This document shows positions 1-64,000 of a stretch of DNA of 64,000 nucleotides, piece after piece. The DNA is taken from the NCBI GenBank assembly GCA_965242965.1, contig OZ251518.1, forward strand, positions 3,264,001 through 3,328,000. Direction: 5' to 3'. Source of the stretch: Candidatus Poribacteria bacterium. Lineage in GTDB: Bacteria; Poribacteria; WGA-4E; WGA-3G. A program made the translations under genes and the position numbers. Below the pieces are notes generated by a model that was not told where the DNA came from, did no database searches, and saw nothing but the letters and a program-made list of their open reading frames with translations. How positions within the stretch are numbered: position 1 is the first letter of the stretch; each line of letters starts with the position of its first letter.

Positions 1-1
1 G

Positions 2-814
2 ATGTTCGGCGATGCGCTTGAACAAACCGTCGATGCGGAGCAGTGCCTTGTCGGCAATTGTGTCGCCGCTCCGAATGAGTTGTCCTGTCATCGGCCGCTG
101 GTTTGCATCGACAGGATACCATTTACCGCCCGTTTCATCGGTGAGTTCCGCTTGCACCTTTTCGCTGATGCCGATGAAATTGAGGTGGACGTTATTTTGC
201 TGGCACAAGGCGATGAGCTGCGCGGCAACCTTGTTTTTCGCCTTCGCTTCGGGCCACGAGGTGCGCATCCGTGAATTGCTCACCACGATGAACTGCGTGG
301 CGACATCCTCGCGGAAGTCGAATTCGTTCAAACCTTTCATGAGCGCGTCTAATCCGTGTCCGGAATTAACGTTATTACCGGATTCAACGCGCATTCGCCG
401 CAGCGCATCCTCAACGCCGAGGTAGTCTAACTGCCACTGATGCAGCGAGACTTGCGGTTCACCCTGCACCATTTGAAATTCGACGAGGGCAAAGCGGTAG
501 TCCATCGTTTTTGCTTCTATCACGCCGAGCATCGCCACAAGGTGCTTCTCTAGTGCCGCGATGATGCTGTTCATGCGCCAGCCGCCATCAACGACGAACA
601 CCACGTCCACTTTCGGATTTTCGGCGTATTGCATCGCACGCTTGGCGATATCCTTAAGGTTTTTGCCGATATCTACCGTGAACGTCTTCTCTTGTTTCGC
701 ATCGGGGTTCACCAGCATACGATGTCGCCGTCGGGGCGGCTGCACTTGTGCTGTCGCCGCCAGCGTTCCACCGATGAACAGGCTCACTGTGAACAGTAAA
801 ATCCAATGTTTCAT
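2..814 (-). CDS. Secreted VWA-domain protein (partial, runs off window start)
   Basis: Translated by hand (not in ORF track): ATG at 814 after AAGGGAGA RBS; signal peptide MKHWILLFTVSLFIGG; VWA-like DVVFVVDGG...YRFALVEF...GLDALMKGL...FIVVSNS...TGGKWY; open to window edge. Confidence 0.7.
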   Translation of the reverse strand, partial: MKHWILLFTVSLFIGGTLAATAQVQPPRRRHRMLVNPDAKQEKTFTVDIGKNLKDIAKRAMQYAENPKVDVVFVVDGGWRMNSIIAALEKHLVAMLGVIEAKTMDYRFALVEFQMVQGEPQVSLHQWQLDYLGVEDALRRMRVESGNNVNSGHGLDALMKGLNEFDFREDVATQFIVVSNSRMRTSWPEAKAKNKVAAQLIALCQQNNVHLNFIGISEKVQAELTDETGGKWYPVDANQRPMTGQLIRSGDTIADKALLRIDGLFKRIAEH

Positions 815-830
815 GAAGTCTCCCTTATGG

Positions 831-2387
831 CTAAAATTCCACCAAAAGCTGTGGAATGATTGCCGCGCTGCGCGTCGATTTTTCGACGTTGTTGATTTGG
901 TAAACGAGCCGTGCCAGCGCGCCCTCCGCAAAATGCCACGTCAATGCGCCACCGAGGGTTGTCCACACCTCATCTTCAGGTGTTCGGTTCAAAAATGTGC
1001 CATATTTTCCCGTGTTTGGATTCCATAGATCATATTTTAACCGAACATCTAGGGTTTCTGTCAACGGAATTTCGGCGTGCAGATAGTAACCTGTCACCGT
1101 TGCATCGCGTTCACCTATTTCATTCGGATTTGGCGCGTATTTTAAAAGTAGCGTATCGGTGCCGCGCGTCCACTCCGCCGCAATGTCCACTCGCCAGATT
1201 TTGAAATTTGTCGCCACGCCGACGCGGCGTTTATAGACGAGCGTTGATGGATTTACATCGCCGTTAACCGGATTGAAGGGATAGCTGTTGCCATCAAAGT
1301 AAGACGTGCCGAGCCAGATGCGCTTGCCTAAAAGCGACAGGCTTCCATTGAGATGGAGAAACACAGGCGGGCTGTTATTGCGAATCGGTTTCAAAACGCC
1401 ACCGCCACTCCCGTGCGGCCCGATGCGGATGCCGGATACGACAGTTCCATCTGTTACGGTGCGGAGTGAATCGGGGCCGTCCGCGAGGGACAGCACATAC
1501 GCGACAGGACCGACATAGCCGTTGAGTTGCATTCCCCGGTCGGAAATAAAACCGATATTCTTGCGGACGAGGTTATAGAGAGGGTTCGCGGCGGCATCCG
1601 ATTTGGTATCAATGCCGAAGGTGTGCCGAAATCGCCCTATTTTGAGCGACGCGCCCTTCGGTAAAACCGGCAGTCCTGTCAGAATGGCGTAAACGAACCC
1701 GTGGTCATCGGCAACCTGCGTTCCAAGCGGAGAAGTCGTCAGTAACTGCTCACCTAATACGCTGATATGTTCGCCGACACTCGTCGTCATGACGAATTCG
1801 GCGACGTGGATGAGCGTTGTGCCGGTGTGCCAGTTACCGCGGTCTGGCAGTAAATCTTGTCCACGCGTGATGCGGCGGATATCCAACGCGCCGCCGAAGA
1901 CAAGGTTTCCGAAGGCATCGCTGAGGAGACTCGCGCCGCCTGTATCTTCGCTATCCGCGGCCGGTTCGTCAAAACTAAATATATTTTCATCGTCAAATGC
2001 CACTTCATCGTCATCGTCAGATTCTTCGGCATCAGCGGCAGCCGGCTGCACGGTTTCGGGTGTGCTAGCGGCATCGCCTGGCTGGGCGCGAGCGACAATT
2101 TCCACGATATTGCTGAATCCGTCTTTATCAGAGTCCTCCTCTTCAATGCGAGTGAAGGTGGACATATTCATCCCGTTGTGTAGGAACGCCTTGCCGTAGG
2201 GGTTCGGTGCGTCGCCGCCTTTTTTCGAGAAATGGCAGACGTTGCACCCACCGGCCCATCCATATTTGGCGCGGAACATTTTGTAGAACGCCGGCAAAGC
2301 GGAGGTTTCAGAATATTCGGCGATGCCGCCACAGAAGAGGAAAGTTAAGAATAAAATTAAGATTGTTTTTCGCATAATGGTATCCAT
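831..2387 (-). CDS. Monoheme cytochrome c fused to outer-membrane beta-barrel (Cyc2-like architecture)
   Basis: Signal peptide; ALPAF...CNVCH...NPYGKAF heme motif; DSDKDGFSN Ca-loop; acidic linker; amphipathic beta-strands; C-terminal Phe (LLVEF). Confidence 0.7.
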   Translation of the reverse strand: MDTIMRKTILILFLTFLFCGGIAEYSETSALPAFYKMFRAKYGWAGGCNVCHFSKKGGDAPNPYGKAFLHNGMNMSTFTRIEEEDSDKDGFSNIVEIVARAQPGDAASTPETVQPAAADAEESDDDDEVAFDDENIFSFDEPAADSEDTGGASLLSDAFGNLVFGGALDIRRITRGQDLLPDRGNWHTGTTLIHVAEFVMTTSVGEHISVLGEQLLTTSPLGTQVADDHGFVYAILTGLPVLPKGASLKIGRFRHTFGIDTKSDAAANPLYNLVRKNIGFISDRGMQLNGYVGPVAYVLSLADGPDSLRTVTDGTVVSGIRIGPHGSGGGVLKPIRNNSPPVFLHLNGSLSLLGKRIWLGTSYFDGNSYPFNPVNGDVNPSTLVYKRRVGVATNFKIWRVDIAAEWTRGTDTLLLKYAPNPNEIGERDATVTGYYLHAEIPLTETLDVRLKYDLWNPNTGKYGTFLNRTPEDEVWTTLGGALTWHFAEGALARLVYQINNVEKSTRSAAIIPQLLVEF

Positions 2388-2433
2388 TTATCGTAGGGCA
2401 AGGGACGAGCCCTCACCCTATCAAACGCGAGGT

Positions 2434-3426
2434 TTAATATGCCTCCAGTTCGATCTCCTTCCCACTAAACCGGTGGTGCGCCTGATTGACGAGCTCCTCA
2501 ATAGTTTCCCACTGCGCGCGCGTCTCATCGGAAATGCCCTCTTTTTCTAGGGCATCAGCGAACTGCGTAAGCGTCTCGACAAACTCCCCCTGCAAGGCGG
2601 CGTATGCCTCTGTCTGTTCAGTGTTCGCTGGCGGTTCAAAATCCGCGATACGCTTCGCGTAGGTAACCAACTGCTCGGCGGCAGCGACGGCTTTCGCCTT
2701 GTCCTCGCCTGCGTCAAAGTAGTCGGCAATCTCAAGATAGGCATCCAGCATCAACATCATGAGTTCACCCAGGTCTTCGATTTCCGGTGGTGCGGTATCG
2801 GGAGCAGGAGTCTTTCCCGATGCATCGGGAGCCGAGGACTCTTTTACCGGCTTCGGTTTCCGTTTGAGGAAGAGGGCGTAACTCATCGCCAGCGTCTTTT
2901 TCGGGAGCAAGGCGACTGCTTCCGATGCGGCCTCGTGTCCTTCAACGGCTGTCACATCCTCGCCGATACTGAAAGGGCTATCAATATCCATGCCGATAAA
3001 CTGTTCCAGGAACTTATCTGCTGTGATAGCATCCGATTCATTGTGGTTGTAAACCTTAACCTTCACCACTTTGCCTTTCATGTCCAGTCCGACTGCGCCG
3101 TCAATAACGCCCCGCGGTCCTTGCACATCAACGAACAGCACCAGTCCCATCGGTTTCTTTTTTTCGTTCATTGGGATGTAGAAAATCGGCTTCTGGTCTT
3201 CGGCGCGAAGCTTAGTGCCTAATTCCTTCTCAACGGCGGCACTCTTCGCCGGGGTAAGCACGGCACTCCGTTGAACGAATTTCTTCGCCTTCGGGAAGAT
3301 AGATGCGAGTTTCTGCCCCGGCCATTCTGTTTCATGCGCCGTGGCGCGCGGGGAAAGCGCGATGCCGAGAAGTAGTAGCACGAGAAGCGTGCCCGTGCTA
3401 GCGGCGCGATAAATTCGAGAAAACAT
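2434..3426 (-). CDS. Exported FMN-binding-domain-like protein with C-terminal four-helix (cytochrome b562/c'-like) domain
   Basis: ATG 3426 after AAAGGA; signal peptide; GPRGVIDGAVGLDMKGKVVKVKV...FLEQFIG pattern of FMN_bind; helical C-terminus ending LVNQAHHRF. Confidence 0.6.
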   Translation of the reverse strand: MFSRIYRAASTGTLLVLLLLGIALSPRATAHETEWPGQKLASIFPKAKKFVQRSAVLTPAKSAAVEKELGTKLRAEDQKPIFYIPMNEKKKPMGLVLFVDVQGPRGVIDGAVGLDMKGKVVKVKVYNHNESDAITADKFLEQFIGMDIDSPFSIGEDVTAVEGHEAASEAVALLPKKTLAMSYALFLKRKPKPVKESSAPDASGKTPAPDTAPPEIEDLGELMMLMLDAYLEIADYFDAGEDKAKAVAAAEQLVTYAKRIADFEPPANTEQTEAYAALQGEFVETLTQFADALEKEGISDETRAQWETIEELVNQAHHRFSGKEIELEAY

Positions 3427-3553
3427 CTGTAATTTCCTTTTGAGTGATTCACCCCGGAGGCGCGCTTGCAAAGCGCGCCTACCGGAGAGATTCTACATAG
3501 CAATGTCCGCTGCGGCGTTTTTGTTCCTTACTACGCCGCGCGAACGACAAAAA

Positions 3554-4561
3554 TTATTCCACTTCAACCATGAAACTCAGCCAGATAATCCTATCTTCAT
3601 GCTTGAGTTGTCCGAAGATTTGGTAAATGCCGGACTGCGGAAACGTTGTCATCAGATTCACGGTGGGCCCGAATGTATCGGGCAGCGTCCCGTGGTGCTC
3701 GTGGCCGCTGGAAGCGGGCTTCTGATGTGCTGCATGTTCGTTATGCTGCATCATTTTATGGCCCGCGTGCGGGTCTGGCACGATGCCGTGTGTATGGATA
3801 ACACCGTCCAAGCGCGAGCTCACAATTGCGAAGTGCATCGGCGCATCCAAAAACGGCACCAGGTCTTTGAGCGGTTTCCCATCGCGCGAAAAATGGTAGG
3901 CGATGTGAACCGTCTCACCCGCTTGAATCCGGTCGGGTGCATCCATTTTAACGTGATACACTGCATCGGAATTACCGTCGGTTAACGATACCGCTTTTGT
4001 GTACCGGTCACCGCCTTCATCGGTATAACCGAAAACCTGCTTTTCTGTCCGAAAATCGCTTGCCATTTCAGCCATTTTCAGTTCGCCAGTGACATTGACG
4101 TAGACATATTTGGCGAATTCTGCGTCCGCTGTCATCACGTCAACGGCGAGGATGTAGCGGCCGGCGGCAGGGAACGTGAAGTAGACGGTATAGCGTCCGT
4201 CCAGTTCGTCCATCAAGTCGCGAGTTTCAAAATCTTCGGGGTGAACGTGCCCGATGATACCTAAATTCTCGCTGACGATGAGGACATGGAGCACCCGCGC
4301 GTGATGCACCATCAGGTCTGTGACAGGTTCGCCGTTTGCATCGGTGAGGTGGAACGTGAGTTTCGTGGACGTTCCAACCTGAGCAATTTCCGGTTCGCTG
4401 TGCAGCATGACATTGATGGCCGCGGCTGTATCAGCCTGATGTGCGCGGTGCGCGTCGTGGCCCGCGTGTTCTTCGGCGAAACTCATCCCGATGAGGGAGA
4501 GAAAGCCGAGGGTGACTATCGCCAACACGGCGATAGCGTTCTTGGTTTTTCTGGGTTGCAT
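3554..4561 (-). CDS. His-rich exported heavy-metal-binding protein (duplicated YtkA-like Ig domains)
   Basis: ATG 4561 after GGAGG; signal peptide; repeated HVLIVS...HVHP / MHFAIVS...HTH and TFP..G.Y motifs; His-rich segments. Confidence 0.7.
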   Translation of the reverse strand: MQPRKTKNAIAVLAIVTLGFLSLIGMSFAEEHAGHDAHRAHQADTAAAINVMLHSEPEIAQVGTSTKLTFHLTDANGEPVTDLMVHHARVLHVLIVSENLGIIGHVHPEDFETRDLMDELDGRYTVYFTFPAAGRYILAVDVMTADAEFAKYVYVNVTGELKMAEMASDFRTEKQVFGYTDEGGDRYTKAVSLTDGNSDAVYHVKMDAPDRIQAGETVHIAYHFSRDGKPLKDLVPFLDAPMHFAIVSSRLDGVIHTHGIVPDPHAGHKMMQHNEHAAHQKPASSGHEHHGTLPDTFGPTVNLMTTFPQSGIYQIFGQLKHEDRIIWLSFMVEVE

Positions 4562-4748
4562 TGTTATTGCCTCCGTTCTGTTTAACCCGTTTAATTCATA
4601 AGGATTTACGCATGACAAACCCGGTAGGTATGCCCCTACGGAATGGGAATTTACGTAAGTCCTATCTATTAAAAGTTGCGCGCGAGTTCCATAGCACGAG
4701 GAACCCGTGCGTAAAAAGAGAAAGAGAAGCGCGCGGAAAAAGCGCGAC

Positions 4749-5162
4749 TTAACAACGGGTAAACGGCGGCCCCCGGCGGGATAGGGAGTAACTCGGGGGG
4801 GCAGGATATAGGATATGAGGCGGCAATGGGAGTGCGCGAGAAATCTGCGGCACAACCGGCGCAATCACGGTATCGCGCTCGCTGAGCATGCCTGTCGGAT
4901 TGAGAGGCAGTTCGTGCCTATTGAAGGTATCATCTGCTGGAAAAACCAGTTTCAGTTCGATGATGCAGCACAACTCGCCATTTTCGGGTGGCGTTTCAGA
5001 TTCCGCTGCTGCTTCAGTCTTTTGGCAGCAAGCGGCTTGCGCCTCTGTCTGCTCGCTGTGGCACAACTTCTGTTCCAAAGTTGCACAGAGAAGCGGGCAG
5101 ACGGTATAGACGTAGACGATGCCCATGATGACGATGAAAAACTGCCGGTGTTTTCGTAACAT
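4749..5162 (-). CDS. Cys-rich DUF2946-like leader protein ending in RGPP (putative arrest peptide)
   Basis: N-terminal hydrophobic segment, CPLLC/CC/CC cysteines, Pro-rich tail ...SLSRRGPP. Confidence 0.65.
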   Translation of the reverse strand: MLRKHRQFFIVIMGIVYVYTVCPLLCATLEQKLCHSEQTEAQAACCQKTEAAAESETPPENGELCCIIELKLVFPADDTFNRHELPLNPTGMLSERDTVIAPVVPQISRALPLPPHILYPAPPSYSLSRRGPPFTRC

Positions 5163-5332
5163 TGCTCCACAAACCTCAAAGCGAAGGAAAAATTGAACTT
5201 ACAAAGATATTATACACCATAACTCGCAAAAAGTTGCAAAAAAAATATGTCTATAAAAAAGTTTGCTTAATTTGCGGATTTGTGTTAAGATAAAAGACGA
5301 AGTCAGATCAGAAACCTAGCGATACTGAAAGT

Positions 5333-5608
5333 ATGAAGACAGAACCAATCCAACTCCAATTCTACACGAAGCCGGATTGCCCGCTGTGTGATGAGGCGAA
5401 ATCAGTGTTGGAAAGCCTCGTGGCGAAGGCACCGAGGTTTGAGGTTGAAGATATTGACATCACCCGGAATCTTGGGTTGTTTACGAAGTATAAAAATCTG
5501 ATTCCGGTTCTTGAGATGGATGGGAAGCGACTTTTCGTCCATCGGATCGGGCGGCGGCAGTTGCTGCTGCAGTTGCGCTGGCACCGGTTACGGAAATACT
5601 TAACCTGA
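5333..5608 (+). CDS. Glutaredoxin-like protein (DUF836)
   Basis: FYTKPDCPLCDEAK...DI...IPVL motif. Confidence 0.85.
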   Translation: MKTEPIQLQFYTKPDCPLCDEAKSVLESLVAKAPRFEVEDIDITRNLGLFTKYKNLIPVLEMDGKRLFVHRIGRRQLLLQLRWHRLRKYLT

Positions 5609-5768
5609 GGGTGTTTCATATCTCAATGGCTTCCTGGTAGGAGAGCCCTCCCGGTCTCGATGCCCACCGTATCGGGACAAGGATGTCCCTCCTACCGGAA
5701 GGCACCGGGCCACCTCGTAGCGCGGGGGCCTGTCCCCCGCGACGTTGAGCGATTTATGAAACACCCTC
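5607..5768. mobile_element. MITE-like element, TIR GAGGGTGTTTCATA, 9-bp TSD ACTTAACCT
   Basis: Perfect 14-bp TIRs; direct repeat at 5598-5606 and 5769-5777; GTAG hairpin cargo. Confidence 0.85.
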
Positions 5769-5900
5769 ACTTAACCTAAATCCGTCTGAGGCTCTTTTCC
5801 ACCGAGAGTCCCGATAGGTGACGCATATCGGGACCAGGAAATGTCTCCGAGTCAGGAGATTCAATGTTCCTCGGGGCGGATGAAATGAAAGGAGATTGTA

Positions 5901-6275
5901 ATGCAGGATTATCCTTATCCAGAGTCCAAAGCGGTGCGGGGTATCGGCGGTAGCATTTTTCTGACGTTTATTACTTTCGGTATTTACATGCTCTATTGGC
6001 AGGGCAAGCAGATAGCGATGCTCAATGCGTGGTTGGGAAGAAAGGAGTTTTCCTTAAAGAGGTGGTTCTTCTTCTCGATGTTCACCATCGGCATCTACGC
6101 GCTCTTCCACGCGTATAAGACGGCGAGTGGCATCAACCAGGTTCGCGCGGACAACGGGCTGTGGGTAGATGCGAGTTTGCCGGCAGCCTGTATTTTGATG
6201 ACGATTTTTGGGTTCGGCATCTCTTCAATCGCAATCCAGCAAGGCTGGATTAACCGAATCTATAAGGGACTGTAA
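5901..6275 (+). CDS. DUF4234-like small membrane protein
   Basis: Repeated ITFGIY..YW / FTIGIY motifs, AAGGAG RBS. Confidence 0.75.
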   Translation: MQDYPYPESKAVRGIGGSIFLTFITFGIYMLYWQGKQIAMLNAWLGRKEFSLKRWFFFSMFTIGIYALFHAYKTASGINQVRADNGLWVDASLPAACILMTIFGFGISSIAIQQGWINRIYKGL

Positions 6276-6462
6276 TGCTGCGGCTTCACCCGCTCGTATG
6301 AACGCCCGCCGTATGGCTGGACAAGGTATGGAAAGCCTTGTAGTCCCAAATTACGTTAAGGCATCTCGTCTCTGCCGGGCAAAGTTGACTGATTTGCATC
6401 GGCAGCGATGGGTGCTATCTGAAAAATTGTAAGCGCGGCCTCGCGGTCGCGAAAGGAGAAAT

Positions 6463-7518
6463 ATGAAAACTTTTTGTGCTCTGAAGACATATCTTTTTTT
6501 GGCGTTGGCATTCTTGCCCTTCTGTGGGTGCGACTCTATCCAGGAGACTATCCTCTCTGATTTGCCAACCGAAGCGGATACCGCGCCGCTGCGCGTGACT
6601 GTCGTTTATCCGGGCGATTGCCTCGATGACAATTCTTACTGCGCTGGCATCCATAGCGGTGCCAAGCGCGCCGAAGCGGAACTCGGCATTCAACTCACCG
6701 AAGTCCTCGGAATGGACGGCGATGATTCTTTGTTAGATGCGCAATTGCGTGAAGCCGCGCAAAGTTCGGACATGGTGTTAACGGCGGGCTACCAAACCGG
6801 TGCGCCGCTCACGCGCGTGGCACCGGAATTTCCTGAAATGAAGTTCGCGATTGTCGACGTTGTGCTGGAGGAACCGAATGTCGTCTCTATCAACTATAAG
6901 GCAAACGAAGGCTCTTTCCTCGTCGGGGCTATTGCGGCGTTAAAATCGGAGTCAGGAAAAATCGGCTATATAGGCGGCGCGGATGTGCCGTTGTTGCACG
7001 GATTTGAGGCAGGCTACGTCGCAGGTGTCCAAGCAATCAATCCCGAAGCCGCGCTGTCGATAGAATACATCAGCCTGAATTCAGACGGATTTAGGCAGCC
7101 GGAAAAGGCGACAGAGTTAGCGTTAGCTCAATACGCAAACGGTGTTGATGTCATTTACGCTGTCGCCGGCGGTGCCGGGCTCGGCGTGATTGAAGCCGCC
7201 AAAAGTGCGGAAAAATATGTGATTTGGGTTGACTCCAACGGCAACCATCTCATCCCCGGATTCGTCTTGACGAGCATGGTAAAGCAGATTGGCGATTCGG
7301 TGTTTCAGGTGCTCCGTGAAGCCACCGAAGGCAATGTGACGATGGGCGTGCGATACCTCGGGCTTGCCGATGGCGGCGTTGACTATACCGTTGACGAACA
7401 CAACCAACCCGTGCTCTCTGACGAGATTTTAACCACCGTTGAAGGGTTAAAGGCGCAGATTGTTTCGGGGGAAATCGTCGTCCCTGACTCTGTCTCCCTT
7501 CCACGCACCACTGAATAG
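6463..7518 (+). CDS. BMP-family ABC transporter substrate-binding lipoprotein
   Basis: Lipobox; EGSFLVGAIAA, KIGYIGG, GVDVIYAVAGGAGLG, WVDS motifs. Confidence 0.9.
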   Translation: MKTFCALKTYLFLALAFLPFCGCDSIQETILSDLPTEADTAPLRVTVVYPGDCLDDNSYCAGIHSGAKRAEAELGIQLTEVLGMDGDDSLLDAQLREAAQSSDMVLTAGYQTGAPLTRVAPEFPEMKFAIVDVVLEEPNVVSINYKANEGSFLVGAIAALKSESGKIGYIGGADVPLLHGFEAGYVAGVQAINPEAALSIEYISLNSDGFRQPEKATELALAQYANGVDVIYAVAGGAGLGVIEAAKSAEKYVIWVDSNGNHLIPGFVLTSMVKQIGDSVFQVLREATEGNVTMGVRYLGLADGGVDYTVDEHNQPVLSDEILTTVEGLKAQIVSGEIVVPDSVSLPRTTE

Positions 7519-7527
7519 TTCTGTGTC

Positions 7528-7622
7528 CGGGCGGATATAAAAACATCCGTCCGGATTCGAGACCGGGAGGTCTCTCCTACTGGGACATCGCGTCTGGGCG
7601 GATATAAAAACATCCGCCCGGA
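7528..7622. repeat. Paired GGGCGGATATAAAAACATCCG(T/C)CC hairpins flanking a GTAG module
   Basis: Two near-identical palindromes around GAGACCGGGAGGTCTCTCCTAC. Confidence 0.65.
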
Positions 7623-7681
7623 TGCCATTAATTTTCTTCGATTTTCTTCATCTTCATCAAATCTTGGCTACGGAAAAAACG

Positions 7682-8500
7682 ATGCTACACTACCCTCAGG
7701 AACATTGGTATACCCTCACGATAATGGGCATCCCCGCCGGTTATATCTACGCTGTCGTTGAGCAAGTGGATTATCGCGGAGCGGCAGCCATTCGGAGCCA
7801 AACCGAGTGGGTAGTCCGCTTTCAGGTGCCTGCGAACGTCAGTGCAGCAGGCGTGAACCGCGAAGTCACCCACACTGAATACACCGGTTTAGATTTAACC
7901 TTGCGCCACTCTGTCAAAACGGAGACGCGGAAAAACCTGTTTGAGGAGATAGAAGTGGACGTTGTGGATGGGGTTGCGCATGCCAAGCGCACCACATCGG
8001 ACAGGACATCTCGTGGGAGGGGCGGTTCCGCCAAAACCACTGCCACTGAAGTCGCTGTGCCGCCAACTCTTTTTTCGCTTTGCTTGCCAACCGGGATAAG
8101 CGAGTTGCTCAGCCAATATCCACTCGGTGTCGGTGAGAAACACGACTATCACATTTTTGATGTGAAGTCGTTTGTGCCTATTAGAACCGAGTTGCACTTT
8201 GTAGCGGAAGAAACCCGCGCCGATTTGGCGCAGGCAGGCCAGCTCCGTGTCTTTGATGTCGTGCAATCTGTTGCGAAGCGGAAGAAAAAACAGCACTCCT
8301 CACGCGTGTGGGTTGCCGCCGACGGTATCACGAGTCGGCTTGAGATGAATACGGGTATAAAAGGGGTTGTGATGCGTGGCAATAAGCGAACGGCACTGCG
8401 TTCAGCAGGCGTGAAAAAGCGCGTGCCTCTGCATCGCTTTAGTTCTGATGGTGAAAAGACGCGCGGCAAACGTCCGCATCGTCCTCGGAAACGTCGTTGA
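7682..8500 (+). CDS. Hypothetical beta-rich protein with basic C-terminal tail
   Basis: Long ORF, EHWYTLTIMGIPAGY start; start codon uncertain. Confidence 0.55.
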   Translation: MLHYPQEHWYTLTIMGIPAGYIYAVVEQVDYRGAAAIRSQTEWVVRFQVPANVSAAGVNREVTHTEYTGLDLTLRHSVKTETRKNLFEEIEVDVVDGVAHAKRTTSDRTSRGRGGSAKTTATEVAVPPTLFSLCLPTGISELLSQYPLGVGEKHDYHIFDVKSFVPIRTELHFVAEETRADLAQAGQLRVFDVVQSVAKRKKKQHSSRVWVAADGITSRLEMNTGIKGVVMRGNKRTALRSAGVKKRVPLHRFSSDGEKTRGKRPHRPRKRR

Positions 8501-8516
8501 GTTTAGGTTAATAACT

Positions 8517-8963
8517 GAGGGTGTTTCATAAATCGCTCAACGTCGCGGTGATAGGCCCCGCGCTACGGTGAAAAAAAACGCCACCCCTTCACGTAGGGCG
8601 AGGGCCTATCCCTCGCCATGCTGCGCTCTACCGGACATTCGCGGGGGAAACCCTCTCGGATGCGCGTATGGCATCCGAGGGGCCCCGCGCTACGGTAACG
8701 TGAGGTGTTCTTGGCAGCAGCACGGCCGCCTTCATCGTAAGGCGAGGGCCTGTCCCTCGCCGTGCACAGGTCTATCAAAAACCTCTTTTAGGTCCGTAGG
8801 ACCTGAATGTCTATAGAAAAACGTGCCGCACCCTATCAAGGTCCGTAGGACCTTAATAAGGTTTATAGTGTTGTTGCATCGAGACCGGGAGGTCTCTCCT
8901 ACGGTGAGCAATCGAGACCAGGAGGTCTCTCCTACCGGACACATCGAAATATGAAACACCCTG
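8517..8963. mobile_element. MITE-like element, 12-bp TSD AGGTTAATAACT
   Basis: GAGGGTGTTTCATA...TATGAAACACCCTG; direct repeat 8505-8516 / 8964-8975. Confidence 0.85.
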
Positions 8964-8966
8964 AGG

Positions 8967-9932
8967 TTAATAACTCCGCAGGATAGTCCCGTTCGCGCCG
9001 ACGAGCCACCCTGCATTTTTGGCGAGATAGATGTCCTGCAAATTGTGTTGCGTCGGCGAAGGGTAACGGTTCCATGTCGTGCCGCCATCGGTAGTGTGCA
9101 AGATAAGTCCCTTCTCACCGACTGCCCACCCCGTCGTCTCATTGTGAAACGCCACATCGCGCAGGTGCTGTTTCAGGGGATTCTTTTGCCGATGCCACGC
9201 CTGGCCACCATCGGTAGTATGAAGAATCAACCCATTCGTTCCGACAATCCATCCGTGCTTTAGGGTTGCGAAATGGACAGCGAATAGCGGCTGCTCAACA
9301 CCACTTTGCTGTGGAATCCACTGCTTGCCGCGGTTTTTCGTCCAAAGCACCTCTCCCTCTTCGCCGACAATCCACCCGTGCTGGTTGTCAACGAAATGAA
9401 CTCCCCACAGGTGTTTTTCGGAGGGGCTCCGCTGATGTTCCCATCGGATGCCGCCGGTTTCCGTATGGAGAATCGTGCCTTTCCCACCGACTGCCCATCC
9501 CTCCGTTGTGCTGACGAAATGCAAATCGAGAAGCCCATGCTTTGTGTTTGCACCTTGTGCATTCCACGAAATGCCACCGCTACCGGTATAAAGCACCGTC
9601 CCAATGCTGGTAAGCCAGCCGTTGTTCGGCGTTGTGAAGTGCACCTGCGTCAGCGCGCTTTTTGCAATGGAGGTGGATGCCCAGTTCGTCCCACCGTCCT
9701 CGGTGGATAAGACAACGCCATCCGTGCCGACTGCCCATCCGCGATTCGCATCGACGAAGTGTACCCCATAGAGATGCGCTTCTGTACCGCTTGATAGTTG
9801 TTTCCACTCAAATTGCACCGCATCTTCGGAGCAACCGAGGAACGCGATGCTGCCGCATAAGATTATGAGTGCAAGTCGGAACGATTGCCTGAGTGCGACT
9901 TTCCTTTGAAAGCCGATTTTTAATGTCGCCAT
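8967..9932 (-). CDS. YCF48-like / BNR-repeat beta-propeller lipoprotein
   Basis: Repeats L.xVHF....GW.VG..G.IL.T.DGG..W; lipobox FLGC. Confidence 0.9.
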   Translation of the reverse strand: MATLKIGFQRKVALRQSFRLALIILCGSIAFLGCSEDAVQFEWKQLSSGTEAHLYGVHFVDANRGWAVGTDGVVLSTEDGGTNWASTSIAKSALTQVHFTTPNNGWLTSIGTVLYTGSGGISWNAQGANTKHGLLDLHFVSTTEGWAVGGKGTILHTETGGIRWEHQRSPSEKHLWGVHFVDNQHGWIVGEEGEVLWTKNRGKQWIPQQSGVEQPLFAVHFATLKHGWIVGTNGLILHTTDGGQAWHRQKNPLKQHLRDVAFHNETTGWAVGEKGLILHTTDGGTTWNRYPSPTQHNLQDIYLAKNAGWLVGANGTILRSY

Positions 9933-9988
9933 TTCGCTGTGCCTCCACAAATTGGGTTGCATTTGTTTCCGCTGTTATGATAAACTAT

Positions 9989-10055
9989 ATGATAACGGAA
10001 AGCCAATAAATTGTCAAGCATTGTGTTTGACAAAGAACCTGTGAAAGGGTATAAT
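9989..10055. promoter_or_regulatory. Divergent sigma70 promoters
   Basis: + strand TTGACA(10027)-17bp-TATAAT(10050); - strand TTGACA(10017)-17bp-TATCAT. Confidence 0.75.
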
Positions 10056-10134
10056 GTTTTAACTACCGAACACTCGCGCTTGAAGATGAAGGGGATTATC
10101 CTGTTTTTGGATTGGAAAGCCTGACGCATAAATC

Positions 10135-11034
10135 ATGAACATCATCGGAATTGATGGCGGCGGAACGAAAACCGTCGGCATCCTAACCGCGGCAACCGGC
10201 GAACGTATCGCCCGCGCGGAAGCAGGGCCTTCAAATTATCACGTCGTCGGCGAAGAAGAGACGCAAGCGGTTTTGGCGAAGACCATCGCAACCCTTTTTG
10301 AGCAGGCTGATTTGCCGCCGACAAGCGATACTGCCTTTTGTTTGGGCATGGCGGGGTTAGGACGCGCCGAAGACCGGGGTGTCATCGGACGCATTTGTGA
10401 TGCGTTAGGGCTGGGCAAAAATCGCATCCTCACACACGATGCACACATTGCCCTCGTCGGCGGCATCGGAAAACCGGAGGGGATAATTATCATCTCCGGC
10501 ACCGGTTCTATCGTCTACGGCATCAACGCGCAAGGAAAAGAGGCACGCGCTGGCGGATGGGGATACCTCCTCGGTGATGAAGGGAGCGGCTACGACATCG
10601 CCTTGAAAGGACTCCAAGCCGTCACACGCGCCGCAGATGGCAGAACTGAGCCGACAGCATTAACAACTCTGGTTCTTGAAAAACTTGGCTTGGATGCCCC
10701 GAGTGAACTTATCCGTTGGACGCACGCGGCGAGCCGTGACGTTATCGCGCAACTCGCTGAAGTTGTCTTTCGTGCAGCAGAACGAGGAGACAGGCGCGCG
10801 AGACAGATTGTCACCACCGCTGCGGATGAACTTGCCCGCGCCGCATCGGTAGTCCTAGAGCGATTAGCATTCACCGAACCGCCACGCATCGTTCTCAGCG
10901 GCGGAAATCTGGTGCATCAACCGCTGTTTGTCGAAGAACTCCGCGGGCGGTTGACAGTACCCCTGATGCTCCCGAAACACGAACCTGCGGTAGGCGCGGT
11001 GTTATTGGCACAACATGATGACAGAACAGCGTAA
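10135..11034 (+). CDS. BadF/BcrAD-type GlcNAc/MurNAc kinase (MurK-like)
   Basis: GIDGGGTKT, ISGTGS, RAGGWGYLLGDEGSG; adjacent to murQ. Confidence 0.9.
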   Translation: MNIIGIDGGGTKTVGILTAATGERIARAEAGPSNYHVVGEEETQAVLAKTIATLFEQADLPPTSDTAFCLGMAGLGRAEDRGVIGRICDALGLGKNRILTHDAHIALVGGIGKPEGIIIISGTGSIVYGINAQGKEARAGGWGYLLGDEGSGYDIALKGLQAVTRAADGRTEPTALTTLVLEKLGLDAPSELIRWTHAASRDVIAQLAEVVFRAAERGDRRARQIVTTAADELARAASVVLERLAFTEPPRIVLSGGNLVHQPLFVEELRGRLTVPLMLPKHEPAVGAVLLAQHDDRTA

Positions 11035-11905
11035 TCCAAACTCAACAGCCCTTGGCCTGAAGACAACGCGCGAAATCGTGCGAATCTTTAACGAGGAAGA
11101 CAGGAAAGCCGTCGCCGCTGTGGAGGCTGAAGCTGAAGCAATTGCACAAGCCGTTGAAATCGTCGTATCCGCTTTTCAGCAAGGCGGACGACTCTTTTAC
11201 ATCGGTGCAGGCACTAGCGGCCGGCTCGGCGTGCTAGATGCCTCAGAATGCCCACCGACTTTTAGCACAGACCCGGGGATGGTGCAGGGAATTATTGCGG
11301 GCGGCGATGTCGCCTTACGCCGCGCTGTCGAAGGCGAAGAGGATAAACCCGAACGCGGCGCAGCTGCCATCCGGGAACGGCAACTCACGCCGCGCGATGT
11401 CTTGATAGGTATCGCGAGTAGTGGACGGACACCTTATGTCCAGGGGGCTTTAAAGGAAGCGCGCGCCATCGGTGCAACGACGATATGCCTCTGCTGTGTC
11501 ACACCGCCTGACGAATGGAAGCCGTTTGTCAATCACTTCATCACGCCGATAGTGGGACCGGAAATTCTGACCGGCTCGACTCGGTTGAAGGCTGGCACCG
11601 CCACTAAACTTGTTTTGAACATGCTGACGACAATCGCGATGGTGAAAATCGGCAAAACCTACGATAACCTGATGGTAGATGTGCACGCCTCTAACTCCAA
11701 GTTGATAGACAGAAGCATCCGCATAGTTCAGGAGGTAACCGGTGTTAATGCCGCCCATGCCGAAGCCACTTTAGCGAAGGCAGATGGCAAAGCAAAAGTG
11801 GCGATTGTGATGTTGGTGAAAGGACTCAGCGCAACCGATGCCATTGCGTTATTGGAGAAACATGATGGGTTTCTGCGCTCTGTCATATCTGATTCACCGT
11901 TGTAG
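11015..11905 (+). CDS. murQ: N-acetylmuramic acid 6-phosphate etherase
   Basis: TEQRNP, GAGTSGRLGVLDASECPPTF, GSTRLKAGTATKLVLNM. Confidence 0.97.
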   Translation: MMTEQRNPNSTALGLKTTREIVRIFNEEDRKAVAAVEAEAEAIAQAVEIVVSAFQQGGRLFYIGAGTSGRLGVLDASECPPTFSTDPGMVQGIIAGGDVALRRAVEGEEDKPERGAAAIRERQLTPRDVLIGIASSGRTPYVQGALKEARAIGATTICLCCVTPPDEWKPFVNHFITPIVGPEILTGSTRLKAGTATKLVLNMLTTIAMVKIGKTYDNLMVDVHASNSKLIDRSIRIVQEVTGVNAAHAEATLAKADGKAKVAIVMLVKGLSATDAIALLEKHDGFLRSVISDSPL

Positions 11906-11946
11906 TTTGAGATTGGGTATTTTTTCATGCCGAGAGCCCTTTAGCA

Positions 11947-12070
11947 CGTAGCGCGGGGGCCTGTCCCCCGCGTTCGTGCATGGCGAGGGACAGGCCATCG
12001 CTTGCATCGAGACCGGGCGGTCTCTCCTACCCCCGCGTTCGTGCATGGCGAGGAACAGGCCCCGCCTTAC
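11947..12070. repeat. GTAG REP-like palindrome cluster
   Basis: GTAGCGCGGGGGCCTGTCCCCCGCG and related modules. Confidence 0.8.
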
Positions 12071-12106
12071 AGACAAGCGGCTTCGGAGATATTAGGAGGA
12101 ACTCTG

Positions 12107-13057
12107 ATGAAAACCACAAAAGTCGGACTTGCCAAAACCGGCAGACGACGTTCTAACGTTTTTGAAGCGATGGACAGCATCCGAGAGGAACTCACGCCGA
12201 AAGTCCGTGAGCAGGTGCTGTTGAAACCGAACTTCCTCTCCAGCACGAATCAACTCGCCTCGTCGCATGTGGATGCGATGCGCGGCGCGTTGGACTTCTT
12301 GCTCAGTACACCGAACCCGCCAACCGAGGTCATCATCGCCGAGGGGGCCAATGAGAAGTTCTCCGGCGAAGCCTTCCAAGTTTTTGGCTACGAGGCACTG
12401 CAGGCGGAATACGATGTGCCTATCCGCCTCGTCGATTTGCATCAGGAGACTGAGTGGGAAGAAGCAGAAGTGTTGCTTGCGGGCCGTGAAACCGATACCG
12501 TCCGAATGCCGAAGTTGGTGCTGGATTGCCCCTGCACAATCTCTATCGCGATTGCCAAAACGCACGATGCTGGCGTAGTGACGCTCGCGATGAAAAACAT
12601 GATTATGGGCACGCTGCACAAGGCAGACCGGATTAAGATGCACGGATATCATAGCCACGCCGACCGGGTGCTACCGCTTGAAGCACAGACGCTCAATATG
12701 AATCTGCTTCGGCTGTCGCATCCCTTGCTGCCGGATATCGCTATCGTCGATGGCACGGTTGGGTTGCAAGGCAATGGCCCCGGCGGCACCGATTCTGTTC
12801 CCCTCGGCATCGCCGTTGCGAGTGCCGATGTATTCGCGGCGGACGCTGTCACGGCGAAAGCGATGGGGTTTGAACCGCTGGAAATCGGGCTGTTCCACTA
12901 CGCCAACGAAATGGGCTACGGCATCGCTGATCTGGACAAAATCGAGATAGTCGGACCGGCGGTGGACACCGTTGCCGAATCGTTTAAGCCGCACGAGACA
13001 GCGGAACTCCAATTCCAGTGGCACGAAGCGAATGCCGCCGAATATCTTAACCTATAA
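12107..13057 (+). CDS. DUF362 family protein
   Basis: AGGAGG RBS; VLLKPN, VIIAEG, KTH...TLAMKNMIMG, DG..GNGP, D.FAAD. Confidence 0.85.
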   Translation: MKTTKVGLAKTGRRRSNVFEAMDSIREELTPKVREQVLLKPNFLSSTNQLASSHVDAMRGALDFLLSTPNPPTEVIIAEGANEKFSGEAFQVFGYEALQAEYDVPIRLVDLHQETEWEEAEVLLAGRETDTVRMPKLVLDCPCTISIAIAKTHDAGVVTLAMKNMIMGTLHKADRIKMHGYHSHADRVLPLEAQTLNMNLLRLSHPLLPDIAIVDGTVGLQGNGPGGTDSVPLGIAVASADVFAADAVTAKAMGFEPLEIGLFHYANEMGYGIADLDKIEIVGPAVDTVAESFKPHETAELQFQWHEANAAEYLNL

Positions 13058-13072
13058 GGACAAAGGAGACTT

Positions 13073-14008
13073 ATGAAACTTTTCCATCATAACCTAGGAC
13101 GAGAGGTTATCTCTCGCCACTCTCACACCGTAAGGCGAGTGCCTGTCTCTCGCCATATTCTCTGCCTATTCCTACTCACCTTTACTGCGCCAACGTGGGC
13201 ATGGTGGGGAGGTGGACACGAGACGCTCACGCGGGCATCCGTGAGAGCATTGCCGGAAGAGATACCCGAATTTTTCCGCGCAGCTTTCGCTGAGAACGCC
13301 ATCGCGCACGGTGCTTATGACCCGGACCTGGCGAGAAACCGGAGCACGCCGAATGCTCGCGCTGCAGAGTCCCCACAACACTATTTCGACGTGGAGCTAC
13401 TGCAAGGCAGACCTTTTGCTGATAACCTCGGCGCGCATATTCGGCTCTGTGATGAACTTGGAACCTCATACCACAGCGTCGGGACGCTGCCGTATGTGTT
13501 GGCGGAGTGGACAGAACGTCTCGCCATTGCTTTCCAGGAGCATCGAAAATGGCCGGACAATCCTATTATTCAGAGCAAATGCCTTGTCTATGCCGGGTTT
13601 GTTGCGCACTACGCGCAGGATATGTGTCAACCACTGCACCTGACAGTGCATTTCAACGGACGCGCGAAGCCCGACGGTTCATCCCCGGGCACAGGCATCC
13701 ATGAGAATGTGGACGCGCTAGTTGGACGGCTTAAACTAAAGGCTGACGATTTGGCGAAGGACCAGGAGATTCTGCCGGTTGAGGAGTTGCTTCCCGCGAT
13801 TTTTCAGCAGATTAAAGCCGGGCATCGCCTCGTGGATAGCGTCTATGACTTGGAAGAAGATCTGAAAAACTATCAGGAGCCAACGCCTGCGCTCGTCGAT
13901 TTTACGAATGAACGTGCGCGCGAGGCAGTGCGCTGGACCGCGGCACTTTATCTCACGGCGTGGCGAATGTCTAATGACATTTCGTTGCCGGGGTGGTTAA
14001 ATCGGTAA
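13073..14008 (+). CDS. S1/P1 nuclease / Zn-dependent phospholipase C family exported protein
   Basis: Mature N-terminus WWGGGH, HYFD, HYAQDMCQPLH, GIHE Zn ligands. Confidence 0.8.
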   Translation: MKLFHHNLGREVISRHSHTVRRVPVSRHILCLFLLTFTAPTWAWWGGGHETLTRASVRALPEEIPEFFRAAFAENAIAHGAYDPDLARNRSTPNARAAESPQHYFDVELLQGRPFADNLGAHIRLCDELGTSYHSVGTLPYVLAEWTERLAIAFQEHRKWPDNPIIQSKCLVYAGFVAHYAQDMCQPLHLTVHFNGRAKPDGSSPGTGIHENVDALVGRLKLKADDLAKDQEILPVEELLPAIFQQIKAGHRLVDSVYDLEEDLKNYQEPTPALVDFTNERAREAVRWTAALYLTAWRMSNDISLPGWLNR

Positions 14009-14024
14009 CGAACCGTCGGGCCCC

Positions 14025-14271
14025 CGTAGGGCGAGGGCCTGTCCCTCGCCGTGCCACAGTCGAGACCAGGAGGTCTCTCCTACAAGGGAGATGCTCTGTC
14101 AGGTCTCCGTGCCACAGTCGAGACCGGGCGGTCTCTCCTACCGGGGAGATGCTTTGTCAGGCCGGCGTAGGGCGAGGGCCTGTCCCTCGCCATCGTCCGC
14201 GTAATCCAACGTTCGCGGGGGACAGGCCCCCGCGCTACGGGAACATCGAGACCGGGCGGTCTCTCCTACGG
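14025..14271. repeat. GTAG REP-like palindrome cluster between convergent genes
   Basis: Multiple GTAG hairpin modules. Confidence 0.8.
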
Positions 14272-14285
14272 GGGCCACTCCTTTC

Positions 14286-15464
14286 TCACCCTTCTGCACG
14301 CAATATCTCTGCCGCCTCACGGATAACCTGCAGTTTCCGCGCCGCAATTTCTGTCGTGTTCACCGGGCGGTCTGCGAAAGTGCCGAAGCCGCAATCCGGA
14401 TTCAAATAAATCTGCTCCGGTTTCCGATGCTTGCGCAGCGCGCGGACCTTGGCTAACACAAAGTCAACCGATTCTACCTCCGTCGTGCGAGGATCTACCA
14501 CGCCGAGTCCAATCTCCTTATTTGCCGGCAATTCGCCGAGGACATCGATGCTCCCTGCACGTTCTGTCGCGTATTCCAACACGAACTGAGTTACGTTCAT
14601 GCGGCTAAAATAGGGGATGAGTGCATCATAGGAACCGCGCAGCAGCACCTCTTCTTCCTGACTCCAGTTGCCGCGGCAGACATGAAGCGCGGTCTTCACT
14701 TTTTTCTCGCTATTCTGATCCAATACGTCAACGACGCGATTGATTAACTGCACCGCGAAATCGAGTTCCTCTTCCGGACTGCTCTTTTCCGAAAGCGCGG
14801 CACACATAAAACTGTGCGTCTCATGCGGTCCCGTGAACGCAACCTCTGTCAAGACCGGCTCATCAAACTGAATGAATTGGCAGCCTGCCTCTTGCAGTGC
14901 CTTCACCTCTTCCCGCAGCACCGCGACGACATCTCTCCCAAGGGATTCCTTGTCGGGATAAATATGGGCGGAGAGCCGCTTTACCCACATCGAGCGGGTT
15001 AGGAGATAAGGACCGGGTAAGGTAACCTTAATTGGTTTTTTGGTGTGTTTCTTGAGAAACAAGAAATCTTTCAACGCGAACGGCTCGTTGCGCACCACGA
15101 GTCCATCGACTACCGGATTTTTCAGCGCAAACGCGGGGACATCCAGTGCGTTGAGGAGCTGTTCAAAAGCGGCTTTATCCTCAACGTAATCGAGCATTTC
15201 CGCCAGCGTCATCAGCCGGATGCCTTCAATGGAATCGGTGATGAAAGAATAGAAGTTATCGCGGCGTTGCTCACCGTCGCTGACGATGTCCACGCCGTTT
15301 TCCTCTTGGAGTTTCAGGCTTTCCAGCACCGCTGCATCAGCGATGCTATTAAATTCGGTTTCGGCGATGCGGCCTTTTTGCCTATTTCGCAATGCCCTCG
15401 CGACCTGCCGTGAGCGTGGCAAACTCCCGACGACGGTGACGGGGAATGCGGGTAGATTATTCAT
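14286..15464 (-). CDS. Cobalamin-independent methionine synthase II family (single-barrel MetE-like)
   Basis: VGSLPR, SDGEQRR, QFDEP, HVCRGN, LEY, NPDCGF Zn ligands. Confidence 0.9.
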   Translation of the reverse strand: MNNLPAFPVTVVGSLPRSRQVARALRNRQKGRIAETEFNSIADAAVLESLKLQEENGVDIVSDGEQRRDNFYSFITDSIEGIRLMTLAEMLDYVEDKAAFEQLLNALDVPAFALKNPVVDGLVVRNEPFALKDFLFLKKHTKKPIKVTLPGPYLLTRSMWVKRLSAHIYPDKESLGRDVVAVLREEVKALQEAGCQFIQFDEPVLTEVAFTGPHETHSFMCAALSEKSSPEEELDFAVQLINRVVDVLDQNSEKKVKTALHVCRGNWSQEEEVLLRGSYDALIPYFSRMNVTQFVLEYATERAGSIDVLGELPANKEIGLGVVDPRTTEVESVDFVLAKVRALRKHRKPEQIYLNPDCGFGTFADRPVNTTEIAARKLQVIREAAEILRAEG

Positions 15465-15500
15465 TGTTTCTCCTCCTTCACTTCCATAGCGAACGTTAAT

Positions 15501-15792
15501 GAGGGTGTTTCATAATTCGATGCCTTCCCGGTAGGCGAGACCTCCTGGTCTCGATGTTCCCGTAGCGCGGGGGCCTGTCCCCCGCGAACGTTGGATTACG
15601 CGATCACTGGCGAGGGCCTGTCCCTCGCCCTACGATGAAGGATCCCCCCTGTAGGTAAGGATCGCCAGATCCTTACCCGTTCGAGATCTGGCGATCTCGA
15701 ACTACAGAGGTGGGCCCAATGCCTTTTTCTATCGGTATTCGCCTGTCCCCCAAGAGGGAATAAATACCGAAACAGAGTTATGAAACACCCTC
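15501..15792. mobile_element. MITE-like element, 8-bp TSD ACGTTAAT
   Basis: Perfect TIRs; direct repeat 15493-15500 / 15793-15800. Confidence 0.85.
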
Positions 15793-16405
15793 ACGTTAAT
15801 GTCACCCTGTCCATCTTCATTAGTGCGCCGCCCTGAATCTGTTCAGGGAGCAGTTCAACCCCGTATCTCTCGTGCAATGCCTGCAGATCCGCGAAGTCTG
15901 TCGCTTTCAACGGGTATCCGGTGTGTGAGCGGACCTGGTAATTAACCGATAGACACCGGACTTTTCTCCCTCCGATAAAACCGACAGCGTTCAACTCCGA
16001 TGCCTCGATAACCCAGTCGATCTCCCCGGGCCCGTATACACCTCCGCCTTCTTCTGTCCGTTTGATGACATGAAAGTCGATTAGGCCATGCGCCCGATGC
16101 CCCATCACGAAGTTTCGGGATTTCCGGTCTTCGGTATAGATGTGAACGAAGCCGCGCGCTAATAGTGCTTCAGTCAGCAGTGCTGAATCTGTCCACGAAA
16201 TCATGATGTCCAGATCTCCGTGGTTACGCGTGCATTTACCGAGCAGGGCATCGATGCCCCATCCTCCGTCAAGCCAGACTTCAATGCCGAGTTCATCGAA
16301 AAGAGCGAGGAACCAGTGAACTCTGTCAACGGACATCAGCCTGGATGCATCCTCAAACACCTGCGATGCGTTGAGGAGGACAGGTTCGTGCAAGTCCTGC
16401 TTCAT
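15791..16405 (-). CDS. Lnu(A)/ANT(2'')-like nucleotidyltransferase family protein
   Basis: WLDGGWGIDALLG..TR.H.DLDI, IDFH, CLS...Q...HTGY. Confidence 0.8.
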   Translation of the reverse strand: MKQDLHEPVLLNASQVFEDASRLMSVDRVHWFLALFDELGIEVWLDGGWGIDALLGKCTRNHGDLDIMISWTDSALLTEALLARGFVHIYTEDRKSRNFVMGHRAHGLIDFHVIKRTEEGGGVYGPGEIDWVIEASELNAVGFIGGRKVRCLSVNYQVRSHTGYPLKATDFADLQALHERYGVELLPEQIQGGALMKMDRVTLT

Positions 16406-16438
16406 TGTCGGTGGCCCTTCGTGGTTAACGCGAGCGGC

Positions 16439-16960
16439 TCATTCCGCTTTCGGTTGATGCTGTTCGATGATTTTCCCGAGTGCCCGCAAAGCCTCGTTAA
16501 CGGCTTTGGCGTTGGGGAACATTCTGGCGACATCGTTGTCAAGTTTCACGAGGATAGTAAAATCGTCGAACCTGTCGGCATATTTGCCGCGGATGCCGTT
16601 GCTGAAGTCATATTCGTCGCGCATGTCCGATTCTTGGTGTTGGGGGGTTGCTTCCTTCATCATAATTTCTCCTGCTTCGTAGTTTTTTCGTTCGTGGGCT
16701 GTTGCTTTTCGGGCAGAAATGATGCGAATAGCATCGTCTCTTTCGGTGTAAACAACGACTAAAAGCCTTTGCTTGTCAGAATAGCCGGCAATTAACCACC
16801 TTTCTTCCTCTTCTGAGTGAAGTAGATCCGAGGTGGTTAAAGACAGTGAATCGGAAAAAACTGTAATTGCTTCCTGAAAGGAAACTTCGTGTCTTCTCAG
16901 ATTTTCCGATGCTTTTCGGTGATCCCATTCAAATATCAGGTTCACATTTTCCCTCTTCAT
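16439..16960 (-). CDS. BrnT-family toxin fused in frame to its antitoxin
   Basis: FEWD..KA..N..H.VSF.EA...RIISARKAT then MRDEYDFS..RGKY..LDNDVA..FPN..VNEALR, with no stop between. Confidence 0.8.
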   Translation of the reverse strand: MKRENVNLIFEWDHRKASENLRRHEVSFQEAITVFSDSLSLTTSDLLHSEEEERWLIAGYSDKQRLLVVVYTERDDAIRIISARKATAHERKNYEAGEIMMKEATPQHQESDMRDEYDFSNGIRGKYADRFDDFTILVKLDNDVARMFPNAKAVNEALRALGKIIEQHQPKAE

Positions 16961-17174
16961 TCCGCCCAATGTCTGGCGATGGAGTTTGGAATTCTAAAAT
17001 CCACCGTTGAATACGAGGATACATTCTTAAGTATACCACAAAAAACGACTCCATGTCAACTAAAAAACGCATATTGATTGTTTTCTCGCTTTTGGGCTTG
17101 ACCTTTTGCTAAATAGATGATACAATCTAGCGTAAGGGGGAGGCATAGAGTCACCAGCGAATAGAAATTAATCT

Positions 17175-17710
17175 GAGGGTGTTTCATAAATCGATGGCTT
17201 CCCGGTAGGCGAGACCTCCCGGTCTTGATGCGTCCCCGTAGGCTCGTCCTCCCGGTCTCAATATTCCCGTAGCGCGGGGGCCTGTCCCCCGCGATCGCCA
17301 TCGGCAAGAGGGCGTTTTAGGTCCTTTAGGTCCTACATGTCTATAGATACACGTGTCAGCCCGTTTTAGGTCCTTTAGGTCCTTCATAAAAAACACGCGG
17401 CCCTGGCAAAACTATTAAGGACCTAAAGGACCTTAGGGCTCTTCGCGTTCGCGCGTGCTATAGACATTAAGGTCCTACGGACCTAAGAGACGTTTTTTAT
17501 CGTAGTGCGGGGGCCTGTCCTCTGCGAGCGTTGGATTGCGCGGACGCTGGCGAGGGAAACCCGCTCGGATGCGCGTGTGGCATCCGAGGGCCCTCGCCCT
17601 ACGATGAAGGGGGGCTTTCTGCCGCCGCTGCCCCGGTAGGCGCGCCGCCCTATTGCATCGAGACCAGGAGGGCTCTCCTACGGGTGTGCATCGATTTAGG
17701 AAACACCCTC
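17175..17710. mobile_element. MITE-like element, imperfect 9-bp TSD AA(T/C)TAATCT
   Basis: GAGGGTGTTTCATA...TAGGAAACACCCTC; flanks 17166-17174 / 17711-17719. Confidence 0.8.
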
Positions 17711-17733
17711 AACTAATCTATAAGGAGGCTTGA

Positions 17734-19158
17734 ATGTTAAATCTCAATCTGGATACCAACACTATCAACCGCACCTTGTTTAGGGGAGACAACCTTGAAT
17801 GGATGAGGAGGCTACCCTCCCAGTCGGTGGACATCATCGCTACCGATCCGCCGTTTAATTCCAAGCGCGATTACTTCGTGCCGTTCCGCGACAAACAAGG
17901 CAAAGAACCCGAAACCCTCGTGAAGGCGTTTTCTGACACGTGGAGTTGGGGGATTGCCGCGGAGACTGCTTGTGATGAATTGATTACGGAAGTCGGCGGA
18001 CTTGTAGGAGAAACGATCCTGGGAATGCGGACGTTCCTCAAAGAAACGCCGATGATGGCGTATCTGGTGATGATGGGCATCCGCCTCGTGGAAATGCACC
18101 GCGTCTTGAAGCCCACCGGGAGCATCTATCTGCACTGCGATGCATCTGCTGGCCACTACCTCAAACTGCTTATGGATGCAGTCTTTGGCGTGAAAAACTT
18201 CCGGAATGAGATAGTTTGGTGCTATGATACGCCTGCAAATGTCCGGCGATGGTTTCCAAGAAAAACCGACAACATTCTGTTTTATACGAAAGGTTCGACA
18301 TGGACTTTCAATGTTGACAACGTCAGGACTCCATATAAGCGCGGAAGCAAATTGGATGGTAAGGGCTGGGGAACAAATCCAGCGTATTCAGCAGAAGAGG
18401 TTGCAAAAGGCAAGGTTATGCCCAATTGGTGGGCTGACTGCACTCCCGTGCAGCGTCTGATAACCGAACGCACGGGGTATCCGACGCAGAAGCCGATTAC
18501 ACTCTATGAACGCATACTTAAAGCTTCCAGCAACGAGGGTGACTTGGTTCTTGATCCGTTCTGCGGATGTGGCACCACCGTGATTGCAGCCGAGAACCTC
18601 GGACGGCGATGGATTGGCATTGAGCTCACCTATCTTGCTACTAGTGCTGTCAAATTACAAGTGGAGAAGTTCTATCCGCACATCTGTGATGAGGTGAGGA
18701 TTATTGGTATACCCGAAGACCTTCCGTCTGCAATCCGTCTCGCATCTGAGGATGCGTTTGGCTTTGAGGAGTGGTGCGTGACTCACGTGCTGAATTTCCG
18801 GAGAAATGCGACTCGTGGTGGTGATGGCGGCATCGATGGCGTTCGCAATTTTCCTCTCGGTAAGATTGGTGGGCGGAAATCCTATGGCAAGATGGTTGCC
18901 CAAGTCAAGGGTGGCAATTATACGCTTGGACATGTCCGTGATTTCCGCACGGCGATGGACAACGCGAACGCCGAGTTGGGTGTCTTTGTCGTTGCTAAAC
19001 CGCCGACGCGTGAAATGCAAAAAGAGGCATCCCGTGCGGGGCTATGGAAGCATCCGACGTTGGATTTTGAGTGTCCATGCCTGCAGATATACGAGGTTAA
19101 GGACTACTTCGCGGGGGTTGCGCCAAAAATCCCTCTTAGCGAACGCAGTGTCCTCTAG
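17734..19158 (+). CDS. Beta-class N6/N4 DNA methyltransferase fused to Mrr-like endonuclease domain
   Basis: [22 protein letters not shown]; C-terminal GGDGGIDG...QVKGG. Confidence 0.9.
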
Positions 19159-19189
19159 CCGTTGCAAACCGCCTATTCTCACGATGGGG

Positions 19190-19208
19190 AGAGGCGGTGC
19201 CTCTTTTT
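19190..19208 (+). terminator. Possible intrinsic terminator
   Basis: AGAGGC-GGT-GCCTCT followed by T run. Confidence 0.4.
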
Positions 19209-19294
19209 GCGCGCGTCTATACTTTCATAATGGTGTTTTCGCTGTTTGACATAGCCTTTTGCCCCACCTTTTCCATCAATCAGAATGAGGAACC

Positions 19295-21016
19295 TTATTC
19301 CTCTATCGAACGTTCATGGGCAGTGCCAAGGAATGCGTTAAGTTCGTATAGTTTCTCGACTGCGGAGGTGACTGCACCATCCGGATCTGATTTGTTCCAC
19401 TTCAGACCCAGATAAATCAATAGGGTTCTGAGGCATATACTAGTCAACGAACATGCTATTCTCGGGTCCGGCTCTGTAAAACCGAAAATCGGCGTGTAGT
19501 AACGCCCTCTTCGGTTCAGGTGATGTAAATCAATCTCGTACCACTGACCGTGGATGAAATCACTTGGACTTCCGAATCCATACGAGTACATAGGCTCTTG
19601 CCCTAATTCCTTCATAAGGTCCCGAAAGTGTTTTCCATCAACATTCCAAGTTGTGTTATTCATCAACTCAGTTTGGGAAATCCCATCTTTTGTGAGCCGA
19701 GCTACGATCTTCCGCTTCATTCGTTTCTCAATCTGAATCAGTGGCCGTTTTTGGGCCTTAGCCTTCAGGTCTTGAAGAGTCTCTTTGTAAGGTCTATAAG
19801 AGGCTAAAATGAAACTCCGAAAGGTTTGCCGCTTTGCCTTTGAGTTGATGAAGTACTCGATTCGCGTGGCTGTCTCAAATATGGGCCTGGAAAAGAGGGC
19901 AGCCAATTCAAGTTCGTGACGAGAAATGTGATTCTGAGCACCTCCGAGTAATTTCCTGATACGAACCATGTGCCCAACGATTATTGCTCTATGTTTGGTG
20001 TATCCCTTGTTGCCCATTTCCTCGTACGGAGTCGGATCAACACCCACTCTAAGCAAGTACAGGGACCAATTCATAATCTCAACTGCAAAAGTCATAAAAT
20101 CATAATTCGTTTTACAATCAGAGACTCGCGACAAATTGGCATCAATCCAAATTTCAATCTCGGTAAGTTTCTGGTTGATGTTATCCCTATTTTCCTTTGC
20201 CGTTAAGTGAGGAGACGTGCTGATGTGACAAGATTGGAAAAATTCCAACAGGCGATTCTTCGTCTCCGGCAGAGTCAACTCCACAGATCCCATCAGCGCA
20301 TGATGAATTTTGTCAAAATCCTCACGGGTCCAACCGGCAGAGTGCAACGCGGTGAGCCACTGAGTAAAGATACTGTCGCTTCCATAGTTAAGGGGCGTGC
20401 TAACCATCTCTACCGGTAACCGCACCCGCAACGATTCTATAATCCATCTCAACAAGAATTTGATGAACGAGTCGAAGCGATAGCGAGGAAGATAAGGGGC
20501 ATTGGCAGCAGCCTCATCTGCGTCCTCTACGAACATTGAGATCAGTTCCTGATCTTGTTCATCGACCTCGGGTGGTACCAGGGTGAAAAGGGTGTCCAAA
20601 CGGTTTGCTGGCTGACCAGGAGCGTGCCAACGCCCATCTGGCCCCCTGGTAAAAAGGAGATCTGAAACAATTGGGGTTTCCTTGTTGGCACTCCGTTCAA
20701 CAAGGAAACCTGTGCGGGGATCCGCCCAATCTGTCCTCACACAAAAAGCCAAAAATGGGTATTGGCAATCAGCACAAGGAATTAAATCCCGTTCCCCCTC
20801 GCGCTCTTCATCACTTCCAAGGTAAACCAGGTCCAGCAAAAAGTCCATCACATGAGTTGCCCAATCTAACCGATTGAGGAATGGCGTTGCGGGATCACAG
20901 CCAAGATAGTCGGAGTGAATAACAAAGGCCGTTAGAACTCCCTTTTGCCTCTGTTCTTCATCACCTATGTGTTCCGCTTTTTCTCGTGATGGGTGTTGCT
21001 GTTTCGTATCTTTCAT
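19295..21016 (-). CDS. Two-domain hypothetical protein, C-terminal DUF5677-like helical domain
   Basis: R..FE....IEY and Y....S.FIH pattern; visibly AT-richer than flanks. Confidence 0.6.
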   Translation of the reverse strand: MKDTKQQHPSREKAEHIGDEEQRQKGVLTAFVIHSDYLGCDPATPFLNRLDWATHVMDFLLDLVYLGSDEEREGERDLIPCADCQYPFLAFCVRTDWADPRTGFLVERSANKETPIVSDLLFTRGPDGRWHAPGQPANRLDTLFTLVPPEVDEQDQELISMFVEDADEAAANAPYLPRYRFDSFIKFLLRWIIESLRVRLPVEMVSTPLNYGSDSIFTQWLTALHSAGWTREDFDKIHHALMGSVELTLPETKNRLLEFFQSCHISTSPHLTAKENRDNINQKLTEIEIWIDANLSRVSDCKTNYDFMTFAVEIMNWSLYLLRVGVDPTPYEEMGNKGYTKHRAIIVGHMVRIRKLLGGAQNHISRHELELAALFSRPIFETATRIEYFINSKAKRQTFRSFILASYRPYKETLQDLKAKAQKRPLIQIEKRMKRKIVARLTKDGISQTELMNNTTWNVDGKHFRDLMKELGQEPMYSYGFGSPSDFIHGQWYEIDLHHLNRRGRYYTPIFGFTEPDPRIACSLTSICLRTLLIYLGLKWNKSDPDGAVTSAVEKLYELNAFLGTAHERSIEE

Positions 21017-21171
21017 CGTTCGCCTCGCACAAGTCTACCAAGTTCGTCGTTCTTCGCGCACCATAACGACCTGTAATGCGCCGAACATCGCGCCGACACA
21101 TCAACCGATCGAATCGTTAGTGTTAATTATACCCTATTTCCAAGCGAAAGTCAAATTGATTTTCACTCCCC

Positions 21172-21912
21172 CTAAATCACCCGCAACTCCACCTGAACCT
21201 CAACCCCACGCGTCAACGTATTCGTCACAGGCGAAGCGGCTAATGTCTCCTCCCAAAGCGTTGCTAATACTTCATCATCAGCATCGGAAGAGACGTAGAG
21301 GGTGCCACGAATCTCTTTGAAACCACTATGTCCATCACTCTCTGTCCCCAAGAAGACGAAGATATTATCGATCTGGCCGCTGAGCGAGATTTCAAGTTCG
21401 TCGATTTCTATCTGCTGCTGCGAAGCACGGATCTGGAAGCCCATCGCAAGGCAAGAACCGAGCGCGCCGAGGACATATTCCACTGCACTCGGCGCATCGT
21501 CGCGGACATCGAAACTGGCTGGTTGTCCCACCGCCCAAGAGTGATTTCGACAGAAGACTTTCGTCTGCATGCCGCCATCCCAGTGGATGCGCGTCTGCCA
21601 TCGGTAATCGCGCGCTTGTTCATAAGCGAGTTCGGCATCTTGTTCGGCTTCGCCTCTGCGCACAAAGTATTTGTTATGTTCGGTGTCCGGTCTCCACCCC
21701 AGATAAGGGTTTTCTGTCATGCGACACCATGCAGGCAGGTCCTCCTTGACGCTAATCTCGGTGCTGCGAATTTCTAGGACTTCGCCATCTGGCACCATTT
21801 CCATTGATTTTCGGATGAGGAGAAGAAGTCCAGAACCGCAGTCAAGGTTGCCGCCTTCGCAGATGTGGGGTGTTTGGAGGGTATCGGGTGCTTGTAAGTC
21901 TTCTTGGCGCAT
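21172..21912 (-). CDS. TusA/SirA-like domain fused to OsmC-like domain
   Basis: GGNLDCGSGLL...LEIRS...DLPAWC; APSAVEYVLGALGSCL...SPVTNTL. Confidence 0.85.
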   Translation of the reverse strand: MRQEDLQAPDTLQTPHICEGGNLDCGSGLLLLIRKSMEMVPDGEVLEIRSTEISVKEDLPAWCRMTENPYLGWRPDTEHNKYFVRRGEAEQDAELAYEQARDYRWQTRIHWDGGMQTKVFCRNHSWAVGQPASFDVRDDAPSAVEYVLGALGSCLAMGFQIRASQQQIEIDELEISLSGQIDNIFVFLGTESDGHSGFKEIRGTLYVSSDADDEVLATLWEETLAASPVTNTLTRGVEVQVELRVI

Positions 21913-22084
21913 TGTTTTTCGTTTGTTTCCTTGGGGGAATTCACCATTGTAGTTCGGCATCGCCTGATTCCGAATCTGACAAAGAATTGAGAATCCCTCC
22001 TATGCGCAGTTTCCGCGCGAATAGCCGGAACGTGTTCTGCCACAGGAGGGATACGTCGCGAGCCCAGCTCGCGCCGAGTCGAGT

Positions 22085-22444
22085 TCAATAGGTGATACAG
22101 GAACCACCCGTAGTCAGGAACTCAACGGCTTTCGCGCCGCCGACGATTGTGGCGGCTTCGACGAGGTTGTCCTCATCTAAATCGCGCTTCTTGAAGCACG
22201 GGGAGCACACCCAGATTATTCCGCCGAATTCGGCGAAATCCGCCATGAGTTGTTTCAACGGCGCGAAGCCGTCTTCGTGGATGTCATCGGCGTAACCGTT
22301 CTGTGAAAGATGCACGCCTTCCGTGCTGAGGAACACCACCGTCTCCACGCCGGATGCGACGGAAGCGTTGGCGACGACAAACCCAACCGTGGCTTTGTCG
22401 GTGTTATCCTTCGCGTGCGTAATGCTGAGCATCAGCTTTGCCAT
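22085..22444 (-). CDS. DsrE-family sulfur-relay protein
   Basis: VVFLSTEGV, IWVCSPC; TAATG overlap with upstream gene. Confidence 0.88.
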   Translation of the reverse strand: MAKLMLSITHAKDNTDKATVGFVVANASVASGVETVVFLSTEGVHLSQNGYADDIHEDGFAPLKQLMADFAEFGGIIWVCSPCFKKRDLDEDNLVEAATIVGGAKAVEFLTTGGSCITY

Positions 22445-22695
22445 TAGGAATTCTCTCCTTTCTTGATGTAAAAATAGGCGTTGTCTTCCCCGCAGCAATC
22501 GGCGAGGAGTTCGTTGCCTTTCATGTTGCACCATGCCGCGATGTCCACGGGCGCGCCCGGGTCCATCGCGCGGATCTGGGCTATCTGTCCCGGTTCAAGC
22601 GGCAGCATCGCCTTCAGCAACGCGATAATCAGGTCACCGCAGCCGAGTTCGCCTAAATCGTGGACAGCATCTGGCAGGATATCAGGTAAATCCAT
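22444..22695 (-). CDS. TusA/SirA-family sulfur carrier
   Basis: DLGELGCGD, DPGAPVDIAAWC, FYIKK. Confidence 0.88.
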   Translation of the reverse strand: MDLPDILPDAVHDLGELGCGDLIIALLKAMLPLEPGQIAQIRAMDPGAPVDIAAWCNMKGNELLADCCGEDNAYFYIKKGENS

Positions 22696-22788
22696 AGTGA
22701 ATCTCCCATTTTTCTCTGCGAGAATTGTTTTCAAAAATTAAGTTTACCATAAGAGTGGTTTAAAGTCAAGCAAAAATCGTGTTAAACT

Positions 22789-24185
22789 GAGGCTGTTTCA
22801 TAAATCTGTGTAGGAGCCCTCCCGCGTTTCGATGCGTTTTGTTGGTGTGCGTATCGGGACAAGGATGTCCCTCCTACCCGGAACGATGCACCCCGGTAGG
22901 AGAGCCCTCCCGGTCTCGATGCAATAGGGCGGCAGAAAGCCCCACGGCCCGTAGCGCGGGGGCCTGTCCCCCGCGATCGGTGCATGGCGAGGGACAGGCC
23001 CTCGCCCTACGGTGAGAAGGGGCCGTTCTTATCCCGTAGCGCGGGGGCCTGTCCCCCGCGATCTCTCCTCCGAAACGAGAAACGTCCGCAGCCCGGAGGC
23101 CATAGACGTTTGCTGTCACGATCGCTGCATGGCGAGGGACAGGCCCTCGCCCTACGTGCCATGCGGCGATTGTCTATTTCTTACCGTAGCGCGGGGGCCT
23201 GTCCCCCGCGATCGATGCATGGCGAGGGGAACCCGCTCGCATGCGCGTGTGGCATCCGAGGGCCCAAGCCCTACGGGGAAAGGGGACGTTCTGAGTCCCG
23301 TAGCGCGGGGGCCTGTCCCCCGCGATCTTAATTGTCTGAAGCAGGATTCACAAGATTTACAAGATTTACAGGATTATCTCCCGCGCAATGAGCATTCTTT
23401 TTGCAATGGATGCCTCTTCAGGTCCTTTAGGTCCTGCATGTCTATAGAAAAACAGACATGCCACTGTTTTCAAGGTCCTTTAGGTCCTTAATGGAAATGG
23501 CAGCCAAGCGAGTCAAGGCACATTAAGGTCCTACAGACCTTAGGGTGCGCTGCGATGCAGGATGCTATAGACATTAAGGTCTGACAGACCTTAAACCCCG
23601 AGCGGAAACGCCCCTGTTTTCGTAGCGCGGGGGCCTGTCCTCCGCGATCTCTCCGCCGAAACGAAAAACGTCGCGGGAAACGTAGCGCGGGGGCCTGTCC
23701 CCCGCGATCTGCCGACCGAAACGAGAAACGTCCGCAGCCCAGAGGCCATAGACGTTTGCTGTCACGATCGATGCATGGCGAGGGACAGGCCCTCGCCCTA
23801 CGGTGCAAGGGGACGTTCTGAGTCCCGTAGCGCGGGGGCCTGTCCCCCGCGAAGCCTCTTGTCGTCTGAAGCAGGATTTACAAGATTTATAGGATTTGCA
23901 GGATTATCTCCCGCGCAACGAGCATGCTTTTTCTAATGGATGCCTCTTCAGGTTCTTTAGGTCCTGCATGACTATAGAAAAACGGACCTACTACATTCCT
24001 AAGGTCCGCTAGGACTTTAATGGAAATGGCAGCCGAGCGAGTCAAGGCACATTAAGGACCTAAAGGACCTTAGGTTCATCGTGTCGCAAGGAGCTATAGA
24101 CATTAAGGACCTAAAGGACCTTAGGCACGGTGAGGGAAACCCGCTCGCATGCGCGTGTGGCATGCGAGGGCCCTCGCCCTACGGT
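22789..24185. repeat. 1.4-kb mosaic of REP-like, AGGATTTACA and AGGTCCTTT modules with internal duplication
   Basis: Starts with TIR variant GAGGCTGTTTCATA; ~23281-23570 repeated at ~23808-24110. Confidence 0.85.
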
Positions 24186-24457
24186 AATATCGATATGTCG
24201 GGGATGTCGGACGGGGACGCAGGGGTGGTTAAGGTGGGCTTTCTAATCGTTCTCGGATTTTTTTTGCCGCATTCTATGAACTTGTCTGACCTGTAGATTA
24301 ATTCATCAAAGGAAATTTTCCCGGCTTGGTATTCTTCGTTGTCCTTTTTCCAGTGCGCGATGATTTGACCTGCAGGTGGGCACGTTGAGTGGAAGAGGTT
24401 ATACGCGATGAGGGCGAGGATTGCGCCGATGAGGAGGATGCGGGTAAGTCTTTTCAT
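24179..24457 (-). CDS. Small hypothetical membrane-anchored protein
   Basis: Signal-like N-terminus; no clear RBS; stop supplied by a GTAG module. Confidence 0.45.
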   Translation of the reverse strand: MKRLTRILLIGAILALIAYNLFHSTCPPAGQIIAHWKKDNEEYQAGKISFDELIYRSDKFIECGKKNPRTIRKPTLTTPASPSDIPDISILP

Positions 24458-24462
24458 GCGGA

Positions 24463-24501
24463 TAAAAAAAGGACCCGGCCGCGCCGTGCCGCGGCCGGGG
24501 T
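24463..24501 (-). terminator. Intrinsic terminator
   Basis: CCCGGCCGCG/CGCGGCCGGG stem + T7 just after the FGE-domain gene. Confidence 0.75.
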
Positions 24502-24518
24502 AGTTGAACGGTTAAGAG

Positions 24519-25628
24519 TTAAGGTGTAACTGGCCGCACGCAACGAAAACCGATGGTGAAGTACGCGGTCGCCGGCAGCTGCTCGGAGCGATAGGAGACA
24601 CGCAAGGAATCTGCTGGACTCCACCAACTGCTGCTGCGAAACACGCGCCTGGAGTCGGTCGGGATAGTTGTGAAGTTTTCACGTAGCCATTGGATGGTCA
24701 TCCCACCGGCGATGGGGTTCCGACTGTTATCAGACTCAGCGTAGAAATCCTCATCGTATGCGTCAAGACACCATTCATACACGTTCCCCGCCATATCATA
24801 CAACCCATACCCATTCGCAGGATACTGCCCAACGGGGGTGGTACCGATGGTGGCATTTGCCGAGCGGTTCGCATCAGCGGGGGTGGGCTCGTCGTCGCCC
24901 CAGGGATACTTCTTTCCCGCGAGCCCGCCGCGCGCCGCATATTCCCACTCCGCCTCCGTCGGCAAACGCTTGCCAGCCCACTGCGCATACGCCATCGCCG
25001 CATACCAACTCACATTAACCACCGGATGGTCTGCTTTCTCTGTGGGATAGGTATTGCCAGTCCAGCGAGACCAGTGCTCGAGGTAACGGACATCGTGGAA
25101 CCTGTCCTCAATCCTGTCCTTTTGCCAGTCTGGATTCGCATCGACAAACGCCTTAAATTGCGCGTTGGTGACTTCGTATACGTCCATGTAGAACGCATCC
25201 AAGTGGACGGTATGCACGGGTTTTTCGGCATCGTATGCCTCCTCGTCCTCGCTGCCCATCTGAAATGAGCCAGCAGGAATCAGCACCATGCCTTCGGGTA
25301 TTGGCTCTTCAACGGTATAATTCAAAGTGACGGCTTCTCCTTCCCACTGCAACCCCAATGCCAAAGGACCCGGGGCAAACGGCCCAGCAATAGTCACCGT
25401 CTCGCCCCCTGGTGTTGCAGTGCCACCTGTTACTTGGAGTCCTTCCGGTGTGCCATTAAAGGTCACCGTAATCGTTGCATTGTTCTGAATCGTGCTTCCA
25501 TCTGCGGGGTCCGCCGAGAGAAACTGAATCGCTTCCACCAGTGGTTCTTCTCGGTTGCAGCTGCCCATCGCTATTGCGAAGAGACAGACTGCGAGACTTG
25601 CGAACGTTCCTAAATGTTTCAACACCAT
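24519..25628 (-). CDS. FGE-sulfatase (SUMF1-like) domain lipoprotein with N-terminal Ig-like domain
   Basis: Lipobox MGSC; YEVTN, HPVVNVSW, RLPTEAEWEYAARGG, GLYDMAGNVYEW, GFRC. Confidence 0.93.
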   Translation of the reverse strand: MVLKHLGTFASLAVCLFAIAMGSCNREEPLVEAIQFLSADPADGSTIQNNATITVTFNGTPEGLQVTGGTATPGGETVTIAGPFAPGPLALGLQWEGEAVTLNYTVEEPIPEGMVLIPAGSFQMGSEDEEAYDAEKPVHTVHLDAFYMDVYEVTNAQFKAFVDANPDWQKDRIEDRFHDVRYLEHWSRWTGNTYPTEKADHPVVNVSWYAAMAYAQWAGKRLPTEAEWEYAARGGLAGKKYPWGDDEPTPADANRSANATIGTTPVGQYPANGYGLYDMAGNVYEWCLDAYDEDFYAESDNSRNPIAGGMTIQWLRENFTTIPTDSRRVFRSSSWWSPADSLRVSYRSEQLPATAYFTIGFRCVRPVTP

Positions 25629-25821
25629 AATTCTCCTTGCCCGCCATCAACAGCGGGCAGTAGAAATAAAACAAGTTTGCAGCGGCATCCGCGCCGCCGC
25701 GTTCATTTGTGAAAAAACCGCGTTAAAAAGCGCGGTTTTTTCAATGAGGGCCGGTAGGCGCGCTTTGAAACCGCGCCTCCGAAGGTTGTGTGCGGGCTCG
25801 TGTGCCCGCACATGTCTCGTT

Positions 25822-26000
25822 GTCTGAATCAGGATTTACAGGATTATAGGATTTCCAAGATTAGGAATTCTCTCGTCGCGGGAGACGCTCTTTCCCGGTA
25901 GGCGCGACCTCCTGGTCGCGATTTCTACCAGGCATGCTTTGGATAAGCGATGTGCTCATAATCCTGTAAATCCTATAATCTTGTAAATCCTGATTCAGAC
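25822..26000. mobile_element. Second family of IR-bounded miniature element
   Basis: GTCTGAATCAGGATTTACAGGATTATAGGATTT ... AAATCCTATAATCTTGTAAATCCTGATTCAGAC; GTAG module inside; no TSD seen. Confidence 0.6.
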
Positions 26001-26031
26001 GATTTCCACGGCGAATTAGCCGCGTGAGTCA

Positions 26032-27591
26032 TCAACGATTGACATACCGAACCAAACTCGCCAATGTCACTCTTTCTCGGTTTGGTGGATTGGCTTCGTT
26101 ATCGGCCACCTCTATGTTCTCGTCAACGAGACAAGGATCTGCATCCCAGCTCTCGTCCATCAAGAACGATGTCTCGCAGTGGAGCAGCATCGCGCCGAAG
26201 ACTTCCATGAGAATAGCGGAGCCGACAGGACCTAGCCGATTGCCACCGCCCCGGATACCTGCCTCACGCATCAGGTAGAGAAAAAGCGGCGTGCGATTTG
26301 CGAGTTTGTTGCGAGTCTCAGCATCGAGGCATGCTCCCGCCAGAATCTCACCGAGCAGGAGGTTCTGATTGTGATTAATCGGGTATCCTCGATCTGCTAG
26401 TGCTGCAGCAACGCGTTGCCCACTTGGCAATCCCAGGACATATCCTCGGAGGAGGTTACGGAAGGCCAAGGAGAGATCTTGCCTTCTTGCTTCCGGGCCC
26501 ACGACACGTTCGGGAAGTTCCACTAACTCATTCGCCAGCAGATGGTCAATCGCTTTGGAGGGCACGTAAACCTGATTCGGATTCACATCTAAGAGGAACC
26601 GCCAATCCACGGTGAGTTCCGGTGGCACTCGTCCGAAGCCGAGGGTGCGGAACCGTTTATCAAAAATCCCGATCTCTGGGTAGGTCGAGTTCGCAGGATA
26701 GTTTGAGCGCACCAAGGTGTGTCCAAACCGATAAGCGGCGGCGGAGAATTCAACCGGCATGCGGAGGCGGCCGGCAGCGTCAATCAGATGCCCGAGGAAG
26801 AAAGGATAGTCTCTTTCTCCTTCAGGTCTGTTCGCGTTTTCCTGGATCTTCTGCAGCGCGAAGTTGTAAACGTCCACGTCACAGACGCGCTGCAGAAAAT
26901 CATAAAGCACGAGAGCCTGATAGTGGTAGCGCACATCCCGTTGCACGTCCTCAAAGCGAGGTGGAGGCTCATTCGCGTTATCATGCTGAATGAGCAGGTC
27001 GATGATTCGGCGATTATGAAAGCGTAGAAACAACAAGTGCATCTGTGAGAGAAAGATGTTCTCGTCGTTACGCGGGTCGCCGATAAGTGCCGTGCCATCT
27101 GCACTGCGCGGCACATCGTTGGGATTCTCAACGTCGTTAACTTGGCTGCCGACGCGCAGTCGCCACGGTTGTTTTCTGTCGTAGAGATGCGGAGAGACAT
27201 CCGGTCCAAAACCGTACATGCTATCCAGATCAAGCGAGGCGGAGCGGAGATTCGGCAGTTCTTCAACTCGCCCTCGGGGCAACGCTTCACTCGTGAGTTC
27301 GCTTTCTGCATCCAGTGTGATGTCGTGATCCACGAACTGCGCGAAGAACGTGTAGGCGGCCGGAACATCACTGTTACCAGAAGTGTCATTGGCATCACGC
27401 ATAATCCCGCATCGTCCGCCGAGTCCGTTCGCTATCTCCTCAGCGGCAGCTCGATCTTCAATGCCGAATTCTTCCGCCCAGGTTGGTATGGGCGGATTTT
27501 GCAGCGGTAACAACATGCCGAAATTGCCAAGGCGGAGATGGTTGCTAGTCGGGACTCTGGCAATTCCGTGGGCGTTTGTTCTGTTATTCAT
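26032..27591 (-). CDS. Heme peroxidase (peroxidase-cyclooxygenase superfamily)
   Basis: FAQFVDHDIT, GDPRNDEN, EFSAAAYRFGH, RNLLRG..LGLPSGQ, TPL..Y..REA. Confidence 0.9.
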   Translation of the reverse strand: MNNRTNAHGIARVPTSNHLRLGNFGMLLPLQNPPIPTWAEEFGIEDRAAAEEIANGLGGRCGIMRDANDTSGNSDVPAAYTFFAQFVDHDITLDAESELTSEALPRGRVEELPNLRSASLDLDSMYGFGPDVSPHLYDRKQPWRLRVGSQVNDVENPNDVPRSADGTALIGDPRNDENIFLSQMHLLFLRFHNRRIIDLLIQHDNANEPPPRFEDVQRDVRYHYQALVLYDFLQRVCDVDVYNFALQKIQENANRPEGERDYPFFLGHLIDAAGRLRMPVEFSAAAYRFGHTLVRSNYPANSTYPEIGIFDKRFRTLGFGRVPPELTVDWRFLLDVNPNQVYVPSKAIDHLLANELVELPERVVGPEARRQDLSLAFRNLLRGYVLGLPSGQRVAAALADRGYPINHNQNLLLGEILAGACLDAETRNKLANRTPLFLYLMREAGIRGGGNRLGPVGSAILMEVFGAMLLHCETSFLMDESWDADPCLVDENIEVADNEANPPNRERVTLASLVRYVNR

Positions 27592-27789
27592 TGTTTTCCT
27601 TCCTTTCGTCATTTGTAGGTTAAGATTCGGTAATCTTAACTCGTTCGGGCTCAGGCGAGCCCGAACTACAAGGGTTAATTTCGTATCACATCCCCGAGGG
27701 CGAGCGGGTAATGCAACCCGAGCGCCCCCCAGAAATGCGATGCTCAATGCATAGGGATTTCGTAAACCCAGTGCAACTTTGCATCAAGC

Positions 27790-28131
27790 CTATATGAGAA
27801 GCGTTTCAACACTGTTCGTTTCAGCGAAAACGCGAACGCCTTTGAGTCCCCCGGGAACCTCCTTCATGACATAGGTAGCCTCAATAGGGGTTACCACGGG
27901 ACGGGAAGTTCCTTCCGGGGGCTCGGCGTAGAAGGAAAATTCCCAGATGCCGTCGGGCGGTGGTTGCACGTAAGTGTAAGGAACGAGTTCCGGATTCGTC
28001 CATCCCGCAGATGCCACTTCGCCTTCTGCGCCAATTAAGAGCATGTCAGCACCGCTATCGGTTTTGGAACGCGACAGCGAAACCGTCTTGACAGCATGGA
28101 CTCGGTTGCCTTGCTCATGTTCGTTATTCAT
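27790..28131 (-). CDS. Small hypothetical protein
   Basis: AGGAGG RBS; GEV.SAGW..PEL.P..Y..PP.DGIWEF.F.A.PP. Confidence 0.7.
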   Translation of the reverse strand: MNNEHEQGNRVHAVKTVSLSRSKTDSGADMLLIGAEGEVASAGWTNPELVPYTYVQPPPDGIWEFSFYAEPPEGTSRPVVTPIEATYVMKEVPGGLKGVRVFAETNSVETLLI

Positions 28132-28339
28132 CGTTCTTCCTCCTTTTGCGCGTGAGTGTTCCGCGGTGCCTCTCTGCGGCGGCAGTCGCGGTATCGGATT
28201 AAAAACATCTTCCAGTATGCGGGCACCGTTTGCTGTGCGGCGGCAGCACGCTAGTATTAAGATGTATGTCGTCATCCCTATCGGTAGGCGCGCTTTGAAA
28301 TCGGGCCTACCGGGTTTATGATACGGGTGTGGGTTCACC

Positions 28340-29104
28340 CTAGTCGACATATTCGTAAGCGTCATCGCCAAGGGCTCGGATATTGTCAACTGATTTGACA
28401 GTGAACTCTTCAGGCCAGGGGTCCAACTGTGCGTCCTGGCATGCAAGATGCGCCCTTTGGCCCGGATGTGCTTCCTGCCATTGTGCCCAGAGTCTGTCCA
28501 CCTGCGCGTGATGGAACCAAAACGCGGGGTCTCGCGGCGAAGACATCGTCGTCATGTCACCACCAATCCACACGTGTCCACGGTTGTGCGGGCCGTTTTC
28601 AAGCCTTCGCGCAAATTGATAATAACTCCTCTGAGATAGGATCGCTTCGATCTGCGCCTCGTCAGTGAACCAGCGCATTTCCCCTGGTTCAGGTTGTTCA
28701 TCGTGGCGGGGCCCGGGGTTCCTCTGCCATCTCGATCTCTCCGGGAACAGCCGGTTCTCCGGATCTGGGAATCCTTCCAAGTGGCCGCCATCAGCGTTCC
28801 AATCCCAATAGGGAATCGCCAGCGAATCATCAATCTCGCGAAGTCTTCTCTCAAAAACGATGAGGTAGGCGCGATGCCACGGCAAGAATCTCCGATAGCC
28901 CAATGGCCCCGACATTGAACCATGCATACGATGATGGGAACGTCGAAACCCATCTGGTTCCTGAATCATCGCCGCATGGATTTGGACTAGATTTCCGTAA
29001 GTGCCATTGGTCATTAACGTTGAGATAGCCCTGTTCAAGGCACCCCAATCTTCATCTGTCAATGCCAGCGTGCTTTGACGCTGAATTGGCATTGGCATTA
29101 GCAT
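28340..29104 (-). CDS. Tyrosinase (type-3 copper)
   Basis: CuA H...MH...FLPWHR, PYWDW; CuB PHNRGH...DPAFWFHH. Confidence 0.93.
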   Translation of the reverse strand: MLMPMPIQRQSTLALTDEDWGALNRAISTLMTNGTYGNLVQIHAAMIQEPDGFRRSHHRMHGSMSGPLGYRRFLPWHRAYLIVFERRLREIDDSLAIPYWDWNADGGHLEGFPDPENRLFPERSRWQRNPGPRHDEQPEPGEMRWFTDEAQIEAILSQRSYYQFARRLENGPHNRGHVWIGGDMTTMSSPRDPAFWFHHAQVDRLWAQWQEAHPGQRAHLACQDAQLDPWPEEFTVKSVDNIRALGDDAYEYVD

Positions 29105-29733
29105 TTTTAAACTCCTTGCGTTGTCCCATTACCGTGCCTGCAGCACCGGTAATGGGGTGCAATTTCCGCGTCACCTTTTCTGAGATGCATGACGCGGAAG
29201 TAGGTTAAAAGCATCGTTGTCACTGTAACAGTGAAACTCGTTACGTCTATTGATAGCCCAAGTGTCCGTACTGCCAAAAAGGTGCAGCACCAGCCATCCG
29301 CGACGCAAAAGCGACGCGCAGCAGCAAAATGGAACAAACAGGGGAAATAACAACAGATAGGAAAACATGCACCGGGGATGGAGCCTCGATGCAACGAAAA
29401 TAACCCGCCACGCAAAGAATGCGTGCAGGGTCGAAGACAACAAGACGACGAAAATCGCCGCTGTCAAGTGAATAAAGTTTGCTTAACGCCTGTGGGTGTC
29501 GGGGGGGGTCGAGCCTCCCCTCTGGGCATCAAGCCGAACGGGAACGCGTCGTGACGGCGCGACAACGGGCATAGATACACGGCGCGCGTGCATCTCTCGG
29601 TGCCCAAGCAGGTCTACGGCGACCTCATTAGCAATGGAAGAATTAATTCGCTGGTTCACGGTATCGTTCCTCTGTTCGGTTTCGGTCTCGCGGTGGCGCG
29701 TTTTTTTTCGCGCGCGTCACCACGTTTGCATTA

Positions 29734-29907
29734 ATGATACACAAAAATGCAATAAATGTCAAACATTTTTTGCGAAAAATCGTGGAAATGTTGACAATTC
29801 ATTTTATTTTACCACGATTTTCGGTTTTTTGTCAACGTTTTTCTGGGAAAATCGTGAAAAATGTTTAAAACTGATTTTATTTTAGCAAATGTCGCATTTT
29901 TTGTCAA
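29734..29907 (-). promoter_or_regulatory. Three tandem sigma70 promoters upstream of tyrosinase operon
   Basis: TTGACA(29907)-17-TAAAAT; TTGACA(29835)-18-TAAAAT; TTGACA(29762)-17-TATCAT. Confidence 0.7.
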
Positions 29908-29939
29908 CGTTATTTCGCGAAAAAAAAACGCTGCTGCTA

Positions 29940-30450
29940 CCGTAGCGCGGGGGCCTGTCCCCAGCGATCTCTCCGCCGAAACGAGAAACGTCCGCAGCCC
30001 GGAGGCCATGGACGTTTGCTGTCACGATCGGTGCATGGCGAGGGAAACCCGCTCGGATGCGCGGGTGGCATCCGAGGGCCCTCGCCCTACGGTGAAAGGG
30101 GACGTTCTTAGTCCCGTAGCGCGGGGGCCTGTCCCCCGCGATCTCTCCGCCGAAACGAGAAACGTCCGCAGCCCAGAGGCCATGGACGTTTGCTGTCACG
30201 ATCGATGCATGGCGAGGGAAACCCGCTCGGATGCGCGGATGGCATCCGAGGGCCCAAGCCCTACGGTGAAAGGCACCGTTCTTATTCCCGTAGCGCGGGG
30301 GCCTGTCCCCCGCGAACGTTGGCATGGCGAGGGACAGACATCGGGACAAGGATGTCCCTCCTACCCAGACGCGTCCCGTGATCGGTGCATGGCGAGGGAA
30401 CCCCGCTCGCATGCACGTGTGGCATGCGAGGGCCCAAGCCCTACGGGGAC
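29940..30450. repeat. REP-like mosaic with ~174-bp tandem duplication
   Basis: 29941-30114 repeated from 30115. Confidence 0.85.
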
Positions 30451-30726
30451 CGGAAAATCCTTTGGAATTCGCGCATCTTCCCGAGAATTACAAAAAAATG
30501 TTCTTTTTGGGAACCTTTTCCTCACCTAGGTGTTTAAGTAAGTAATATCACATTGATTTGATGCGTCTCGCATTTGATTTTGACACATCGTTTTTGTGGT
30601 ATCCTATATCAACTTGCTGGATGCGAATACCACCCGCGCCTCCCGTGCGGCTCTCATCCGTCGAAAAAAAAAGAAGAAATGAAACCTGCATGCCTTGAGG
30701 AAGGCAGGCAAAGAGGAGAAATCAAA

Positions 30727-31056
30727 ATGAAAAACAGACAGATGCTGAGACTACTCAGCCTTACCGTGCTGTGCGCAATGGCGTTCACTGCCACTGCCGC
30801 GTTCGCGACGAATGAACAATGCCCTGACGATGCCGTGGTAGCTGCTGTCAGCGCATTCATAGTTGCTGCTGCCGCCGTTGAGGAGGCCCAGGACAACTAC
30901 GATCAAGCACTCGCCTCAACTTCTTTGATGAGGCTGCATTTTGTCATCGGTGCCGCAATCAATTTAGCTTCGGCTAAGGCGATAGCAAGTCAACGCCGCG
31001 CGGAAGCCAAAACCGCCATCCGTGCTCGCTTGGCGTGCTTAAGATCGATCGGCTAA
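30727..31056 (+). CDS. Small secreted Ala-rich helical protein
   Basis: GAGGAG RBS; signal peptide ending AFA; one Cys near each end of mature chain. Confidence 0.7.
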   Translation: MKNRQMLRLLSLTVLCAMAFTATAAFATNEQCPDDAVVAAVSAFIVAAAAVEEAQDNYDQALASTSLMRLHFVIGAAINLASAKAIASQRRAEAKTAIRARLACLRSIG

Positions 31057-31146
31057 CACCCGGTGGCATTCGTCGCTGCGAACTCCCGTGGGCGTTGTAA
31101 GTTTTATCCGTAAAACGTCCTACGGTTCGCAGTGCTCTTAAAGTTA

Positions 31147-31382
31147 CCGTAGCGCGGGGGCCTGTCCCCCGCGAGCTCTCCGCGCACTCCAACGATCGCG
31201 GGGGACAGGCCCCCGCGCTACGATAAGAATGACGTTTTCCTTTCATCGTAGTGCGAGGGCCCTCGGATGCCACACGCGCATCCGAGCGGGTTTCCCTCGC
31301 CATCGTCGGCGCGTTCCAACGTTCGCAGGGGACAGGCCCCCGCGCTACGGGGAAATCGAGACCGGGAGGTCTCTCCTACCGG
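31147..31382. repeat. GTAG REP-like cluster
   Basis: Inverted doublets of GTAGCGCGGGGGCCTGTCCCCCGCG. Confidence 0.8.
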
Positions 31383-31552
31383 GGAAACGGAATCGTTTGG
31401 AAAACTCAATGCCTCTACGATTGGTGAGATTTGGTATTCTTGTTGGATAATTTTGGAAATTCTGCTCCAAATTTCCAATTTCTTTCTGTTTATGCTATAA
31501 TCTATTGAAATTGCCAAATTTGATGCATGATTCTGAAAAGGAGAACGCTAAC

Positions 31553-32644
31553 TTGATCAACCTATATGGGGCAACGTATGATAGAATGCAACTGCTGCGT
31601 CATGTCGGGGATATCTCGCAGATTGCGCACGCCAAAGTGAGCCAATTGGCATCCGGCTCCGAAAAAGGCGTAGATGCCATCGATTTCCGCACCGGTTCCG
31701 GCTTGAGTTTCACCGTCCTGCCGAGCCGCGGGTTGGATATCGCTTACGCCGAGTATCAGGGTATCCCGCTCTGCTGGCGTTCCAGCACGGGCGATGTGCA
31801 CCCGGCGCATTACGAACCGCACGGCCTCGGCTGGTTGCGAAGTTTCTCAGGAGGCTTGTTGACTACCTGCGGCATGCGGCAAGTCGGTGTCCCCTCGCAC
31901 GATGACGATGAAGAACTCGGGCTGCATGGGCGCGTCTCGCACATTCCCGCGAAAAACGTCTGGGTTGACAGCCGCTGGGAAGGACATCGCTATTTGCTCT
32001 GGGCACAGGGAAAGGTTACGGAAACGGCGGCGTTAGGCGAGAACCTCTGCCGCACACGGCGCATTTGGAGTGAGTTGGGCTCGCGGACGTTGCATGTTGA
32101 GGACATCGTCGAAAACGTGGGGTATCAGGATTCACCTCACATGTATCTCTTCCATATTAATGTCGGGTTCCCAATCCTCGCGCCGGGCAGCGAATTCCTC
32201 GCGCCATCATCGCAGGTAACCCCCCGGGACGAACATGCCGCCGAAAACCTGAACAATTACAATTTCGGGGAGCCGCCAACTGCTGATTTCCAGGAGCAGG
32301 TATACTATCACACGATGGCGGCGGACGTGCATAACCATAGCCACGTGGCGTTAGTGAACCGTGCGTTTAACAACGGACAAGGCATCGGTGTCTCCGTGCG
32401 TTACCACAAAACGCAGTTCCCGAATTTCGTCCAATGGAAAATGTGCGGGGAAGGCACTTACGTCATGGGGTTGGAACCCTCAAACTGCCTTGTCGATGGC
32501 AGGGCGGCGGCGCGCGAAGAGGGAACGTTACAGTTCATTGAACCCGGCGGCCGCCGGCACTACGAGGTAGAGATCGGCGTGCTTACCTCTAACGCTGAGA
32601 TTGATGCCCTTGAAGAAAAGATTGCTGCAACGCAGAATCAATAA
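31553..32644 (+). CDS. Aldose 1-epimerase superfamily (DUF4432)
   Basis: TTG after AAGGAG; RGLDI, GGLLTTCG, LGLHGR, YVMGLEP. Confidence 0.88.
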   Translation: MINLYGATYDRMQLLRHVGDISQIAHAKVSQLASGSEKGVDAIDFRTGSGLSFTVLPSRGLDIAYAEYQGIPLCWRSSTGDVHPAHYEPHGLGWLRSFSGGLLTTCGMRQVGVPSHDDDEELGLHGRVSHIPAKNVWVDSRWEGHRYLLWAQGKVTETAALGENLCRTRRIWSELGSRTLHVEDIVENVGYQDSPHMYLFHINVGFPILAPGSEFLAPSSQVTPRDEHAAENLNNYNFGEPPTADFQEQVYYHTMAADVHNHSHVALVNRAFNNGQGIGVSVRYHKTQFPNFVQWKMCGEGTYVMGLEPSNCLVDGRAAAREEGTLQFIEPGGRRHYEVEIGVLTSNAEIDALEEKIAATQNQ

Positions 32645-32676
32645 TACCAAATTAATCCTTACTTAAGGAGAAACCT

Positions 32677-34671
32677 ATGACTAGGAGATGTTTACCCTTA
32701 TCGCTCACCGCGTTCGCGCTCATCGCGATGTTGATATTCTTCGGATGCAGTGCGAAGGAAACACCACCGCCTGCCGCCGTGGAAGCACCGGCTGAGTCCG
32801 CAGAAGCGGAAGCAGCGATGCAACCTGAATCACCGGAGGCAAAGGAAGGAGAACCGGCTGAAAGAGAAGAAGAGAGCGCGCCCGAAGCACACCGCCATCA
32901 TCCGGAAGAGGAAGCGGCAATGTCTCTCCCTACCGTGCCGGAAGACAGTGTGCTCCATCTGATTCCCGAACAAACGATTGGGCTCATTTACTGCCCCAGT
33001 CTGGCTGAATTAGATACTCGGCTGAACGCGCTCGCGCAAGAGTTGATGCCCATGGCAGAACCGCCCGAGCTCCTCGCCAGCATTCTCGCCGACACGTTCG
33101 GCGCAGGTTTTGAGAGCCTTGACGAATTAGAGGAGATTGGGCTTGATTTAAACAAGGATTTCGCCATCTTTTTCACGAGTCTAGAACCGATGTTCCTCTC
33201 CGCCACCGTGCATTTGACTGAACCGGAAGCCATCATGCAGGTAATTGAGATGGAGGCAGAAGGCTCTGCACCCGTGGAATACAACGGCGTAACCTATTGG
33301 AACGCCGCTGGAGGTGGCGGTAGTTTCGCCATTTTAGATGATGTGCTTGTCTTCTCACAGCAGGCGACGGTATGTGAAAGCGCGATTGATACCTTTCAAG
33401 GGAATACACCGGCTGTTGCGATGAATGTCAATTACACCCGGTTTCTCACCGATGTTGTCGCAGGCACGAATCAACTCGCCGTTCGCTTTGACTTTGACTC
33501 CATCGGGCCGCTCTTGAGCGTGAAGTTGGAAGAAGAAGTGAACGAGATGGTTGACAGCCTAGAAAGTGCCTCCGAATCCGCCGGGCTGGTTCCGATGGTT
33601 GCGAAAACATTGGGCGGCGCGCTTTCTTTGATTGACAAAGCGAAGACACTCAGGGTGACGCTATCGGTTGAAGGTGCCGATGTGCAAATCGCGCCTTCCC
33701 TCACCTTCAAACCCGGCAGCGCGATGCAAAAAATGCTCAGTGGGATGCAGGGCGAATTGTCCCTACTCAACGGGTTACCGGAACGTGCAACGATGAGTGG
33801 CGCGATAAAGGTCAGCTCCAAGACACTGCTTGAGATAGGCAAGTTCGGGTTCATGTTCTTCCCGCAAGATACCCCCGAACAAAAGGCGGTGCTTGAACCG
33901 GTGATTGAAAGGATGACGGGATTTTACGATGCTCTTACTGGAGAGATGGCATCTACTCTCAACTTCAGCGATAGTCTGATTCCTGACTCCCTTATCGTTT
34001 ACGGCGTTCAAGACGCGGCGAAGGCGCGGGCGTATATGGACGAGGGATTTGTGGAGCAGCTGCAAGTTTCCATGCGGTTAATGCAAGGCATGATGGCGGG
34101 GTTGCCGAACGCTGACGGTGTGCTCGGCATGTATGAAGGCGCGGCACCCGGGCCGTCTGAAATGCATAGCGGCGTGGAAATTAAAAGTTATACCTTTCCT
34201 AATTTCGGGAAGGTGTGGGCGCAAGCAGAAGTCCCACTCCCCCTTCCTCCGGTATGGAATTGCTATTACGCTTTCACCGAAGCACATCTCTTTTTGGTGA
34301 TGGGGAGTAGCCCGCAACTCTTGAAAGACGCTCTCGATGGCATGGCGGGCACTGGCACAACGCTGGCAACCCATCCGAGTTATCAGCACTTAGCGCGAAA
34401 GTTGGGCACGGATAATCACGTCTTTTACGCGATTTCACCCATCATCGCGGCGAAGAGTTTGAGCCCACTCTTGATACAGAGCGACCCGGGCAGTGCCGCG
34501 GCACTGCAAATGTTTTCGGGCATGTTGGAGAATCTCCCGGATAATTACAGCATCGGCTTCGCCGCCAAAGCACATGACGGCGGAATTGATACCAAGCTGC
34601 TCCTCACCCTCGGTGATTTCAAGCAGCTCATCCAAATGATGGCGATGATGACAGGCGGAAGCCGAGGATAG
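32677..34671 (+). CDS. Large hypothetical lipoprotein (DUF3352-like)
   Basis: Lipobox FFGC; acidic linker; repeated alpha/beta units. Confidence 0.7.
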   Translation: MTRRCLPLSLTAFALIAMLIFFGCSAKETPPPAAVEAPAESAEAEAAMQPESPEAKEGEPAEREEESAPEAHRHHPEEEAAMSLPTVPEDSVLHLIPEQTIGLIYCPSLAELDTRLNALAQELMPMAEPPELLASILADTFGAGFESLDELEEIGLDLNKDFAIFFTSLEPMFLSATVHLTEPEAIMQVIEMEAEGSAPVEYNGVTYWNAAGGGGSFAILDDVLVFSQQATVCESAIDTFQGNTPAVAMNVNYTRFLTDVVAGTNQLAVRFDFDSIGPLLSVKLEEEVNEMVDSLESASESAGLVPMVAKTLGGALSLIDKAKTLRVTLSVEGADVQIAPSLTFKPGSAMQKMLSGMQGELSLLNGLPERATMSGAIKVSSKTLLEIGKFGFMFFPQDTPEQKAVLEPVIERMTGFYDALTGEMASTLNFSDSLIPDSLIVYGVQDAAKARAYMDEGFVEQLQVSMRLMQGMMAGLPNADGVLGMYEGAAPGPSEMHSGVEIKSYTFPNFGKVWAQAEVPLPLPPVWNCYYAFTEAHLFLVMGSSPQLLKDALDGMAGTGTTLATHPSYQHLARKLGTDNHVFYAISPIIAAKSLSPLLIQSDPGSAAALQMFSGMLENLPDNYSIGFAAKAHDGGIDTKLLLTLGDFKQLIQMMAMMTGGSRG

Positions 34672-34842
34672 GTATCCTGCAACCGAAAAGCATCGGGCAT
34701 CGTTAAGTTTGCAAGATAGACGATTTCCCGCGGTAGGCGCGGTTTCAAACCGCGCCTCCGGGGTTCAGTCTGCGTCTATCCTATTGCAGAATACGTAAAA
34801 AAAGTTGTTATCAGCGGCCTCGGGTCGCGAAGGAGAAAAGTT

Positions 34843-36123
34843 TTGAATTTCAGAAACCAGGGTTACAAACGCGCGCGGCACGCCATCGCCATCGGCGAAG
34901 TTGTCCTCGCCTGCCTGCTACTCATCGTCTCATTCGCTGTAGCAGACACAGGGGAGGAAGAAGCCGCGCCGCCGAAGAAAAGTCCCGTAAAAATCGGCGG
35001 GGCAATGCGGGTAAGCTATGTCTACGGCACTTACGGCACTGATGAAAGTCCGCATCGCCGCGGCCAACGCATCGGTGATGTCGATCTTGAGATTTTCCGA
35101 CTCAACGCCGATCTGGACTATCGCAACATCATCAGTCGGTTGGAATACCGGTGGTACGACAATTACAGCATGATTCATACGGCGTGGTTAGGCTATAACC
35201 TCGGCGATTTTGGAACGCTCAAAGCCGGGATTGTGCGCGTGCCTTTCGGACCCGGGCCCTACGGCGTGTCCTCGAGTTGGTATTTTGACCAGCACTATTA
35301 CGTCGGACTTGCCGATGACATGGATCTCGGGGTAAGATGGAATAGCACTTTTGACAAGTTGCAACTTGACGTTGCCTACTACTTGCAAAGCGAATTCCAA
35401 ACCGATGGCGATAGCGTCGCGAGCTCGCGCTACAGTTATGACATCGTCAAATGGGAAGAACACGCCGATGCAAAAGGTGTTGTGGCGTGGGGTGCCGGGG
35501 AAAACGGGTTTGATGAGCAACATCAAATGAACCTGCGCGCGATTTATAGCGTGGGGGATGTTGCGGACATCGGCGCGTCACTGCAATACGGGTTGCTGAA
35601 AGGAACCGACGTGGATGACGATGGCGCGAACCACTACGCTGTCTCCGCGCACATGAAAAACACGTTCTCGGATTTCACCCTCTTTTCGCAAGCCTCCTAT
35701 TACGCGTATAACATCACGGATGAAACGCCTTGGGGCACCGGAGATTTGATTCCGATGGGTGCGTTTGATTTTGCGTGGCCCATCGCCTCAAAAGGATTCA
35801 TTCCCGGCATCTCGCTGCGCTACGGTGGCATTGATGCGTCTAGTATTTCGTGGATTGACAGTGTTACGCCGTATGCTGAATTCAGCACTGTCCTGAAAAC
35901 GGGAACGGATTACAATCCCAGCCATCTGGTGGTTATCGGCGCGAGTTGGACGCTCTTCGGGAATCTCTATCTCTATAGCGATGTCGGGATTTCCAACGGC
36001 AACTTTTTTGTCGGTAACGATGGCGATGACTACGGCAACATCAACAGCGTTGGCGACTTTGGTGCCAATGGCAATGACACGTGGAATACGCGTGTTAATT
36101 TGAACTTCGGCTATTATTTCTAG
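34843..36123 (+). CDS. Outer-membrane porin-like beta-barrel
   Basis: Signal peptide, aromatic-rich strands, ends NLNFGYYF; upstream of BCCT. Confidence 0.8.
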   Translation: MNFRNQGYKRARHAIAIGEVVLACLLLIVSFAVADTGEEEAAPPKKSPVKIGGAMRVSYVYGTYGTDESPHRRGQRIGDVDLEIFRLNADLDYRNIISRLEYRWYDNYSMIHTAWLGYNLGDFGTLKAGIVRVPFGPGPYGVSSSWYFDQHYYVGLADDMDLGVRWNSTFDKLQLDVAYYLQSEFQTDGDSVASSRYSYDIVKWEEHADAKGVVAWGAGENGFDEQHQMNLRAIYSVGDVADIGASLQYGLLKGTDVDDDGANHYAVSAHMKNTFSDFTLFSQASYYAYNITDETPWGTGDLIPMGAFDFAWPIASKGFIPGISLRYGGIDASSISWIDSVTPYAEFSTVLKTGTDYNPSHLVVIGASWTLFGNLYLYSDVGISNGNFFVGNDGDDYGNINSVGDFGANGNDTWNTRVNLNFGYYF

Positions 36124-36254
36124 CATTTCTCTGTATTGTCCGAAGGATGAATACGCGACCGTCGCTGAGTCGCTTAGGGCGAGGGGGGGCAAGAGACGAA
36201 AAGAAACCCCCCGCGCCTCCTTCGCGGCGATACAGAAAAATCAAGGAGAAAATT

Positions 36255-37880
36255 ATGCAGATGCACGAAGACGAAAAACAGTCGCGTTTGCCGGACGAAG
36301 AACAGTACCAGAAGCTCTTCGGCCTAAACATTCTGTTGACACCGGTATTCGTGATTTCCAGTATCGCTATCGTGGTTTTTGTTCTCGGTTCGCTTATTTT
36401 TCAGGAACACGCCACGACGCTCTTTAAGCATACGCGTTCATGGCTCACGACGAACCTTGACTGGTTTTTCATGCTCAGCGTCAATCTTGTCGTGCTATTT
36501 TGTCTGGTGGTGGCATTTTCCCCACTCGGCAAGGTGCGCCTCGGTGGGAAAGATGCGAAGCCTGAATACTCCTACCTTACCTGGTTGGCGATGCTCTTCG
36601 CCGCGGGTGTCGGCATTGGGCTCCTCTTTTTCGGGGTGCTTGAGCCGGTTACCTACTTTCAGAGTCCACCGCTCGGCGTAGAGAAAATCTATGACACAGA
36701 TACTGCCTATACCGCGGAGAATACGCCCGACATGAATGCCGCTGACACGCAGAAGGTAGCTGCCTTGGCGATAGCGACAACCACTTTTCACTGGGGCTTG
36801 CACGGGTGGGCCGTCTACGCTATTGTCGGCCTCGCGCTCGCATTTTTCGCGTATAATAAAGGGCTACCTCTGACTATCCGTTCCGCGTTCTATCCTATCT
36901 TCGGAGAGCGGATTTGGGGCTGGCCCGGGCACATTATTGATACGTTCGCAATCTTTGCCGGGCTCTTCGGGCTCGCAACATCGCTCGGTTTCGGGGCGCA
37001 GCAAGTGACAGCCGGACTCAATTATCTCTTTGGCGTGCCACAGAATATCTGGACGATGGTAGGCTTGATTCTCTTCATTACTACGATAGCGATGATTTCT
37101 GTGTTGTCCGGCATTAATGTCGGCATTAAGCGGCTGAGTCAATTCAACATCATCCTCGCCTTCGTATTGCTAGGTGTCGTGATGATTCTCGGCCCGACAG
37201 GTTACATTTTCCGCAGTCTGTTCGCAGGACTCAAGGAATATGCCGTGCAAGTTTTACCGCTCAGCAATTGGGTGGGAAGACCGGATAAGGCGTTCATGCA
37301 TGGATGGACAACGTTCTATTGGGCATGGTGGATTGCCTGGGCCCCTTTCGTTGGCTCGTTCATCGCACGTGTTTCAAAGGGGCGCACCGTGAGAGAGTTC
37401 ATGTTTTTTGTGCTTATCCTCCCGACGCTCCTCTGTTTGCTGTGGTTTAGTGTTTTCGGAGGCACCTCCATCCACGAATTCCTCACGAGCGGCTACACAG
37501 GGGTAACCGAGACTGTTGAGGCGTACAAACCGGAACTCGTGCTTTTCAAAATGTTTGACGTGCTGCCATTGACGATGCTGCTCTCCTGTGTGGGGATGAC
37601 GCTAACAATCGTCTTTTTTGTCACTTCATCAGATTCCGGCTCGCTCATCATTGACACTATCGCCTCCGGCGGTAGGGTAGATGCACCTGCCGCGCAACGG
37701 GTATTCTGGGCGTGGGCAGAAGGGCTTGTCGCAATCGTCCTGCTAGTCGGCGGTGGTTTGACAGCCTTGCAAGCCGCCTCTCTCTCTACAGGGCTGCCCT
37801 TCGCGCTGGTGCTCCTTGGGATGTGTGTCTGCGTCTGGATAGGGCTCCGTCGCGAACGCGCTGAAGAAAGAGAGGACTAA
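36255..37880 (+). CDS. BCCT family betaine/choline/carnitine transporter
   Basis: WLAMLFAAGVGIGL, HWGLHGWA.Y, WTTFYWAWWIAWAPFVG, FFVTSSDSGS. Confidence 0.95.
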   Translation: MQMHEDEKQSRLPDEEQYQKLFGLNILLTPVFVISSIAIVVFVLGSLIFQEHATTLFKHTRSWLTTNLDWFFMLSVNLVVLFCLVVAFSPLGKVRLGGKDAKPEYSYLTWLAMLFAAGVGIGLLFFGVLEPVTYFQSPPLGVEKIYDTDTAYTAENTPDMNAADTQKVAALAIATTTFHWGLHGWAVYAIVGLALAFFAYNKGLPLTIRSAFYPIFGERIWGWPGHIIDTFAIFAGLFGLATSLGFGAQQVTAGLNYLFGVPQNIWTMVGLILFITTIAMISVLSGINVGIKRLSQFNIILAFVLLGVVMILGPTGYIFRSLFAGLKEYAVQVLPLSNWVGRPDKAFMHGWTTFYWAWWIAWAPFVGSFIARVSKGRTVREFMFFVLILPTLLCLLWFSVFGGTSIHEFLTSGYTGVTETVEAYKPELVLFKMFDVLPLTMLLSCVGMTLTIVFFVTSSDSGSLIIDTIASGGRVDAPAAQRVFWAWAEGLVAIVLLVGGGLTALQAASLSTGLPFALVLLGMCVCVWIGLRRERAEERED

Positions 37881-37973
37881 CCCGGTAGGCGCGCTTTCAA
37901 AGCGCGCCTAATCCGATGAGTCTAGCGTTTTTGTCTCAATGAAGTTGGACTACCGCTAGGCACAACGAAAAAT

Positions 37974-39032
37974 ATGAAAATCCTTGGTATTGACACTTCG
38001 TGTGATGAGACAGCGGTTGCGGTTGTCGCCGATGGGCGCGATGTGCTGTCCAACGTCATCGCTTCGCAGGTAAAAGCGCATCAGGAATACGGCGGCGTTG
38101 TCCCCGAACTCGCATCGCGCAAACACATCGAAGCGATTAACTACATCGTTGATAAAGCACTCACGGAAGCGAACGTCACCTTTCACGACGTGGATGCAGT
38201 GGCGGTGACAAATCGTCCCGGGCTCATCGGCGCGCTCCTCATCGGCGTGGCGGCGGCGAAAAGCCTCGCTTACGCGCACAACCTCCCACTGCTCGGCATT
38301 AATCACATTGAGGGACATATCTATGCCAACTACATGGTGCATGACGCGCTGACGTTTCCGCATATCTGTCTCACCGTTTCTGGCGGACATACGCTACTCG
38401 TTGAGGTGCACGAAGGATGGAGATACAAGGTTTTGGGGAGCACCCAAGACGATGCAGCCGGAGAAGTCTATGATAAAGTAGCGAAATACCTGGGACTCGG
38501 TTTCCCCGGCGGCAGAATTATCGATGAACTCGCGCAAAAAGGGAACCCTACCGCAATAGACTTCCCCCGGCCGATGCGCAACAGCGGCGATTATCAATTC
38601 AGTTTCAGCGGCATCAAAACGTCGGTTCGTTATTTCATTGAGAAAGCGCAACGTCAGCGGGCCTCGGCTTCTAATAAAACAGGCTCGCCTGATTCCGTTA
38701 CCGCAGAACTTCCAGCCGCGATTGAAGACATCGCCGCGAGTTTCCAAGCCGCCGTAGTAGACGTGCTTGTCTACAAAACGCTCCGCGCAGCGAAAGAGAC
38801 AGGCGCGAAAACAGTCACATTAACCGGCGGTGTCGCGGCGAACAGCCAATTGCGGGCATCGTTAAAAGCCGCTGCTGCGGAGCTCGGCGCGAATGTCTAC
38901 TATCCGCCGATTAGCCTCTGCACCGATAACGGTGCCATGATTGCGGGCATTGCTTACGTCAAATATCAGCAGGGCTTGCGCGATGGACTCGCACTCAACG
39001 CTGCCGCAAAAGGGACGATTGTGGACGTTTAG
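37974..39032 (+). CDS. tsaD: tRNA t6A threonylcarbamoyltransferase
   Basis: GIDTSCDET, GGVVPELASRKH, NHIEGH, SGGHT, CTDNGAMIA. Confidence 0.97.
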   Translation: MKILGIDTSCDETAVAVVADGRDVLSNVIASQVKAHQEYGGVVPELASRKHIEAINYIVDKALTEANVTFHDVDAVAVTNRPGLIGALLIGVAAAKSLAYAHNLPLLGINHIEGHIYANYMVHDALTFPHICLTVSGGHTLLVEVHEGWRYKVLGSTQDDAAGEVYDKVAKYLGLGFPGGRIIDELAQKGNPTAIDFPRPMRNSGDYQFSFSGIKTSVRYFIEKAQRQRASASNKTGSPDSVTAELPAAIEDIAASFQAAVVDVLVYKTLRAAKETGAKTVTLTGGVAANSQLRASLKAAAAELGANVYYPPISLCTDNGAMIAGIAYVKYQQGLRDGLALNAAAKGTIVDV

Positions 39033-39047
39033 AGGAGGGAATGCCCT

Positions 39048-39659
39048 GTGGATTCTCATGAACGCATTAACACTGCTGCAAACTGTCTCGCAGCCGGCGG
39101 CATTGTCGCTGTCCCTACCGATACCGTATACGGGTTAGGTGCCGATGCATTTAATGCCGATGCCGTGCAGAAACTCTACACCTTGAAGGGACGGCCCGCA
39201 GGAAAACCGATTCCGCTCGTCCTCGGCACAGTGGACAATGTGCATCAAGTCGCACAAAACTTACCGGGGTTCTTTTTTCATCTCACCGAGAAGTTTTGGC
39301 CCGGCGGCTTGACTATCGTCGTGGAGGCGAAAAATCTGCTACCGATATTAACAGCCGGCGGCAGCACTGTCGGCCTGCGCATCCCGAACCATCCGCTCCT
39401 CTTGCGAGTCCTCCGGCTGTTCGGCAAGCCGATGGCGATGACGAGCGCGAATCTCTCTGGGGAACCCCCCGCGACTTCTGTGCAAGAATTCGGCGAGGAG
39501 TTGGTATCGCAAATTGATATGATAGTTGACGGCGGCAAAACACCGGGGCCCGTGCCATCCACAGTCTACGATATTTCTGTCTCGCCGCCGCAGCTCCGTC
39601 GCCCCGGCGTGATTTCCGAAGAGATACTCGTTAACGAACTCGCGTCTTACAATTTGTAA
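39048..39659 (+). CDS. tsaC: Threonylcarbamoyl-AMP synthase (YrdC/Sua5)
   Basis: PTDTVYGL, KGRP..KP, WPG.LT, TSANLSG. Confidence 0.93.
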   Translation: MDSHERINTAANCLAAGGIVAVPTDTVYGLGADAFNADAVQKLYTLKGRPAGKPIPLVLGTVDNVHQVAQNLPGFFFHLTEKFWPGGLTIVVEAKNLLPILTAGGSTVGLRIPNHPLLLRVLRLFGKPMAMTSANLSGEPPATSVQEFGEELVSQIDMIVDGGKTPGPVPSTVYDISVSPPQLRRPGVISEEILVNELASYNL

Positions 39660-39661
39660 GG

Positions 39662-40297
39662 ATGGATGTCTCTCTGTCCGTTTCAGATGTCTCTATCCGT
39701 CGAGAAGAAAGGAACTGTGTGTTACAACAAGCATTAAAGCAACTTCTCCAATTCCTATCCACGCCGACTGGACAGTCAATGCTCCTCGCGCTTGTCAGCC
39801 TAATTGCATTAGCAGTCGTCTACCACAAAAAACGGCAGATTCCAGGGCTGACTGTAGCGGTTATCGCCGAAGATACGTGGTTTATCAACCGCGAAGACAG
39901 CGATAAAGGGCGGCAACGCCTCGCCATCGTTGTCTCGTTGCATTTGATGAACAAATCGGCTGCACCGATTCGGTTGCGCACCTGTAAACTGAGCGGCTAC
40001 TCGCCGAAACCACCGCCAGAGAAACTCTTCTTGCAGGGACACGACAGAAGCGTTGAACTCACCTATCCGAAATACGCCCTCTTTTCAGATGCCTACAATT
40101 CGGAGTATGTCCTGAACCCTTACACCGAACAGCGGATGTGGGTTTTCTATCACTCCGGCATTGTCACGATGACGAACATGCTCCGCGCGCCGATTGTGCT
40201 GAAGGATGTCAATCGGAAGCGCAAATCGGTGCATGTCGCCGTGCCTCGCAATATGGAGCAAATCCAACTCTATCGCGAAGCGGCGATGAGATGGTAG
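39662..40297 (+). CDS. Hypothetical membrane-anchored protein
   Basis: Single TM segment then soluble beta domain; co-oriented with tsaDC. Confidence 0.65.
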   Translation: MDVSLSVSDVSIRREERNCVLQQALKQLLQFLSTPTGQSMLLALVSLIALAVVYHKKRQIPGLTVAVIAEDTWFINREDSDKGRQRLAIVVSLHLMNKSAAPIRLRTCKLSGYSPKPPPEKLFLQGHDRSVELTYPKYALFSDAYNSEYVLNPYTEQRMWVFYHSGIVTMTNMLRAPIVLKDVNRKRKSVHVAVPRNMEQIQLYREAAMRW

Positions 40298-40326
40298 TCC
40301 GCAGCCTATAAGCGCGGCGTGCTTTT

Positions 40327-41370
40327 TTATGCGAACTCCGCCAACTTCACCGATTTCCCACCCGCCTCTGCCGAGGCATCCGCCGCGAAGACGACGCGGT
40401 GAGATTCAAACGCGGTGTCAAAATCTGTCAGCGGCATCGGTTCGTTTCGGTTGAGACTATCGATGAACGCTTGGAACTGCGGTTCATACGGATGATCGCT
40501 CACGTCACCGGAGTCAATGAGCGATGTCTCCAGCGTGCTCCACCGGCTCTTGTCCATTCCTTTCAGTTTCGCCGAGTAGATGCGATTATCCAGCAGGCTC
40601 CCTTCACTTCCGACGAGGTGGATGTGGAAGTAATAAGGCTGCAGGCAATCCACACAGGAGGTAACCTTCCCGATTTTCCCGCCGCCTTCAAACTTGAGCA
40701 GACTGACGCTGGTAGTCTTATACTCGTAAGGTTGGAAATCACGCCCGGTGGATTGAGTGTGATAACTCGTGACCTCCTCGACATTGCCATCCATGAAGAA
40801 GAGCAGTGCATCGAGAGCGTGGCACCCCGCCGTGAGCAGCGTGCTACCGCCGAAATCCTTCTTGATGTTCCACTCGTATTGTCCGTACCAGGGCCCGATA
40901 CCGTGGTAATAGTCAACTTCGGCGTAGTGGAGTTCGCCGAGCAGTCCGTTATCAATGACGGAGCGGATCATCGTGAAATGCGCGCTGTAGCGACATTCAA
41001 AGCAGACGCAGGCTTGCACGCCCGCGCGTCTCACTGCATCGCGAATCGCTTTGGCATCGTCATAGGTGAGGCAGATGGGCTTCTCGATGATGAGATGCTT
41101 CCCTGCCTCCGCCGCGGCGATGGCTTGCTCGGCGTGAAACGGGTGCGGCGTGCAAATATCGACGATGTGGATACCCGGGTCTGCGAGCATTTCTTCGTAG
41201 TCGGTATACGCCTTGAGCGGCGTGCCGTATGTCGCCGCGAGTTCAGTCCCATCGTGCTCGCGCCGCGAGCAGATAGCGGTGACGTTCGCGCCGTTGACAG
41301 CCTTGAATGCGTCAATGTGTGCCCCGGCCACCCAGCCGAGTCCAACAATTCCAACGTTGAGGTTATTCAT
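40327..41370 (-). CDS. Gfo/Idh/MocA oxidoreductase
   Basis: [27 protein letters not shown]. Confidence 0.93.
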
Positions 41371-41467
41371 ATTAAGTCTCCTTTTCGTGAATTTGGGATA
41401 TTGTAGCAGAGACGCGGATTTTACGTAACCGCGAATCTGTTAGTTAGCAAGAACATTTCGTTTTCCC

Positions 41468-41822
41468 CGGTAGGAGAGACCTCCCGGTCTCGATGCGAGC
41501 GATGCCCCGGTAGGAGAGCCCTCCTGGTCTCGATGCGAGCGATGCCCCGGTAGGAGAGCCCTCCCGGTCTCGATTTCTGCATCGCTCGCGCGCCGGGCCC
41601 TGTAGTTCAGGAGCACCTGCTCCTGAACCGTTTGTGATCAGGCGATCACAAACTACAGAGAGGGAAACACACATCGGGACGATGGAGATCGCGGGGGAAA
41701 CCCGCTCGGATGCGCGTATGGCATCCGAGGGCCCCCGCGCTACGGTGAAAAAAACGCCATCCCCTAAAATCGAGCCCCGAGGTCTCTCCTACCGGGAAGA
41801 CATCGAAATATGAAACACCCTC
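41468..41822. repeat. REP-like cluster ending in a solo TIR TATGAAACACCCTC
   Basis: Three tandem GTAGGAGAG modules, E-type doublet, right TIR only. Confidence 0.8.
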
Positions 41823-41825
41823 ACC

Positions 41826-42698
41826 TTATTCATCCATCGCGACGCGCCGGTTTGCAATGCAAACAGACTCGCCATCAATTTCAATGCCGATACAGGCACG
41901 TCCCTGGCGCATCGCAGCTACCGCCGTTGTCCCACTGCCGAGGAAAGGATCTAGGACAATCTGGCCATGAACCGAAAACAGAAGTATGAGATGTTCTACG
42001 AGCGCGACAGGTTTCACCGTCAGATGTCCATTAAAATGACTGCGTTGAGGTTTCTCGACAGTCATCACGGTGCTAGGCGCGCTGCCATCTAGAGAGGCAC
42101 TCGCGTCAATCAAACCCGTTTCATGAACTTGCCAATTCTCAACAAACGTGCCGATTCGGGGTTTCTGTGCAAGAATCATCGCCTCGAATTGCGGGCGCAA
42201 CTGAGGGGTTTTCCGCCCTTGAAGGTTCGCCTTCAACGCCTCCTTTTCCTCCTCGGTCTTATCCTTCATGCGAGTGACGAAATGATCCATGGAGAATGCC
42301 TTGAATTGCGCGCGACGAGTGAAGTGCCACGCGTAAAGGTCGCGAATTTCAAACCCCGCGTCCTCAAGTCCAATCGCCATCCGATGCACCAACCGCGGTT
42401 GACTGAACACGACAGCAAACGCGCCCGGCTTCAGCACCCTTATCATCAAACCGCTCACTTCTGTCATGAAGGCTTGTAAGGCTATTCCTTGTTTCGGATC
42501 GAATTTCATTCCGACAGGCAACCCGCCGATAACCCCCGTGGCGCGTTTCGCACCCTTTTTTCCTTTCTTCCAGTCGGCATCAAGGCCATCAAGAAAATAG
42601 GGGGGATCGGTTACGACAAGATGGATGGATTCCTCTTCGAGTTCTGGCAATTTTTCTAGGCAGTTTCCGTGTATAATTTGGGAAGATGGTTTTTGCAT
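41826..42698 (-). CDS. Orphan N6/N4 DNA methyltransferase
   Basis: VTDPPY, H.TVKP, LDPFLGSGTT. Confidence 0.92.
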   Translation of the reverse strand: MQKPSSQIIHGNCLEKLPELEEESIHLVVTDPPYFLDGLDADWKKGKKGAKRATGVIGGLPVGMKFDPKQGIALQAFMTEVSGLMIRVLKPGAFAVVFSQPRLVHRMAIGLEDAGFEIRDLYAWHFTRRAQFKAFSMDHFVTRMKDKTEEEKEALKANLQGRKTPQLRPQFEAMILAQKPRIGTFVENWQVHETGLIDASASLDGSAPSTVMTVEKPQRSHFNGHLTVKPVALVEHLILLFSVHGQIVLDPFLGSGTTAVAAMRQGRACIGIEIDGESVCIANRRVAMDE

Positions 42699-42717
42699 AG
42701 AATTTGTTGGTGATTGC

Positions 42718-42940
42718 GGCATGGCGAGGGACAGGCCCTCGCCCTACGGTAATCGGCACGCTTTTTTTAATCGTAGCGCGGGGGCCTGTCCCCCGCGATC
42801 TCTCCGTGCCCCAAGCATGGCGAGGGACAGGCCCTCGCCCTACAGTAATCGGCACGCTTTTTTTAATCGTAGCGCGGGGGCCTGTCCCCCGCGATCTCTC
42901 CGTGCTCCAGAGCCTGGCGAGGGATAGATTTCCCTCGCCT
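42718..42940. repeat. Tandem ~97-bp REP doublets
   Basis: Repeated ATGGCGAGGGACAGGCCCTCGCCCTAC...GTAGCGCGGGGGCC units. Confidence 0.85.
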
Positions 42941-42948
42941 TTACCGCC

Positions 42949-43740
42949 TCAAGGCGCGCTGTGCCGACGTTTCAGGTCTCCCCAAGCGACTGGCAGTTTC
43001 GCACGCGGCGAGACATCAAACGGAACAAGCAGGTCTTCAAAATACTCGAATTGCGCAATCTGCTTGCCTTTGCTGTCACAGATGCCGACATAAATGCCGA
43101 CTTCAAGCGGTTCATCGAATTCTTGTTCGGTTTCGCCGATGTCTGTCCAGTTGTCATTCGCTTTCCGCTTCCACCACGCCGTGAAGTTATCGCCTTCTCG
43201 GCGGAGGCGCATGTAAAGGTCCATTTCACCGGCCGGGTCTAGGAAACCGGGCACCACGCCGACGAGTCCTTCACCGTTATCAAATTGCCTCTTCTGATAT
43301 TGGATAACCGCGTTGTTATCGTTGCCGGCGCGGCCCCAGAGTTTGATTGTTACCCACTCACCATCGCGCCCCTGATGGTCCTTCGTAGTCGGCGAAAAAG
43401 CGACGACACCCGCTACAACACAAGCATCTTCGTAATCCATGTAGAGGTGTGTTTCAATGTCAAAATCGCCTTCGTGTTCCTGATAGAGGCGGTTCGTTGT
43501 ATCGTCGGGCCAGAGGTTACGGTTGCGTTCGCCGGTGATGTGCAGCCAGCCGGCTTTCGTTTTGCCGAGATCCCATTCTTCCGGTTCAACGCCTGCCTCT
43601 CTGGAGGTTTTCCATTTCCAATTCGGATTTTTTAACGCGTTGCCATCAAACGGATCGCCGAGGGAATCAGCGGCTTCGGCGGCAATGGTGCCGAACAGCA
43701 TCGCAATACCGGCAATTACTAAGAGAGTGATTTGTTTCAT
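42949..43740 (-). CDS. Secreted concanavalin/DUF1349-like protein with C-terminal VSPRAKLPVAWGDLK motif
   Basis: AAGGAG RBS, signal peptide; paralog of upstream gene. Confidence 0.75.
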   Translation of the reverse strand: MKQITLLVIAGIAMLFGTIAAEAADSLGDPFDGNALKNPNWKWKTSREAGVEPEEWDLGKTKAGWLHITGERNRNLWPDDTTNRLYQEHEGDFDIETHLYMDYEDACVVAGVVAFSPTTKDHQGRDGEWVTIKLWGRAGNDNNAVIQYQKRQFDNGEGLVGVVPGFLDPAGEMDLYMRLRREGDNFTAWWKRKANDNWTDIGETEQEFDEPLEVGIYVGICDSKGKQIAQFEYFEDLLVPFDVSPRAKLPVAWGDLKRRHSAP

Positions 43741-43817
43741 AAGTGTATCTCCTTGCGCGCTTTCAAAGCAAGATGACTGGCGGCGTAATTGCCGCCAGCC
43801 TGAGGATGTGCCACAAA

Positions 43818-44588
43818 TTAGCGGCGTTTCAATGCACCCCACGTGACAGCGAGCCTATCGCGCGGGTCTACGGGGGTTGCGGGGCTGGAAGCCTCCCGGA
43901 AATAGTCAAACGTGACTGTCATTTTGCCGGGGCCTTCGCCTTCGCAGATACCGACATAAATGCCGACTTCAAGCGGTTCTTGAAGTTCGTTGGTAACTTT
44001 GCTGACAGAAACCCAGTCGCCTTGGGCATCCGGCTTGAACCACGATTCATATTCATTGCCTTCGCGTTTGATGCGCAGTTCGATGGGGATAACACCCTGT
44101 TCCGGATTGTAATCCGGTTGCGTTCCGACATAAGGTTCGGCATCGTTTTGACGGCGTTGGTATTGAAGCACAGCGTTGTTGTTTTGCGCCGCACCGCGTC
44201 CCCACAACTTCAGCGTTACCCATTCGCCATCGCGATCTTGGGTATCCTTAGTTGTGGCGGAGTAGACGACGATGCCAGCGACGGTGCAAGCGTCTGCGTA
44301 ATCGACAACCATCGACGTTTCAATGTCAAACTCGTCCTGGTCGGTGATTTGATAGAAGCGCGTGGTGGTATCATCACCCCACAGATTCTGGTCAAACCCG
44401 GCTTCAGCGACGAGCAGTCCATCTTTCAGCTCCCAAGGACTTTTCTCGCTGTCCTTGACTTGCCAAAAGGATTTGAGTGTCTGGCCGGTGCCGTCAAATT
44501 CGTCGCTCATCAACGTTTGCGCGAGAACGGTATTGACGCAGCCGATAGCCAGAAGTAGCGTTAACATGACACAAAAAGTTTGTTTCAT
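43818..44588 (-). CDS. Secreted concanavalin/DUF1349-like protein with C-terminal VDPRDRLAVTWGALK motif
   Basis: Shares NLW.DDTT.R.YQ, FDIET, RDGEWVT.KLWGR, EPLEVGIYVGIC with neighbour. Confidence 0.75.
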   Translation of the reverse strand: MKQTFCVMLTLLLAIGCVNTVLAQTLMSDEFDGTGQTLKSFWQVKDSEKSPWELKDGLLVAEAGFDQNLWGDDTTTRFYQITDQDEFDIETSMVVDYADACTVAGIVVYSATTKDTQDRDGEWVTLKLWGRGAAQNNNAVLQYQRRQNDAEPYVGTQPDYNPEQGVIPIELRIKREGNEYESWFKPDAQGDWVSVSKVTNELQEPLEVGIYVGICEGEGPGKMTVTFDYFREASSPATPVDPRDRLAVTWGALKRR

Positions 44589-44686
44589 CGTTAAAATATC
44601 CTTCCTATAGAATTTATTATGAAGATATTTTACGATTTTTGTGGCAAAATGTCAAGATTTTATTTTTTTACTAAGGCTATTTAGTT

Positions 44687-45243
44687 GATGGCGTTTCATA
44701 AATTCCCGTAGGAGAGACCTCCTGGTCTCGATGCATCCCCGTAGGAGAGACCTCCTGGTCTCGATTTCATCGTAGGGATTGGGCCCTCGCATGCCACACG
44801 CGCATGCGAGCGGGTTCCCCTCGCCAACGTTCGCGCGCCAGACCCTGTAGTTCGGGATCGCCTGATCCCGAACCGTTTGTGATCAGGCGATCACAAACTA
44901 CAGAGGTGGAAACACACAGCGTGACGATGGACAACGCGGGGGACAGGCCCCCGCGCTACGATAAAAAACGCCCCCTTCACCGTAGTGCGAGGGCCTGTCC
45001 CTCGCCATCGTGCGTGCACGCGCAATCCAACGTTCGCGGGGGACAGGCCCCCGCGCTACGGACAGAGAAAAGCCCCTCCTTTACCGTAGGGCGAGGGCCT
45101 GTCCCTCGCCATCGTTCATGCCTGCGCACCGCAACGCTCGCGGGGGAAACCCGCTCGGATGCGCGTATGGCATCCGAGGGGCCCCGCGCTACGGACAGAG
45201 AAAAGCCTACGGTAAAATCGAGACCGGGAGGTCTCTCCTACCG
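44687..45243. repeat. REP-like mosaic starting with degenerate TIR
   Basis: GATGGCGTTTCATA then many GTAG modules. Confidence 0.8.
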
Positions 45244-45330
45244 GGCAAACGGAGCAGAAAATTTCCCTTGCCAAATCCAAGAGATAATGCTAAAATTACC
45301 GCAATGCCACCATTGTCATAAGGAGTTCGC

Positions 45331-47044
45331 ATGCCCACACTCGATTTCAGAGGCAAACAATTCATCTACTCCCATCACCTCACCGTGCCGTTTCGCACGC
45401 TGGAAGTAGATGCCACTAAATCCCTGCAAAATGCACATTATGAAGGGGGGGGTCAAGTCGCCTTCATTGCAGGATAACCTCATCATCCACGGCGATAATC
45501 TGCACGCACTCAAGGCACTCCTCCCGAAATATGCAGGGAAGATTAAGTGTGTCTACATCGATCCGCCCTATAACACCGGTAACGAAGGCTGGGTTTACAA
45601 TGACAACGTCAACAGCCCCCTGATGCAACGGTGGTTGGCGGAAAACTCGCCGATTGATGTTGAAGATTTAGAACGCCACGACAAGTGGCTGTGCATGATG
45701 TGGCCGCGCTTGCATCTCTTACGCGAGTTGCTCGCCGACGATGGCGTGATTTTCATCTCTATTGATGACAATGAGGTGCATCATTTACGACAAGTTATGA
45801 ATGAGATTTTCGGTGAAGTGCATTTTATCGCTTGCTTGCCTACCGTTATGAATCTCAAGGGAAACAATAACGAATTCGGATTCGCGGGGACTCATGAATA
45901 CACTCTCGCTTGGGCAAAAAATCGCGCGCTTGCTCAAATCGGCGAGTTTGACATGGAAGAGGAGGAACTCGCGGCATGGATGCAAGATGATTATGGGTAC
46001 TACAAAAAAGGGGCAGAACTGAAAGCCACGGGGGCAAGTGCCCCAAGGAGCGAAAGACCTAATTTGTTCTATCCGATCTTTGTTAACGAACGGAATGAAG
46101 TGTCGGTAGTCAAATGTCCCGAAACCGAGAATTATGAACAGGTGCTACCGATTACCGATGGCAAAGAAGTCCATTGGCGGTGGAGCAAACAGAAAGTCAT
46201 CAACGAGTCCTACAACATTATCGTTGAGAGGACACTCACTGGCATCCGGCTGCGGAAGAAGCAGAGGCCCGCATTAGGGGAATTGCCGACGAAAAAGCCG
46301 AAGTCGCTGCTTTACAAACCCGAATATAGCAGCGGAAACGGGACTGCTGAATTGAAGCAGGTGTTCGGCAGTAGAGCCTTTGACTATCCGAAACCTGTTC
46401 AGTTGCTCAAAGACCTGGTTGGACTTGTCACAGAGCAAGATGACATCATCCTGGACTCCTTCGCTGGCAGCGGCACTACGGCGCACGCCGTCCTCGCACT
46501 CAATAGAGAAGACGGCGGTAACCGCAAGTTCATCCTCATTGAGTGCGAAGATTATGCAGATAGCATCACCGCCGAACGCGTACGGCGCGTCATCAACGGT
46601 GTAGATACCGCCAGGGACGAAGCATTGCGTCGCGGCTTCGGCGGCACTTTCGCCTATTGTGAACTCGGCGAACCGATTGACGAGGAAGGCATGCTCTCCG
46701 GCGAAACGTTGCCTGCCTACGAAACTTTGGCAAACTACATTGCTTACGTCGCGACAGGCAGCGCGCTTGACGTTGTTACCTTGCGAGAGGACTTCTTTTT
46801 CGGGGAGACTGAGGCGATTCGCTTTTATCTTATCTATGAACCGAACCTTGAATTTTTGGAGAGTGATGCCGCCGCGCTGGATGGAAAGCGCGCCGCACGG
46901 ATTGCGGCGCGATGCAAAGCAGCAAGGAAAAAGGCGTTCGTCTATGCGGCACACAAGTTCGTCAGTCAAAAAGACTTGACACCGATGGGCATCACGTTCT
47001 GTCAACTTCCTTATGGCATCCATCAAATTGAGGGTGTTTCATAA
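45331..47044 (+). pseudogene. Type III-like Mod DNA methyltransferase, frameshifted at G8 tract (45445-45452)
   Basis: AAGGAG-ATG MPTLDFRGKQFIYSHHL stops at 45477; +1 frame continues NLIIHGDNL, DPPYNTG, YPKP, DSFAGSGTT; G7 gives 570 aa. Confidence 0.85.
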
Positions 47045-47462
47045 ATGGCTCAACAGCGCGAGCGGTGGCGAGGGAAACCCGCTCGGATGCACGTGTGGCA
47101 TGCGAGGGCCCACACCCTACGGTGAAAGGCAGGCGTTATTTTTTTCGTAGCGCGGGGGCCTGTCCCCCGCGATCGCCATCGTCAAGTTATGTTTTTAGGT
47201 CCTTTAGGACCTGAAGAGAACAAAAGACGTTTTTCCGTAGCGCGAGGCATGGCGAGGGACAGGCCCTCGCCCCTACGGTAACACGAACCGTTTTTTTTCA
47301 CCGTAGCGCGGGGGCCTGTCCCCCGCGAGCGTTGGAGTGCGCGGACGATGGCGAGGGACAGGCCCTCGCCCTACGGTGAGGGGAGGGCGTTTTTTTTAGG
47401 CGCGCCGCCCTATTGCATCGAGACCGGGAGGGCTCTCCTACACGGATTTATGAAACACCCTG
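47030..47462. mobile_element. MITE-like element (TIRs, no clear TSD) supplying the Mod stop codon
   Basis: GAGGGTGTTTCATAA...TTATGAAACACCCTG. Confidence 0.75.
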
Positions 47463-47485
47463 ATTAAGAAAAAATCTAGTTGCTG

Positions 47486-49243
47486 CTAATACAAAATATG
47501 CACCCGATTTTTCCCACGCACCGTCTCATCTGGCAGCACGAGAGGCACTTCTACCACGGCGATGAAAGTGCCATCTGCGCTGATAGCGAGTGTATCGTAA
47601 GGCAATTGCCCCTCCGTGCGATAGGTGTATAGGTATTTTGCCAAACCGCCTCCCTCCGCCTCCAAATCGAAGAGAGAAACGCCGTGTAGGCTTTCATTCG
47701 GGTTTTGACTCCGCTTGGAGACAGCGAGGACGGCGTAGCGGCCGGCCGCGTCAATGCGTAACCCTTGCGGCATGTTTTCTAGTTGCCACTGCCACACTTT
47801 TTCACCCTCCCACGAATAAGCGAACAACGTCATTCCGTTCGGATGCGCTGTCGGCGGACGTTGCGCGCCTTTTTGGAGATGATAGGGAATGTAGGTGGTG
47901 CCGGTGACAAAGAGTGCAGCGGCATCTGTCGCGCCAATAGTGCCGGAAGTCGCGATAATCGGCACGCCGCTTACCTCAAGTGGCGTTGCTAAATTTTGAT
48001 GCCAGAGGGGTTCCGATTCGTTCTCTTTCTCGGTAGGCGCGTTTTGTATGCGCGCTTCTGCATCGAATATAAAGGCGCGCCCATCGTCCGTGGTCACATT
48101 AATAAACCTGCCATCGGGGGTGATGCTGACACCGCGCCAAAAAGTGACTCCCTCAAAATACGGTTTGAGCGGTTCAAAGGTGGCGTGCCAACGTTCTGTC
48201 CCAGTTTCTACATCAATAACGACAAGGCTGCCGTTTCCTTTCCCACTTGCATCTGCCACGAGTGCCAGCGTTTTCCCATCGGCACTGACATCAAACCATC
48301 GCAAAACTTTCGGGAGCGCGCCATCGGAGGGCCATTTCCATTTCACGGTGCCTGTCTCTCCATCAAATCGGTAAAGTTGCGACTTTTTCACGGGGACATT
48401 GTCTTTTGTCCACGAATGCACGCTGGCGACAAGCACATCTCCATCTGATAGCGTCAGCATGCGAGACGGACCCGGGTATTGCACCCACGCGTAAATACTA
48501 CCCGCGTCTTGCGGCGTGGAAGTCTCAATATCATCAGCGGTGCGATATTTCCATAACTGTTGATAGTCGCGCTTTTCTTCGCGGGGGCCAGGCTCCCGCG
48601 CTGCGGTTGAAGGGGGCTTTTCTTGACTCGTGCTGATGGCATAGGCATAGATGAATCCATCAGCCGCTTGTTCACCGATATAGAGTCGGGAGGGAACGGA
48701 ATCAGGCGATTCTGTGCTAAAAGCGATGTGTTTGACATATCCCTCTGAGATGCGCGTTTTCCAAACTAGTTCGCCTGTCAGTGCCGCGACAATTGCGAGA
48801 TGTCCCGCATCCGTTGCAATTGCGACATGTTTTCCATCCGCCGAAAACGCTACCGTCGTCGGCTGTGCCGGGCGGCGCAGGTTTGCCATGAGCGATAACA
48901 TTCCATCTAAGGCAATGGTTTGGATAGGATACAGCACCGGTTTAAGCGGTGTCCGCGTTTCTACGACGCTCGCGCCGGCATCAGAGGTGAGCGTCACGCG
49001 ATAGTTCTGGTTCGGTTCCCATGCGCATTGCACCAAAATCTGCTTGGGATTCAGTTGTAAGGCTTTGGCCGGCAGTGTTTCCGTTTGGGCTAGCACTTTG
49101 ACTTTGAGTCCGCTTGTAATGTCGTGTTCCGTTTCAAGCACCGCTCCCGTGCGCGTCCAGACGATATTCATGTCTGCCGCGAATCCGTAGATGGGGGAAA
49201 CGATGAGGAGACAAAAAAGTAGTAAAAAATGTGTTTTCTTCAT
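47486..49243 (-). CDS. Exported PQQ/WD40-like beta-propeller protein
   Basis: Signal peptide MKKTHFLLLFC; repeated S.DG..A / D..TG...W blades; third gene after B12 riboswitch. Confidence 0.8.
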   Translation of the reverse strand: MKKTHFLLLFCLLIVSPIYGFAADMNIVWTRTGAVLETEHDITSGLKVKVLAQTETLPAKALQLNPKQILVQCAWEPNQNYRVTLTSDAGASVVETRTPLKPVLYPIQTIALDGMLSLMANLRRPAQPTTVAFSADGKHVAIATDAGHLAIVAALTGELVWKTRISEGYVKHIAFSTESPDSVPSRLYIGEQAADGFIYAYAISTSQEKPPSTAAREPGPREEKRDYQQLWKYRTADDIETSTPQDAGSIYAWVQYPGPSRMLTLSDGDVLVASVHSWTKDNVPVKKSQLYRFDGETGTVKWKWPSDGALPKVLRWFDVSADGKTLALVADASGKGNGSLVVIDVETGTERWHATFEPLKPYFEGVTFWRGVSITPDGRFINVTTDDGRAFIFDAEARIQNAPTEKENESEPLWHQNLATPLEVSGVPIIATSGTIGATDAAALFVTGTTYIPYHLQKGAQRPPTAHPNGMTLFAYSWEGEKVWQWQLENMPQGLRIDAAGRYAVLAVSKRSQNPNESLHGVSLFDLEAEGGGLAKYLYTYRTEGQLPYDTLAISADGTFIAVVEVPLVLPDETVRGKNRVHILY

Positions 49244-49266
49244 TTTGCGTTTTCCTGTAGTATAAT

Positions 49267-49850
49267 GAGGGTGTTTCCTAACTCCGTGTCGGAGAGCCCC
49301 TCCAGTCTTGATGCAAGCGATGTCCTTGTAGGAGAGACCTCCTGGTCTCGATGAAAAAACGGTTCTTAGGTCCGTAGGACCTAAAACGATGCGTCCGAAA
49401 AAACGGCGCGCGTTACCGTAGGGCGGGGGCCCTCGCATGCCACACGCGCATGCGAGCGGGTTCCCCTCGCCATCGTTCTTGCACCAGGCTCTGTAGTTCA
49501 GGATCGCCGGATCCTGACCCGTTTGTGATCAGGCGATCACAAACTACAGATGCGGAAACACACATCGTGACGATGGTGCTCGCGGGGGCCTGTCCCCCGC
49601 GCTACGGTGAAAAAACGCCGTCCCTTCACGTAGGGCTTGGGCCCTCGCATGCCACACGCGCATGCGAGAGGGTTTCCCTCGCCGTGCGTTTTGCTGTCAG
49701 AGCGCATCCCCCCTGTAGGTCAAGATCGCCTGATCTTGACCTGTTTGTGATCAGGCGATCACAAACTACAGAGGTGCGCCCGATGCCTTCTGGTGTTCGC
49801 CAGCCCTCCAAGGCGGGATAAATACCGAAACGGAGTTATGAAACACCCTC
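49267..49850. mobile_element. MITE-like element with 20-bp TIR (1 mismatch)
   Basis: GAGGGTGTTTCCTAACTCCG...CGGAGTTATGAAACACCCTC; no TSD. Confidence 0.75.
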
Positions 49851-49872
49851 TGTTAAACTCTGATGGGCGGCA

Positions 49873-51786
49873 CTAATCCGCAACACGCCAGAGGCCGCGT
49901 CCCAATCGGCCGCCAAGTAACACGCCGATGAAGGTATAGACAAAACCTTCCACCAGAATGCGGATGGCGAGATACCAGTCTGCGTAGAAGAGCCGATAAA
50001 AGACAATGGACAATTGAAAATCGACGTAGACAGCGAGGGCATCACAGATGCCGAGTGCCACTGCCCATGCCAATAAACCGCGCCGTTGCACGAGCCGATA
50101 CCCGGTTTCCAGCAACAGCACGCTTGTGCCGGTATACACGATTTCCATCGGTGTAAACATTCCGAAGGTGACTGCACCGAGGAGCAGGCGCACGGCAGAG
50201 GCAAGGAGAATCACGCCGTGTGTTTTTTTCGTTATATGTCGAGACCGGGAGGTTGCGCCGACTGAACGTGTTCCCGATTTTTCTGGCGCGCCGTTGATAT
50301 AAATGAGCAACGCTGTCAACAGCGCGTAGTAAAGCGTCTCATTCATCAACCCTGTCAACAGCACCGAAACGGGCCCGAGAAGGGCCCGGATGAGGTTCAA
50401 AAACAGCGTTGAGGGAATGATAACGCACACAAAAACAGTCGCGCCGAACAGCGCGATGACAATCAGTTGTTTCGTCGTGAACCGCGCGAAGATTTGGCGA
50501 TGATACCGAAGCACCACCACTAACCCGATACTGCTAGCAAGCACCGCCAACGCTGTGACGAACAATGCCTGTCGGTTCGGCACAACGATGTGGAGCGGTT
50601 GTTGTTCACGCAGCACCGTGGCGTTACTCCCCCAAACTTTCACCTCAATCTCGCGGCTGTATTCGCCAGGGCGCGCTGAAAGCGGATTGAAGTAAATCGG
50701 CAACGGAATAGCCGTGAGTGTTCCGGGCGGTAAACTGGCGAAAGCGACGCTCTTGTCGGTGCCGGCGTTGATTGCATCGGGCGGCGCGAGAAACCGAATC
50801 GTTTCGCCACTCTTCGCATCGCGGTTAATAGACGATACGACGACATGGAGAATCGCATCCCCGTGATTCTGGAGATGCACGGTTTGGAAAGTTATCGGCG
50901 TGTAGACATCAACCGGTGCCTGTCCCCATCGTCCGAAGAGAGGCCGCGCGTGATAGAGGGTATCGGCGCGCTGTCTTGAATCTGCGACACCTGATTCATC
51001 TGTTGGCATGCGGATATCTTCAATGGAGAGCCGGGCGGCTATCTTCTCCACAGTTGCTGCCTGCAGTTGCAATTCGGTGGTGTGTTCCCAAAGCGTATCT
51101 TGTGCTTCAAAGCATACCTTGCCGGAAATCACTGCGGTGCCGGTATCAATTTTGCGCGGCATCTTCAACACAACTTCACCATACCAAACTTCGCCGGCAA
51201 CGGTAAAGGCACCGGTGGTTGAGAGACAGGTTTCCTTACCGTTATTTTGAGTCTTCCACCCCGATGGCAATTTCACGATAGTGAACGCAGCCGGAAAGCA
51301 GACGGTAAGGTGAAAATCGGCGTGCGGCGCAGTTGTCCCATTTCTGACGAGGACGGTGGCTGTCAATTCGCTATCGCGCAGCACGAGTGAGGTGGCGTTC
51401 GCGTGCGCAGCCGCGCCGTAAGGGACAGAGATTTCCAAACTGCCGCGCGCCGTAGAACGCGGGGCAGTCGCCTCTTGAACGTCCACCTCCCCCGCATCCG
51501 ATGTCACCTCAAATCGATAGGTTTCACCCGCGTCCCATTCAAAATAGAGCGATTCTACCGGGCGCGGTGACGCGGGAAAATTGAGTTGTGCAACCAACGT
51601 GCCCGCCGCATTGTAGGCGGAGACGCGGCGAAAAGGTGACGGATTCCGTTCTATTTGCTCAAATTCGAGCTTGGCACCGAGGGAAAAGAAGCTGACTTGC
51701 CACGCTGGCTGCACCTCTTTTGTTTCCCTCGTTCTGCAGCTGAGAAGCAACAGCGAAAATAAAAGCCAGGCTATTGATTTTCTCAT
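49873..51786 (-). CDS. Lipoprotein with large soluble region fused to ECF S-component-like membrane domain
   Basis: Lipobox LLSC; C-terminal ~6-7 TM beginning F.TKQLIVIALF. Confidence 0.65.
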   Translation of the reverse strand: MRKSIAWLLFSLLLLSCRTRETKEVQPAWQVSFFSLGAKLEFEQIERNPSPFRRVSAYNAAGTLVAQLNFPASPRPVESLYFEWDAGETYRFEVTSDAGEVDVQEATAPRSTARGSLEISVPYGAAAHANATSLVLRDSELTATVLVRNGTTAPHADFHLTVCFPAAFTIVKLPSGWKTQNNGKETCLSTTGAFTVAGEVWYGEVVLKMPRKIDTGTAVISGKVCFEAQDTLWEHTTELQLQAATVEKIAARLSIEDIRMPTDESGVADSRQRADTLYHARPLFGRWGQAPVDVYTPITFQTVHLQNHGDAILHVVVSSINRDAKSGETIRFLAPPDAINAGTDKSVAFASLPPGTLTAIPLPIYFNPLSARPGEYSREIEVKVWGSNATVLREQQPLHIVVPNRQALFVTALAVLASSIGLVVVLRYHRQIFARFTTKQLIVIALFGATVFVCVIIPSTLFLNLIRALLGPVSVLLTGLMNETLYYALLTALLIYINGAPEKSGTRSVGATSRSRHITKKTHGVILLASAVRLLLGAVTFGMFTPMEIVYTGTSVLLLETGYRLVQRRGLLAWAVALGICDALAVYVDFQLSIVFYRLFYADWYLAIRILVEGFVYTFIGVLLGGRLGRGLWRVAD

Positions 51787-51857
51787 TGCGTTGTCTCTGT
51801 CATTACAATCAATCTGGGTAGGCGCGGTTTGAAACCGCGCCTGCCAGAATTTGGGTA

Positions 51858-53156
51858 TCAGAAGTTATTGGCAACTAACACCAGATCCAGCACGTTTACC
51901 ACGCCATCGGCGTTGACATCGCCGGGGATGTCAAGTCCTGTTTCTCCGAAATAGCGGCTGACGATGGTTAAATCAGAGATGTTCACAAACCCATCGTCGT
52001 TGACATCTTCGGCTCTAGGGACAATCTGTGCAATGGCTACGTTATCCGCCCCGGGTCCGACGCGATAGGTTTTGAGAAGCGTCTCGTCGATGCCCATGAC
52101 GCGCACCTCGTCTTGCCCACCGCCGGTCCAATCGGGATAGGTAATGTAGAGACTACCGTCCGGCGCAAACGTCATCCCTGAGCCGCCGCCGAAATCGACG
52201 AGCGCGTCGTCTTTGTCACGCACCCATTTTTCCGTGACGACATCGTAGATGAGCAGACCGGGGGTTTGCCACCCGCCTTGGATGAACAGCCGTTTTTCCG
52301 CATTGATGGCGAAACTGCCGGGTGTCATCTTCAACGATACTGTCTTGCGAACCTCATCGGTAGTTGTGTCAATAAACACGAGGTGGCCAGGGATGAGATT
52401 CCGGTCTCCCGTAGTTTTGACAATCACCGTTGACTCGCTGTCGTTGACAATCCCGCCAGCGTTTGTCGGCATCGGTATAGACTTCAGCACCGTGTCTGTC
52501 GTGGTATCAATCACGGTGACACTGCTGTCGTGGTAGAGGACTTGCCTCGCCTCTGCATCCCACTCCCACGCCGGGTTCGTCACATACGCCTTGCCGTTTA
52601 GCAGCGTGATACCGCTAGGCTTGTTGAAAGGGCCGGTGATAACCTTCGTCACATTGCGATTTGCGATGTCAACGACATGGACTTCGTGCGCCGCGTCGCA
52701 GGTGACATACATCTTATTCTCATTGACAAAAGCGAGGTTTTGCGGTTGCGCGCCTGCGCGGATGGGAATTTCTCCGACAATCGCACGCCGCTGCAAGTTG
52801 ATAATGAGGATGTTATCGCTGAAGACGTTGGGGATGTAAGCGAGATGCCCCCGAATGAGGATATCGCTCGGCACATTGCCGAGAGGAATGACTTCGTTCT
52901 CAACGGCGCGTCTCTCGTTCGGCTCCGCGAGATCGATGAGGGAGAGTGAAGTCGTAATGCCCAAGTCAGGATGCGTGAGCGCATTGACGACTACGGCGAA
53001 ATGCTGCGCGTCTACTTGCCCATCGGCATGGCGAGGGACAACCCCTCTGCCCACGGGCTCAGACGCGAAAACTGTGCTCACGAGAAGAATGGAGAGGATA
53101 GCCCGCGCTATCCACTTTAGAGCCGGCGCGTGTGCCAGCCGTTTTGGAAATGGCAT
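51858..53156 (-). CDS. YncE-like beta-propeller with C-terminal dockerin-type domain
   Basis: K.YV...V.VID repeats; DVNDDGFVNISDL / DVNADGVVNVLDL. Confidence 0.8.
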   Translation of the reverse strand: MPFPKRLAHAPALKWIARAILSILLVSTVFASEPVGRGVVPRHADGQVDAQHFAVVVNALTHPDLGITTSLSLIDLAEPNERRAVENEVIPLGNVPSDILIRGHLAYIPNVFSDNILIINLQRRAIVGEIPIRAGAQPQNLAFVNENKMYVTCDAAHEVHVVDIANRNVTKVITGPFNKPSGITLLNGKAYVTNPAWEWDAEARQVLYHDSSVTVIDTTTDTVLKSIPMPTNAGGIVNDSESTVIVKTTGDRNLIPGHLVFIDTTTDEVRKTVSLKMTPGSFAINAEKRLFIQGGWQTPGLLIYDVVTEKWVRDKDDALVDFGGGSGMTFAPDGSLYITYPDWTGGGQDEVRVMGIDETLLKTYRVGPGADNVAIAQIVPRAEDVNDDGFVNISDLTIVSRYFGETGLDIPGDVNADGVVNVLDLVLVANNF

Positions 53157-53322
53157 GAATTACCTCCGTAAGGATACAAAAAGCCTTGCTTTCCGTGAGA
53201 AGACAGGGGACGTGGCGGCGTTCATGCGGCGGTAGGTTTCCAAAATCGTAAAAATCGGAGTGCCTCTCGTGCGCGCTGCGGTTCCACTGCTCTCCCGCGA
53301 AAGCAGATATGTGAAACACGGT

Positions 53323-53515
53323 GCAGGCAGGTCTCCTGACTTCCGACTTTTTCCATTTCACCTTCCCATCCGAATGACAGTGGTTTTTGAAGTGGAAACT
53401 CTCGATTGAGAGAGGTATCGTTCACAGTGGCGGGGCCGTGGCGGATTTTCACCGCGCTTCCCTATTCTCCGATTCGCAGAGTTTGCAAGTTTCACTCTAC
53501 ATCGGCACCTGAACC
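53323..53515 (-). ncRNA. Cobalamin riboswitch
   Basis: Minus strand AGGTG...AATAGGGAAG.GCGGTGAAAATCCGC.ACGGCCCCGCCACTGT...CCACTG...GGGAAGG...AAGTCAGGAGACCTGCC. Confidence 0.95.
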
Positions 53516-53664
53516 GTTTGCTTATTTAATTGTTATGGATATATTATATCATATTCTTGTGCGTTTTGCAAATTTTTTTTGTTTCGTTGTCTGGAGCAGG
53601 ATTTTCAAGATTTTCTGGAGCAGGATTTTCAAGATTTTTCAAGATTTTCAGGATTAGGGTTATT

Positions 53665-53892
53665 GAGGGGGTTTCATAAATTTATCCCTTGAGGGGAGGC
53701 GCATCGGGCCCACCACTGTAGTTCGGGATCGCCCGATCCCGAACGGGTCAAGATCAGGCGATCTTGACCTACAGGCCTGGCGCGCGAGCGATGGCGAGGG
53801 ACAGGCCCTCGCCCTACGTGAAGGGGTGGCGTTTTTTTCACCGTAGCGCGGGGCATGTCACCGCAACGTTGAGCGATTTATGAAACACCCTC
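53665..53892. mobile_element. MITE-like element
   Basis: GAGGGGGTTTCATAAA...TTTATGAAACACCCTC; preceded by CAGGATTTTCAAGATTTT tandem units. Confidence 0.72.
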
Positions 53893-53933
53893 ACATTAAG
53901 GTCTTACAGACCTAAAAACACGGACGGATCTCT

Positions 53934-55440
53934 CTATCCGCTCTCCCGCTGAAAATAGGTCTGCTCGCCGCCGTAGTGCCGTTCCGCCTTTGGACGTTCG
54001 CTGACCTGCCACGGCAAAGTCACCGAGATGGTGCCGTCCTGAAAATAGGCATCGGTTATCTGCCAAAACTGCAGGCGCGGGTAATGCCTCCCGTTATGCT
54101 CAAAGGTGCCTGCCGCTTCGGCGACGTTACGCATGCCGCGCGTCACGGGATGCAGGGTGATGAAAATGCCGATGACGGCATCGGTATCCTGCATCGCCGT
54201 GCGGAAGGCGCGCACCTGATTCGGGTTCAAACTCCTCCCCGATTTTACTTCGGCGATGACAGGCAGTTTCGTCTGCGTCGCCTCGGCGAGATGGTGATTT
54301 TCCCAGAGGACAACTTTCCCACTGCCGTCAAACCCGCCATCGTTGGTATTGGAAGTGGGCGAGAGGCCCAGACGAGTCACTGCCCAATTGGCGAAATCGT
54401 GTGGATTCTGCTCGGCGAGGAGGATGGCATCCTCCCATGTCCCCGGATATCCCTCAATGGTGTAATCTGCCTTTGGACGAAGCCCATGGCGTTCGCGCAG
54501 CCGACGCTCCATCGGTTCCAAAGCGAGAACGGTTAAATCGATACCTACCCAGTGCCGCCCGAGGCCGTGGGCGGCATCTAACGCTGTGCCGCAACCACAA
54601 AACGGATCGAACACGATGTCGCCGGGGTTCGTGGAGGCTTTGATGATGCGTTCCAAGAGCGCGAGCGGTTTCTGCGTCGGATAGCCGAGGCGTTCCTTGG
54701 ACGTTCTGCCGATGATATTAATGTCCCAGACATCGCGCATTGATGCCATCGTATACCAACGGCCATGCTCATCCTGATACTTCTCGATGCCTTTGAAACC
54801 CGGCGGCGCATTCGTTGAATACGAACGTTCCTTCTGCACATTGAAGGTATGCACATTCTTGGCTGACTTCGTATAGAACAGAATCACGTCGTGCTTGCGC
54901 GCAAACCAATTTTTGCTCACGCCGCCAGAACGGTAGGACCAGATGATTTCGTTTCGGAAGTGCGCCGCCCCGAAAATCGTATCCATTAACACCTTCAAAT
55001 AGTGGCTCGCATGCGGATCGCAGTGCAGATACACACTTCCATCCGGCGTTAGCAACCGCCAAATCTCGGCGAGGCGCGGTGCCATGAAGGCGAGGTAAGC
55101 GCGCATCGATTCGGCTTCGCTTTTTCCCTTATACCCTTTCGACCCCCCCCTTCAAAATTTGGTCAAAACCCGTTAAACAGTCTGACAAATTGGCCATAGT
55201 TTCAACGAGTTCGGGGTGCCGCCCATCGTAGTGAAGGACAGCGGCTTGATTTTCGCGCGCGGCATCGTCCCATCGCCAGATGTCGTCAAACGCTTTGCGG
55301 TGCGCTTTGGAGCCGGCGAAGAAGATGTTGTAGTTGCGGCCGCTGTTGTAAGGCGGATCGAGATAACAGGTGTGGTAGCGTGCGGTTTGCATCTCGCGCA
55401 TGACGTTGAGGTTATCGCCGAAATAGAGTGCGTTCTTCAT
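53934..55440 (-). pseudogene. DNA methyltransferase-Mrr-like fusion, frameshifted at G8 tract (55143-55150)
   Basis: MKNALYFGDNL...DPPY stops at 55129; other frame SKGYKGKSEAESMRAYL...[25 protein letters not shown]; G7 gives 501 aa. Confidence 0.88.
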
Positions 55441-55467
55441 TTTTTGATGCAATCTCTTTGCAATAAA

Positions 55468-55710
55468 CGATCGCGAGGGACAGGCCCTCGCGCTACGGGG
55501 GTGGAACGCCTTGATGAACGTTCGCGAGGGACAGGCCCTCGCGCTACGGTGAACGTAGACGTAGGGTGGGGGCCTGTCCCCCACCTTGCTCGGTTAACTT
55601 ATCAATGAACGTTCGCGAGGGACAGGCCCTCGCGCTACGGGGGTGGAACGCCTTGATGAACGTTCGCGAGGAACAGGCCCTCGCGCTATGGGGATGGAAC
55701 GCCATGATAA
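55468..55710. repeat. Tandem REP-like units CGCGAGGGACAGGCCCTCGCGCTAC
   Basis: Four near-identical units plus a variant; near-identical linkers. Confidence 0.85.
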
Positions 55711-55730
55711 ACGCGCTCCCGGAATTCAAT

Positions 55731-57329
55731 TTACGCGCGACGCTGTCTGCGCTGTTCTTGGAGCCGGTCCCACGGGTAGATAAAACACCTGTCAGCCCAG
55801 TCTTGATACAGCCCGATGAGCTCTTTCAATTTCTGGGGATGCTTGTCAGCGAGGTTGTTCACCTCGGTCCGCTCTGCCTCGAGGTCATAGAGTTCCCATT
55901 CACCGGGGAATTTGCAGCCGAGTTTCCACTTGTCTTGACGCACGGCGCAATTGCCTTCGTGCTCCCAATACAGCACCTCTTTCCCGTTGTCTTTCCCGTC
56001 AAAAATCGGGGTTAAGCTAGTGCCCTCTAACGGCAAAATCGGGTTTCCGTTGTGTTCCGAGGGATAGTTTGCACCGGAAACGTCAAGGCATGTCGCCATG
56101 ATGTCCGGCAGTTGCCCCGGTTGATGGCGGAGTTCACCGGTGGATTGGATCGCCGCGGGCCAGTGCGCGATGAGCGGTGTCGCGATGCCGCCTTCATGCA
56201 CCCAGTGCTTGTATTCGCGGAACGGCGTATTGGACAGGTTCGCCCACGGCACGCCATAACTCTGATAGGTAGTTTCCGGTCCCGGCATGATACTCGGGTC
56301 GTTGCCGCGATAAACAGGTCTGCCATCGGAAGTCGTCTCCGTGCTGATGAGTGAACCGCCCTCGCGTCTGGCAGTCGGACCGCCGAGTTCCTCCGCGCAA
56401 CCGCCATTATCGGCTAAAAACAGGATGAGCGTATTGTCAAGTTGTCCTGTCTCCTCAAGCGTGTTAATAATTCTCCCGATGCCTGCATCCATGCGCGTGA
56501 TTTGCGCGGCGTAGACTTCCATGCGGCGTTGATTCCACGCTTTATGCTGTGCATCGCGCCACGGCGGTTGCGACGGGTCGCGGGCAGTGAGCCGCCATGC
56601 CTCATCCAAGATGTTCATCTCGCGCATTCGTGATAGCCGTTCTTCGCGGAGTTCGTCCCATCCTGCTGCAAAACGGCCGTTGTATCGCGCGATGTCTTCT
56701 TCGTGCGCATGCAGGGGCCAGTGCGGTGCTGTGTAGGCGACATAAGTGAAGAAAGGATCCTCCGGAGACTTTTCGGTGTGATGCCGAATGAAAGTTGAGG
56801 CTTCATCGCTGATGGCATCAGTGAGGAAATACCCTTCGGGAAGTTCATCGTGTTGGATGCGCGTGTTATCCCGTGTCAAAGTGTTCGGCTTCCAGAAATT
56901 GGCGGCACCCGTGATGATACCGTAATACCGGTCGAACCCACGCTGACAGGGCCAACTATGTTTCGGTCCGTCGGGTCCGGCATGCCGCGAGATATGCCAC
57001 TTGCCGCTCATATAGGTGCCGTAGCCTTCGGCGCGGACAGCGTCAGCGATGGTAATGCAACGGTTGTTCAGGTCACCGCGGTAGCCCTCCAAACCATCAT
57101 CGCTCATCATGTGGCCGACACCGGTTTGATGCGGATGAAGTCCAGTGAGCATAGAGGCACGGGAAGGACAGCAGCGCGCGGTATTGTAAAACTGCGTGAA
57201 GCGCACCCCGCCCGCGGCGAGCCTGTCAAGATTTGGCGTGTGGACTTCGCCGCCGTAGCATCCCAGGTCGGAGAAGCCCATGTCGTCGTTGAGGATCAGG
57301 ACGATGTTCGGTTTTCGGTTTTCGTTCAT
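55731..57329 (-). CDS. Arylsulfatase (S1, Cys-type)
   Basis: PNIVLILNDDMG, CCPSRASMLTG, GKWH, APHWP, DNG. Confidence 0.95.
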   Translation of the reverse strand: MNENRKPNIVLILNDDMGFSDLGCYGGEVHTPNLDRLAAGGVRFTQFYNTARCCPSRASMLTGLHPHQTGVGHMMSDDGLEGYRGDLNNRCITIADAVRAEGYGTYMSGKWHISRHAGPDGPKHSWPCQRGFDRYYGIITGAANFWKPNTLTRDNTRIQHDELPEGYFLTDAISDEASTFIRHHTEKSPEDPFFTYVAYTAPHWPLHAHEEDIARYNGRFAAGWDELREERLSRMREMNILDEAWRLTARDPSQPPWRDAQHKAWNQRRMEVYAAQITRMDAGIGRIINTLEETGQLDNTLILFLADNGGCAEELGGPTARREGGSLISTETTSDGRPVYRGNDPSIMPGPETTYQSYGVPWANLSNTPFREYKHWVHEGGIATPLIAHWPAAIQSTGELRHQPGQLPDIMATCLDVSGANYPSEHNGNPILPLEGTSLTPIFDGKDNGKEVLYWEHEGNCAVRQDKWKLGCKFPGEWELYDLEAERTEVNNLADKHPQKLKELIGLYQDWADRCFIYPWDRLQEQRRQRRA

Positions 57330-57424
57330 TAGCAATTTCTCCTGTTTACCTTGATGTTGGTGAAAATTTACGTTATTATATTCCTAACAGTAAAAAATAG
57401 ACAATTTTTCGGAGGACTTTCCCC

Positions 57425-58027
57425 ATGGTTGCGAATTTGATTACGCTTTTCCGCCTCACCCTGGTCTTCGTCGTGATTTCGCTTTTCGGGCAGCATGTCT
57501 ATTTAGACGTTCTGCTCGTCGCGATGATAGGCGTGATTCTGTTCCTCGATGCGGTGGACGGTTATGTCGCCAGAAAACTGAATCAGGCATCGGATTTCGG
57601 CGCGCTATTTGACATCGTCGGCGACCGGATTGTCGAATGTATCTTCTGGGTTTACTTCGCCGTTGTTGGGCTGATTCCGTTTTGGATTCCTGCCATCGTG
57701 ATTGCGCGCGGCTTTTTCACGGACGGCTTGCGGAGTGCCGCTTTCGCTGATGGCAAAACCGCTTTCGGCGAGAAGACGATGATGTCCTCTCCTTGGACAC
57801 GTGCCCTCACCAGTTCACGCGCAAGCCGCAGTATCTATGGCATCGCCAAGACGCTTGCTTTTCTCTACCTCGGCGGCGTATTGACGTTCAAAAATTTCGG
57901 TGCCTACCCTGAATTCGTCGTCGGTTTAGAGTTGGCAGGCGTGATTATCTCCGCTGTCGCTGTTGCGATGTGCCTAATCCGCGGCCTCCCCGTTTTGGTT
58001 GATGGATGGAAGTATGTCAAAAGTTAG
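57425..58027 (+). CDS. CDP-alcohol phosphatidyltransferase (PgsA-like)
   Basis: ANLITLFR, DAVDGYVAR...FGALFDIVGD. Confidence 0.9.
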   Translation: MVANLITLFRLTLVFVVISLFGQHVYLDVLLVAMIGVILFLDAVDGYVARKLNQASDFGALFDIVGDRIVECIFWVYFAVVGLIPFWIPAIVIARGFFTDGLRSAAFADGKTAFGEKTMMSSPWTRALTSSRASRSIYGIAKTLAFLYLGGVLTFKNFGAYPEFVVGLELAGVIISAVAVAMCLIRGLPVLVDGWKYVKS

Positions 58028-58037
58028 TGCGCGGCTC

Positions 58038-58447
58038 CGTAGCGCGAGGGCCTGTCCCTCGCGACCTTTGTCCGCGCCAAAAGCCATCCAAAGTTCCCCG
58101 TAGGGCGAGGGCCTGTCCCTCGCCATGCGTTTTGGTGTCAGCCCGCATCCCTCCTGTAGGTCAGGATCGCCAGATCCTGACCCGTTCGGGAGCGGGCGCT
58201 CCCGAACTACAGAGATGGGGCAAAAACCGTCCGTAGTTCCCCGTAGCGCGAGGGCCTGTCCCTCGCGAACCTTATCCGAGACAAAAACCGTCCGCAGTTA
58301 ATCGTAAGTTAATCGTAGCGCGAGGGCCTGTCCCTCGCGATCGTTGTTCGCGCCAAAAACCGTCCGAGGCCCCGGAGCCGGCGAGGGACAGGCCCTCGCC
58401 CTACGAGTGATAATAGATGATGTCGAAAGACAGGCCCTCTCCCTACG
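58038..58447. repeat. REP-like cluster between convergent genes
   Basis: GTAGCGCGAGGGCCTGTCCCTCGCG modules; last GTAG is the stop of the convergent gene. Confidence 0.85.
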
Positions 58448-61379
58448 GGCCAGGGTCTGTTAACTTTAGCAACAACCGACTCCCATCTTCACTTGCGAGT
58501 TGCGTAAAAAACCGCTTCGCCTCCACATACGCCGCTTCACGGATGATGCGCTCTTTCAGGGTAAACGTTAACCGATAAGTGACCGTCCCTTCAGTTTGTC
58601 TATACTGCCGCGTCAATTCTGCGAAATCTGTCGTGTGATGGATGTCGGCTGGGAGAACGGCAGTCCAGCCTTCCGGCAGATGAATCTGAATTGCTTTTTC
58701 AAGCTGCGTTGGATAACCCAGGTCGAGGGAATAGACACGCTGCGGTGCCGCGACCATCTCTGCATATTCCGCGAACTCATCGATTGGCATCGGCATCATC
58801 ATTTTTTCGTCTTCTAACAATGTAGCGTAATTCCGGACATGAAAACCGAGTTCCATTTCCACAGGCACGTTAAGGGCTCCTAAATCAGAGATGTTGCTCC
58901 ATTCTACCGCAATTCCCGGAAATTGCTGGCTGAGTTCCGTTGCTAGGGTTGTCTGCAGTTGGCTTGGCGGCACCTGCTGATAAGTCCAGCGTGCATTGAT
59001 TGCGTATTGCCCGCGCGTCTCAATGTGGAGCCTCCCTTGCAAGGAGCCTTCTTCGCTGAGCCACAATTCTGTTGTGCTGACGAGTCGGTTGGTTTCTGCC
59101 GGGAAAATAGGGATGTCCACAAACTCGCCTTGCTCTTCACCTATCAGGAACCCCTTTCGTCCTTGGACACTGTAGGGCAAATTGCCGTAGCTGCAGGTTG
59201 ACGAGGTTGCATCAAGCCAGATATAGTGGGACATTGAGACCGGGAGTTCTCGCCTACGGGCAAAGGGAGTCGTGCCCGGGAGGTTGCTCTTCTGGGCAGA
59301 GGGAGTCGAGACCAGGAGGTCTCTCCTACCGGAAATAGGAATTGCCGCCAGCATGTGGCTAAACTGGTTCAGCGATGGCAGTTCTGTATCTGTCCGTTCA
59401 TAAGGCGATGGGTTAATCAGCACCGGATAGGCGCGGATGCCGACAAGTTCCAGCATCGCGATGAGCAACGTCGTTTTGTCCTTGCAATCGCCGTACTGTT
59501 TTTGCAGCACCTCTGCGGCGGGAGATGGCTGATACGCGCTCTGTCCCAGTTCAATGCCGACATAACGGATGCGCGAGGCGACGAAATGGTAAATCGCGCG
59601 AATCTTATCCGCTTCTGTCGTCAAATCCTTTGTGAGTTGATGAACTAACGCCTCAATCTGTGCATCCGGCGTGTATCTGTCCGCGGCGAGTTGTTTATAC
59701 CATTGGTAGACATCGTTCCACGAGGGGATTGAGGAATAGTGCAACCGCGGTGCAATGTCATTGATGTGAGGCATCCCCTCTTCAATTGTGAGTGCGGGCG
59801 TTTCGCCGTAGTGCCACACGTAGATAGTGTTACCGTTTTCGTCATAGCGAATTGAGACTGGGGGTTCGTTCCTATCGTTTGCGTTGTGATGCATCGAGAC
59901 CGGGTATTGCATCGAGACCAGGAGGTCTCGCCTACCCGAAGAAATCGAGACCGGGAGGTCTCTCCTACGGGGATGCATCGAGACTGGGAGGGCTTTCCTA
60001 CTGAAGTTCTCCGTTTTCCACTGAAGATGCCACGCGCTGGGGATGCGAAGCGCGTAACTTGTCTCCAAGGTTACCTCCGTTGACTGAAAATTGAACCCGC
60101 CGGTAATCCACGTCTCACCGCCGACAGCGTTTTCGGGTTTATCCTCAAGCGTTACCTGATATTCAATGCAAACTCCCGGCGTTAGTCCTACCATTGAGAT
60201 AACGCGCCACATCGTATCCGAATAGAGATTTTGGGATAGCAGACCTGGCGGCGTTACGTCGTTGAACGCCTCGGCTGGCGGTTGATGCACCGTGCCATCG
60301 GCGGCGATAGTGCGCGCAATGTTCACCGTGATATTCTGCGCGCTCGGTTGGAAAGGGATGGCAATATCGTCGTATTTTTCGATGCCTCTTTCAGTTAGCA
60401 GTTTGACGACTTGATGCGTGGTATAACGAGATTGTCCTGTCGGCAAAACATCGTGGCTGAAGTGGTTGAAGAGAATCAGCGCGTCTGCATCCGGATAATC
60501 GTCTGCATCGGGAGCGTTTGCGATACGCAGGTCTGCGTCCACTTGCAGCAGATTAACAGGCGGCACATCTACTGCCACTTCGGTAGGTGCGATTTTTGTC
60601 GCCAAAGCCTGCATCCGCGTCACCGCAAGCAGATTGTCCGGCGCAACCTCCAAGAGCTCCTGATATTGGAGTAGTGCCTCGTAGTAACGTCCCCTGTCTT
60701 CGTAGATTGATGCCAGTTGCTGTCTCGCCCAAACATCCTTTGGAAACAACCGAATCGATTCTCGCAGTTCGGCAATTGCTTCACCGACTTCTCCCCGTTC
60801 CAGATAGATTAATCCGAGGTAATTGTGCAAATTTTCGCTTTCGGGACGTTCACACCTCGGGTCAACTGCCAACGCGTCCAACAGAACCTTCATCGCCTCA
60901 CCAAGCCGTCCCAGTTGTTTGTAAGCCAGACCGAGGTGATTCAGCGCGTAGAGGTTATCCTTGGCGACGGTAAGCACCTGTTCGTAGTGTTCGGCGGCGG
61001 CTTGATAGTCGTTCAATTTTTCAGCGATGTAGCCGGCGTAGTTCAGCGCGTTCACGTTCTTTGGCTCTAGTGTTAAAAATGCGGCAAACGCATCGCGCGC
61101 GTTTTCGTATTCCTCAAGTTGAAAATAAATCTCCGCGATTTTCATGTGCGGGCCGCCTGCATCCGGCCGAGTGGCGACAGCGGCTTGGTAAGCAACGAGT
61201 GCATCGCGCAGATTTCCGCGCCGGAGTTCCTCGTTGCCCCGCTCAACGTGTTCTTGCCACTGCCGATTCCGTTCTACTAGCGGATCGACTATCGGTTTCG
61301 GCGCGGGACCTGTCGCGCATCCCGCCAGCACGACGAGCAGGCAAAGTAGAAAGGGGATGTGGATTTTGTGGAAAGTCAT
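58443..61379 (-). CDS. TPR + DUF3857 + transglutaminase-like lipoprotein
   Basis: Lipobox LAGC, TPR repeats, IRYVG, YGDCKDK, FSH, WLDAT; two repeat-derived inserts. Confidence 0.9.
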   Translation of the reverse strand: MTFHKIHIPFLLCLLVVLAGCATGPAPKPIVDPLVERNRQWQEHVERGNEELRRGNLRDALVAYQAAVATRPDAGGPHMKIAEIYFQLEEYENARDAFAAFLTLEPKNVNALNYAGYIAEKLNDYQAAAEHYEQVLTVAKDNLYALNHLGLAYKQLGRLGEAMKVLLDALAVDPRCERPESENLHNYLGLIYLERGEVGEAIAELRESIRLFPKDVWARQQLASIYEDRGRYYEALLQYQELLEVAPDNLLAVTRMQALATKIAPTEVAVDVPPVNLLQVDADLRIANAPDADDYPDADALILFNHFSHDVLPTGQSRYTTHQVVKLLTERGIEKYDDIAIPFQPSAQNITVNIARTIAADGTVHQPPAEAFNDVTPPGLLSQNLYSDTMWRVISMVGLTPGVCIEYQVTLEDKPENAVGGETWITGGFNFQSTEVTLETSYALRIPSAWHLQWKTENFSRKALPVSMHPRRRDLPVSISSGRRDLLVSMQYPVSMHHNANDRNEPPVSIRYDENGNTIYVWHYGETPALTIEEGMPHINDIAPRLHYSSIPSWNDVYQWYKQLAADRYTPDAQIEALVHQLTKDLTTEADKIRAIYHFVASRIRYVGIELGQSAYQPSPAAEVLQKQYGDCKDKTTLLIAMLELVGIRAYPVLINPSPYERTDTELPSLNQFSHMLAAIPISGRRDLLVSTPSAQKSNLPGTTPFARRRELPVSMSHYIWLDATSSTCSYGNLPYSVQGRKGFLIGEEQGEFVDIPIFPAETNRLVSTTELWLSEEGSLQGRLHIETRGQYAINARWTYQQVPPSQLQTTLATELSQQFPGIAVEWSNISDLGALNVPVEMELGFHVRNYATLLEDEKMMMPMPIDEFAEYAEMVAAPQRVYSLDLGYPTQLEKAIQIHLPEGWTAVLPADIHHTTDFAELTRQYRQTEGTVTYRLTFTLKERIIREAAYVEAKRFFTQLASEDGSRLLLKLTDPGP

Positions 61380-61465
61380 TGTGAGTCTCCGTTGTCAATA
61401 TTGGGACCAGGACAGCATCGCGCCACCGTAGCGCGGGGGCCTGTCCCCCGCGATCACCGTCTCTC

Positions 61466-61804
61466 CTACGGTTCTTGCAATTTCACGTTAGTTCGATGGC
61501 GTTCGGTGTCACGCTGCGTCTTCTTCTCGATCGACTTCTTGAAAGCCGCCTCAAGATCTACGCCAGTTTGGTTGGCCAAGCAGATTAGCACGAAAAGGAT
61601 GTCCGCCATTTCTTCCCCGAGGTCTCGGTTGCGTTCGTTTTCTTTGAAGCTCTGATCACCGTAGTGGCGCGCCATGAGCCGTGCGAGTTCACCGACTTCC
61701 TCCATCAGAATCGCCGTGTTGGTTAATTCCGAGAAGTAGCGGATGCCGATGTCGTGAATCCAGTCGTCCACCAATTTTTGGCAGTTTTGGAGTGTGTAAT
61801 CCAT
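61466..61804 (-). CDS. MazG-like nucleotide pyrophosphohydrolase (YpjD-like)
   Basis: EEVGELAR, EEMAD.LFVL.CLAN..GVDL. Confidence 0.92.
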   Translation of the reverse strand: MDYTLQNCQKLVDDWIHDIGIRYFSELTNTAILMEEVGELARLMARHYGDQSFKENERNRDLGEEMADILFVLICLANQTGVDLEAAFKKSIEKKTQRDTERHRTNVKLQEP

Positions 61805-62027
61805 GAGGTATGCTCCGATGTGTTGCGTTTTTTGTCATTATAGCAAATTTCGGGATGTAGGGCAACAATTTTTTTTATGGTGTTTCCGTTGCAATGGAAC
61901 GATCGCGGGGGACAGGCCCCCGCGCTACGGTAGGGTTGAAATCAACTCGCGGCTCCCGATCTCGGCAAAAACCAAAACGATACCGATGAAAAACCGAAAC
62001 GGCACTATTTTTTTTCTGACAAAAAAG

Positions 62028-62501
62028 TTGACAAAATTTGATAATGTGCGTATAATTAATAGCAGCATCGTCAATTTACTGCACGTTGTGTTAAAATTTC
62101 AAAAAATTTGGGGATTTTCTCATTTTTCTTTGATTTTAATTTGACAAATGTTGGAAAATCGTGTATAATTAACATATTGAGTGATGCCTATGCCATTTCC
62201 GGAGACGCGCCCGCTGCGCGAAATCTGGAAAATGGCTTGACAAAAATGTGAAAATTGGTTATCATTTAAGAAAACCACACATTTTTGCATTTTAATTTGA
62301 CATCGTTTGTCAATTGTGGTATAATTAACATATTGAATGATGCCTATGCCGTTTTTCTCAGCCTCGCCTACTTCGCGGGGTTTCAGAAAATAGCCTTGAC
62401 AACATTCTGCAAATCGGTTACCATCGTAGAAGTCATTTCACGGGACCATTTAGTTTTCGGTTCATAATAGACTTGACAAAAATGGTGAAATCGGTTATCA
62501 T
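62028..62501 (+). promoter_or_regulatory. Array of six tandem sigma70 promoters
   Basis: TTGACA at 62028, 62141, 62237, 62297, 62396, 62473, each 17 bp from TATAAT/TATAAT/TATCAT/TATAAT/TACCAT/TATCAT. Confidence 0.88.
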
Positions 62502-62507
62502 TTCGGA

Positions 62508-63410
62508 AATCGCTAGACTCGGTGCCGGGAGTGTTCCTTTACCACCGGCCCCACTGAATCTATCTGGACGCTATTACAAAGCGCGAAACGCTGCAAACGG
62601 GCAACGACGATAATGATGAATCAAACGCACTACGTTGACACCTCATCTGAAAATACGCGAGGACGAAGCACTTGGCACCTCCACACCCGGTGGGGGACGG
62701 CCGGCTTGCGTCTTGACGTGCCTGCGGTTGCAATGTCCATAGATCCGGCGAAGACCCCCCCTTATCTCATGACCCGTTAAGGGATACTGACTCTCTCATC
62801 GCCGCGAGTTGCGCGGAGACCACTCTCTTCACGCAGCGCGCAGATGGCAACATGAGCACCTTGGATTCCCACGTTGGGAAACACCCCAAGGTGCTAGATC
62901 TGTTGCACGGTAGTCACTTCATTTCTTCCCTCAAAACGCGACACCCCAGTTGCGGTTTCCCTGCTTGTGCTTTGCTTCGTTCCATTAAGAAGCATCGGCA
63001 GGTATCTTCCGGTATCCTCACTCCCTCCAATAAACATAGGCATTCTTGCGCCGAATTTTTTGTCGGCAGTTGTCTCTCTGACGCTGCGCCGATGCGGCCC
63101 CTTCCTGCCTATTCGCTGATGTTGGAAGATTTTAATCGAACCGATGGCGGGCAATTCGCCTGCTTACGGAATGCGGGCATCGGCCCGCTGTTTGCCTCAC
63201 GACGAGGCACCGAAGACACGAAAACCCGCGTGGGTTCAGTCGTGTCTCGCGCCCGCTGCAACGGTAGCGGGGTTTGAAAAAGATTTCCGAACGGACTCCG
63301 GTCTGTTTGGAATTGGTGGTATCTCATCAAAAACCCTCGGGTCGCTGATGAGGTGCTCAAAACTATAAAAGTGAAAGGTTTTTCGGTTGAAGAACTTTTC
63401 GCTAAAATTT
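62508..63410 (+). ncRNA. Putative large structured RNA / very long 5' leader
   Basis: Consecutive stem-loops with G-U pairs on the + strand; no credible ORF; directly downstream of promoter array. Confidence 0.55.
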
Positions 63411-63428
63411 AACAGATAGGAGGATAGA

Positions 63429-64000
63429 ATGAAAATGAAAGCATTTTCGATTCTATTGACGCTCGTGTGTATCGAGTTCGTCTTGATGCTTGCAGGGAAC
63501 ACCTCTGCGCAACAAGCGAAGATTGAGTTTACAGCGGAAACTGATGATGTCGTAGTGGAAGAAAGGCAGTATGAGATAGATGATAAGACAACGCTCACCA
63601 TTACCCTCAGACGCGGCGGTGCAGTGGTGCCGAACCAACCTGTCGAATTTCGGGTTCTTGGTTTTGTGGACCAGAACAATCGCTTCCTACCGCCGCCGGT
63701 TCCTGAGGCTGCTTCAGTCAGTCCAGAGAGGGGAGTCACCGACAATAACGGGCGGGTAACAACCACGGTGACTTTCCATAAGTCAGGACGCGTTGGAATC
63801 GAAGCAGAAGCACTTGATTCTCTCTACGTTCATGCTTTTCGGGTTAAGGCCGAACCGCCGCCACCGCCACCGCCTCCACCACCGCCACCGCCACCGCCGG
63901 AAATAACCCGCATTGTTGCGACTCCGAAGGTTGAGGGGGCCCTCGCTGTCGGCGATACCTTCACATACTCGATCGAGATTAAAAATGTGAAAGATTTAGC
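63429..64000 (+). CDS. Secreted surface protein, Ig-like domain + Pro15 linker + cohesin-like start (partial)
   Basis: AGGAGG RBS; signal peptide; TDNNGRVTTTVT; poly-Pro 63855-63899; VGDTFTYSIEIKNVKDL. Confidence 0.8.
   Translation, partial: MKMKAFSILLTLVCIEFVLMLAGNTSAQQAKIEFTAETDDVVVEERQYEIDDKTTLTITLRRGGAVVPNQPVEFRVLGFVDQNNRFLPPPVPEAASVSPERGVTDNNGRVTTTVTFHKSGRVGIEAEALDSLYVHAFRVKAEPPPPPPPPPPPPPPPEITRIVATPKVEGALAVGDTFTYSIEIKNVKDL

Follow-up and report, generated by a model that had tools for sequence, protein, structure and literature searches.

A Cys-rich leader with a C-terminal RGPP motif, probably a metal-sensing arrest peptide, heads metal-handling operons in Poribacteria

The 137-aa ORF that precedes a cytochrome-porin gene module in the window, the entire 64,000-nucleotide stretch of Poribacterial DNA analysed here, is probably a cis-acting regulatory leader, a Cys-rich, membrane-inserted nascent chain that stalls its own ribosome at a C-terminal RGPP motif, and it would most likely act as a built-in metal sensor. 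As judged from sequence comparison, the leader is a real gene, its motif, its Cys residues and the length of a spacer of approximately 65 residues are under selection, and it represents a new protein family that is analogous to the DUF2946 proteins CruR and CutF without being a member. The elements of the leader are located as follows:

5162..4749, minus strand: leader ORF, 137 aa, with an N-terminal membrane segment, conserved Cys residues and a C-terminal S-x-R-G-P-P followed by 4 residues
5085..5141, minus strand: codons of the hydrophobic segment, residues 8-26, after MLRKHRQ (mean Kyte-Doolittle 2.37), containing the conserved C22-P23-x-x-C26
5025..5030, minus strand: codons of the invariant pair Cys45-Cys46, 81-88 residues ahead of the motif Arg
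4965..4970, minus strand: codons of Cys65-Cys66, 63-66 residues ahead of the motif Arg
4764..4775, minus strand: codons of the conserved motif Arg130-Gly131-Pro132-Pro133 (CGG GGG CCG CCG), the putative arrest site

Eight Cys residues (positions 22, 26, 34, 45, 46, 65, 66 and 137) are present and the C-terminus reads LSRRGPPFTRC. The sequence-only reading of this DNA had described a Cys-rich leader ending in RRGPP; the abundance of Cys and the position of the motif near the C-terminus stand, but four residues follow before the stop.

The family is confined to Poribacteria, from which all 29 homologues of the leader and all 58 species-level loci derive. It is present in 144 of the 176 genomes searched, mostly as a single copy, although one genome has two leaders, and is nearly universal in sponge-associated Poribacteria. 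Among 84 distinct relatives, the motif reads RGPP in 77, RAPP in six and RGTP in one; R[G/A]PP is thus retained in 83/84, the exchange of G for A being the only change tolerated apart from the single RGTP, and the tail behind the motif comprises 0-5 residues throughout. All four motif codons show synonymous variation across 59 loci, which indicates that selection acts on the peptide. The last Cys-Cys pair precedes the Arg by 63-66 residues in 82/82 relatives with two CC pairs, with the length of this spacer kept and its sequence not conserved, and the distance from C-P-x-x-C to the Arg is 102-125 residues. In 28 aligned family sequences P23 and C26 are invariant and C22 is found in at least 90%, and even relatives of 23-29% identity retain C-P-x-x-C, both CC pairs and R[A/G]PP.

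The N-terminal 70 residues of the leader are well conserved, and the protein may thus additionally serve some function other than regulation. Alternatively, it might be just a small membrane metal-binding component, for example a chaperone or a CzcI-like protein, with RGPP as a structural element and no regulatory stall; the ORF exceeds classical leader peptides in length, and CzcI-type DUF2946 relatives without the Pro motif are described upstream of czcCBA (PMC9973294). This explanation is decidedly unlikely when set against the constraints on the C-terminus: the one tolerated substitution, G to A, leads to the second of the strong arrest cores, the distance of the motif from the end never exceeds five residues, the region from the last CC pair to the motif is constant in length and not in sequence, and ordinary proteins are reported to avoid RAPP-like motifs strongly (PMC12992588). 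In the same source no arrest core is more robust than RAPP and RGPP, and arrest of CruR is demonstrated in vitro (PMC12992588). The relative with RGTP nevertheless argues against a stalling leader.

Membership of the leader in DUF2946, which the sequence-only reading had proposed to check by HMM, is rejected. None of 28 leader-family members matches the DUF2946 model PF11162 at E<=10, whereas the positive controls, true DUF2946-like proteins of two related genomes (L060 and L062), score 24.3 and 22.4 bits; a DUF2946 family search picked up the leader loci of 0/21 relatives, and the leader of the window retrieved no family at E<=1 in a family-model search. In a profile-profile comparison by hhalign with a DUF2946 side of only five Poribacterial sequences, the alignment is restricted to nine C-terminal columns, the arrest motif, with a probability of 0.69%. 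The CXXC/CxxxC in the mature part about 45 residues from RAPP, a trait of DUF2946 leaders, is not found, the elements at fixed distance being the CC pairs instead. Shared with DUF2946 leaders are a C-terminal RAPP-type motif, an export signal, the first position in a copper-related operon and a long spacer, and the leader has the features of the wider RAPP/RGPP class of secreted or membrane proteins, namely a size below 300 aa, R-[A/G]-P-P close to the C-terminus and a gene that lies upstream of the putatively regulated one in the same orientation.

To our knowledge, recognition of stalling-based nascent-chain metal sensors dates only from 2022-2025, and just two such proteins, each a member of DUF2946, have been studied. 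The leader would add a second, unrelated family with the same logic, and its near-universal presence in sponge-associated Poribacteria points to more than one origin of the device. In addition, the family provides a natural comparison set, with the same stall motif, another ligand architecture, a 'ruler' of 65 residues instead of 45 and two alternative outputs.

Four exported proteins are encoded behind the leader, and the five genes claimed in the sequence-only reading are all present and co-oriented on the minus strand:

3554..4561, minus strand: His-rich exported YtkA-like protein, 335 aa, true start the ATG at 4561
2434..3426, minus strand: exported protein, weakly similar to RnfG/FMN_bind in its N-terminal part and helical towards the C-terminus
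831..2387, minus strand: cytochrome c-porin fusion with a single CNVCH, an acidic linker and a barrel resembling 16-strand porins
2..814, minus strand: exported protein with a VWA domain, truncated at the edge of the window (homologues elsewhere about 468 aa)

The His-rich protein, whose ATG is preceded by GGAGG at 4574..4570, has an N-terminus resembling a signal peptide and scores above the cut-off for YtkA-like PF13115 (33.2 against 25.9 bits), the match covering residues 44-82 only. The truncated VWA protein likewise exceeds the cut-off of PF00092 (27.7 against 23.8 bits; 41 bits for the full-length homologue at locus L017). The label FMN_bind-like is less well founded: the ORF 3426..2434 is faintly similar to RnfG in the PDB (E 0.018), but stays below the curated cut-offs of FMN_bind PF04205 (20.0 against 22 bits) and rnfG TIGR01947 (22.1 against 102 bits). 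The cytochrome c-barrel fusion announced by the sequence-only reading is borne out by one CNVCH, at residue 48, and a C-terminal part of about 360 residues whose model is a porin-like barrel that matches OmpU, OmpM1 and OprO/OprP in Foldseek at E 1e-10, where pLDDT is about 60-83 for the barrel and only 59.4 for the whole model. A glutaredoxin-like gene adjoins the leader in divergent orientation.

Across Poribacteria, as annotated from the neighbouring genes, the leader always heads metal-handling operons. Cus-type copper efflux genes, encoding a YHS protein, a TolC-like protein, CusB with four HMBD repeats and CusA, follow in 39/59 loci and the cytochrome-porin module in 17/59, and 8/8 cytochrome-porin genes in 21 relatives are situated 2.2-3.5 kb behind a leader. 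The sequence-only reading had named loss of RGPP from orthologues and loss of synteny as grounds for its refutation; both are conserved, and neither ground applies. The different output that it had expected is new in part only: the majority of loci head Cus-type RND efflux, and the supplement of Fujiwara et al. 2025 already lists RAPP upstream ORFs that precede genes of RND efflux, a class that its file 8 gives as enriched downstream. The identity of the metal is drawn from neighbouring genes in other genomes only, and that the genome of the window itself has no Cus/YHS operon counts against a metal-sensing leader.

The seven conserved Cys, arranged as C-P-x-x-C and two CC pairs, would also suit a nascent chain that senses thiol redox state or disulfide formation, with oxidation of the Cys pairs in the periplasm pulling or holding the chain and thereby setting the length of the stall. 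The divergent glutaredoxin-like gene, the cytochrome in the module and c2, the usual next gene after the leader, with its C-P-A-TGA, a candidate CxxU redox motif, are consistent with redox sensing, as are RAPP/RGPP leaders reported ahead of thioredoxin/DsbA genes (PMC12992588). The commonest neighbours are, however, specific for copper and silver (YHS domain, CusB with HMBD repeats, CusA), and the glutaredoxin-like neighbour recurs only in the same-genus locus L001 among 58 loci, which makes redox sensing very unlikely.

How a stall at RGPP could be transmitted to the module is suggested by predicted RNA structures:

4754..4773, minus strand: predicted long-range helix, 5' strand, stall-site codons and next 10 bases
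4569..4591, minus strand: predicted long-range helix, 3' strand, including the Shine-Dalgarno (SD) GGAGG (4574..4570) of the His-rich gene
4713..4746, minus strand: GC hairpin CGCGC-UUUUUCC-GCGCG (4746..4730), then a U/C-rich tract, terminator-like, two bases past the leader stop
4679..4711, minus strand: second hairpin GGGUUCC...GGAACUC, similar to hairpin H1 of other clades

In the genus of the window, the stall codons are predicted to base-pair with the site at which ribosomes bind for the next gene, and a stalled ribosome would unmask that site, as in CutF. In the absence of a stall, 4773..4754 would pair with the SD region 4591..4569 of the His-rich gene. A Cys-rich nascent leader would insert in the membrane, and its ribosome, stalled at Arg-Gly-Pro-Pro, would hold the 5' strand of the helix inside the mRNA channel; the ribosome-binding site thus freed would switch on the His-rich/cytochrome-porin/VWA module. 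The Cys pairs of the nascent chain, once beyond the membrane, may bind a thiophilic metal, with Cu(I) as the likeliest candidate, and this would prolong the stall, such that metal would mean ON, as proposed for CutF.

Pair probabilities of the helix are 0.89-1.0 for 16 of 19 pairs, and it is present in the minimum-energy fold of 3/3 same-genus genomes, which are closely related and non-independent, across spacers of 114, 187 and 277 nt. Of 665 start regions with GGAGG that served as controls within the same genome, 4, 10 and 10, respectively, equal or exceed the duplex energies of the helix (-23.7, -25.8 and -25.9 kcal/mol). Pro-Pro codons look like an anti-SD sequence anyway. Against the stall-dependent switch, the helix is absent in L068, where 330/665 controls are equally strong, and is not found at loci with c2 behind the leader (z near 0). 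Where it is predicted, the stall-codon/ribosome-binding-site helix would provide a simple, directly testable switch.

The hairpins behind the stop allow an opposite sign of regulation. The stem of the terminator-like hairpin is retained with a varied loop in 3/3 same-genus genomes, and the hairpin would form with the ribosome stalled; if terminating, it favours OFF over ON. Other clades carry different conserved hairpins in the spacer, followed past hairpin H1 by 60 nt poor in G (12% against 24% in the background), with C at least twice G in 25/59 loci compared to 4.4% of background windows. These features would fit a logic in which a default stall protects the transcript and metal releases the stall, with Rho or the post-stop hairpin ending transcription, as CruR itself works (PMC9426467), and in which metal means OFF; the module of the window could serve uptake. 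Such repression is unlikely, as the 39/59 members ahead of Cus-type efflux should be induced by metal, the predicted SD-masking helix offers stalling a direct ON route, and the 65-residue spacing suits sensing beyond the membrane as in CutF, not the 45 residues of CruR (PMC9426467).

The precedents of CruR and CutF are as the sequence-only reading had stated them (PMC9426467, PMC9973294). CruR (Bp2923), the prototype of DUF2946 from Bordetella pertussis, likewise opens an operon related to copper, is followed by a long spacer and has R-A-P-P (R-G-P-P in our leader) a few residues ahead of the stop, with the distance between this motif and its Cys motif fixed (PMC9426467). Its CXXC lies 45 residues ahead of RAPP, whereas the CC here is at 63-66, and it is independent of the signal peptide, uses Rho termination and controls a copper-repressed TonB-dependent importer (PMC9426467); the two are not homologous by HMM or profile-profile comparison.

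A second analogue is CutF of Rhodobacter capsulatus (DUF2946; cutFOG operon), described as an exported leader with a Cys motif (CxxxC) and a C-terminal Pro-rich stalling motif, as the first gene of a metal operon, in its case for copper detoxification (PMC9973294). It senses copper in the periplasm during co-translational export, and its stall is proposed to open an mRNA structure hiding the SD of the next gene (PMC9973294; bioRxiv 10.1101/2025.02.05.636593), which is analogous to the reading and the helix predicted here. The leader here differs from CutF in that it does not match DUF2946 and has RGPP where CutF has a PPP-type motif. CutF carries one CxxxC and a signal peptide that is cleaved off, the leader two CC pairs and a membrane anchor with C-P-x-x-C inside it. 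The predicted masking helix is long-range, closes a spacer of 114-277 nt and has the stall codons as one strand, and the output is a cytochrome-porin module or Cus efflux instead of a multicopper oxidase.

Small secretory and membrane proteins with RAPP/RGPP near the C-terminus and upstream of metal-homeostasis genes have been defined genome-wide, seven Streptomyces examples showing arrest (Fujiwara et al. 2025, EMBO J; PMC12992588). 'Poribacteria' does not occur in its main text and supplements searched (file 10 excepted and file 8 in part), and those parts describe neither this arrangement of Cys residues nor a spacing of 65 residues nor a cytochrome-porin module as output (PMC12992588).

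A more far-reaching reading of the stalling leader is unlikely. It would be an independently evolved trans-membrane copper sensor, with an in-membrane C-P-x-x-C and two periplasmic CC pairs one tunnel-plus-translocon length (about 65 residues) from RGPP, controlling an outer-membrane heme cytochrome-porin module that replaces multicopper oxidase by surface copper oxidation or reduction and, in most relatives, also a selenocysteine-bearing outer-membrane channel ahead of Cus efflux.

The likely regulon provides a first functional clue for three conserved uncharacterised Poribacterial proteins, including the Cyc2-like cytochrome-porin. Like Cyc2 of iron-oxidising bacteria, the product of 2387..831 combines a signal peptide and a single CXXCH close to the N-terminus with a predicted barrel of the 16-strand porin type, and the Cyc2 template OprP (2o4v) is among its top Foldseek matches. 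The Cyc2 signature, as described, consists of PxFAR[Q/K][T/Y] five residues ahead of CXXCH and PXL four residues behind (PMC8406198); the product here reads ...KMFRAKY-GWAGG-CNVCH-FSKK-GGD, with MFRAKY instead and PXL missing. In contrast to Cyc2, its gene belongs to what is likely a copper-type regulon, not to iron oxidation, and the protein has an acidic linker of about 50 residues and a Ca-binding-like DSDKDG stretch.

The five genes proposed by the sequence-only reading, a leader followed by His-rich, FMN_bind-like, cytochrome-porin and VWA genes, are all found, every one on the minus strand. The features needed in what follows are:

5162..4749, minus strand: leader ORF, 137 aa
4574..4570, minus strand: GGAGG of the His-rich gene
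4561, minus strand: ATG start of the His-rich gene

The leader opens with MLRKHRQ and a 19-residue hydrophobic segment (residues 8-26, mean hydropathy 2.37), continues with an acidic Cys-rich part and ends in ...LSRRGPPFTRC, so that RGPP is present as proposed but stands 4 residues short of the stop and not at the end. A spacer of 187 nt leads to the His-rich gene, whose product possesses a signal-peptide-like N-terminus and a YtkA-like stretch above the Pfam cut-off; profile searches of the PDB gave no match under E 0.36. The gene of the FMN_bind-like protein is likewise in place, but its FMN_bind/RnfG likeness remains under every curated cut-off. The cytochrome-porin protein (518 aa) has a single CNVCH at residue 48, and its C-terminal part is a predicted barrel (pLDDT about 60-83 in the barrel blocks, 59.4 for the whole model) that matches 16-strand porins including OmpU, OmpM1 and OprO/OprP (Foldseek E about 1e-10). 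This third gene of the module is Cyc2-like in architecture, yet without the Cyc2 signature motifs. The VWA gene, last in the row, is truncated by the window edge. Divergent to the leader lies a glutaredoxin-like gene (5333-5608, plus strand; PF05768, E 1.3e-17), present among 58 loci only in the same-genus locus L001.

The leader is a real, strongly conserved and lineage-specific RGPP leader of metal operons. A word-indexed search recovered 29 homologues of 38-97% identity, in the alignment of which C22, P23, C26, C34, C45, C46, C65, C66, L127, R130, G131, P132 and P133 are invariant. A scan with one genome per species gave 58 loci, all titled Poribacteria; with the window included, 58 of 59 loci carry RGPP, and the remaining one (L030) RAPP. 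The family-profile HMM search, covering 1.84 billion representatives, returned only 23 proteins at the threshold of E<=0.001, and distant relatives of 23-29% identity keep C-P-x-x-C and both CC pairs together with a C-terminal RAPP or RGPP, in one case RGTP. The expected conservation of the motif in orthologues thus holds, with R[G/A]PP in 83 of 84 distinct sequences (RGPP 77, RAPP 6, RGTP 1). The tail beyond the motif differs in length among loci, comprising 0-5 residues in the 84 sequences, with one protein terminating exactly at RGPP. As each of the four motif codons shows synonymous variation among the 59 loci (5 codons for Arg, 4 for Gly, 3 for Pro132 and 4 for Pro133), selection acts on the peptide. 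Sequence conservation is poor from the second CC pair to the motif, yet the length of this stretch is fixed: in 82/82 sequences possessing two CC pairs the last CC precedes the Arg by 63-66 residues, the distance being exactly 65 in 60 sequences.

In the phylum search the leader was detected in 144 of 176 genomes, every positive falling within four families (109/111, 10/11, 23/29 and 1/7 for f1 to f4), and in 0/17 genomes from the remaining seven families. Most genomes with the leader have a single copy, as does the own genome of the window; one relative genome (G008) has two leaders. ESM Atlas matches consisted of unnamed clusters and one DUF6769 cluster only; DUF6769 was dropped as the identity of the leader, with 1/28 members matching at E 0.068 and a DUF6769 literature unrelated by title and abstract. 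Searching metagenomes with the window leader yielded two loci, both spurious.

The proposed DUF2946 membership finds no support in any test run, be it HMM, profile-profile comparison or architecture. The window leader matches nothing in Pfam and NCBIfam even at E<=1, and 0/28 family members match DUF2946 at E<=10. Two positive controls in related Poribacteria (L060 and L062), which contain CAAC and terminate in RSRAPP, reach DUF2946 at 24.3 and 22.4 bits, so the test is able to succeed in this phylum. Profile-profile comparison of the leader family with the DUF2946-like group aligned nine C-terminal residues only, at a probability of 0.69%, the DUF2946 side being thin (5 sequences) since a homologue search with the DUF2946-like Poribacterial protein gave only 3 matches. 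In CruR, a CXXC is located 45 residues ahead of RAPP (PMC9426467). The fixed-distance ligands of the leader are, in contrast, CC pairs about 65 and about 87 residues from the motif, and its C-P-x-x-C is located within the membrane segment. This in-membrane C-P-x motif is reminiscent of the CPC site in copper-pumping ATPases. Judged by its sequence, the leader does not belong to DUF2946. A separate, true DUF2946-like leader occurs in other Poribacteria (L060:1486-1836, minus strand; L062:1390-1740, plus strand), where it combines a His-Glu repeat with CAAC and RSRAPP and adjoins a His/Asp-rich lipoprotein-like gene.

ORFs of the 59 loci were clustered and the clusters named via Pfam. In 39 loci, the leader is followed by a YHS-domain His/Met-rich protein, one or two TolC-like proteins, a CusB-like adaptor with four heavy-metal-binding repeats and CusA, and in 17 by the His-rich/FMN_bind-like/cytochrome-porin/VWA module, the first three genes of which are all present in 13 including the window; 3 loci show an early end or a different continuation. 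Among 21 relatives, 17 have the leader and 8 the cytochrome-porin gene, which is in 8/8 cases on the same strand, 2.2-3.5 kb downstream of a leader. The synteny with metal genes is therefore conserved, as had been anticipated, and the association with Cus suggests that the signal is copper or silver. No Cus/YHS operon was found in the own genome of the window. At C1:2949440-2949787, outside the window, this genome contains a second stretch that shares 72% identity with the C-terminal 116 residues of the L017 FMN_bind-like protein.

Whichever operon follows, the leader is separated from it in 54 of 59 loci by an additional 311-aa gene, designated c2, which is lacking at this position in the window and its congener L001:

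L003-L058, for example L017:7623-8672: c2
C1:2884449-2885507, own genome, outside the window: c2, sited away from the leader

All 54 genes have an in-frame TGA at the identical position, in 53 within the motif ...QESCPA-TGA-SNP... just past the signal peptide. In the own-genome copy, not only the TGA position but also that of the Cys is TGA (S-TGA-G-A-TGA-S), and this genome encodes tRNA-SeC, selB and selA. With a model (pLDDT 63.4) that predicts a 12-strand outer-membrane barrel of the FapF/COG4313 kind, c2 is a candidate selenoprotein outer-membrane channel with a CxxU motif. Short interspersed repeats at 8541-8980 of the window have more than 900 overlapping BLAST matches in the own genome, among the matches listed, and ORF translations near the own-genome c2 copy are of a similar repeat-derived kind.

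RAPP and RGPP are reported to be the most robust arrest cores and refractory to EF-P, and CruR to arrest with its two Pro codons in the P and A sites (PMC12992588). Two precedents follow opposite regulatory logics: with CruR, copper frees the stalled ribosome and Rho terminates afterwards (PMC9426467), whereas for CutF it is proposed that periplasmic copper binding lengthens the stall, with the ribosome unfolding a stem-loop in which the SD of the next gene is hidden (PMC9973294; bioRxiv 10.1101/2025.02.05.636593). In the window, folding covered the RNA between the Arg codon and the His-rich gene start. In the minimum-energy fold, a helix of 4773..4754 with 4591..4569 closes the entire spacer, the 5' strand being the Gly-Pro-Pro-Phe-Thr-Arg codons and the 3' strand taking in the GGAGG, with predicted pair probabilities of 0.89-1.0 in 16 of 19 pairs. 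The same helix is predicted in both other same-genus genomes, where the spacers measure 114 and 277 nt. Because Pro-Pro codons resemble an anti-SD anyway, the controls were 665 start regions with GGAGG from the same genome, and only 4, 10 and 10 of these pair as strongly with the stall windows of the three same-genus genomes. The helix is limited to these three related genomes; in L068, a locus of another genus with the leader directly before the His-rich gene, it is no better than controls (330/665).

With Pro132 in its P site, a ribosome would occupy about 4781..4754, spanning the 5' strand of the helix, and when held at RGPP would free the SD of the His-rich gene. The 65-residue ruler would approximate exit tunnel plus translocon, placing Cys65-Cys66 at the periplasmic face as the ribosome reaches RGPP. 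The leader is most likely a nascent-chain copper sensor that would act in a CutF-like manner. Two bases 3' of the leader stop lies a GC hairpin accompanied by a U/C tract, its stem kept and its loop variable in 3/3 same-genus genomes. This hairpin might be a transcription terminator, and it would form with the stalled ribosome present, which counts against a simple ON model.

Systems of this kind have been published: CruR (2022), CutF (2023 and 2025) and, as a class defined genome-wide in 2025, small secreted or membrane proteins with RAPP/RGPP encoded ahead of metal genes. The 'different output' of the sequence-only reading is consequently to be divided: the cytochrome-porin module is new as an output of the leader, but efflux is not, since RAPP upstream ORFs before RND efflux genes have already been tabulated. 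New are equally the leader protein family itself, its Cys architecture with the 65-residue spacing and the predicted long-range helix built with the stall codons. The word 'Poribacteria' is absent from the main text of PMC12992588 and from those of its supplements that were searched (file 8 in part), and titles and abstracts among the listed matches on Poribacteria, copper and efflux do not describe the leader system.

In c2-type loci, the stall codons show no pairing signal with the c2 start region. The about 180 nt from leader stop to c2 start (alignment A4) share three hairpins, H1-H3, which emerged from block-wise folding, RNAalifold on the whole spacer alignment giving almost nothing. In these hairpins 88.4% of cells are paired versus 42-57% with partners slid, and compensatory changes affect 17 of 37 pairs; 6 of these lie in the 7-pair inner stem of H1, which begins 19 nt 3' of the last Pro codon. 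An Rfam search with 5 loci gave no match at E<=1. A conserved 8-codon mini-ORF in H2 was rejected because several clades miss its start codon, and a sigma-70 promoter ahead of c2, its spacing judged by eye, is unsupported. H1 is followed by 60 nt rich in U and poor in G, a composition that would be equally compatible with a Rho-loading site. In L029, an RRXRR-family gene (PF14239; L029:7776-8846) lies between leader and c2, and the spacer grows to about 1.4 kb.

Follow-up and report, generated by a model that had tools for sequence, protein, structure and literature searches.

The window examined in this study is a 64,000-nt stretch of a 5.7-Mb genome, assembled in two contigs, of a member of Poribacteria, a phylum of uncultured sponge symbionts. 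Near the window end, the gene for a 554-aa protein (the target gene) starts at 63429 on the + strand and extends past position 64000; the predicted product has a hydrophobic N-terminus and Big_1-like, cohesin, dockerin, and FlgD_ig domains. Its ribosome-binding site, AGGAGG (63418–63423, + strand), was read from the sequence, and the anti-Shine–Dalgarno is present at the 16S rRNA 3' end. On the other side of the promoter region described below lies a divergently oriented MazG-family gene, and a REP element at ~61894–61935 contains 16-mers with up to ~2000 genome copies. An earlier reading made from the letters of the window (the sequence-only reading) had placed none of the genome's REP modules between the promoters and the target gene, and this holds, the 16-mers of 62510–63428 having at most three genome copies each.

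Elsewhere in the window, a cobalamin riboswitch (100 bits) was found at 53309–53527 on the − strand. On the same strand, a DNA-methyltransferase-like coding region (53934–55584) is divided between two ORFs, with a C8 run close by (G000:C1:3319143, window ~55143; G000 is the host genome), and this arrangement of the sequence makes the split region a likely in-gene phase-variable switch.

The promoter array

Six sigma70-type promoters of the form TTGACA-N17-TA(T/C)(A/C)AT were located on the + strand exactly where the sequence-only reading had put them, three of them matching the consensus at 12 of 12 positions: P1 (62028–62056, 12/12), P2 (62141–62169, 12/12), P3 (62237–62265, 11/12), P4 (62297–62325, 12/12 with TG), P5 (62396–62424, 10/12), and P6 (62473–62501, 11/12), the most downstream predicted start lying near 62508. 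The proposed duplication of ~156 bp, by which P4 duplicates P2 and P5 duplicates P3, was also recovered (62129–62265 against 62284–62424, 76% identity over 142 columns, period 156–159 nt). The promoter scan returned 13 promoter-like sites, compared with 3.3 in shuffles. A perfect consensus promoter by itself is ordinary in the host genome; the census of strict sites on contig C1 gave 226 in total, of which 211 were solitary, with three clusters of two, one of three, and a single cluster of six (62028–62501), which is therefore unique on this contig.

The array varies among related sequences. P1 carries one change in the −10 box in the congener G001 and has both boxes intact in the congener G002, where P2 has decayed. 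Between P5 and P6, a contig of the public sequencing run X5 has a 38-nt deletion (window 62423–62462), and G001 has an insertion of ~40 nt. As a separate observation, three near-identical consensus promoters spaced by 124 nt lie at G000:C1:3550490–3550738 (−), a few kb downstream of the 16S rRNA 3' end.

The leader, its reading frames, and its folded RNA

Downstream of the promoters, an upstream leader ORF of 55 aa (62613–62780, + strand) represents the present short (OFF) form. Its ribosome-binding site is weak (Shine–Dalgarno score 0, none good), contigs of the public runs X3, X4, and X5 have a 15-nt deletion immediately upstream of its start (62597–62611), and an equivalent start is found in homologues. 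The ORF crosses a run of seven C residues (C7, 62755–62761, + strand) and stops early at the family-wide motif GTTAA (62776–62780, + strand), 75 nt before the hairpin described below. With one extra C, the frame instead continues for 171 codons (62762–63277, + strand) across the hairpin; this stop-free read-through (ON) frame of 516 nt was reached in 0 of 2000 shuffles. The C run is therefore a candidate frame switch in which C8 would be the read-through length. As the ON frame ends 151 nt upstream of the target gene, translational coupling is not expected at this locus.

The sequence-only reading overlooked the C7 run, together with about 50 architecturally similar cassettes of the same genome, and its statement that the leader has no convincing ORF has to be revised, because ORF 62852–63277 is the 3' part of the longer frame that opens before the run. 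The sequence-only reading had named a conserved protein from this ORF as evidence that would speak against its proposal; this was borne out for the frame, which is kept open, and not for the peptide, which is hardly conserved (pN/pS 0.5–0.97). A conserved protein gene was rejected on this ground and because the ORF is frameshifted in G001 and deleted in G002, and neither it nor three homologous leader ORFs had a Pfam match.

Four public runs were compared as contigs of unrecorded library type, a comparison that is silent on expression. Contigs of X1, X3, and X4 span the tract as C7, and the C7 allele is thus not an assembly slip. A contig of X5 has one more C behind 62754 at a depth of 2165 of 13380 (among the indels listed, 12 of 19), which could come from another strain; three differences flanking this site are common to all depth.

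The hairpin (62855–62907, + strand) has a 10-bp outer stem, an inner stem, and a family tail ending in GTTGCA, and is proposed to act as a terminator or pause site. Its energy is about −23 kcal/mol, and its pair probability in context is 0.85–1.0. The nine nucleotides after the stem contain four U, the fewest among the 30 hairpin-bearing cassettes of the genome (the other 29 have five to seven), and this U-tail is able to pair back with 62847–62851; the terminator scan did not call the 62855–62895 hairpin. A Rho gene is present in the genome. The rut-site test on the window copy gave a best 78-nt C−G excess that was equalled by 39% of 192 background stretches, and although none of the 30 cassettes has a negative C-over-G skew (median 0.06 vs. 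−0.02), the window copy lies within background.

The hairpin sequence is conserved across four genera. Its strict pattern occurs in 10 of 112 family genomes with zero control matches, and its covariance model matched 19 of the 112 at E ≤ 0.05, 11 of them below 1e-10, nine of these being part of the model. Over all GTDB genomes, the pattern matched at least 119 stretches; among the 80 matches listed, three are Candidatus Poribacteria, and we take the other 77, from scattered taxa, as mostly chance.

Folding of the whole leader (62508–63431, 924 nt) gave z scores of −5.8 on the + strand and −1.9 on the − strand. All stems named by the sequence-only reading were recovered in the predicted fold, and their imperfect pairs, read directly from the sequence, are G–U on the + strand. 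A 3' structured module with short covarying stems (63130–63275, + strand) is common to homologues in genus g5, four of whose leaders align with it, and three G–U-containing stems past the ON stop (63285–63402, + strand) were seen only within the genus of the host. The module had 95% of 140 cells paired, compared with 28–53% in slid controls, and double changes in 8 of 20 pairs, a count reached by none of 500 shuffles, in a test biased in its favour because the structure was derived by RNAalifold from the same seven related sequences. Covariation in the main hairpin was not above shuffles (63 of 500 as high; nine sequences). Covarying structure in relatives was thus found for the 3' module and not for the hairpin, and on this comparative evidence the leader includes an RNA fold that has been conserved.

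BLAST searches with the 3' module in 112 family genomes returned only short matches outside the genus; among seven inspected, six were unrelated, and the one in G004 is a 24-nt match before a gene start. Within the host genome, a 60-nt copy of the module start lies between two genes at G000:C1:4243278–4243339 (−), and we take one neighbour of this copy to resemble a fragment of a lysozyme gene. That no known RNA family would be recognised in the region agrees with the Rfam scan, which gave nothing relevant at the gathering score or at E ≤ 10 (best E 3.1). RNase P and tmRNA were located elsewhere in the genome, and a 6S model run over the whole genome had no match.

Homologous leaders and the cassette family

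Matches at length were confined to two congeners among 60 relatives. G001 is 81% identical throughout and, like the host, has intact start codons, GTTAA, and hairpin; its long frame is shifted by one base near 63077. G002 is without ~62737–63111 (~375 nt), so that run, early stop, and hairpin are gone together, and retains the promoter array apart from the decayed P2, the 3' stems, and the gene. This deletion is as expected for what a locked-on allele would show.

A wider set of 12 leaders from four genera, which are not syntenic, comprised 10 hairpin-pattern matches together with those of G100 and G030. The order start, C run, early stop, hairpin, gene is common to 12 of 12, the leader start lying 106–152 nt upstream of the run and the gene about 240 to 670 nt from it. 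The run is C7 in one, C8 in six, and C9 in five; five leaders are in the read-through (ON) state and seven in the early-stopping (OFF) state. Two near twins, G072 (C8, OFF) and G083 (C9, ON), have four base differences in the 45 leader codons before the run. A stop-free frame from the run to past the hairpin is found in all 12, and the other + frames have several stops each, except for a second open frame in three g2 copies. The shuffle P for the longest frame was below 0.003 in six homologues and 0.02–0.07 in the other six, values that are not independent among kin.

Openness of the frame is accompanied by little constraint on its peptide: the long-frame pN/pS was 0.89, 0.97, 0.50, 0.76, 0.77, and 0.92 in six pairs, compared with 0.52, 0.31, 0.22, and 0.20 for the target gene in four pairs, and the leader peptide (0.41–0.85) is under mild constraint. 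The frame geometry, the variation in run length, and an open frame kept without peptide constraint are thus directly observed.

The homologue targets are co-oriented and have a hydrophobic, signal-peptide-like start wherever the gene is in view (the G109 locus ends just past the start codon); two were scanned for domains and proved to be an NPCBM protein and another Big_1/cohesin/dockerin protein. The Shine–Dalgarno of the leader ORF is strong in the g5 and g6 copies and in most paralogues and weak at the window locus. At one homologous locus (L082 in G072), the ribosome-binding region has a base change that abolishes a stop, and the long leader frame continues in frame into the NPCBM gene; such an arrangement is possibly a step between the leader-type and fusion-type cassettes described below.

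In the host genome, the number of C/G runs drops steeply from 8678 at length 5 to 588 at length 6, and then less steeply to 106 at length 7 and 78 at length 8. Position relative to promoters distinguishes the C runs, since 50 of 224 C≥7 runs lie 190–340 nt behind a promoter, compared with 6 of 224 G≥7 and 3 of 588 C6 runs, and the pattern C6+ N8–16 GTTAA had 58 genome matches, compared with 3 and 7 in two controls. A sequence rule identified 51 cassettes with run lengths of 6–12, among which 36 are one C short and end at the conserved stop, seven are in the other frame (the one at 906659 continues into a long gene), five are ON, and three were unassigned. The +1 C frame is an ORF of 430–2200 codons in 15 of the 51, and by sequence these fusion-type cassettes, built to the same architecture, correspond to ordinary contingency loci inside genes.

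Thirty of the 51 cassettes have a hairpin (−15.5 to −34.9 kcal/mol) and a tail ending in GTTGCA, which the +1 C frame crosses in 30 of 30 and the −1 C frame in 7, the shuffle expectation being 6.0; roughly half of the hairpin-bearing cassettes (about 15) form a single subfamily, and the paralogues are not independent. At the run, each leader ORF encodes two or three prolines. Translational coupling was considered as a general rule and rejected, as the distance between the ON stop and the following start codon varies from −194 to +476 nt and lies within −16 to +21 in 9 of 28, by rough gene calls.

Across the phylum, at least one motif match was found in 110 of 176 genomes, overlapping matches inflating the counts. 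A large excess over the control is confined to the family of the host (for example, 81 vs. 5 in G000, 93 vs. 5 in G009, and 65 vs. 2 in G090), and many of its members have none. MutS and MutL genes are present in the genome, which rules out mismatch-repair loss.

Related cassettes in relatives also stand ahead of defence-looking genes, as judged by translation. Cassettes with C run and hairpin precede genes without a signal peptide, likewise defence-looking by translation, at G000:C1:230172–230316 (−) (L112) and at L096, L097, L099, and L113; one family of such targets recurs in four genomes, and one cassette lies upstream of a DUF1156-like gene. Further C8–C10 runs lie at frame junctions of long ORFs on G000:C1, for example at 471799, 473397, 1749431, and 2324431 (+) and at 5144321, 3688175, and 1552920 (−). 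Several of these ORFs are methyltransferase-like by translation, which suggests many phase-variable restriction-modification genes in this genome.

One such gene resembles the leader itself. The DUF1156 methyltransferase gene at G000:C1:2063068–2065734 (−) (L034) has an in-frame C11 run near codon 58 and, from its sequence, is probably phase-variable; the copy in G001 (L031) has C9 and is apparently frameshifted, and a paralogue at C1:5204079 is without the run. About 130 nt downstream of the C11 run, 48 nt of the gene match the leader hairpin with 83% identity, strand and reading frame being the same; the ~50-nt stretch compared was chosen after the fact. Outside hairpin and run, no similarity was found (flanks z ≤ 2.3 in 12 of 12 homologues; peptide profile E 1.8), and a shared origin of the leader subfamily and the DUF1156 gene is possible, though unproven. 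We regard as unlikely, though worth stating, the broader scenario that this Poribacteria family turned a poly-C switch plus hairpin into a portable cassette placed ahead of surface and defence genes that number in the dozens and are unrelated to one another, so that each cell would carry its own combinatorial code of ON and OFF states, with the subfamily arising from the 5' end of a phase-variable DUF1156 gene.

The proposed switch and its alternatives

Based on this evidence, the region is probably a phase-variable, slipped-strand leader-ORF attenuator before a secreted cohesin/dockerin protein gene, similar in logic to pil1 and belonging to a portable poly-C cassette family. Six promoters, whose activity is predicted from their sequence, would feed one leader. 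Ribosomes would start at 62613, cross the C run, and, with C7, stop at GTTAA (62780) before the hairpin, leaving the hairpin and the untranslated RNA behind it exposed, so that most transcripts may end early by intrinsic termination, Rho, or both. Slipped-strand gain of one C would place the ribosome in the frame that is stop-free to 63277, through the hairpin, and transcription would then reach the gene. The frame geometry behind this step is observed; translation, termination, and switching at the locus are proposed by analogy with pil1. Under this model, openness of the frame would be what is conserved and the peptide itself would matter little, expression in the ON state would be very high owing to the stacked promoters, and, more speculatively, the 3' stems may help to protect or stabilise the final 150 nt, which stay untranslated. 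The suggestion of the sequence-only reading that the region acts as a giant regulatory leader of the surface-protein gene gains support from the absence of a terminator before 63429, the frame that is kept open, and the co-oriented genes that follow the homologues. Several observations count against the attenuator model: the weak Shine–Dalgarno and the 15-nt deletion upstream of the leader start, the poor U-tail and its possible back-pairing, hairpin covariation no higher than in shuffles, the rut-site result, the lack of translational coupling, the skewed distribution of cassette states, the presence of MutS and MutL, and a run of seven C, a short length for a hypermutable tract.

A different use of the same geometry would be a recoding rheostat, in which the DNA stays one C short and some ribosomes (by a −1 shift) or RNA polymerases (by an extra C) enter the long frame, giving a graded, non-heritable output. 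The excess of one-C-short cassettes (36 of the 48 assigned) would fit deletion from the ON state and also recoding, and C7 is the only listed form in three public runs at the window locus. However, in-frame alleles are the genome consensus in 5 of 12 homologues and in five cassettes of the host genome, run lengths span 6–12, and a conserved stimulatory stem 5–9 nt behind the run is not visible among the C runs of the genome. We consider recoding rather improbable.

It is less probable still that the switch has decayed, the leader ORF being poorly translated, the hairpin leaky, and the six promoters constitutive through a structured, stabilising 5' UTR. The weak Shine–Dalgarno, the deletion upstream of the start in three runs, the weak U-tail, the off-frame base in G001, and the loss of the switch in G002 would fit such decay, but start codons, GTTAA, and hairpin are intact in both the host and G001, the 516-nt open frame exceeds all shuffles, and a +1 C variant exists.

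We give a similarly small probability, if anything slightly smaller, to a signal-responsive attenuator, in which the C run would encode Pro-Pro and ribosome pausing, through EF-P or tRNA-Pro supply, would set leader folding, as with proline-rich leader peptides. The prolines at every run and the mild constraint on the leader peptide agree with this, and uORF-controlled Rho attenuators are well known, according to the part of the literature account consulted (PMC12360218). Pure-C codons, variable run length, the open long frame, and the 15 +1 C cassettes leading into giant genes would be left unexplained.

Very improbable is the other suggestion of the sequence-only reading, a stand-alone, highly expressed large ncRNA (or a leader whose 3' module is processed as a small RNA), because strand-biased folding, six promoters, and the double changes of the 3' module, scored on the sequences that gave its structure, stand against the lack of any 3' terminator before the gene in the scan, a middle of ~375 nt that is dispensable in G002, homologues that vary about threefold in length and adjoin a gene, the absence of an Rfam match, and RNase P and tmRNA lying elsewhere.

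Parallels and biological meaning

Large bacterial ncRNAs include OLE, GOLLD, ROOL, and HEARO, which the leader resembles in length, strand-biased folding, and strong promoters; it differs from them in having no Rfam match, no terminator of its own, a modular, dispensable middle, and a maintained open frame. Homopolymer contingency genes are known in Neisseria and Helicobacter.

Closer to the proposed attenuator is the pil1 locus of Streptococcus gallolyticus, in which, by genetic tests, changes in a GCAGA repeat extend the leader peptide so far that it reaches into a premature terminator, and transcription of the pilus genes rises (Danne et al. 2014, PMC3894217). As far as the consulted part of that report describes pil1 and pil3, both systems have a promoter, a leader ORF with a simple repeat, and a surface-structure target, and in both the low state stops before a stem-loop into which a change in repeat length extends the ORF; this geometry is seen here in all 12 homologues and in all 30 tail-bearing cassettes. 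Three of five features that define pil1 are found here, namely a leader ORF, a variable-length repeat, and a stop before versus passage through a stem-loop. The other two are a stem-loop that ends transcription prematurely, for which the window hairpin is a candidate, and frequent reversible switching with bimodal expression of the target, which the model would predict. The same part of the report gives 13–22 GCAGA units and two pilus loci, whereas here the repeat is a mononucleotide tract of C7–C9, usually only the +1 C frame reads through, and about 50 cassettes per genome precede unrelated genes. The window locus, known from its DNA, further differs in its six promoters, a 670-nt spacer with extra conserved stems, and a weak U-tail.

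The poly-G contingency genes of Campylobacter jejuni, as the portion of PMC11955535 drawn on here presents them, are similar in that a G/C run of 7–12 shifts the frame of surface-protein and DNA methyltransferase genes, and the 15 fusion-type cassettes fit this type directly. Unlike those genes, the window locus has its run in a separate upstream ORF with an unconserved product, and the target protein is untouched. The uORF-controlled Rho attenuators (tnaC, mgtL, and cruR) and the switches of Clostridioides difficile are similar, within the consulted part of PMC12360218, in that transcription goes on or ends depending on whether a leader ORF is translated, and Rho is present here; tnaC, mgtL, and cruR respond to a ligand and the C. 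difficile Rho switches to DNA inversion, whereas the window copy has no rut-like excess over background.

The literature searched, which included few subscription papers and no supplements, contained no description of phase variation, homopolymer or repeat switches, or cohesin/dockerin proteins in Poribacteria, nor of repeat-driven leader attenuation beyond the two pilus loci of one Streptococcus. To the cassette family, this locus adds a six-promoter stack, a subfamily that can be followed through four genera and includes both ON and OFF alleles, a case in which the switch has been deleted naturally, and a covarying 3' module.

A long, folded leader such as this one can readily be taken for a new large ncRNA. 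The arrangement proposed here would be the pil1 logic recast as a mononucleotide, multi-copy cassette before surface-protein and defence genes in an uncultured phylum. If this is true, the surface of the symbiont would vary largely from cell to cell, which would bear on its escape from host phagocytosis and from phages.
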